Assembly (NCBI GenBank): GCA_033442325.1
Contig: JAWQFM010000008.1
Span: forward strand, 1,051,194-1,115,193
DNA length: 64,000 nt
Direction of reading: 5' to 3'
Source: Salpingoeca rosetta
Taxonomy: Eukaryota > Protista > Choanoflagellata
The notes under the pieces are model-generated. The model was not told the origin of the DNA, ran no database searches, and worked only from the letters and a program-made list of their open reading frames with translations. Below are positions 1-64,000 of the stretch, piece by piece; positions within the stretch are counted from its first letter, which is position 1, and each line of letters starts with the position of its first letter. The position numbers and the translations under genes are program-made.

Positions 1-77
1 AGCACAGACACAAGCACAGACACACAGACACACGCACGCACACACACCGACACAGAGACACACACACGCAAACGCAC

Positions 78-285
78 TTTTCCAATCGTCGCAGCAAACT
101 TCGCCGTATTCACTGTAGAAGGAGATGCAGCCAGAGGTGCTCTTGGTACCCGTGCGCTCATCAAAGCAGTGACACTCCTGTCAAGCGAAGAAGTGGGGAG
201 GGGGGAGGAACACGATTGGGTGAGGCATCGTCATAGGCGTGGGGTGGTCGGTGGAGCAGGGTGTGCACGACAAGATGAAGTCGCA

Positions 286-359
<74 letters not shown>

Positions 360-1853
360 GGCGAGTGATTACCGAGTATGGCGGGGAGTAGAGGTGCAGG
401 CTGACGGCGCGTCGGCTATGGCTTGTGTTTGACACGCGGTGTGTGCCAATCTTATCTGCTCCAACAACAACGATCAGCAAAGGCATCACGACAAATAGGC
501 GTCGGCAACGCAAGCATGTATGAGAGAAGAGAATGCACATCGCCAACATGTCACACATTGCAACCGACAGCAGCACGGCGACAAAAAAAACAAAAAAAAA
601 AAACAGGCGTTCCTTCGCATTACGCACCGCTGATATAGAGGACACCATCGCGATCATGAGCTGCCTCCACGAGCGGTGAAAGCGTCTCTCCCTCCTGTGC
701 ACACAGCACACACACACACACATATGGTGCCACACAACAAGCAGTGAGCAATGAGCAGTGAGCAATGAGCAGTGCGCATACACACACGTGCAGACAGACA
801 CACACACACATGTACGTACACACACACACACCGATATACAGACAGACACGTCGGCAAAGGGGAAAATCCTTTTGCATACAAGCTGACCTTGAGGTCGTGT
901 GGCGGGCCAAAGAGTTCCTCCACGAGGTTGCCGTCAAGGATCTTCATGAAGCAATGCGACCCCGCGTGGTCGTGGATGGAACTGAAGTGGAGACAGGGAC
1001 ACAGGCAGGCAGGCAGGTACCCATGGAGACGGTCAACAGAGCAGAGGATGGATCCAATAGCAGTACCCCATTTGACGGGCAACGACAACACACAGACGCA
1101 GACACATGCACAGGCACAATTACGGCCAGGAATATGTACCTTGCTTGCCCCATGTCCCAGCAAAGGAGCATGAGGTTGTATTTGCCGTTGCCGCTGTCCA
1201 CGAGATTCCTCGTGTAGCTGTTGTAGGAAGAAAGCATGCATGTGAGACAGCACCACGACAGCAAACACAGAAAAAGACGCACAAGCACACAGACATACAC
1301 ACATACTCAGCAGTAATGACATGGCGCGTGAAAAGTCACAACCGCATCCACCTCATATCCCATACCAGTGGTCGTCAAAGTGGGCAAACTGCTTCCAGTC
1401 CTCCGTTCGGGACTTGTACCTGTGCAGCGGCAGCAAGCATACGAGCAAGCACGTGACGTGAGTGAGATTCTGGCCATGAACTGCTTTGCTTGGCTTGAGG
1501 CAGTGGGAAGCACACGCTGCCTCTCTTCACTCGTCTGCCTTGCCCAAGTTTGCACACGCGTCATGCATGCGCATATGGCATGCTTACGAGTTAAGGATGC
1601 TGTGGATGTGTTCAACGGACACGCTGTCTTCATCCAGCGCCGTTCTCAGGTCCTGGAGCATCTCATCCCAGGTGCGGGACTCCTTCTCCACTCGTGCACC
1701 GCTGCTGCTGCTGGGGGACGAGGAAGTCGCCTGGGATGGCTTCATCATGCTTGCACGCATGTCTTGAGCGCAGGGCTTGGTCTGCATCTGCATCGTCGGG
1801 GTGGCCTCCATGGCGGTGGACATGGAGGGGGAACCTTGATCGTGGTCAGTCAT
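78..1853 (-). CDS. CDO1: Cysteine dioxygenase type 1 (multi-exon; 3' end probably runs off the left edge)
   Basis: Spliced exons give ...EHIHSILN / [17 protein letters not shown] (~1366-1420) / [24 protein letters not shown] (~1140-1217) / [25 protein letters not shown] (~890-985) / [27 protein letters not shown] (~375-455) / [10 protein letters not shown] (~78-177). These are the hallmark CDO motifs: the 3-His iron site and the Cys and Tyr of the crosslink. Confidence 0.95.
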
Positions 1854-2371
1854 GGTGTTGCTGTTGGTGGCTGTCGTTGCTGAGTCAGAAGGCGCGGTTG
1901 TGGTGGACGAGTGAGTGTGTGATCGCCGTCGTGGTTGAAGAAAATGGACGGACGTGAGACACGATCGATTGCACGATTGTTATTTTGTCGTGGCAGCGAT
2001 GATTCCTTGATCTTGTGCTGCGAGTGTCGTTGTTGTTTAGCTTGGGAGTGTGTGTTTGACTTGTTGCTTCGCTGCTTTGGTTGCGGTTTTTGTTGAAAGC
2101 AGTTCTGCGCGCGGGGGTGTCTCGCTAGACCGCGTGTACGCTGCGCAAGCGTGGGTCGGGTTGAGGCAAGCCAGTGCAGTGCAGTGCAGTGCAGTGTATG
2201 TGTGTTGCTGTTGCTGTTGTTGTTGTTGTGCATGCACACCCCCCACCACGACGAAATCAGCAGCAGCAGTGCAGACGAAGAAATGGTGGCGGGGAACGGA
2301 TGTGCCATAAGCAAGCTGCGCAGAACGCACCAGCACATATGGAAATAGACACCATAAAGTGTAGTAGCATG

Positions 2372-2488
<117 letters not shown>

Positions 2489-2904
2489 AACGTGCGCTCT
2501 CATCGCAAGCTAGCTCGCAAACAAGCAAGCTACAGTCCCCTCTTTCAATAGTCGTGTATGGACAAAGAGGTAATAGAGTTAAGAGGTGTGTGTGTACATG
2601 TTCAAACAAGCTAGAAGAAGTCAGCGTTGTCATCATCAGATAATAGAGGCCGCGAGTCGTCACGAGTTGCCAGTCGTGGCATCGGACCCACTAGTCAGTA
2701 TCGCCACCACTGTCGTCGTCCGTGTCACATGTGCCTGCCACATGATGTCGTGTCACGCATGGCATGTCAGTCCACAACAACAACAACAACAAAAAAAGAG
2801 GGTGGAATACGGGCAAGGAAGCCGGGAAGGACAAAATGACCCAAGAACAACAACAGCAAAGAGGGTGCCATCGGTGGTACTCTGATGACACGGTTGTGCG
2901 AGGC

Positions 2905-2947
<43 letters not shown>

Positions 2948-3112
2948 CTTAAACGACAACAACTTAAACAACGACAACTTAAACAACAACAACTGAAACA
3001 ACAACTGAAACAACAACTGAAACAACAACTGAAACAACAACTGAAACAACAACTGAAACAACAACTTAAACAACAACTTAAACAACAACAACAACTTAAA
3101 CAACGACGACAA
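2905..3112. repeat. (CAA)n microsatellite grading into a 12-bp tandem repeat AAACAACAACT[G/T]
   Basis: Directly visible tandem units with no spacers. This repeat produces the spurious LKQQ-repeat ORF 2885..3325. Confidence 0.9.
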
Positions 3113-3145
3113 ACACGTGTTGGTGGCATGCAAACAGGGCAGCAC

Positions 3146-3582
3146 CTTCAAAGTGTGGGCGACGAGAGGATGGTTGTCTCCGGGCAGGGCTGGCGGACCC
3201 CAGAGATGTTCCGCGCACTTCATGATCAAACGTTAACAAGGTGCATATGGTACAAGGATGAGTGCGCGATGTCTCTGGAGGGGTGGGGGTGGCGAGAGGA
3301 GCTGGAGGTACAGGAATGGCGGTGAATCACGCGCCCGGTGAACACAACACGCAGACACATACACACACAGACACATACAAACACACACACACAGACACAC
3401 ACAGACACAGACACACTACATACACGCACGCACGGTGTTGGATGAGGCCTTGGACGTGGTACTCGTCGAGTTGACTCTGCAGCTCAACGTTCTGCCGTTG
3501 AAGCGCAAACAGCTCCTGGTCTTTCCGGGATATCCGGTCCGAAAACTCAACAATCACTGCACAGATGCGCGTGATTGTGTGA

Positions 3583-3617
<35 letters not shown>

Positions 3618-3999
3618 GTGTGAGGAGGGAGCTATGGTGTTTGCACCGCTCAAAGCAGCACCACACACATACACATGCACAAATGCACACACTCACACGC
3701 ACACAAACATACACGTTCAACCATGCCCATGTTCAAACATACATACAAACATGCACACATGCACACCTTCTGAGGCCTCTGCAAGTTCGTCCTTCAACGC
3801 GAGCATGCGCTCGTTGCGATCGGCCAACTTGGCCCGCAGGTGGCGCACCTCCTGCCGTGCGCAATGAGAAAGAACAAAACAACAAAGGGGGGGGGGCATG
3901 GGGGAGATGAGCGAGAGGCGTGAGGAGTGAATACATGTATGACAGAGTGTGCACTCATGAGCGCAAGCAGGCAGGAAGACACGTATCCAGAATGTACAG

Positions 4000-4031
<32 letters not shown>

Positions 4032-4432
4032 ACAGACACAAACGAACCGCTGTGAGGGCGTCGGTTGTGGCGGTGTGTGCGGTGGACCTGACACTGCTGG
4101 TCTCCGAAGGGGAGCGGTCTGCACACTCCTCCCTGCGCCTTGCCTCGCGCACGCTGAGCCGGGGTGTTGGCGGTGTCGGCTGCAGACGCGGCCGGCGACG
4201 CAATGGGGCCGGCGTGAAAGCAGTGCCATCATCATCAGCACCACCCTCACCCCCATCCTTGTTGTCATTGTCATTGTCGCCACCGCTACCCTGGCGGGAT
4301 CGTGCGCGGACAAGCTGCTGCCTGAGGACGCGCAGCTGCTTCTGCAGCGCGCCGATGTCGTCGTTGGCCTGGTCGATGATCGTGTGCTTCTCCGCCTCTC
4401 GCTCGTGCAGCCGCTGTCGCAGGTCCTCAATC

Positions 4433-4465
<33 letters not shown>

Positions 4466-6757
4466 GTGCGTGTGTGTGTGTGTGTGAGCGAGAGAGCGTG
4501 TGTGTGTGTGTGTGTGAGCGAGAGAGCGTGTGTGTGTGTGTGAGCGAGAGAGCGTGTGCGCGCGCGTGTGTGTGTGGTTGTGGTGAAGCAAGTACAAATC
4601 ATGTTGCTGTCATGAAAACACACTGTCACCGCCACCAATGTCCACCGTCACGCCCATCAAACTAACCACGTCCTCATACTCCTTATGCATGGCCTCTATT
4701 CTGTCTGTGAGCTCCTGAATTTCGTCCTCTTTCTCCCGCACGGTGTGCTGCAGCACAATATCATCTGCCATGAGAATGCTCCGCCGGTAGCTTGATGGGT
4801 TCCCTGTCGAGTCCAGCAGCAGCTCGCACGCCCGCTGGAACTCGTCCCACGACCAAACCCCATCCTGGCTGCAGCGTGCCGTGCGTGTGTGTGTGTGAGT
4901 GTGTGTGTGAGTGTGTGTGTGAGTGTGTGTGTGAGTGTGAGTGTGTGTGAGTGAGTGGAATGAGTGAGTGAGTGAGTGAGTGAGTGAGTGGAATGAGTGA
5001 GTGAGTGAGCGAGTGGAATGAGTGAGTGAGTGAGCGAGTGAGAGGGTGTGTGAGAGGGTGTGTGTGTGTGAGGGTGAGAGGGTGAGAGGGAGAGTGTGTG
5101 AGAGTGTGTGTGTGAGTATGTGAGGTTACAGAAGTGCACTACGATTTGAACCTTGTCCAGCCAACACGATAACTGCACGTACTCAAAGTCAAGGATGTCG
5201 AGGACGCGCTTGGCGTGGTCCGTGGTCACGTGGCGCGGTGCAAACACGCCATCTGCACAAACAAGCAACAACACCATGCCGTGAATTAACAAGGCCATAT
5301 GTCGACAATTGCGACAACACTCACTCACAACAATACACACACACTCACTCACAACACGCGCACACGCACGCACACACACACACACACACACTTACGTGGG
5401 TGCATGTCGTCTGTTGGCGACAAGAGTTGGGAGATGAGGGCCTTGACACCGGTAACATTGATGCCTTGAGACATGCCCGTCCCCGTCACGGCCTACGATC
5501 AAGTGGGAAGCAAGGAAAGAAGGACGCAAGGAGGCAGGCAGGACGGCGACGTGATGACCCTCTGCAGTCAGCAACGAAAGCAACTTGTACGCGACACAGC
5601 TTCACACACACACACGCACACAGCTTCACACACAGACACACACACAGACACACACAGACACACACAGACACACACAGACACACACAGACACACAGACACA
5701 CAGACACACACACAACGCTTTGTCGATGGTGCGCATGAGAGGCAGGTGTGAGAGGGTGGCAGGCGCGCATTTCGAACATAGTTGGAGCGTTCATTCATCC
5801 CGTGTTCGTACATGGGAGAACATGGCCCGGGTTGCCTTCCGTTTCAGCATGGCGTCGTTGGTTTTCGTCGTTTCCAGCTCCTGCTGCGAGCTGCGCGCCA
5901 ACGAGTCACTGTTGGTCGCGGTGGGTGCAGTGGTGGTTGTACGGCCACGCATGGTTTGCGTCAAAGCGGAAGCGAGCACACACACACACACACACATATA
6001 TGCATATGCTCAAGTGTTCGCGCGCATGAGATGGTGGGTGCAATGTGCGGGCAGCCAAGCGTGCGTGTGTGGTTGCTGGGATGATGATGGTTCAGAGCTC
6101 TCACTTCAAACGCCCTCACGTCATCACGTGCTGTTCGGTGTAGCGTTGGCTGGTTGGGTGATGTGTGTGGTGGTGGTGTGTGCTCGTGTGTGTGTGTGCT
6201 CGTATGCGTATGTGTGTGCGTTGTGACTTGTGATGTAGCGACTTATTCGTTTGTGGGTGCTCTGCATGTTGTGGGGGGTGTGGTGTGGGAAACTTACTGG
6301 ATGGAGGGAAGCTGCCGCTTTCTGCGCCTGTTTCCGGGAACGTCGTCCTGGCCGTGTGGCGGTGACTCCTGGTTCGGATCCTGGACCTTCTTGTTCTGTT
6401 GCAACTTTTCGCTGGGACTGTGCTGTTGCTGTTGCTGTTGCTGTTGGCCTTCTTGTTGTTGGAGGGGCCTTTCCGGTGTGCTGTCGGGTGCGTCTTCCTC
6501 TGCCGTAGCGTCGTCGTCGGGCGGCTGCAGGAGCCCAGAGCCCCTGGCGCGGCAGCGTTGGAACAAAAGGAACGTGGCGTGTGCGGGAGTGAGTGTTGTG
6601 ATGCACACACAAGGCGCGCAGCGCCAACCACACAAACACGTTTGCACAAGCTGTACCACACATGCACACGCACACACACACACACAGAGTTGTACACCAA
6701 CCAACCAACCAACCAACCAACCGACCAACCAACCAACCTGAATCTTGACCCGAGCAT
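3146..6757 (-). CDS. EF-hand + coiled-coil protein (multi-exon; 3' end uncertain)
   Basis: Phase-consistent splicing from ATG 6757 gives MLGSRFR/GSGLLQPPDD...LPSIH/DSLARSSQQELE...RAMFSH/AVTGTGMSQGINVTGVKALISQLL/HGVFAPRHVTTDHAKRVLDILDFD/QDGVWSWDEFQRACE. DFDQDGVWSWDE is a canonical 12-residue EF loop. Heptad-rich exons follow: EKEDEIQELTDRIE, IEDLRQRLHEREAEK, EVRHLRAKLADRNERMLALKDEL, KDQELFALQRQNVELQSQLDE. Confidence 0.7.
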
Positions 6758-6988
6758 CGTCGTCGTTCGTGGTCCGCCAACCACCAAAGTCGCCAGTCAC
6801 GTCAACTGCTCCTCTCTTCTTTCGTGTTGGGTTGTGTTGGGAAGACCACTCCTCCCAAAGCCAAAATTGACTTTTTCAGTTGAAAGAAGGCAAAGTTGAC
6901 CTTGGAGGAAAAAGGAGAGGAAGTGGAGAGCACACACAACGCACAACGCACAACGCACAACACAAGCGAGAGAGCAAGGAGGGACATC

Positions 6989-7474
6989 ATGGGTGGAGTG
7001 GACAGCAGATTAAGACGGCAAGGGAGAGGTGGAGGTGGAGGTGGTGGAGGGCGCCTTGTGGTGAGCGATGACGAGGATGAGGATGACTTGATTGTCGTGA
7101 CACAGGAGGAGACTGGTACATGGTCCCTCATCCAGTCCCGAAGCGTGGACAACGAGGAAATCACCATCTTCGAACACAACCCCGCGCTCGCCGCCAAAGC
7201 ATCACCGTCGTCCGCAGTCAGCAAAGCAAGCGTCCTAGAGATGATTGACAACGCACGCATGCGCTTCAGGTCCTTGCGCCACCCTTTCCTGGTGAAAATG
7301 GAATGGCAGCAGGTCGACGAAGGCGTCATCAGCATCGTCACCGAACCCCTTCTGCCGCTGCGGCAAGTCCTGCCCACCATGTCTGAGGGCGAGGTTCTCC
7401 AGGGCATCTCAGAACTCGCCCAGGCCCTCAACTTTCTCAATGAGGTACAAAAATGGATTCTTCGCGGCTTGTCC

Positions 7475-7532
<58 letters not shown>

Positions 7533-7569
7533 TGTGTGTGTGTGTGTCTGTGTGTGTGTGTGTGTCTGT

Positions 7570-7603
<34 letters not shown>

Positions 7604-10600
7604 CTGTGTGTGTGTGTGTGTGTGTCTGTCTGTGTGTCTGTGTGTGTGTGCGTGTTTGTTTGGGAGGGGGGCAACGCCGGCAGTGCCATGGTTTGGAAAA
7701 AAACGAACTGTCATGGTGTCTGCCACTTGCCTGATATGCTCAGTGTGTGACCGCGTTTCCCGCGCATGTGTATTCGCTCGAAAACGTGCTTCACTGGCCA
7801 CTTTGCACACACATCAAATTTGTTACGTCGTGCACATATGTACATTCACACACACATGCGCGCGCACCCATGCGCACACACGCGCACATGCTAACGCTCA
7901 ACGTGCACGTTTATTTTCAGGTGACCAAGTTGGAGCACGGCAATTTGGTGTGCGACGCGGTGTTCATCTCAAAACACTCATACACGTGGAAGCTGGCCGG
8001 CTTTGAGTTTTGCAGACCAGCTGTAAGTTCCTCCAATCAACCTTCCTCTTTCCACGTTGTGTCTGCTCTTCGGCTCCGCAGCATGCTGCCCACATGTGTT
8101 TTCAGCGATCATTCGTGGTCGCAAATGACTCACCAACAGCCCATCTCGCACCCACACGTCGCGTCCACAGGATTCGCCCAACGACGCCGCAGGCTTGCAG
8201 ACCTTGCTTCAGGAGCTGCTGGAGCTCGCACCAAGCCCAAGTGCGTTGGTGCGTGCGTGCGCGCGCGCGCGCGTGTGTGTGTGTGCAATACGTATCTTGT
8301 GCGCGTGTGCGCATTCATTGGTAAGGCTGTTTCGGCCGCTTGGCGCTGTTGGAGCAACGTATACCATCCATGTACGTCGTAACACTTCCCATCACGTGTC
8401 ACCTCTCCCCTTCCTCCCGGTATCATGTTGTCTGTGCAGTGCCACGCGTGCAGCGTGTGCTTGAAGACTTGCAGCGATCTTCTCGCATCAGGGTAAGGTG
8501 CACTCCGGCGCTTTCTCTCACCCACCCACCCACACATATTCACACTGCTTTGCTGCCTGTTCTGGTTCACGTCACTGCAACCGCCATGATCACCACAGTC
8601 ATTGATTCACATGATGAACACCTCACGTCCCGTGCCTTTGCTTGATCGTTTACGCTTTGAATACCATTGTAGGACCTGCAGCACAACAAAACCATTGCGT
8701 ACGTATGCTCTTGCCAACATGTGTATGTGTGTGTGTGTGTTCGTGTGTGGAAGGCGTGGGCGTCATTAACTCGTCCTTTTGCTCACACTCTCCATTTTCG
8801 ATTCTTACACGACCGCCGTGCCTCTGCTTTGCGTTTGCTTGGTGCTGTGCAAACCATCAGCGATGACCCGCTTGTGTCGTTGCTGCGAGACATTTCCGAC
8901 TTTTTCACATTCGACCACCAGCACAAGCAATCTTTTCTCAAGTGCGTGAGTGTGCAGTGTGTGTGCGTGCGGGCGTATGTGTGTGTGTGTGAAGACGTGC
9001 CGTGGTGCGCATGTATCTGTATCCTTATGTTGCTTACCTACTCGCTCCACCTTTGCGTCCACCACCACCTCCTCCTCTACGCCACCACCACCACCTTCAC
9101 CACCGGTGCCTGCAGGTTGCTGTGTGCGCGGCTGTCGGCGGTGCCTGTGCTGCCTGCTGTGCGTCGCGTTGCCCTCGGTGCTCTCGCCCGCGCCCCGCAT
9201 ATGGCCGACCCGTCCATCCGGGCAGCCATCATCGCCACCCTGCACCGCACCCCACCGGCAGACACCAACGACAACACACGCACTGCACTTCGCCTGTACG
9301 TTTGCCGTGCATGTCACCCTCTCGTCTCTTGCACGAACAGATGCAGGCTGATGCATCACTGCTGTGATGAAAGTGCGGACCGCCATACACTCACACACCC
9401 TTTCGTGCTTGTGTGCGTGTGTGTGTCTGTGTGTGCGTGTGTGTCTGTGTGTCTGTGTGTGTCTGTGTGTGTGTGTGTGTTTGCAGGGCGTTGCGGTCGC
9501 AGGTTCCCCGTGTGCTGCTGCGGGTGGATGCTGCTGCCGTTATTGTCCTCGGCCAGTGCTTTGACGCCATTGCCTCACTCCTCCCGCGCGCTCGCGTCAA
9601 CAAGTGCGCCCGCCTCTTCCAACAGGGTCCGTGACGCTTTGGCCTTCATCAAAACTGCTTGAGTCTGTTTCTATGTATGTGTGTGTGCATGATCTGTCGC
9701 TGTAACTGACGACCACCCACCACCACCACACATGTCACACACCACCACCACCACCACCACCACCACCACAACCACCACTACCACATCACCACCACCACCA
9801 CTATTCAACCGGCCAGGCCTGCGGGATCTGGACGACGATGTTGTGCTGTCGTCGCTGCTCGGCCTCGCCGGATGTGTTCGCGTTCTCGGCGGTGCTGTCG
9901 TCTCACCGTCACGAAAGCGCGTCTTCCTCCCGTGCATGCAGGTGCGATAGTGCGCACGCGTGGGTTGGTCTTTTGGTCTCTGTGTGTATGTGTGTGACTG
10001 TTAGTGATATGCTGCGCATCATCGTGTTCAGGTGCACATGCTCAGACCCAAGCAGTCTCCCCTCACAACCACCGTGACACCACCACTGTGACATCACCAG
10101 CCGCGGTCTGGGTCAGCGCCGCCAGCCTCTGCGTCGCTGTCGGCATCACACATGAGCGCAGCATCAACAGCGACCACCGCCACCGCTGTCACAGCACCGC
10201 ACTCCACGCCGCCACCGCCCTCCCTATCAGCAGAAGTAGCATCAGGCCCGCCCCACACGCCATCGTCAGCAGCACGCGGAAGCAGCGACGATGGTGGTGA
10301 TGATGGCGATGGCAAGAGTACTGGCAGTGGCGGTGATGTGCAGCGAGGTGATGGCGGCAGCGGGCGAGGTGGACTTGCTCTAGGGCGGAGGGGGCAATCA
10401 GCAGAGGAACGTGAGGCTCGCCGACAGGAGCGGTTGGTGCTTTCTTCCATGGTGTTCCACGTTCCTTTTGTCGCCCCCTTGATTGAATCGTGTTGCACAT
10501 TGCTGCTGTTGCTCTTCCTTCCTTCCTTCCTTCCTCCCTTCCCTCCCTTCCTTCCTTGGCATTGTTTTCTGCCTCCTTCCTCACTCTCTGCCTCTCTTTC

Positions 10601-11371
10601 TTCACCTTCCATCCCTTCTTCTGCCTCTGCTTCTCTTCCTCCAGTCTTCACCTTCTTTTATCTTGTTCTCCCCCGCCGTCTCCCCCCAGTTCCCTTGTCC
10701 CTCTCTCCCCCCCCCCAAACCATGCGCGCAGGCGTTTCCAAGGCTGTCGTTGTCACATGTGTGCATGCCATACGCCTCTGGAGTCAACGGCGCGCTAGAA
10801 CAAAATGAGCTGATGCATGCACTACCTATGCATTGCGTCATGCGTTGTGAAGGATTGTTGTGCGGGGTAACCAGTGTTACTGTGCTGCGCAGTCCTCTCA
10901 CGTTTTCAGCCGTCCTTTCGTTCCTATCCTTCATGATTTCACTTCATCATGTGTTTCTGTTTGAATGTTGAATGGACGGCACAATCCCCTTCCTCCTTCT
11001 CTTCCCCCATTTCCTCTTCTATCGCTTCTCCTCTCCCCTTTCCTCTTGCCCTTCCTCCTCCTTCACTTCTTCCTCTTTCCAACATCAAGCAACTTGGCAG
11101 GCTCTGCCCCCTTTTCACAGACACACACACACACACACAGACACACACACACACACACACACAGACACACACAGACATGCACAAACATCCATCCACACGC
11201 GCTCACCCCAACACCCTTGATTCTGTCCCCTTGCCTTGTCCCCACGGCTGCTGTGTATTCTGGCTGCGGACATATTGTCCGGCTAGGCGCCGCAAGAACC
11301 AGGAGCGACGGGAGCGTTTGAAACGCCAGCGCGAGGAGGCAAAACGCGCACGCGAGCTTGAACAACAACAA

Positions 11372-11422
<51 letters not shown>

Positions 11423-12124
11423 GGGGAAGGCAGCGGGAGTGATGGCGACCGCGCTCATGGAGATGGTGGTGGTGATGGTTGGGGCAACGACGACTCTGAC
11501 GATGGATGGGAGGACTTTGATGATGTGGAGCCCACAACTACAGCAACAGCAACAGCAACAGCAGTAGCCGGGTCAGCGCGCGCGCAGCGTGGTGATGGTG
11601 ATGGCGACGTTAAAGGGGGAGTGCAGAGGTCACCACTCGCACATGCTGGCAGCAGTGGCGTTGGCCATGGTGGCTGGTCGGATGATGGCTGGGATGCCGT
11701 TGATGATGACAGCACGACTGACGCGAAAACGGACGAGGGTGCGAAGCAACGCGGTGGGGAGAGGGTGATGAACGAAGCAACCGCGTGGGCATGGGGTGAT
11801 GGCGATAATGATGCCACTGGCGTTGGCAGTGGTGCGGCTGACAGTGGGAAACACAGCGGTAGAGTTGCAGCGTTGGCAAAGCAGAGCAGAGGGGCAGCAT
11901 CGGGACCAAGCCGCGACACAAACGACACTGACGATGGCAACAATGATGATAACGATGGTGATGGTGATGATGGCGATGGCGATGGGTGGGGTGATGACAA
12001 CTGGGGTGATGATAGCGACGACGACAACACTCGTGACACCACGACGACCACGACAACCACCAGCAGCAGAGCAAGTGGTCAAGCATCATCTGTGTCAACC
12101 TCAGCATCGACAAACCAGTCAGTT

Positions 12125-12155
<31 letters not shown>

Positions 12156-12898
12156 AGCATGCTAGGGTGCACGGTACTGAAGGGCAGCCGCCGTCACCGT
12201 CGGCAAAGCCGCAAAAGAAGCGAGGAATGGCGCTCAAGCGAACAAAGAAGACAAAACCGACGCGCAGTGCGCCAACGCAAGAGCAGCAGAGACAACAGGA
12301 GAGGGATGGTAGCGGTGGGATGGCCACACCAGAACCGCGAGGAACTGTGCACGCTGGCAACAACGACGGCATACAGCAGAGCAGCGCACCAACCGTCCGT
12401 ACGGCGCGCGATGAGACAACCACAGCAGCAGCCAAGGCGGGCATCAACGCGAACGCGAACGCAATGCAGCAACCAGAGCAACAACAGCAACACCAAGGGG
12501 AGGAGGAAGAGATTGACCTGTTTGCAGATCTCGGTATGGAGTCTACGGCTGCCCGCGCACGAGCAGCAAACGGTGGTGTAGTGGCGGCAGCGCCACTAAC
12601 ATCCTCCAAGGCCGCGACAACACCAACCGCACGAACACACGCGGCAAAGGATAGCGCGGAGGACAGCGTGACGAAGGATAGCAGCAAGGATAGCGGTAGG
12701 ACTGCCCACTCGCTCGAATTGCTGCACGGCGCCAAGCAAGACGATGACATTGCGCGTATGATGGCTGACTTTGACACGTGGGACAGCGATGGCAGCGATG
12801 GCGGCGGCGGGGTTGTGTCCATTGGGCAACTCGAAGGCGACGAGAGCGAGGTGGCAGGATGGGGCACCGATGACGATGATGACTTGGATGATCTCTAG
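6989..12898 (+). CDS. SCYL3: SCY1-like pseudokinase, SCYL3/PACE-1-like, with myristoylation motif and long acidic low-complexity tail
   Basis: MGGVDS fits the MGxxxS myristoylation consensus. The kinase-like fold reads RFRSLRHPFLVK...IVTEPLLPL...GISELAQALNFLNE/VTKLEHGNLVCDAVFIS...WKLAGFEF, without HRD or DFG. HEAT-like exons (DDDVVLSSLLGLAGCVRVLGGAVV...RKRVF) precede a terminal exon with DGW/WGDD motifs that ends at TAG 12896-12898. Confidence 0.85.
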
Positions 12899-13345
12899 CG
12901 TGCGCATGGGAATGCGTGCGTGCGTGCGTGTGTGTGTGTGTGCAAATGTGCGTGTGTGTGTGTGTGCATAGGACGAAACCGTTGAAGCACGTGCGCTGCT
13001 GATGTCGTTGGTGTAATCATTGACTGACAGCGTAGACATGCATCCAATACACAGACAAGCACGGGCATGATGCAAGGAGCGAGGACAAGCGAACGCGAGG
13101 GAGCCGACCAAGACGATGTGCAAAGCTGCAATGACGATATGCAAACATGTGATGGCCCTGCAAAGAGCAAGTGCGAAGCGAGCAGAACCAACAAGCAAGC
13201 AAACAAGCAAACAAGCAAGAATAATCGAGCGCTAGAGACCCAAGAGGCGATGTGATTCAATTACAGGCTGCACCTGAGCAGCCTCGCCGAGGCAGTGTGT
13301 GTGTGTGTATGTGTGTGAATGTGTGTGTGTGTGTGTGTTGAGAGG

Positions 13346-13541
13346 TCAGAGGAAGACGACGCCGGCGGTTGTGAGGACGACGCCGCTCAGGACGAGTTCG
13401 GCGGTGAGGACGCGGCGGCCTGCAGCGGCGACAACGCAGGCGGTGGTGGTGAGGGGACAACACACTTGAAGTACAGCTCACACGCACACACGCACGCACG
13501 CACACACACACACACACGCACGCACACACACACGCACGCAG

Positions 13542-13585
<44 letters not shown>

Positions 13586-14422
13586 CCATCCAACCTGTCT
13601 TGGTTGCGAAGAGAAATGCGATGGATGACGCCGCCAGCAGCTGGTGTGTGTGTGTGTGTATTGGTCGTGTGTTGATGTGGCGTATTTCATGAGGCGCAGG
13701 AGAAGAGGCTGTGTAAGAGACATGATAACGACGGCATGATGTAGACACGCAAGAACAACAACGCATGTGCATGCAGGCACACCATTTGTCCTGCGAGGGT
13801 CCATGGACGTTCACACAATTCGTATTGCGGGCCGTCAAAGCCGTAGCCCTGATGAAAGCGCTGCATCAGCCTGTGGGATGTGTGCGTACGCAGATGTGCG
13901 GTGTGTGAGTTTGCGTGTGTGCGTGTGTGTGTGAATACTTGTGTGCGTTGGGTTGCGAGCGTCAAGTACAGGCATGTTTGCATACACGGCACGCCAACAA
14001 CGACAATAATACGCACGCTTCCTTCTCCTCGAATCTCTTCCGAAGCCATGCATCGATATCAGCAGCATTCTGCGCGGCCGTCATGAACACCAACATGTGT
14101 ACGGGTATTTGAGTGTGGGGCTGGTGTGAGTTGCACACGTGACACGACAAAAAACAAACCACAGGCAGAGCACAAATCATACACAGCACACAGCACGGCA
14201 TGTGGAGCGAGTCACCGCACGTGTGGAAGATCTGCGGCGCGGTGGCGGCGGACGTGGATGTGCACGTGGTTGTACTCTCGACCAACCGTGCCTGCAGGCA
14301 CGAGCAGCAAAAACAAATGGCAACAAACGGTTTGAGGAGTGAGCTTCGGCTACAAAACTTTGCAAGGTTGATGCAAGCAACATCGTCGGGGTCAAACGCA
14401 GCTACTCTAAGGGAAGTAGAAA

Positions 14423-14489
<67 letters not shown>

Positions 14490-15022
14490 CACACACACGC
14501 ACACACACACACACACACACACATGCACGGCTTCGCACCGAAGAGGGTTGGAGGTTCTGGACGGACATAGGATCCAGTTGCCGACGTGTAAGCAATGGTC
14601 ATGTCGTAAACGCTGTCAAGACTCGTGCCAAGCGACTGCACGGCCGCAATAAAGCCCTGTTGTGCAGTAATGGTGAGCGAACGCGGCGCGCGCGTGTTTG
14701 CGTGCACGTGTGTGTGCATGTTGAGCATGCATGTGTATGTGTGTATGTGTGTGCGTTGTTGTTTGAGAGTGTGCAGTGCATGATGTTTGATGTGTGCATG
14801 TGCGCGCGTGCGTGCGTCCAACCAACACTAGCGAACGACACATGCCCGAGCGCTCACCTTGCTGCGTGGAGTCAACACGTGTTGTGTCTCAGGCAATCCT
14901 GCAAGATGTAACATGATGCACGAGTCAATGTGGGCAACAGACTGTGTGTATGTCGGAGTAATTGATGCGGCTGCAAACACACACAGAGTCACACACACGC
15001 TCACACCCTCACACACGCACAG

Positions 15023-15068
<46 letters not shown>

Positions 15069-15497
15069 CACACACGCACAGTCACACACGCAGTCACACA
15101 CACACACAGATACAGACAGTGCGCATTTACCTCTGCTGTGTGCAAACGCGAGGCTTTCTTTCGCCTTCTGTGGGGTGTAGCGTGTTCCCTCGGGGAAGAT
15201 GATCAGGGAATACTGCAAGCAGCGCCATGTCAAGCGCAAGTGCAAGGATGGTGCCGTGGTTGATACGATGGCACAGAACCAGTACATGCACAAGTCGGCA
15301 CTAGCATGACACACGTGCACACAAGGAAGCACGCAAGGGAGCACAATACACATTCTCACAACACTACACGACTACACTACACTACACTACACTACACTAC
15401 ACTACACTACACTACACTACACACACACTCACTCACTCACTCCACACACACGCACACTCCACACACACACACACACACACACACACCAACACACACT

Positions 15498-15563
<66 letters not shown>

Positions 15564-15853
15564 AGAGAGAGCACAACACAACACAATACAATGTGGCAGC
15601 AGACTCACGTTCTGGCCGGATTCTGCAATCTCAGTGAGCTTGCGCTTGATGCGTGGCTCGTCCTTCTGCCATGACTTGCGCACGTACACAAAGCCACTCA
15701 TCCACCAGAACCAACCGAACATGGGCACATACTTGAGCGTGTTCTGGTGTGCAGCCACGCAAGCAAGTCGGCCAGCATGCAAGGAGGGGGACAGGACGAA
15801 GGGAGTGAGTGGGCGTGACTGAATCCTTCAGGTGCGTAAAGGCTGTGCATGAA

Positions 15854-15946
<93 letters not shown>

Positions 15947-16725
15947 GCGTGATGGAAACAAGGGCCGCCGGCGAGACGAATTCGCGCACAAGACACGTGT
16001 GTGGGGGGGGGGACCTGCACCTTGAGGATGAAAGCGCAGCGGCCATCGCAGTTGGCAGGGCGCAGGGCTGCTGTGATGGTGAGCCAGTCCACGTCGCTCT
16101 GGTGGTTGCAGATGCACAGCTGATTCTCGTCACCAGGGAGATCCCCGTACAACGTGAACTGACACGTGACATGGATGCGGCAAAGCACAGGTACAAGACG
16201 TACAACCACATCACCGTGAGTGGGTGAAGCACCACAACGATAGCAGCCAATCGATCATCAGCCCTTGCTGACTGTCATACACGCAAGAAGTCGCGCCCCC
16301 CACATGCAACTGCATGCAACTGCACACATGCACACATATGTACATGCAACACACATACACACACAAACGCACATGCACGCACATGCACACACATGCACAC
16401 ACACACGTACCTTGGTACCGCCAACGTCCCGGACAAAGATGAGGACGTGCCTGTAGAAGGAAGCGCGAATGGCGTTCCCAGCGGCCCGCAGCAGTGGCTT
16501 GGAGACGAGGCCCAGTCCAGAAAACACGGCAATGTTGAAGGCGCTGGTGAACACAGGAAAGGCAGCAAACAGGCCAACAGCGCATGCGCCCGTCAGCGCG
16601 TGTTCCCACAGCGGACGTGGGCGAATAGAACGCACGGGAAACGGCCTCAGCCGAAGCTCAGGAGGCCCTGCGCGCGAGGAATCACCACCACCACCACCAT
16701 CGCGACTGCTGCTGTTCCTCATCAT
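13346..16725 (-). CDS. AGPAT5: 1-acylglycerol-3-phosphate O-acyltransferase, AGPAT5/LPAAT-epsilon-like
   Basis: Contains the PlsC motifs CNHQSDVDW (NHx4D), [35 protein letters not shown] and VYDMTIAY. It also has [10 protein letters not shown] and a C-terminal hydrophobic exon [24 protein letters not shown] (stop 13346-13348). Subfamily assignment is less certain than family assignment. Confidence 0.88.
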
Positions 16726-16877
16726 GTATGTTTCAAAAAGGTCGGAAGCTCGTCTCCGCACACGATCGCGACACCATAAAGTGCAGAAGTGGTTGGCGCG
16801 CAAAACTTGAGAGCAGGAGAGGACACCACCAGCCAGCCACACCCAGCCAGCCACACACGTCCACACGCAGCTGCACA
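16726..16877. promoter_or_regulatory. 152-bp bidirectional promoter region between AGPAT5 and CTF18, with an E2F-like site (TTGGCGCGCAAAA, 16793-16805) and a CHR-like TTCAAA (16732-16737)
   Basis: The divergent ATGs lie at 16725 and 16878. The motifs are read directly from the sequence; their function is inferred. Confidence 0.55.
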
Positions 16878-25300
<8,423 letters not shown>

Positions 25301-25928
25301 ACCACCACTGCGCGCGCGCGCGAGTGTGTGTGCGTGTGCACATTCATGTGTGTGTGTGTGTCTTCACAATGCCCTGCTTTGTGGTCTTGATTTGTCTTCA
25401 CATTCCCTAACTGCTCTGCCAATAAGAACGCTTCGTACCATTCAATGCACGGACACAAACGCACACAGACAAGGGTGTATGAACAGACAACGAGCAAAAC
25501 CAGGTGCTGCAAGCAAACATAAGCAGCACACGAACAAACCACAAACACAATACGTTGAGGCAAATAAGAACAAGAGGAGAGAAGAGGCTGGACTATCAAA
25601 TTGTCGATCAAAGGAAGGCATGAAGGTTGATGTTTGCAGCAAAAGGGCATGGGGTGATGGTAAAACACTACACGCGCCACAAACCGGCCATGCAGTGCAG
25701 CTAGCAGCGTGCCCAACTGTTGCGTAACAGCGACAGCACCACACTGAGACAGACACGGTGGCATGAGCGAGGGCAAGCGGCAGGGAATCAACGAGCAGCA
25801 GTGACGAGGAGGAGAAGGGAGATAAAAGAGGACAAGCAGCTGTGAGGAGCACACCAAAGTAGTGGTGGTAGAAGCCGTTGCAGCAGTAGCAGCAGTGGCG
25901 AGAAGATGTGACCGTTTCTTGATCCGCA

Positions 25929-30243
<4,315 letters not shown>

Positions 30244-30525
30244 TCTCGGGGTGTGCGTGTTTGTAGCCGTGTGCGTGGATGACCTTGCTTGTCTTGTGCA
30301 CGTGTGCGCGGTTTGTGTGTGCTTCTTCTCTCTGTCTTGCGTGGGCTGCGCTGTGTGCGGAATATTGTAGGGAATCTTTGCGATTTAATTCAACTGCCCG
30401 GTTTGGCCGACCGCCAAATTCAAATTTTCATCCACAACCACCAAACACACAACAACACACCCCACACCGCATCAACCAACCGACCGACCGGAGAGCTACC
30501 TTAACTACCCAGTCCACCCTCAGCC

Positions 30526-37031
<6,506 letters not shown>

Positions 37032-38409
37032 ACCTGAGTGAGGTGAATGTGTGTGTGTGTGTGTTTGTGCGTGTGTGTGTGTGTGTGTTTGCTTGTTTGC
37101 TTGTTTATTACCTGTTGTTTTGTTGTTTGTCTGTTTGTCTGTTTGTTTGTTTGTTTGTTTGTGTTCATTCTGAGCTTTGTAGACAGAAAGCACTGTTGTG
37201 TATGGGCGCGCACTGTAGAGAGGGCATATTGCACTAGTTGTGTGGTGTGCGTAGCGTGGTGCGATGAGCTTGTGTTGATTGTGCTAATGTGGCACTGCGA
37301 GTTACATGCTGTGTTACATGCACTTACAAAGTCGTACAATCATGCTTGGCAAAGCAAAGCGATGGGGTCGAGCAGTTTATTCACCGTGGAAGCGCAAGTC
37401 ATCAACTCCAATCAAAGATGGACAGGGAATTAGAATGTTGGAAGCAGCAACAACACTGCCCAGGAGGACGTGAAAGACAAGGTTGCAGAGCGAAGAGACA
37501 GATGATGTAGTCGGAGAAAGAGACAGATAGTGTAATGTGGCAAGGGGAAAGACAATGATTTGTCTCTTTGGCGCACCTGCCAACGAAATAACACGAGCTG
37601 TGGCAACAGGGCGCAAAGAGGAAGGTGCAAGCGAAAGAGTGACGCAAACCAAAGTGCAAGAAGGCACAACCAAGAAACAACGAGCAAAGAAGAAGAAGAA
37701 GAAGAAGAAGGCGAATTGCAGGCTAGCGAGACAGAGGACAAGGGCACGCCCGCAAGCAAGGATGCTGCCAAATAGAAAAAAAATCACGCACGCACGGGCA
37801 AGCAAATGGACATCATCTGTGCAGATACACACAGGCGCGTGCGAACGCTGGCTGCACCACAGTTGGTTACAATAGTCAGAGAGGGGGAGATAGAGGCAGA
37901 GAGACAGAGAGACAGACGGAGAGCGGCAGTGACAGAGACAGAGTGACAGAGAGGGAGAGAGGCAAAGCAACAGAAGTGAAGAGGGTAATCAAGAAAAGCA
38001 AGCAAAGAAGCAAGTGCAGCAAGAAAGGCAGGGAGAGGAGGGTGAAAGGTTGGTATTGAGGGCAAGGAAACGCGGGAGGCAGTCGCGAGGGGAGGAGGAC
38101 AGTGTCAAGGGGGCAGGGAGAAGCAGAGAGTACACTGTCACCAAAGGAACAAGACCATGAGAAGCTGGCGCTCTCGCGCAACAAGTACAATGCATGTGAA
38201 GTAACAATGTAACAGCGAAAAGCACAGACAAACGCAGGAGCGGCGCTTGTGCAAGAAGAAGAGTAAGACGAAGGATGAGGATTAGGAGGAGGAGGAGGAG
38301 TGGCTTCAAGTGGCTATAAGTGATGCCTGTCATGTGGTCGTTGGATTCAGTAGCCGGGGAGCCGCCTTGGCTTGAGTCAGGTAGCTTTGCTGGCTTGAGT
38401 CAGGGCAGC

Positions 38410-38988
38410 TCAGCCGAAGAGGGACCAGTCGTTGATTTGCAAGGTGTCGATGGCTTGTGTGAACACGGCGAGGGCCTGCTCCGGTGCGTTGTAGTGGGCC
38501 ATGCGCTGTGCATCCACGTTGGGCGCGACGGCGCTCTGTTCGCTGATGAAGACGGGGCTGTTGAACGACACGACAATGTCTGCGGAGACGTTGTGTGCGC
38601 GGAAGCACGCCACATGCACGCGCACGCTGTTGGCGCGGTCTGCGCGGTCGCGGTGCTTGCCCACTTGCTGCAGGCCCCACATGACGGTTCGCTGGACGTT
38701 GTTGTCACCCATGACGACCCTCTGCTGCGTCTCAGTCTCCACCTCGGTGGACAGTGCGCCGCCCTCGCTGGCAATGACATCAAAGTGGAAGCGGGCTGCC
38801 TCTGCATCTGGCGCGTCCGGCGGCAGCTCGAGAATCTCGATGATGAAGCTCTGGTCTGTTGAGGCGTCTGCAAACACCTCCTGGTTGTTTGGCACTTGGC
38901 GCACCATGCTGATGTCCATGAACCGTGCCGGCACAGTCATCGACATGGCCCCTCCAAACAGCGGTCGCACCACCGGCTCGTCCCCCAT
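38410..38988 (-). CDS. RANGRF: Ran guanine nucleotide release factor Mog1 (intronless)
   Basis: RPLFGGAMSMTVPARFMDISMVRQVPNNQEVFAD...DQSFIIEILE...AARFHFDVIA...ADIVVSFNSP...LQINDWSLFG* matches the Mog1/PsbP-like family signature. Confidence 0.93.
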   Translation of the reverse strand: MGDEPVVRPLFGGAMSMTVPARFMDISMVRQVPNNQEVFADASTDQSFIIEILELPPDAPDAEAARFHFDVIASEGGALSTEVETETQQRVVMGDNNVQRTVMWGLQQVGKHRDRADRANSVRVHVACFRAHNVSADIVVSFNSPVFISEQSAVAPNVDAQRMAHYNAPEQALAVFTQAIDTLQINDWSLFG

Positions 38989-39012
38989 CGTCAGTTCGTG
39001 TCGTGTGTCGTG

Positions 39013-39051
<39 letters not shown>

Positions 39052-39420
39052 AAAAAGAAAGGGATGGAGGGAGTTGGGCAGCCAGCTTTCTTGTGGACAG
39101 TGAGGGCAAGTGATGTGCTATCGCTGATGGGGAGTGTGATGTAAATGAAGACAACGAAGAGGGTGGATTGGTTGGTGGATGTGTGAGGGTGGTTTGACGT
39201 TGAGGTGCACTCTGCAGTGGACGTGAGTGAGGTCGCTCGCACAAACAACTGGTTTGTCATCCACAACCAGTTTGGTGTGATTTTGCCAATTGCAGGGAGA
39301 CTGTGCACAATTTGCAAATCATGGTTCACTGATGTGAAGCCGACGCACACATGAAATAAACACACACACATGAAATACAAACAAACACACAAACACGCAA
39401 ACAAACACAACATGACACAC

Positions 39421-39455
<35 letters not shown>

Positions 39456-39505
39456 ACACACCAGCACACACACACGCACGCACACAAGCACGCACACGCA
39501 GACAA

Positions 39506-42500
39506 TCACTGGGTGAATGTGGCGAGGGACTTGTCGATGGGCAGGCTCTTGGTTGCCACCCACTGGCAAAACTCGTCAAAGAGGACCTGCCCGCCACCGT
39601 TGGTGTCAATTGCCGCAAACTCGCGCTTCACCTCGTCCGGGCTCAGGTGCATGCCGAGCGCCTTCTGGCCCTGCGCAAACTCCCGCACGTCGATGCGGCG
39701 GTCCTGGCCCTGGTCAATCGCCGTAAACACCGTAAACGTCTTCACAAAGTACAGCAGGTTGCGCAGCAGGGCGGGGAACTCGCCCGGCTCCACCCACGCA
39801 TCGCCATCGCCGTCCTTGAGGGTGGTGTGCTTGTACGCGCGCATCATGGCGGGCTTGTGGTTCAGCACAGGGTAGTTCTCAACCTATCACATCCAGGGCG
39901 GTAGGGGGGGGGAAGGCGGGGGTCGACAGCGTGAGAGACGAAGAGAGAGATAGGGGGGGGGGGAAGCAACAAAGCGGGGAGGGGCACAAGGTGAACATGC
40001 CAAATGAACCCAAAGAAATCACACACACGCACGCACACACACACACACACAACACACACACACACACACAACATGCACACAACAAGCACGTAACCACAAA
40101 CACACACACACACACGAACACAACAAACGCAGACAAGTACACGCAACCACAAACACGCGCACACACGCACGCACACAACATGCACACACACAACAAGCAC
40201 ACATATGAACACAACAAACGCAGACAAGTGCACAGTACGTACGCACCGCCCATTTGTCAATCTCGGCGAGGGAGACGATGCCGTTGCCGTTGTAGTCGAT
40301 GCGACGCCAGACCTTCTTGACAGCGGCGGGTGTGGACAGCAGTTTCTTGAACCGCTCCTCCACAGCATCAAACTTGGCCAGCATGGCGTCCGTGTTGATC
40401 TGCTTCTGCATCTTCTCGTCCTTTCTGCCTGCGCTGGTGCCGCTGCTTGTGCCCACGTTCTTGCTTGCGCGCGTGTACTCTGTCAGCACCTCGCCGTCCA
40501 CGGGGATGGCCTTTCGCGCCACATATGCGCAGAACTCGTCAAACAGGACAATGCCCCCATCGTTCATGTCCATGAGGTCAAATTCTGCACGCGCCTCGGA
40601 GGTGGGGATGCTCAGGCCAATCTCGCCCAGGCCGCGCTTGAACTCGTCAAAGTCGAGGCGCCTGTCGTCGTCCCTGTCAATGTCCTCAAACACGTGGAAG
40701 AGCTTGTTGAAGTAGAAGATGTTTCGGATGAGGGCGGGAAACTCCCGGCGCTCCACCCACGCGTCGCCGTCGCCGTCCTTCAGCGTCGTCTGCTTGTACG
40801 CGCGCATCAGAGCGGGCTTTGAGTTGAGCAGCGGGTACTGTTCCACCTGTTGCGCAGGTTGGCAGGGAAGATGGAAGAAGGCAGAGGGGTGGTGGTGACG
40901 TGGTGGTGGTGGTGGTGAAGGAAGATTGGAGGATGAGGAATGGGTGGTTAGGGATGGGTTGCGGCTGCAATAAAACCTTCTGTAAAACCAGCACACCAAC
41001 ACAACTTCCAACCACACCAGCAGCAGCGAGAGCAGCAAGAGCTACAAGAGCAAGAAACCGCAAGAGAACCAGGACGAGTGTGCGTACCACCCATTTGTCG
41101 ATCTCGGCAAGGGAGCAGATGCCGTTGCCGTTGTAGTCGCAGGAGCGCCATGCGGCCTTGAGCTGCTGCGGATCAGCCATCAGCGCCTTCATCTCCGCCT
41201 CCAGCGCATCAAACTCGCGCGTGTCAATGTCCGCCTTCCTGTCCAGCTTCTTCGGCTGCTTCGACGACGAGGACGATGCGTGTGTCTCCATTGTCTTCGA
41301 GGCCGAGGTGGCGGAAGTCACCACTTCGCCGTCCACGGGGCACGAGTTGCGTGCCACCCAAGAGCACATCTCGTCGAAGAGGACCAGGCCGCCGCCGTTC
41401 TTGTCCATGAGGGCAAACTCCTGCTCCAGCTGCTGCCGGGAGAGCGACAGGCCAAGGTGCTCCGCGCTTTTCAAAAACTCGCCCAGGTCCACGCGCCTGT
41501 CGTCGTCCCTGTCAATCACGTCAAACACGTGGAAGAGCTTGTTGAAGTAGAAGATGTTTCGGATGAGGGCGGGAAACTCCCGGCGCTCCACCCACGCGTC
41601 GCCGTCGCCGTCCTTCAGCGTCGTCTGCTTGTACGCGCGCATCAGAGCGGGCTTGTGGTCAAGGAGCGGGTACCGCTCGACCTGACATGTGCGTGGAGAG
41701 ACAGATGAACAGGGAGTGGGGGAGGGGGGATGTATTGAATGAGTGACATGAGTGACATGAGTGACACGTGGGCTGAATGTTGGCGGTGATGGCGTGTGTG
41801 TGTGTGTGTGCTTGTGTGTGTGTGCTTGTGCGTGTGTGTGTGCTTGTGCGTGTGTGTGTGTGTGCTTGGGTGTGTGCTTGTGTGTGTGTGTGTGTGATAG
41901 CAGCACAGCGACAGCAGCGAGATAATGCAACAAAACGGGAAAGCAAACCCCAAAGCAAGAACAAGAGACACGCGCGAGCGCTCTGAACAGACGCTGACGC
42001 ACCACGAGCTTGTCAATCTCGGCGAGGGAGACGATGCCGTTGTTGTTGAAGTCGAGGGCGCGCCACAGACTGTCCATCTGCCGCTTGTCCTTCACCAGGT
42101 TCTTGAAGTGCGTCTCAAGCTGGTTGAACTTGGACGTGGTGATCTTGCCCACCCCCTTTGTCTTCACAGGCTTCACGGGGCTCACGCCGGCCTTGTGGCC
42201 AGACACAGACTTCCACAGGTCGTAGGAGAGCGGGGTGAACTTCTCTCGCACGCCGCACGCGACATACAGGCACTGGTCCTCCAGCTGGCTTGGGCTCGAA
42301 ACAGGCTTGCCCTCTGCAGTGTACAGCTGGGGACGTGGGGAGTACATATGGGCATGTGTGTGTGTTTGTGTGTGTGTTTGTGTGTGTGTTTGTGTGTGTG
42401 TGTGAGTGTGTGTGTGTGTGAGTTGGAATGGATGGCGGACAACAAAAACTAACGTTGTGGTCAGCACGAATGAGATCGAACAAAAGAGGCGTGCACATCG

Positions 42501-42873
42501 TGTCAGTCAGTGCGTGTGCTACGTACCTTGCTGACGCGCTTGCCGGACGGAAGGACCAGGCGCTGGTTCACGAGCTCTACAACCTGGTGGTGCAAAAGGG
42601 GTGGGCGTGAGTGGCAAGTCGGGGACTGACAGCATGGACAACCCCAACCCCCACCACAACACAACATAACAGGACAATTCGCACCACCCTCCTCCCCCCC
42701 CTTTCCCCATCCCAAGTCTTGCACCATCATTCCGAGACACGATGCAACCATACGTCGTCAATCGAGGGGCGGCCGCGCTGCGGAATCGGCACGCGCGTCG
42801 GCGCATGCGACTCACCGTTACGCGCAACCCTACACAGTGCGTGTGTGTGATTGTGTGATTGTGAGAGTATCGA

Positions 42874-42935
<62 letters not shown>

Positions 42936-43298
42936 CAAAGATAGCGCTGTTGGGATGCGCGCACAGCACGTGATCAGACAGAGGACGGCGGTGGGTGTGT
43001 CTGTGTGTCTGCATTCGTTTGTGACGTACAGAATCACTTTGCTGCCCGCGGAAACGCCTTTGGTCCGCGACTGTCAAACAAATGTGGACGCATGTCAAAT
43101 GTGGGCACAATTTGTTCGCACAGACACGATTGCACACATGGTCAGAAGGCGCTGTGCAAACAAACGAGGGCCCCTGCGTGTGGACAGACAGACGGACAGG
43201 CAGAGCGAGCGAGAGGGAGGGAGAGAGAGGGAGAGAGAGAGAGAGAGGAGGAGAGAGACAGAGATAGAGAGAGGAGGAGAGAGAGAGAGAGAGAGAGG

Positions 43299-43338
<40 letters not shown>

Positions 43339-44513
43339 GCCAGACAGAGAGACACACAGAGACAGACAGAGGGGGGGGGGCAGGGTATGAATGGAGGTGC
43401 CCACCTTGGTTGGGGTGGCCTTGGCACCAGGGCGTGCATGGCCGGCAGGGAGCTTGTACGGCACAGCCTTGAAGGCCTGTTTTCCCGCAGCAACGTAGTA
43501 CTCGCCTGATGTGTGTGTGTGTGTGTGTGCGGTGACATTGGGGCATTGCGGGCAGTCGAACATACAACATCACGACCCTAACAAAGACCGACTTGTTCAC
43601 ACCTGTCTTGAGTTGTGACGGCTCCTTGATGACGGTGCCATCGATGCTGGACCAAACAACATCACATACCACAGCACAAGTCATGAAAGGGGGTGGTGAG
43701 GACGGGAAAGGTCACAAGCAACACGGCAATGCAAGTAAGGCACACCATTGTGGGGAGGGAACTGCACTCACGCATAGAGGCGGCGGACAGCACCGAAAGG
43801 AGGAGACAGACGATTGGTGATCTGCAGCAAGGAACAAAAACCAGAAGAAGAGCGGTGTGAGAACAAGGAAGGGAGAAGCCAAGTGAACGCAAACACGACG
43901 CAGCAACGGCTAGGAACAGCGTGGCACAGACACGATGATGCAGACGAGGATGCAGACACGAGGATGCAGACGAGGATGCAGACACAAGCATGCAGACAAG
44001 GGTGTGGACAAGCATGCAGACGAGGGTGTGCACAAGCATGCAGACGAGGGTGTGCACAAGCATGCAGACAAGGGTGTGCACAAGCATGCAGACGAGGGTG
44101 TGCACAAGCATGCAAACACACACACACACATGTATGCACGCATACTCCTTCCCTCCATGCACTCACCCTGTCCATCAGCACGGCCATGGTGAGGCCGCGA
44201 GCAGGGACGACAACATTGCCTGGAGGCGTGTTGCGATCGCCATTCCTGGAAATGCACAAGCCACGGCTGGTGATTAGCAACACACACACACACAGCAAAG
44301 CAGGCAGTCGAGAAGCAAGAACACACACACACACACACACACAGCAAAGCAGGCAGTCGAGAAGCAAGAACACACACACACACGCACACACAAACACACA
44401 CAAACATATGTACACAAACACACGCACACACACACACACGCATGCACACTCGCACATACACAACTGTGTGTGCTGCCAACTCACACAAAGACACGGAGCT
44501 TGACGGAGGCCAT
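39506..44513 (-). CDS. Tandem doublecortin (2xDCX) domains fused to three flagellar-calcium-binding-protein (calflagin)-like EF-hand modules
   Basis: DCX1: MASVKLRVFV/NGDRNTPPGNVVVPARGLTMAVLMDR/ITNRLSPPFGAVRRLY/SIDGTVIKEPSQLKTG/EYYVAAGKQAFKAVPY. DCX2: RVARNGESHAPTRVPIP.../VVELVNQRLVLPSGKRVSK/LYTAEGKPVSSPSQLEDQCLYVACGVREKFTPLSY. Three repeats follow: W..[LCI]D[FY]N[NG]NGI[VC]SLAEIDK...KPA[LM]MRAYK.TTLKDGDGDAWVE..EFPAL.RN..YF...F..F..ID...DRR.D..EF...EF..[MI]D.N.GG.VLFDE[FM]C. Confidence 0.87.
43975..44115. repeat. 24-bp intronic minisatellite (CACAAGCATGCAGAC[G/A]AGGGTGTG), about 5-6 copies
   Basis: Head-to-tail near-identical units inside an intron of the DCX gene, with no spacers. Confidence 0.9.
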
Positions 44514-44802
44514 GATGCTGGCAAACGGCAGGGTAGATCGCAGGGGATGCGCTGTATGACGGGGGAGCAGGAGCAAAGAACAATGCAGCCAAACGAATGG
44601 AAAGGTTGGCAGGCACACAAGAAGGTTGGCTGTTGTGAGGGCAGCTCAGAAGAAGGTTCAAGTCAGTCAGTGTGTGTGTGTGTGTGTCGGTGCGCACAAA
44701 CGCAAGTGAAGCAAGTGAGCGAGTGAAGGTTGTCAAGTGGAAAGTGCTGAGTCAGCATTTTCCATCGACACACAAAAACAAACAAGACGAGAGGCGACGA
44801 CG

Positions 44803-47358
<2,556 letters not shown>

Positions 47359-47834
47359 CCAGCACAAACACACACACACACACACACACTCACACACACA
47401 CGCACGCACGCACGCACACACGCACTCACACATACACACTGACTACTTTGATCATGTTGCTGCTGTTTTACCCCCCCCCCTTCCACTCTTTCTCTCACCC
47501 ACTCGCTCGCTCGTTCCCGTGTTAGTTGTCCTGTGTAGGTTCTTGCCCTTCCACCTTTCCTCTTCGTACCTCCATCTATCTCTCTTGTGCATGCAAGCAA
47601 GCGCCTGTCTGAAGCAAAAACAACAAAGCCAAGTCGTCGTCATGATGATGTCAGCCACGACGTGAGGCTTGCTTGTGCTTGCTGCTTGCATAACACTCCC
47701 AATGAACAAACAAAGAAAAAAGAAGAGCGCAATGCTGCTCCATTTATCCCAGTGAACCAGGCGCCCACAAGCACGCACTTCAGCACACCGTTCCTCTTCC
47801 TATCCCTCTGCTTCCTTCATCGCCAACCGCCATC

Positions 47835-49946
47835 ATGGCTGAGAACAAGACTGCAGCTGCACTGAAGGACCTGGACGCCGACATGCCCGAGTGGCAGTGC
47901 CCGAGCTTTGACGAGCTGATGGTGCACGCGTGCGAGAACATGCCTGTGGAGGCGGCGACGTGGTTCGTGGAGTCCCTGGCCCCATACCGCGACGCTCTCA
48001 CGCAAGGCGAGGGCACCAAGCGCATCACCATGAAGGCGTTCAACGACATCCTCAAGGGCTTCTTCATGCTGCTGCCCGTGCCCAACTTCCACCAGTTTGG
48101 CTTCTTCACCATGCTGCAGCCGGCTTCGTTCCAGGAGAGCAAGGACGCCGCTGCGAAAGCCTGTGGGCCGTGGTCGCCCATGGTGTGGCGTGCCGCCACC
48201 CTGGTGTGCGGCATACGCGAGATGAAGCGCAAGGCCCTCACCAACACCCTGCCGGACGAGGTGCTGGCCGGCCACAGGCAGACAAAGCAGCCCCTCGTGG
48301 AGATGTGGACCATGCGCCGTGCCCGCGGCAGCGCGGACGGCAAGGAGCACATGGTGGAGAAGAGCGCCACCGCCGCTGGTGGTCGCTCGTGCCCCGACGA
48401 CCTTGTGCTTGCCGTGACGTGCGGCACGGCCGTGTACGTGGTTCGCGTGCCCGCGGACGGCACTGCGGACGACGTGGCCGCCGATCTCACCCACATTGTA
48501 CAAGCAGAAGAAGAGGAGGCCCAGCAGCCCGGCCAAGGCAGGGAAGCCGCCAACGACGCGCAGCAGCAGCAGCAGCTTGGGTTCTGCCAGCTGACGTATG
48601 TGCTGCGGCCGGACCTCATGACGGCGCTGGGCAGCGACGACACGTGGCACGCCATCTGGGACGAGGTGCAGAACGCAGATTTTGCCGTCGCCCTGTTCCC
48701 TCGCGCGGATAGCGTGGCCCTGTGCCCAGAGGATCCCGTGCACGGCGCAATGGCGTTCCTGCGACCAGGCAATGAGGGCGGCACCGTCGGCGACAAGAAC
48801 ACGCTGTGTGTGCTCGGTGACGGCGCTGCGACGTACATCTGGGACCATGTGCTCATGGATGGCGCCCCTGGCATCTTTTTCGCATCGCACGTGTACCAGC
48901 ACGCAGACAAGCTCGCGTCCTCCCTCTCCTCATCCTCATCGCCATCGACGTCGACGACGACACCGACGACGACGGCAGGGGACCTGCGCCGCATTGCGCC
49001 ACCGGCAGGCACGCGCTTTGACGACTGGAGCGATGAGGTGCGCAGCGCGATGCAGGCGGGTATGGAACTCAGCCTGGAGCGCACAAGGCCGGAGACGACG
49101 TTTGGCACGCGGCACATTGTGTCCGACGCCTTTGGGCGGGATGCAGCTCGGGCAAAGGGCCTCTCTGTCGACGCGCTGTTCCAGGCCACGCTGCAGCTTG
49201 CGCTCGCCGACCTGGCCATCCCCGAGCTGCATGAGGTGACGGAGGTGGTGAGCACGCGGCACTTCCGCTACGGCCGTACAACCAACATGACTGGTAACTC
49301 CGCCCTCATGGACGCATTTGTGGCCGCAGCCAGGGACGCCCTGTACGCTGATGGTGGCGATGGTGATGATGGTGATGTGAAGGAAAGGCAGGAAGGAGGT
49401 GATAACAGCGACAACGGCGGCGGCAACAGCGATGCAGCTGGAGAGGAGAGGAAGCAGCTGCTGCTGCTCACAAAGGCTGCCCTGCTGCTTCGCGGCGCCG
49501 TGCACGTGCACAAGGAGCGAATCAAGGCGCACAAGCGGTGCCCGCCCGTGTTTGCCAACATGCTCATGGGCTTTGGCGAACAGGCGCAGCGCGAGCAGGA
49601 TGCAAGGGCCACCTCGTCCACGGAGCCGTTTGACCTTTCACAGCGCTGCCTGGACTACTTCATGCAGATTGCGTCATCTGAGCGCCCGCGCGCGTCCCGC
49701 TGCCTGATGATGGACAGCATCACCATCTCCAACGGCTCCGACATGCCTGGCGTCGCCGTGTTTGGCGTGACCCCGTCTGCCCCGCTCGTCCTGGGCTACA
49801 TCATGCGCGCCGATGGCGTGGAGATTGATGCTATATCGAGGTGTGCAGACCTGAAGACGCCACGTGGTGTTCCCTTGCTCGATGCGCTTCCACGCGCATT
49901 CCACCGCGCCGCCCGCGCCGTCGCCGACCTCCTCAAGCTGCTGTAG
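47835..49946 (+). CDS. Divergent choline/carnitine acyltransferase-family protein (intronless, 703 aa)
   Basis: Catalytic His motif WDHVLMDG (cf. EHxxxDG); GLSVDALFQATLQLA (cf. SPDAFIQxALQLA); EVTEVVSTRHFRYGRT (cf. TYESASTRxFxxGRT); C-terminal VFGVTPSAPLVLGYIM (cf. GFGPVVPDGYGxxY). Strong GC3 codon bias. Confidence 0.78.
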   Translation: MAENKTAAALKDLDADMPEWQCPSFDELMVHACENMPVEAATWFVESLAPYRDALTQGEGTKRITMKAFNDILKGFFMLLPVPNFHQFGFFTMLQPASFQESKDAAAKACGPWSPMVWRAATLVCGIREMKRKALTNTLPDEVLAGHRQTKQPLVEMWTMRRARGSADGKEHMVEKSATAAGGRSCPDDLVLAVTCGTAVYVVRVPADGTADDVAADLTHIVQAEEEEAQQPGQGREAANDAQQQQQLGFCQLTYVLRPDLMTALGSDDTWHAIWDEVQNADFAVALFPRADSVALCPEDPVHGAMAFLRPGNEGGTVGDKNTLCVLGDGAATYIWDHVLMDGAPGIFFASHVYQHADKLASSLSSSSSPSTSTTTPTTTAGDLRRIAPPAGTRFDDWSDEVRSAMQAGMELSLERTRPETTFGTRHIVSDAFGRDAARAKGLSVDALFQATLQLALADLAIPELHEVTEVVSTRHFRYGRTTNMTGNSALMDAFVAAARDALYADGGDGDDGDVKERQEGGDNSDNGGGNSDAAGEERKQLLLLTKAALLLRGAVHVHKERIKAHKRCPPVFANMLMGFGEQAQREQDARATSSTEPFDLSQRCLDYFMQIASSERPRASRCLMMDSITISNGSDMPGVAVFGVTPSAPLVLGYIMRADGVEIDAISRCADLKTPRGVPLLDALPRAFHRAARAVADLLKLL

Positions 49947-50446
49947 GCGTGCGTGTAGTTGTATGTTTGCAGCTGTGTGTTTGCGTGTGTGTGTGTTTGT
50001 ATGTTTGCAGCTGTGTGTGGGTGTGTGTTCGTGCGCGTGTGCTTGCAGCTGCGTTTGCTTGCAGCTGTGTCAGCGGGCACGTGTTACAACTTTCATCCGC
50101 TTTGCATGTGTCTGTCCGCACGTTTGTGTTCCTTCGTCGTTGCCCTTCTTAACTCGCGTTCCTTCTTCCTGTTCGTGGCCCCTGTTACGCGCCATCGCTA
50201 AGCTCTCGTAGCTTGCTTGAGTTTGTTGTGCTTTTGTGTGTGTGTGTGTGTGTGCGTGCGTGCGTGCGTGTGTCGGTTACTTTCCTCTGCTTTTACGTGC
50301 ATGTTTGCTCGCTCGTTCGCTTGCCTTGCAGGGGTGCTGTTTGAATGAAACCATCGTGTACTTTGAATATCTGACTGGTGGTAACGAAAGGGCGCGCGCA
50401 CACGCAAAGCCAATGTGCTGTGCTGCGCAAGTGGGGAACAGGAGAC

Positions 50447-50510
50447 GGTGGAACGCAGTGTGGAACGTAGTGTGGAACGCAGTGTGGGACGCAGTGTGGG
50501 ACGCAGTGTG
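50447..50510. repeat. 12-bp tandem repeat GTGTGG[A/G]ACG[C/T]A, about 5 copies, intergenic/3' UTR
   Basis: Directly visible tandem units. Confidence 0.8.
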
Positions 50511-50627
50511 AGGTGACATGAAAAGACAGAAAGAGGGGAGTTGGTTAAAACGCGGGGAACAAGAAAGCGAGGGTCGCTTGAGGGGTTGAATAAACTCGGA
50601 GACGGTGAGAGGAGGCGATGGGAAGGT

Positions 50628-50704
<77 letters not shown>

Positions 50705-50740
50705 AACACACACACACACACACACACACAAACGACAAGC

Positions 50741-52553
50741 TCAATCATCGGGCAACGGTGCAGCCATGATGCAGGCCAGCGCAGTGGAGCCGTCGTCGGT
50801 AGGGCTCGGGGGCCGGAGATGGGGATCATCCAGAAGGTCAGACGAATCCTCTGCTCCTTCATAGTACAACGTACCAAGGTCCAGGAGTGATGTGTCCTGC
50901 TCGGGGTGGGTGCAGTCTTGGAAACACGGGTCGGGAGCGTCGTCATCGAGGGTGGTGGTGGTGGTGGTGGTGCTGGTGCTGGTGCTGGTGCTGGTGCTGG
51001 TGCTGGTGACAGCCGGTCCCTGTGGCGGGCTTGGGAGCGAGTTGTAGATGTCTTCAGCGCTCAAGGATACAAAGCGGCTGTCGAACGTCGGGTTCGATGT
51101 GCACTGCTCCATAAGCTTCATGGGCTCCGTGGTCTCCATGGTGTTGAACTCCAGCTGCAGGTCCTCGCTGGGCGTGGCACACAGGCTGCTGCTGGTGGTG
51201 GTGGTGGTGGTGGTGACCCAGTTGTCGGTGGCACCTTCGCTCGCGGCATTGAATGAGGAGGTGGGGAAGGGGTTGTCAAACATCGAAAACGGCGTGCACT
51301 GCTCCGTGGTGTCGAACTCCAGCTGCAGGTCCTCGCTGGGCGTGGCACACAGGCTGCTGCTGGTGGTGGTGGTGGTGGTGGTGACCCAGTTGTCGGTGGC
51401 ACCTTCGCTCGCGGCATTGAATGAGGAGGTGGGGAAGGGGTTGTCAAACATCGAAAACGGCGTGCACTGCTCCGTGGTCTCCGTGGCCTCCGCGGTCTCC
51501 GTGGTGTCGAATTCCAGCTGCAGGTCCTCGCTGGGCGTGGCACACAGGCTGTTGGTGGTGGTGGTGGTGTTGAAAGCCGGTCCATGTGAGTTGTTGATGC
51601 CGTCAGCGCTCAAGGACATGGCGAGGGAGGCATCGTCACACGTCGGAAACGGCGTGTACTGCTCCGTGGTCTCCGTGGCCTCCGCGGTCTCCGTGGTATC
51701 CATGGTGTCCGTGGTGTCGCACGCTGGCTGTAGGTCGTCGGTGGGTCTCGATGGGATAGCTTGGAAGTGGGCAGGAACTGCAGCATCCTGCTCAAGCTGC
51801 TGCGTGTCATGGCGTTGTGTTGGACCTTGACGACGTTGCTCTTCGGCCATCAAACGCAAAAAGTCTTCTGGAGCATGGCCGCCAAGGTAGAGGTTGGTGC
51901 TTCGTTTCGCGCGTAACAGGAACACCCTCATGCCCTTGTCGCTTGCGTTTGCGCGCTGCAAGGCCTTGAGCGGAAGCAACAGCAGCTCTTGGCGAACCTG
52001 GTAGGCAGAGCAGACAGAAAAGAGGAGACATGAATGGCACACGCGACAAACAAGAAGGTACGCAAGAAGAAACGATTGTGAACGGAAGGCGGTGGGGAAT
52101 CTGCAAAGGATCAAACCGACTGGCAGGCGCATCCAAGCACCAGACCAATACACATCTGCACTAGCACACACACACGCACATGCGCGCGCACATACTCCCC
52201 GTTTCTCTCTCGCCCTCTCTGTCTCACGCACACACCTTTGGGCGCTTGTGGTTCAACGAGAAGGCCACAGCGCGACCATCCAGCGTCAGTGTGACATCGA
52301 CGGTTTTGTTGCGCCACTGAGTGCCCAGGGTGGTGTGATAAAGGTGCATCTTCTTCCACGCTCCCGGCTCGATGGTCTCGCTTGTTTGGAACAGGACTGG
52401 GCCTTTTTTGTCACTCAAAGTTAGCGTTGCTGTCACTCGCTGCGCACCAAGTTGCGATGAGACTTTGACCTCCGCGGTCATATCACGACCACGGCAGGAT
52501 CTGCCGCGCTGCGTGTAAACGCTTGATATGTTGGCCTCGGCTTCACATTCCAT
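50741..52553 (-). CDS. Orphan two-exon protein: compact basic N-terminal domain plus acidic Thr/Ser-rich tail with 56-aa internal repeats
   Basis: Exon 1 is MECEAEANISS...FSLNHKRPK, ending at a GT donor (~52235). After an acceptor at ~51998 the frame continues VRQELLLLPLKALQ... to the stop at 50741. No recognisable family motif. Confidence 0.65.
51146..51479. repeat. Two essentially identical 168-bp (56-codon) coding repeats, with degenerate copies on either side
   Basis: TTEQCTPFSMFDNPFPTSSFNAASEGATDNWVTTTTTTTSSSLCATPSEDLQLEF occurs twice with a 168-nt period (aactccagctgcagg at 51147 and 51315). Confidence 0.92.
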
Positions 52554-53000
52554 CCCTCCTGCCGTGGGTGTTCTTCTTTCCCTGTTGAGGTGTGGGCTTG
52601 TCTACGGCAATTGCTGTTGCTTGTGCTGGTCGGTTGTGGTGTTTGTGGTGGTGTTTTCGGTGGTGGTGGTTGTGCCTTGGGGAAAATGAACACTGGCATT
52701 GGTTGCACTGAGGTAGTTGACTGCTGCGACGAGAATCCAAACCTGCAGTTGAGGTTAACTTTTTCGGGACCCTGCGGACAAAGTGACTCCCGACATTGTC
52801 GGGAACCCACTGTGAACATGCTCAAACATGTTCTCGCTACACGCGCGCCACGACCACTGCTACACTGCACACAACACAAGAAGAAGAAGAAATGTGTGTC
52901 AGACGCGAGCAGCGGTGCGGGCAGAAGACACCACTGATGTCACCACTGACTCAGCACTTTTTGCCAACTGCTTGCTGTTTTGCAACAAAAGCCACCAACG

Positions 53001-54455
53001 ATGATGAAGGACACCAATCAGCCAGACGAAGACAACAACCATGCCGAACACCCACCACCACAACCGGATCAACGACATGATGATGATGATGATGATGATG
53101 ATCGGGTGTATGCGGCTGGCCCCTTGAGGCCTGGATTTGATGGCGCGCCCGCTAAACCCAGCGTGCAGCTGTGGGGCTGGTCCACCCGCGCGGCATCGGA
53201 CGACGCGAGCGTGTGCTTCCCGTTGCCGATGGCGCTCACAGCGGGCTTGCTGGTGACGGCATGCTTGCTTGTGCTGGCGCTGGAGCAGGACGCCTGCGAC
53301 GCCACGCCTTTGGTCCTTGGGTTTGCCGTGGCGTGGATCAGCGTTTGCGCCCTGGCCTTTGTCCTTGAAGTCGTCAGGACGGCATGCAGCTGCCGCGGCA
53401 CCATCTCCGACAACGCGCCGCGCATCACGCCCGTGCGTGCGCTGCTCGGCGCATCCATCATCGTCGGCATCATCCAGCTCGCCGTCATGGTGTATGGAGC
53501 GGTGTTGTACTTTGCAGACGAGCTGCAGTGTGACCAGCAAACGCAGGAGTGGAACAACCGCGCCAACCTCGAGGCCATTGCCATCCTGGCTTGCATCTTG
53601 CTCGTGGTGAGTGCGATCGTTGATGTACATGAGTGTACGCACATGTTTGCTGAAACGAGGGAGAGGACATGGGACCGAAACAAACAACCATAAAGCGTGG
53701 TTGTGTGTGTGTGTGTGTGTGTGCGTGTGTGTATGTGCGTATGTGTGGACGTGTGATTGAGAGAGTGTGTGCGTGCGTGTGTGTGTGTGTGTGTGGACGT
53801 GTGGACTTGTGGACGTGTGATCGAGAGAGAGAAAGAGAGTGTGTGTGTGTGTGGACGTGTGGACGTGTGGACTTGTGGACGTGTGATTGAGAGAGCGTGT
53901 GTGCATGTGTACGGGGTCGATCTTCATGTGATGGTGCTCCCCTCTTGACTGTTCTTCTCTCTAATGTAAGTTTGCATGTGCTTGAACATAACCACGCCCG
54001 CCCCGCCCGTCCCTCTTCTTGTAGATAAGGACGGTTCGGCTGTCGCTGCTGTTTCGCAACTGCTTCTGCTGCTGCAAGTGTTACACAGAGACAAGCTGGG
54101 CCAAGTACAGCAACCAGGTGAGCAAGCACCGCGCATTCTTCTCCCCCTCACCCTGCTGCGTCGTGGTTTGGTTTGGTTTGGTTTGGTGCGCCCACAGCAT
54201 CGCAGTCGTACACATGTACTCGTCGTCCTCCTTCTCACGCTGTGCATGACGTGCCAGGGCCAGCCCTCATATGGCACGCTGCCTGACCACCACAACACGG
54301 GGTGGGTGTCGTTCCTGCGCTGCCTCTGCTGCAGTCCACGTGTTCACCCAGATGGCGCAGACACCCAGCAGGACATCTGGCTCGAGCTGTCAGAAATCTT
54401 CACACAGGTGCGCCGCTGTGTTTGTCTGGTGGGGGGTATGTGTGTGTCTGTTTGT

Positions 54456-54491
<36 letters not shown>

Positions 54492-55182
54492 CTGTGTCTG
54501 TGTGTGTTTCGTTGTGTCTGTCTATGTGTTTGTGTCTGGGTGTGAGGCAAATCCTTTCGTGCGTACACGTGTCGTTGCGTGATTTCCGCTTGTTGAAGTG
54601 CTCACCCTGCTTGAAACCGCTCACAAACCTGTCTACGGCACATCGCATGACTTTCCTCTGCGCCAGATCTTCGGTGACGAGGAGTACACGTGGACAGACC
54701 TGTTGACAGCACTGCGTCTCGTGCACAAGAGCCACCAGTACTTGAGGTCAGCTGCACCTGTCCCTGCGCGTCCTTCATGCGTCTTGCTTCCTTCAGCGTA
54801 CACACATCTGCACCAACACACGCACAAGTTGCACAAACACACAACTCACATGCAGTTTTCTCTCAGGCTCATCCTCACACGCACACACATGCACACACAC
54901 ACTAACACACACACGCACACACACACTAACACACACACACAAACGCACGCACCTTCACACACATTTGCTGCAGGGCGCACAACGAGGCGCGAACGGGCCG
55001 GCGAGCCGGCAGTCGGCTGTGTGTGGAGGACCACATCCAGCCCCTGCATGGCGCCGCAGACGCAGCGGTCGTCACAGAGGCAGCGCACGTGCTCACGTTT
55101 GCATATGCCATCTTCTCCTGGCCAATCGAATGCTACACCAAGGGGCCCTGCGCAGCCGGCAAAGACATGTGTGGTGCGTCCG

Positions 55183-55241
<59 letters not shown>

Positions 55242-57238
55242 TGTGTGTGTGTGTCTGTGTGTTTGTGTGTGTGTGTGTGTGCGTGTGTGTGTGTCTGCCT
55301 GTCTCCCTGTCTGCCTGTCTCCCTGTCTGCCTGTCTGCCTGTCTGTCTGCCTGCGTGTCTGCCTGTCTGTCTGCCTGCGTCTGTGTGACTGCAATTTTAA
55401 CCGTGTTGTGTGGGTAATTTGTTTACATTTGTTTACAATAACCCCCCCCCCCGACATGAGCATGGCAGCTCACCATGCGCGCACGCATGACTGTGCAGGC
55501 ATGTGTCTGCGCACGTCGTGTGCGGCCAATATGGAGGCCACGGGCGACTGCTGTCACGTCAACCGCCTCTCCATCCTCTCACAGGTGCGCACTTTCTTGG
55601 TGATACTTGTGTGTGAGTCCGATGTGGTAAAAGTTTGCGTGCTTGTGCGATGTGCGCGCAAAGATAGAAAGAGAGAGAGACGGTCTGAGTATTCCACGTG
55701 GCGTTCCAGTTGGTGTGCAATGTGTGCATGTCGGCAAGCATGTTGCATTGGCGTGCACGGGTGAGTGCAAATGCTCATCCTGCGTGCTGCTGTGCAGTGC
55801 AATGTCCGCGCTGAGGATGTGATCACACTCGATCTCCGCAGCAGCGTCTACGAACAGCCGTTTGCTGTCGTCCTTGACAGGCCAAACAAGGTCTGGTCAC
55901 GTGTGTTTGTCTGTCTGTGTGTGTATGTGCGTGTGAGAGAGCTTGTGTGTGCGGTATTCACCTGCACGTCGCTCATTGTGTTCCTTGTCGGCAACAGACC
56001 GTTTGCTGTTCTGCTCACGCTACACAACATCATCACCACCGCCCACGCCACACCCTTCCTCCCTCCCTCCCTCCTCCAGGCCGTCATTGTCGCTGTCCGC
56101 GGAACGTTTGGACTCGCAGACCTCGTCACCGATGGCCTTGGTACACACAGTCGGCACCAGTGTGTGTGTGTGTGTGTGTGTGTGCCTGTGTGTGTGCCTG
56201 TGTTGCACCTGTTCTCCGATCGTACTTGTCGTGTAACTGTGAGTTTCTTTCCTCTGTTTGCGCCATGGCAACGCATTTCCTCCCATCACACACACACGCA
56301 CACACTCACACACCCTTACACACGCCTGCATTTCCCCCCCCCCCTCCACCACCACCACCATGTCGCAGCGTCCCTGACGACGGTTGAGTTGGGCAATGGC
56401 ATGTCAACGCCTGTGCACCGCGGCATGCTGAGGGCTGCGCGCATCCTCATCCGCAAACTCATCGCCAACGGCGCGCTCGATAAGGCCGCAGACGCCGTTG
56501 CACACGACGTTCACAACTACGAGTGAGTCCCGCTGGTGTGTGCGTGTGTGCGTGTGTGCGTCTGCGTGCTTGCTTGTGTGTATGTGTGTGTGCGTGTGTG
56601 CGTGTGTGCGTGTGTGCGTGTGTGCGTGTGTGCGTGTTTGTGCGTGTTTGTGCGTGTGTGCGTGTGTGCGTGTGTGCGTGTTTGTGCGTGTTTGTGCGTT
56701 GAACTTGAAGGCGAATGCCCTTCCCTCATTGTTTCGCACTTTACGTGGACTGCACGTTGCAGGGTGATCACGACTGGCCATTCGCTTGGCGCGAGCCTCG
56801 CTTCCCTTCTCGCCATTCTCCTCCAATTTGAACCCCTCAGCGGCTTCAAGCGTACGTGTGCCTGCAAGCAGTGCATCACATTTCCACCGGCGTGCATGAT
56901 CTTCAAACTGCAGTGACACACGCACGTGCGCACATGCGTACATGCGCCCACGCACATACCCACAAACACCCACACACACACAACCGCACACCGATACTCG
57001 CCCATACACGCCCATACATGCCCATGTGCGTGCTTGCTGCGACTGCAGACGTGCGCTGCGTTGCGTTTTCGCCCGCGCCAATCGTTGATCTCCAGGTGGC
57101 GGAGTGGGCCAAGTCCTTCATCACAGCCGTCGTCCTCGGCCACGACATGGTGCGCGCATGTGTGTGTGTGTGTGTGTGTGAGTGTGTGTGTGTGTGTATG
57201 AGGAGTTGCGCGGCTCATCTTCGACTTTGGAGTGCATG

Positions 57239-57324
<86 letters not shown>

Positions 57325-58964
57325 CGCCCTTCCCCCTCACCGCCATTATATGCACTGCATCGTGTGCGTTCGTTAGGTTGCGCGGCTGCAGTTGTGGTCA
57401 ATCATGCGACTCAAGGCGGAGGTTGACTTTGCCCTTCGCAACAGCCGCGACAAGAAGGCAACCGTCTGTTTTGTACGTACCAAGCAACACAATATACACA
57501 CACTCTCTCTCGCAAACACACTCGCACACACTCGTAAACACCCTCGCAAACACACACACACAGGCTACCACTTTTGTGCTGTACTGTGCGTACTTCCACT
57601 GCAACTGTTGGCAGTGCTGCTTGTGCGCTCGTGTGTGCCCACGTACTCTGCGTTCCTGTTGTACGGTGTGTGTCCGCTTGCACCACCGCGCACATCGCTC
57701 ACATGGCATGCACCCGTTCGTGTACTTTGGGCAGTCTACTTGCGGTGTTGGACTCAAAGACAGGTTCGTTTGAAACACGCGCACATGCACACGCGCGCTT
57801 GCTTGATGGTCGTGCATCCTATCATGCCAGCTGCCGTGGTTGGGGCAAGAGTTGCTCTTTAATGCATGCTGTGTCGCGTACGCTGACGTGTTACACGTGT
57901 CCACGTGTGCGCGCAAAATGCCCGTCGATTGCTGTTCTTGTTGCGGTGATCATGGCTCGTTTGCAGATATTGGGAGGAACATGATATGGAGGCATATGTG
58001 CAGCAGCTCGACCTTCCACCGTGAGTGCCATCGACCTGTGCACTGATGCTCGTTCGCGCTGGTGCGCAGCTGCCTGCCTGAGACCTGACAGCCACCTGTA
58101 CACGTGTGTTTGTGCGTGTGTGTGTGTGTGCGTGTGTGTGTGTGGTGATTGATTGTCACTGGCAGACGGATCTACATCCCTGGAAGGATTCTGTACATCA
58201 TCAAGGACGACATTGTGCCAACGTCAGTGCACTTTGCCTGGTTACATGCGTGAGAGCGTGTATGTGAGTGGGAGAGTGTGTGTGAGCGTGGGAGAGAGTG
58301 TGTGAGCGTGGGAGAGAGAGTGTGTGTGTGTATTGAACCCCACGAAGATGTTGAGTGGGACTTATGAATTGATCCCCTCCAACACACACATTCACATTTG
58401 CACACACACTCACATATTCACACACACACCCGCATATTTACACACACTCGCATATTCACACATACTCACACATACTCACTCACACACACTCTCACACAAC
58501 ACCGCGCCCGTGCCAAATGTGAGCGGCTTTGCGTGTGCAGGTGCACGGGCCATCGCCGGTTGTTCAAACCGTACTGGGCAGATGCGCGCGCGTTTGATCG
58601 GATATGGCTCAGCGGCCGTATGGCCTGGGATCACTTTCCCCGCTCCCTCCGACACAGCGTTCTCGTACGTCAGCTGCACACGCACAATGTGTGTGTGTGT
58701 GTGTGTGTAGATTGGATGTGGTTGTGGTTGTTTGTGGGCGTACGCTTATCATGTCACTGCGACTACTTCCTCTTGTTCTTCTTCTTCTCCTCCTCCTTCG
58801 TTGTCATCTTTGCAGGCAATGCTGGAGCACGCAGCTGCAATGTCGGGCCAGGAGACGGTGACCACCGAGGCCGTCGTGGTCGATCTGGATGAGATGTACA
58901 CGCACACGCACACGAGCCAGCGGGAGAGTCAGCAGTTCCACAGCGTCACAGAGGCACTCCTCCC

Positions 58965-59060
<96 letters not shown>

Positions 59061-59145
59061 GCATGTTCTTCTCCACGATGATGACGAAGATGATGATGAT
59101 GCTGACACCAGTGGTGCCTGGTACACGACAACATCAGAGGCGTAG
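53001..59145 (+). CDS. DAGL: sn1-specific diacylglycerol lipase (DAGL alpha/beta family): four N-terminal TM helices + lipase class 3 domain
   Basis: Exon 1 encodes 4 hydrophobic helices and the DAGL-like [12 protein letters not shown]. Lipase exons: [55 protein letters not shown] (GxSxG Ser), [16 protein letters not shown] (Asp), [26 protein letters not shown] (His). A polyQ tail ends at the stop at 59145. Confidence 0.9.
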
Positions 59146-59520
59146 CACTGCGCGCGATGCTTCTCAGGTTGTAGGGACACGTGCTTGTTTATTTGGTTGG
59201 TTAGGTGCATTACAATCGCACTGGCGAAGCAACAGGTAGACGGACGGAGCCTCGAGCGTGGTGGCTTATGCGTGGCACAAGAACGTGGGGCACGAACAGC
59301 AGAGCGACAGGCATACGTGCATGAGAACAAATAAGGTGTGGTGGCTGATGACAAACGGGAACACAGCAAGCGATGAGATGAGGGGGGAGGGGGCACCGCA
59401 AATGAACACATCTTCGAGATAACACGCTCTTCAGATAAGACGCTCTTAGGCGAACACGAACGCACGCTGTGCACGCTGGGGGCTTTCATGCCAGGAGCAG
59501 CAGCCGCGTGAGACGATCAG

Positions 59521-60189
59521 TTAGATGGACACGGTGGAAGGCCGGGTGTAGCTTGGCGGTGCTTGGGGCAGGGTGCGCTGCGCTTCTGCTGCCGGCGGCG
59601 GCGGTGCAGTTGAGGAGGCGACGGCATCTTCGTACGAAGGCGGCTGGTTCTCGAGCTCTTCGTACGACGGAAGGTGGTCTGTCGCAATGGTTGCTGTTGT
59701 TGTTGGGATCAAGACTTGGTGGTCAGGGTGTCGCGGTCGATGGTGGGACCGGTGCCGGTGTCGCCTGTGGTGGTGGTGCTGGTGGTGGTGAGCAGCGCGT
59801 TGGCGTGGGTCGTCTGCGTCTTGCATGTGAGCGTGGCTTGCTGCATGTGTTCGTCTGCGTGCGATTATCGTTGCTGCCGGCGCCGCTGCTGGGTGGGGGC
59901 GGCGTGCTTGTTGCTGCTGTTGTCGTTGCTGTCGTCGCATCGCCTTGCGAAGTTGCCGGCGTCGCTGATACCTCACGCCCGCGTACACCAGGCATGCGAC
60001 GCCAAAGCCAATGGCCACCCCGATCATGGTCTTGTTGGGGAAGAAGGGCTGCAGGGATGTCGAGCAAGTACAGGATGTTGTGGCAGCAAGGGGGAGGGGA
60101 GGACTTGCTTGACATAAGCTGCGCGAGACTGATGGAGCTTGGATTGCTTGTATCTGGCTGGTGGTGATGGTGATTGATGAGTCATCCAA
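59521..60189 (-). CDS. Single-pass membrane protein with three PY motifs (Nedd4/WW-domain adaptor-like); start uncertain (the ORF-track start is not ATG; first ATG at 60027)
   Basis: Hydrophobic segment MIGVAIGFGVACLVYAGV followed by the basic stop-transfer RYQRRRQLRK. The cytosolic tail has LPSYEEL, PPSYEDA and PPSY. Confidence 0.7.
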   Translation of the reverse strand: MDDSSITITTSQIQAIQAPSVSRSLCQASPPLPLAATTSCTCSTSLQPFFPNKTMIGVAIGFGVACLVYAGVRYQRRRQLRKAMRRQQRQQQQQARRPHPAAAPAATIIARRRTHAASHAHMQDADDPRQRAAHHHQHHHHRRHRHRSHHRPRHPDHQVLIPTTTATIATDHLPSYEELENQPPSYEDAVASSTAPPPPAAEAQRTLPQAPPSYTRPSTVSI

Positions 60190-60375
60190 AATGATGTATA
60201 CTTAATTCAGTCACGAATTCAGTCGCATTTTTCAACACCACCCACCTCTTCCACCCCTTTGTTTTTCCTCGTACGAAAACATTCACGAGCGCAGGCGACT
60301 GGCGAGGATCGCAAACACACCGGTGCTTGCCTTGCTGGCCTTGCTTTACACGCACCTCCCTGCCGTTTCAACACC

Positions 60376-61243
60376 ATGGTTAAGGCCGGAACGACTGCCG
60401 CTGGCGGCGGCGGTGGTGGTACGCTCACCCCACTGCTAGTGATAGTAATGATGATGTGTGCACTGGTCACGGGCGAGGCGAGCGGCGGCAGGGCGTCGAG
60501 TGCCATCGCAAATACACACGCATGCACACAGCAGCATGTGCTCGCAGTATCGACGGGAAGAACTGGCAGCACTTTGCTCATGCGCGCGCTCGCCGCCTTT
60601 GAAGCGGCGTTTGCCATCCCCGAACCGTTCCGCGCTTGGATGGAGGACGCGCACGCCCCTGACGTGCCATCCTACTCTAGCCTGTTCACCTGCGACTTCT
60701 TACACGACGCCGACGTCACACGAAAGGTGCAGTTAAACGCCTGATAGCCACCTGGTCGTCTGCTTGGCGAGGGAGGGCGTGCGCGCTGTATGTATGTATG
60801 TATGTATGTATGTGTGTGTGTGTGTCAAGAGCGTGGAGACATGATGTAGACAATGGAGAATCACGCACAAAGATAAAGACAGGGATCGGGCCGCCCTCCT
60901 GTTGCACGTGTAACGTGCACCGCCTATACACCCATGTCAACGCACACCAATCACATCATCTTACCTCCTTGCGCTGTACTGCCAATGCACGCTACAAAAT
61001 GAAGGTGTTCTGGGAGTACGCTTGCACTAACAACCGGGTCATCGTCAGGCACAGTCCACTGCTGCAGCGTTGCAAGCAAGGGCAGATGACGGCTGATGAT
61101 CGCAAGCACCTGTTTCACGCGTGCTCAAGAACATGTGTGAAGGTCATCAAGACCATCCGCTTCAACCGGTTTCCTCTCACCAATGCCGAGACCAAACAAC
61201 TCCAGGATCTTGGGAATCTGAACGTCCTACACATCGTGAGGCA
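60376..61243 (+). CDS. Golgi-type carbohydrate sulfotransferase (CHST1-7/GlcNAc6ST-like), 3' portion not present
   Basis: N-terminal signal/anchor, 5'-PAPS-binding loop HVLAVSTGRTGSTLL, FAIPEPF, LFTCDF, ACSRTCVKVIKTIRF and NLNVLHIVR. A GTAAGT donor follows at 61244, but no downstream exon carrying the rest of the 3'-PB motif is visible. Confidence 0.75.
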
Positions 61244-61483
61244 GTAAGTATGCCGTGCACAACAGAACTCGGTCCTTTGCTTCGCATCTCTGGTCTCTGG
61301 ATGTACACATGAGCCTGCACACGTGTCATGTCATGTCAATTCAGTAGTTGGTGGTGGATCATGCGTGCGCCAGTACGCGCGCATGTCGACACAACAGTAG
61401 AAACATTCACAGACATAGTTGTGCACACATACGCATCTCAACGCACAAAATAAACACACACACGCACACGCACAAACAAACAC

Positions 61484-63548
<2,065 letters not shown>

Positions 63549-63721
63549 GGTGGTGGTGCTCAAGTGTTGGAAGCGGCAGTGATTGCAAGAGCAAGCAGAG
63601 ATTGGAGAGCAAAGCTGAAGAAGCAACATCTGCTGCTTGAGGTGTCACCCGTTTAGAAATTTAATTGATATCTTGCACAAATCACCAACAACCAGCCTGT
63701 CAACCTTTCTTCCTTCCACCT

Positions 63722-63757
<36 letters not shown>

Positions 63758-63761
63758 TCTC

Positions 63762-63809
<48 letters not shown>

Positions 63810-63815
63810 ACCCTG

Positions 63816-63991
63816 TCATGACTCTCCCTCCTCCTCCTCCTCCTCCTCCTCCTCCTCCTCCTCCTCATGACGTTGGTGTTTGGTGTCCCTTCCGCCTTCC
63901 TCGCCTGCATCCTGCTCCGCGAGCGCGCCCGTGGCCGCTTCCTTCTGGATGAGCGGCGCCAGCGCGTCAACAAAGCTGAAGTAGCAGTACC
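63816..63991 (-). CDS. Probable terminal exon of a gene entering from the right edge
   Basis: Acceptor tgtcag|G, then YCYFSFVDALAPLIQKEAATGALAEQDAGEEGGRDTKHQRH(E)n GES* with coding-like codon usage, followed by a (GA)n 3' region. Confidence 0.5.
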
Positions 63992-64000
63992 TGACATCAA

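What the first reader, a model, noticed from the sequence alone, without database searches (positions are those of the whole stretch)
39506..44513. Doublecortin tandem fused to three calflagin/FCaBP-like EF-hand modules: candidate Ca2+-switched axonemal microtubule binder
Seen in sequence: two DCX domains, reconstructed from small exons, are followed by three ~190-aa modules, each with up to four EF-hand-like loops (e.g. DYNGNGIVSLAE, DRDDDRRLDFDE, DMNDGGIVLFDE). Established: tandem DCX domains bind microtubules, and several are ciliary (DCDC2, RP1). The module layout ('RA[FY]...[DA][FW]VE..EF..L..I..[YF]F.L...FD.ID...D..EF') resembles trypanosomatid flagellar calcium-binding protein. Inference: this is a Ca2+ sensor of up to 12 EF-hands tethered directly to microtubules, possibly controlling flagellar beat. 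I do not recognise this fusion from characterised proteins.
Basis: partly seen in the sequence, partly recalled or inferred. Interest (0 to 1): 0.8.

Follow-up and report, generated by a model that had tools for sequence, protein, structure and literature searches.

The report
Doublecortin microtubule binder fused to calcium sensors
This is a real, expressed 12-exon gene of the choanoflagellate Salpingoeca rosetta that joins two microtubule-binding doublecortin domains to three trypanosome-FCaBP-like four-EF-hand calcium-sensor modules; I found the fusion only in choanoflagellates, nobody has characterised it, and a role in the flagellum is still only inferred.

Summary
A minus-strand gene of 12 exons runs from the ATG at 44513 to the stop at 39506-39508. 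All 11 introns are GT..AG. It encodes 790 aa: a DCX tandem (residues ~5-190) and three ~198-aa modules of four EF-hands each.

The window is Salpingoeca rosetta. The public model XP_004995848.1/EGD82612 ('hypothetical protein, variant') matches my model exactly except for a swapped N-terminus and one missing module.

The fusion is not an annotation artefact. Exon 9 alone encodes both the end of DCX2 and the first EF loop. Complete transcriptome ORFs from Choanoeca perplexa, C. flexa and S. infusionum align end to end at 54-56% identity.

The modules are FCaBP/calflagin-like rather than generic calmodulin-like, by three tests:
- phmmer against solved structures puts 3CS1 and 2LVV first.
- VIA-align gives Z 13.0 and 11.8 over the whole module.
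- Pfam FCaBP_EF-hand is above cut-off in the orthologues.

They lack FCaBP's acylated N-terminus.

Among the 150 closest DCX-tandem relatives in 1.84 billion proteins, only the choanoflagellate cluster carries EF modules.

Support for a ciliary role is weak and indirect. Published RNA-seq shows expression and a modest fall in an RFX mutant. Paralogues fuse the same module to RIIa or CFAP97 domains.

Verdict: a new variant of known kinds, moderately interesting.

The parts
44485..44513 (-). Exon 1: start codon and first strand of DCX1 (MASVKLRVFV)
   Evidence: ATG at 44513, donor GTGAGT. Spliced to exon 2 it gives KLRVFVNGD, matching KLTVYINGD and KIHILINGD in the orthologues.
44167..44245 (-). 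Exon 2: N-terminal part of DCX1
   Evidence: acceptor TTCCAG, donor GTGAGT. tblastn with P0003.
43772..43821 (-). Exon 3: DCX1 (ITNRLSPPFGAVRRLY)
   Evidence: tblastn with P0001 and P0003; splice sites.
43603..43646 (-). Exon 4: DCX1 (IDGTVIKEPSQLKT)
   Evidence: identical to P0002 from residue 14 onward.
43405..43505 (-). Exon 5: end of DCX1 and start of the linker between the two DCX domains
43030..43070 (-). Exon 6: linker and first strand of DCX2 (SKVIL)
42754..42829 (-). Exon 7: DCX2 (VARNGESHAPTRVPIP...)
42527..42583 (-). Exon 8: DCX2 (VVELVNQRLVLPSGKRVSK)
42003..42326 (-). Exon 9: C-terminal part of DCX2, the invariant PLSY..WK motif, a linker, and EF-hand 1 of module 1, all in one uninterrupted exon
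   Evidence: Pfam DCX 4.1e-7 at residues 6-36 of the piece; the DFNNNGIVSLAE loop lies in the same piece. Splice sites.
41088..41681 (-). Exon 10: EF2-EF4 of module 1, a linker, and EF1 of module 2
   Evidence: Pfam EF-hand_7 1.9e-15; local module profile 281 and 286 bits.
40247..40846 (-). Exon 11: EF2-EF4 of module 2, a linker, and EF1 of module 3
   Evidence: Pfam EF-hand_7 2.6e-13.
39506..39883 (-). Exon 12: EF2-EF4 of module 3 and the stop codon (39506-39508)
   Evidence: Pfam EF-hand_7 1.7e-12. AlphaFold2 model of module 3 has pLDDT 84.

Best explanation
Shown: a single S. rosetta gene encodes a 790-aa protein. Its N-terminal DCX tandem is of the type that binds the microtubule lattice in DCX, DCLK and DCDC2. 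Three tandem four-EF-hand modules of the FCaBP/calflagin type follow, and 11 of the 12 loops keep the canonical Ca2+-ligand pattern. The architecture is conserved in at least four choanoflagellate species. The triplication of the module is older than the split of those species. The gene is transcribed.

Inferred: the DCX tandem tethers the protein to microtubules. The three modules act as a local, multivalent Ca2+ sensor. On Ca2+ binding they would change conformation and either recruit or release partners, or alter the hold of the DCX tandem on the lattice. The microtubule anchor replaces the myristoyl/palmitoyl membrane anchor that places trypanosome FCaBP in the flagellum.

Most likely site (weakest step): flagellar or basal-body microtubules.
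For: One gene:
- 12-exon GT..AG model with exact ATG and stop.
- Exon 9 holds both DCX and EF-hand sequence.
- P0002 = XP_004995848.1 matches the model exactly at 14-290 and 291-552.
- Orthologous ORFs P0001, P0003 and P0271 align end to end at 54-56% identity, each with a DCX tandem plus 3 modules.

DCX:
- Pfam 1.4e-19 on P0002 and 1.6e-29 on P0001, two stretches each.
- phmmer against human DCX 4ATU across both repeats gives 5.7e-12, and against the DCDC2 domain 2DNF 3.6e-9.

FCaBP-like modules:
- phmmer top hits are 3CS1 at 1.7e-9 and 2LVV at 5e-8, against calmodulin at about 1e-3.
- VIA-align gives 3CS1 Z 13.0 and 2LVV Z 11.8, each over 163 residues. The best other whole-module match is Z 10.2 at rmsd 7.9; some single EF-pair matches of ~70 residues reach Z 10.6-10.7.
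- PF22592 scores 36.8 bits against a cut-off of 27 in P0001.

Loops.

Triplication older than the species.

Expression and RFX dependence:
- EGD82612 has log2FC -0.81, FDR 5e-6, in the cRFXa mutant.
- EGD82611 is at TPM ~30-47.

Ciliary context:
- Paralogues fuse the same modules to Hmw_CFAP97 (P0032) and RIIa (P0046).
- Both also fall in the RFX mutant, and P0032 has an RFX motif at -32.
Against: - There is no localisation, no Ca2+-binding data and no microtubule-binding data for this protein or any orthologue.
- The RFX effect is smaller than the mean of the down-regulated ciliome genes (-1.34). No RFX motif is listed for this promoter in the preprint's motif file.
- I could not check the S. 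rosetta ciliary proteome.
- Six of the 12 loops lack Gly at position 6. In T. cruzi FCaBP only EF3 and EF4 bind Ca2+ (from my own knowledge of the literature), so the real number of sites may be well under 12.
- PF22592 stays below its cut-off on the S. rosetta protein itself (23.1 bits).
- A profile of the N-terminal half of the module does not pick FCaBP out of solved structures by sequence.
Confidence: 0.6

Rival explanations
1. Same protein and same biochemistry, but it acts on cytoplasmic microtubules rather than the axoneme. Candidates are the cortical array radiating from the basal body, or the spindle. There it would couple Ca2+ transients to cell-shape or microtubule-stability changes.
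For: - DCX-family proteins are mostly cytoplasmic MAPs, and the best solved match over both repeats is neuronal DCX.
- The RFX dependence is weak at -0.81, against -2.9 for two other S. rosetta DCX genes classed as ciliary.
- No RFX motif is listed for this promoter.
Against: - Paralogues carrying the same module have flagellum-typical RIIa and CFAP97 domains.
- The module's solved relatives are flagellar proteins.
- The transcript does fall significantly in the ciliogenesis mutant.
Confidence: 0.27
2. The EF modules do not act as a switch. They would be structural or Ca2+-buffering domains, or constitutive protein-binding domains, so the protein is a scaffold MAP whose behaviour does not depend on Ca2+.
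For: - Half of the loops have Ala or Arg instead of Gly at position 6, and one loop has lost the ligand at position 3.
- Many EF-hand proteins built into axonemal doublets (RIB57, RIB35, EFCAB6, RSP7) also match the profile and are structural components.
Against: - 11 of 12 loops keep Asp1, a ligand at positions 3 and 5, a hydrophobic residue at 8 and Glu12.
- Asp1 and Glu12 of EF1, EF3 and EF4 are invariant in all 16 aligned modules, and the position-3 Asn of EF1 and EF4 as well; for EF2 only Glu12 is invariant.
- That pattern of conservation is what is expected of working sites.
Confidence: 0.1
3. Artefact: two neighbouring genes (a DCX gene and an EF-hand gene) wrongly read as one, or a generic calmodulin-like repeat.
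For: - The only public protein I could retrieve is a 'variant' with an odd N-terminus and a missing module.
- A profile search against solved structures ranks multi-EF proteins and calmodulin beside FCaBP.
Against: - Exon 9 is one open exon that holds both domain types.
- Three orthologous complete transcript ORFs have the same architecture.
- There is no room for another gene: Mog1 starts 517 bp downstream of the stop, and a plus-strand ORF starts ~220 bp upstream of the ATG.
- FCaBP and Tb24 come first by single-sequence search and by fold.
Confidence: 0.03

Closest known systems
Doublecortin-family microtubule-associated proteins (DCX, DCLK1, DCDC2, RP1; Pfam PF03607)
   Same: - N-terminal tandem of two DCX repeats with a short basic, Pro-rich linker.
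- Aligns across both repeats to human DCX (4ATU, 5.7e-12) and to a DCDC2 domain (2DNF, 3.6e-9).
- Other S. rosetta DCX genes are reported to align best with ciliary DCDC2 and to depend on RFX (preprint 10.1101/2022.11.11.515474).
   Different: - The C-terminal part is not a kinase, a Ser/Pro-rich tail or a WD/EMAP domain. It is three four-EF-hand modules.
- None of the 149 other closest DCX-tandem cluster representatives in the exhaustive search carries an EF-hand pair.
Trypanosomatid flagellar calcium-binding protein / calflagins (T. cruzi FCaBP, PDB 3CS1; T. brucei Tb24, PDB 2LVV; Pfam PF22592 for the N-terminal EF pair)
   Same: - Each ~175-aa module is a compact four-EF-hand unit.
- It shows the same helix pattern as FCaBP's EF2-EF3 region (FCaBP: [29 protein letters not shown]); one search aligns module 1 of the C. 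perplexa orthologue P0001 (DAWVERAEFPALLRNIFIFNKLFTVFDKLD) with it.
- Best solved matches by sequence and by fold over the whole module.
- PF22592 is above its cut-off in the orthologues.
   Different: - There is no N-terminal Met-Gly-x-Cys acylation signal; the protein starts MASVKL and the modules are internal. The membrane 'calcium-acyl switch' mechanism therefore cannot apply.
- The module is present three times in tandem and sits behind a microtubule-binding domain.
- Identity to FCaBP is only about 20%.
Multi-module FCaBP-like EF-hand proteins of other flagellates, and S. rosetta paralogues (PTSG_06715 = P0032, PTSG_00602 = P0046)
   Same: - The same module at 40-50% identity, usually two or three in tandem.
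- Found in dinoflagellates (Symbiodinium, Polykrikos, Gymnodinium, Yihiella, Biecheleria), a raphidophyte (Chattonella) and choanoflagellates.
   Different: - These carry no DCX domain.
- The choanoflagellate paralogues instead carry Hmw_CFAP97 or RIIa at the N-terminus, or nothing (P0005, P0007).
S. rosetta EGD79006, annotated 'Doublecortin, EF-hand, DCDC2 / cilium' in the supplement of preprint 10.1101/2022.11.11.515474
   Same: The same species and the same pair of domain types by the authors' manual annotation. It is RFX-dependent (log2FC -2.91).
   Different: - It is a different gene elsewhere in the genome, and I could not fetch its sequence.
- It did not appear among the 120 listed module relatives.
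- None of the 150 closest DCX relatives other than this family's own representative has an EF pair, so it is not among them as an EF-carrying protein. Its DCX and EF parts are probably of other subtypes.

Membership tests
Doublecortin (DCX) tandem MAP family | Two DCX (ubiquitin-like) repeats in tandem near the N-terminus, matching Pfam PF03607 above its cut-off | tested here: met
   - P0002 (window-encoded): 70.4 bits against a cut-off of 22, two stretches.
- Orthologues: 102 bits.
- Alignment to 4ATU covers both repeats.
Doublecortin (DCX) tandem MAP family | Binds and stabilises microtubules | not testable with these tools
   Needs co-sedimentation or imaging. Only the conserved domain signature was seen.
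FCaBP / calflagin family | Compact four-EF-hand fold of ~190 aa with FCaBP as the nearest solved structure | tested here: met
   - AlphaFold2 model of module 3 has pLDDT 84.
- VIA-align: 3CS1 Z 13.0 and 2LVV Z 11.8, 163 residues each. The next whole-module match is Z 10.2.
- phmmer: 3CS1 at 1.7e-9 is the top hit.
FCaBP / calflagin family | N-terminal EF pair matches Pfam FCaBP_EF-hand (PF22592) above the gathering score of 27 bits | tested here: inconclusive
   - Orthologues pass: P0001 36.8 bits, P0004 35.3 bits.
- The related three-module, DCX-less protein P0005 also passes (35.5 bits).
- The S. rosetta product P0002 reaches only 23.1 bits.
- A profile of the N-terminal halves does not single out FCaBP among solved structures.
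FCaBP / calflagin family | N-terminal myristoylation and palmitoylation signal (Gly2, Cys) that anchors the protein to the flagellar membrane | tested here: not met
   The protein begins MASVKLRV, and the modules start at residues ~220, ~420 and ~620. It should therefore not be filed as a calflagin; it has calflagin-like modules.
FCaBP / calflagin family | Ca2+ binding by EF3 and EF4 | not testable with these tools
   - EF4 loops are canonical in all three modules.
- EF3 loops keep the ligands in modules 1 and 2 but not in module 3.
- No binding data exist.
Calmodulin-like generic EF-hand proteins | Calmodulin or troponin-C type proteins are the best match over the whole unit | tested here: not met
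   - Calmodulins score about 1e-3 against 1.7e-9 for FCaBP in the single-sequence search.
- They align only over one EF pair, or at rmsd above 7 A, in the fold comparison.
- A profile search does rank them near FCaBP, because of repeated EF-pair hits.

The most novel reading that the evidence does not exclude
The protein is an axonemal or ciliary-tip microtubule-lattice Ca2+ sensor specific to choanoflagellates. Ca2+ entering the flagellum would be read directly on the doublet surface by up to a dozen EF-hands, changing microtubule binding or partner recruitment and thereby flagellar waveform or length. The fusion would then be 'Rosetta-stone' evidence that DCDC2-type ciliary MAPs and FCaBP-type flagellar Ca2+ sensors work in one pathway, in the closest living relatives of animals.
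Probability: 0.2. Interest if true: 0.65.

Novelty: new variant of a known kind. Interest (0 to 1): 0.45.

Why it matters
How Ca2+ changes the beat and length of cilia is only partly understood. The known sensors sit on dyneins, radial spokes or the membrane: calaxin, LC4, calmodulin and, in trypanosomes, acylated FCaBP.

A sensor bolted straight onto the microtubule lattice through a DCX tandem would be a different solution. S. rosetta has CRISPR, tagging and flagellar cryo-ET, so the idea can be tested directly.

The locus also shows that the FCaBP-type module is not a trypanosome peculiarity. It is a widespread cassette of flagellates, which choanoflagellates have attached to three different cytoskeleton- or flagellum-related anchoring domains (DCX, RIIa, CFAP97).

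If the function turns out to be cytoplasmic, or independent of Ca2+, this is simply one more lineage-specific domain shuffle.

Tried and rejected
- **Word-based survey for other DCX-EF fusions.** The search with the DCX region of P0001 found only P0001 itself and P0004. It missed even known orthologues, so I discarded it as a survey and replaced it with the exhaustive HMMER search.
- **Foldseek alone.** It did not separate FCaBP from other four-EF proteins (TM 0.3-0.49). VIA-align did.
- **Profile searches against solved structures.** These are dominated by generic EF pairs and do not discriminate.
- **ESM Atlas.** It gave only leads below 0.9.
- **S. rosetta ciliary proteome (Sigg et al. 2017).** The preprint has no held supplement and the journal version is not held.
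- **EGD79006.** Its sequence could not be fetched with the tools and caps left.
- **Literature by accession.** Nothing found.
- **Rfam.** No RNA family in or around the gene.
- **Two-gene reading.** Considered and rejected; see the rival explanations.
- **RFX half-site at 44729.** Considered as evidence of RFX control and rejected. There are 16 such heptamers in the window, and the preprint's motif table does not list this gene.


Full report
**What is there**

The region 39506-44513 lies on the minus strand of a eukaryotic genome with short exons and introns full of (CA)n runs. Stop-free pieces translated from that strand carry Pfam EF-hand pairs (EF-hand_7, 2e-12 to 2e-15). One piece also carries the C-terminal half of a DCX domain (4e-7).

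I read the splice sites by eye and checked them against orthologues. This gave a 12-exon model in which every intron is GT..AG.

The product is 790 aa:
- DCX1 at about residues 5-85.
- A basic, Pro-rich linker.
- DCX2 at about residues 112-190.
- An invariant PLSY..WK motif.
- Three modules at 223-397, 421-595 and 621-788.

All three introns between modules fall at the same place and phase (…EIDK[LW][VA] | VE.YP.L), as expected of an internal triplication.

**Whose gene it is**

The public protein P0002 is XP_004995848.1 / EGD82612.1 / UniProt F2U4P6, named 'hypothetical protein, variant [Salpingoeca rosetta]' (UniRef name 'Calmodulin'). It is letter-for-letter identical to my model at residues 14-290 (model 54-330) and at 291-552 (model 529-790). 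The window is therefore this S. rosetta locus.

The variant differs from my model in two ways:
- It starts at a Met inside intron 3, so it lacks most of DCX1.
- It skips exactly one module period (198 aa). The jump lies inside a 24-nt stretch that is identical in exons 10 and 11 and offers no GT..AG pair. I take this as an alternative or artefactual model, not the main product.

**One gene, not two**

- Exon 9 (42003-42326) is a single open exon that encodes the end of DCX2, the linker and the first EF loop of module 1.
- Complete ORFs from independent transcriptomes align with the 790-aa model from end to end at 54-56% identity. They are Choanoeca perplexa (P0001, 771 aa), C. flexa (P0271, 765 aa) and Salpingoeca infusionum (P0003, 792 aa). 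Each has a DCX tandem plus three modules.
- In a maximum-likelihood tree of modules, the first modules of the four species form one clade (98/94). The second modules form another (93/94). The third modules fall into two species pairs. The triplication is therefore older than these species.
- The gene is boxed in. A Mog1 gene (Pfam 3.6e-42) starts at 38988 on the same strand. A plus-strand ORF starts at about 44737. No Rfam family lies in or around the gene.

**What the parts are**

*DCX.* The DCX tandem matches Pfam well above its cut-off. It aligns over both repeats with human doublecortin (4ATU, 5.7e-12). Its second repeat matches a DCDC2 domain (2DNF, 3.6e-9).

*Modules, by sequence.* A single-sequence search of solved structures puts T. 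cruzi FCaBP (3CS1, 1.7e-9) and T. brucei Tb24 (2LVV, 5e-8) first. They come ahead of the axonemal EF proteins RSP7, RIB57 and RIB35, and far ahead of calmodulin (about 1e-3).

*Modules, by fold.* An AlphaFold2 model of the window's third module (pLDDT 84, four helix-loop-helix units) is closest to the same two structures over its whole length. VIA-align gives Z 13.0 and 11.8 with 163 residues aligned each. Other four-EF proteins reach at most Z 10.2 with rmsd near 8 A; some single EF-pair matches of about 70 residues reach Z 10.6-10.7.

*Modules, by Pfam.* The FCaBP_EF-hand model passes its cut-off in the orthologues (about 36 bits against 27). It does not pass on the S. rosetta variant (23 bits).

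*Weaker tests.* Foldseek alone and profile searches do not discriminate, because any EF pair matches.

*Loops.* Eleven of the 12 loops keep Asp1, a ligand at positions 3 and 5, a hydrophobic residue at 8 and Glu12. Six have Gly6.

*What is missing.* The feature that defines how FCaBP works, its acylated N-terminus, is absent. These are FCaBP-like modules, not a calflagin.

**Distribution**

*The fusion.* An exhaustive HMMER search of 1.84 billion cluster representatives with a profile of the DCX tandem gave 1022 hits. The best is the choanoflagellate fusion itself (348 bits). The next, a lamprey protein, scores 151 bits. I scanned the other 149 listed hits with the module profile. That profile finds the positive controls (P0001, P0003) and picks up calmodulin-type EF pairs in solved structures. 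None of the 149 matched, even at E 10. The fusion thus seems confined to choanoflagellates. Representatives stand for clusters at 50% identity, so species hidden inside the cluster cannot be listed.

*The module alone.* It is widespread as two- or three-module proteins in dinoflagellates, a raphidophyte and choanoflagellates.

*Other anchors in choanoflagellates.* The same module also sits behind an Hmw/CFAP97 domain (P0032 = PTSG_06715, plus orthologues P0030 and P0074) and behind an RIIa domain (P0046 = PTSG_00602).

**Expression and the ciliary question**

The supplementary tables of the preprint 10.1101/2022.11.11.515474 (RFX and ciliogenesis in S. rosetta) give the following:

| Transcript | What it is | Value |
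|---|---|---|
| EGD82612 | this gene, variant model | logCPM 5.2; log2FC -0.81, FDR 5e-6 in the cRFXa mutant |
| EGD82611 | this gene, sibling model | about 30-47 TPM |
| EGD75057 | CFAP97-module paralogue | log2FC -1.21; RFX motif at -32 |
| EGD75892 | RIIa-module paralogue | log2FC -0.90 |

The same tables annotate another gene, EGD79006, as 'Doublecortin, EF-hand, DCDC2 / cilium' (log2FC -2.91). The text says that several S. rosetta DCX genes resemble ciliary DCDC2. So S. rosetta has a second DCX-EF gene, and the combination has been noticed, though not studied. I could not fetch EGD79006.

The effect on our gene is smaller than the mean for down-regulated ciliome genes (-1.34). No RFX motif is listed for its promoter. 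A lone GTTGTCA at 44729 is not meaningful, since there are 16 in the window. The ciliary proteome tables could not be read.

**Reading**

The architecture is firmly shown. From the established behaviour of DCX tandems (binding the microtubule lattice) and of FCaBP-type four-EF-hand proteins (Ca2+-induced conformational change), the most likely function is a microtubule-tethered, multivalent Ca2+ sensor.

A flagellar site is favoured by the company the module keeps (RIIa, CFAP97, trypanosome flagellar relatives, flagellate-only distribution in my sample) and by the modest RFX dependence. It is not demonstrated, and a cytoplasmic-microtubule role is a serious rival.

I found no paper on this protein or this fusion.

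**Verdict**

Its functional claim is plausible but untested. This is a lineage-restricted new combination of two known domain kinds, with a public but uncharacterised gene model, in a genetically tractable organism. It is moderately interesting and directly testable.

Noticed in passing
window 38413-38988 (-): Single-exon gene for a Ran-binding Mog1 protein (Pfam Mog1 3.6e-42). Its start lies 517 bp downstream of the stop of the DCX-EF gene, which limits that gene's 3' UTR.
   Followed up: partly
window 41490-41534 and 40655-40699 (-), inside exons 10 and 11: The public 'variant' protein XP_004995848.1 skips one whole module (model residues 331-528). The junction lies within a 24-nt stretch identical in both exons and has no GT..AG pair. 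It looks like a template-switch or assembly artefact, or a non-canonical event. The variant also starts at a Met inside intron 3.
   Followed up: partly
window 41854-41908 (intron 9) and most other introns of the gene: Nearly every intron carries long (CA)n/(TG)n or (CT)n microsatellites.
   Followed up: no
elsewhere in the S. rosetta genome (P0032 = PTSG_06715/EGD75057; P0046 = PTSG_00602/EGD75892): Paralogues carry two copies of the same FCaBP-like module behind an Hmw/CFAP97 domain or an RIIa docking domain. Both fall in the cRFXa ciliogenesis mutant (-1.21 and -0.90), and the first has an RFX motif at -32. The module appears to be a cassette hung on several cytoskeletal or flagellar anchors.
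   Followed up: partly
elsewhere in the S. rosetta genome (EGD79006): A preprint's supplement annotates this gene 'Doublecortin, EF-hand, DCDC2 / cilium', with log2FC -2.91 in the RFX mutant. It would be a second DCX-EF-hand gene in this species. Its sequence could not be fetched here.
   Followed up: no
model residues 185-192, window exon 9 (about 42240-42265, -): The motif P-L-S-Y-x-[LV]-W-K just after DCX2 is invariant in the three aligned species (S. rosetta, C. perplexa, S. infusionum), although it lies outside the Pfam DCX model. It could be an extension of DCX2 or a docking segment for the first EF module.
   Followed up: no
window 44729-44735 (+): An RFX half-site-like heptamer GTTGTCA lies in the ~220-bp region between the ATG of this gene and the plus-strand ORF that starts at about 44737. 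There are 16 such heptamers in the window, and the preprint's motif table does not list this gene, so it is probably chance.
   Followed up: partly
ESM Atlas clusters: A rotifer cluster of DCX proteins carries IQ motifs in 97% of members. That would be another way of bringing a Ca2+ sensor (calmodulin) to a DCX-type MAP. This is a lead only, below the tool's reliability threshold.
   Followed up: no
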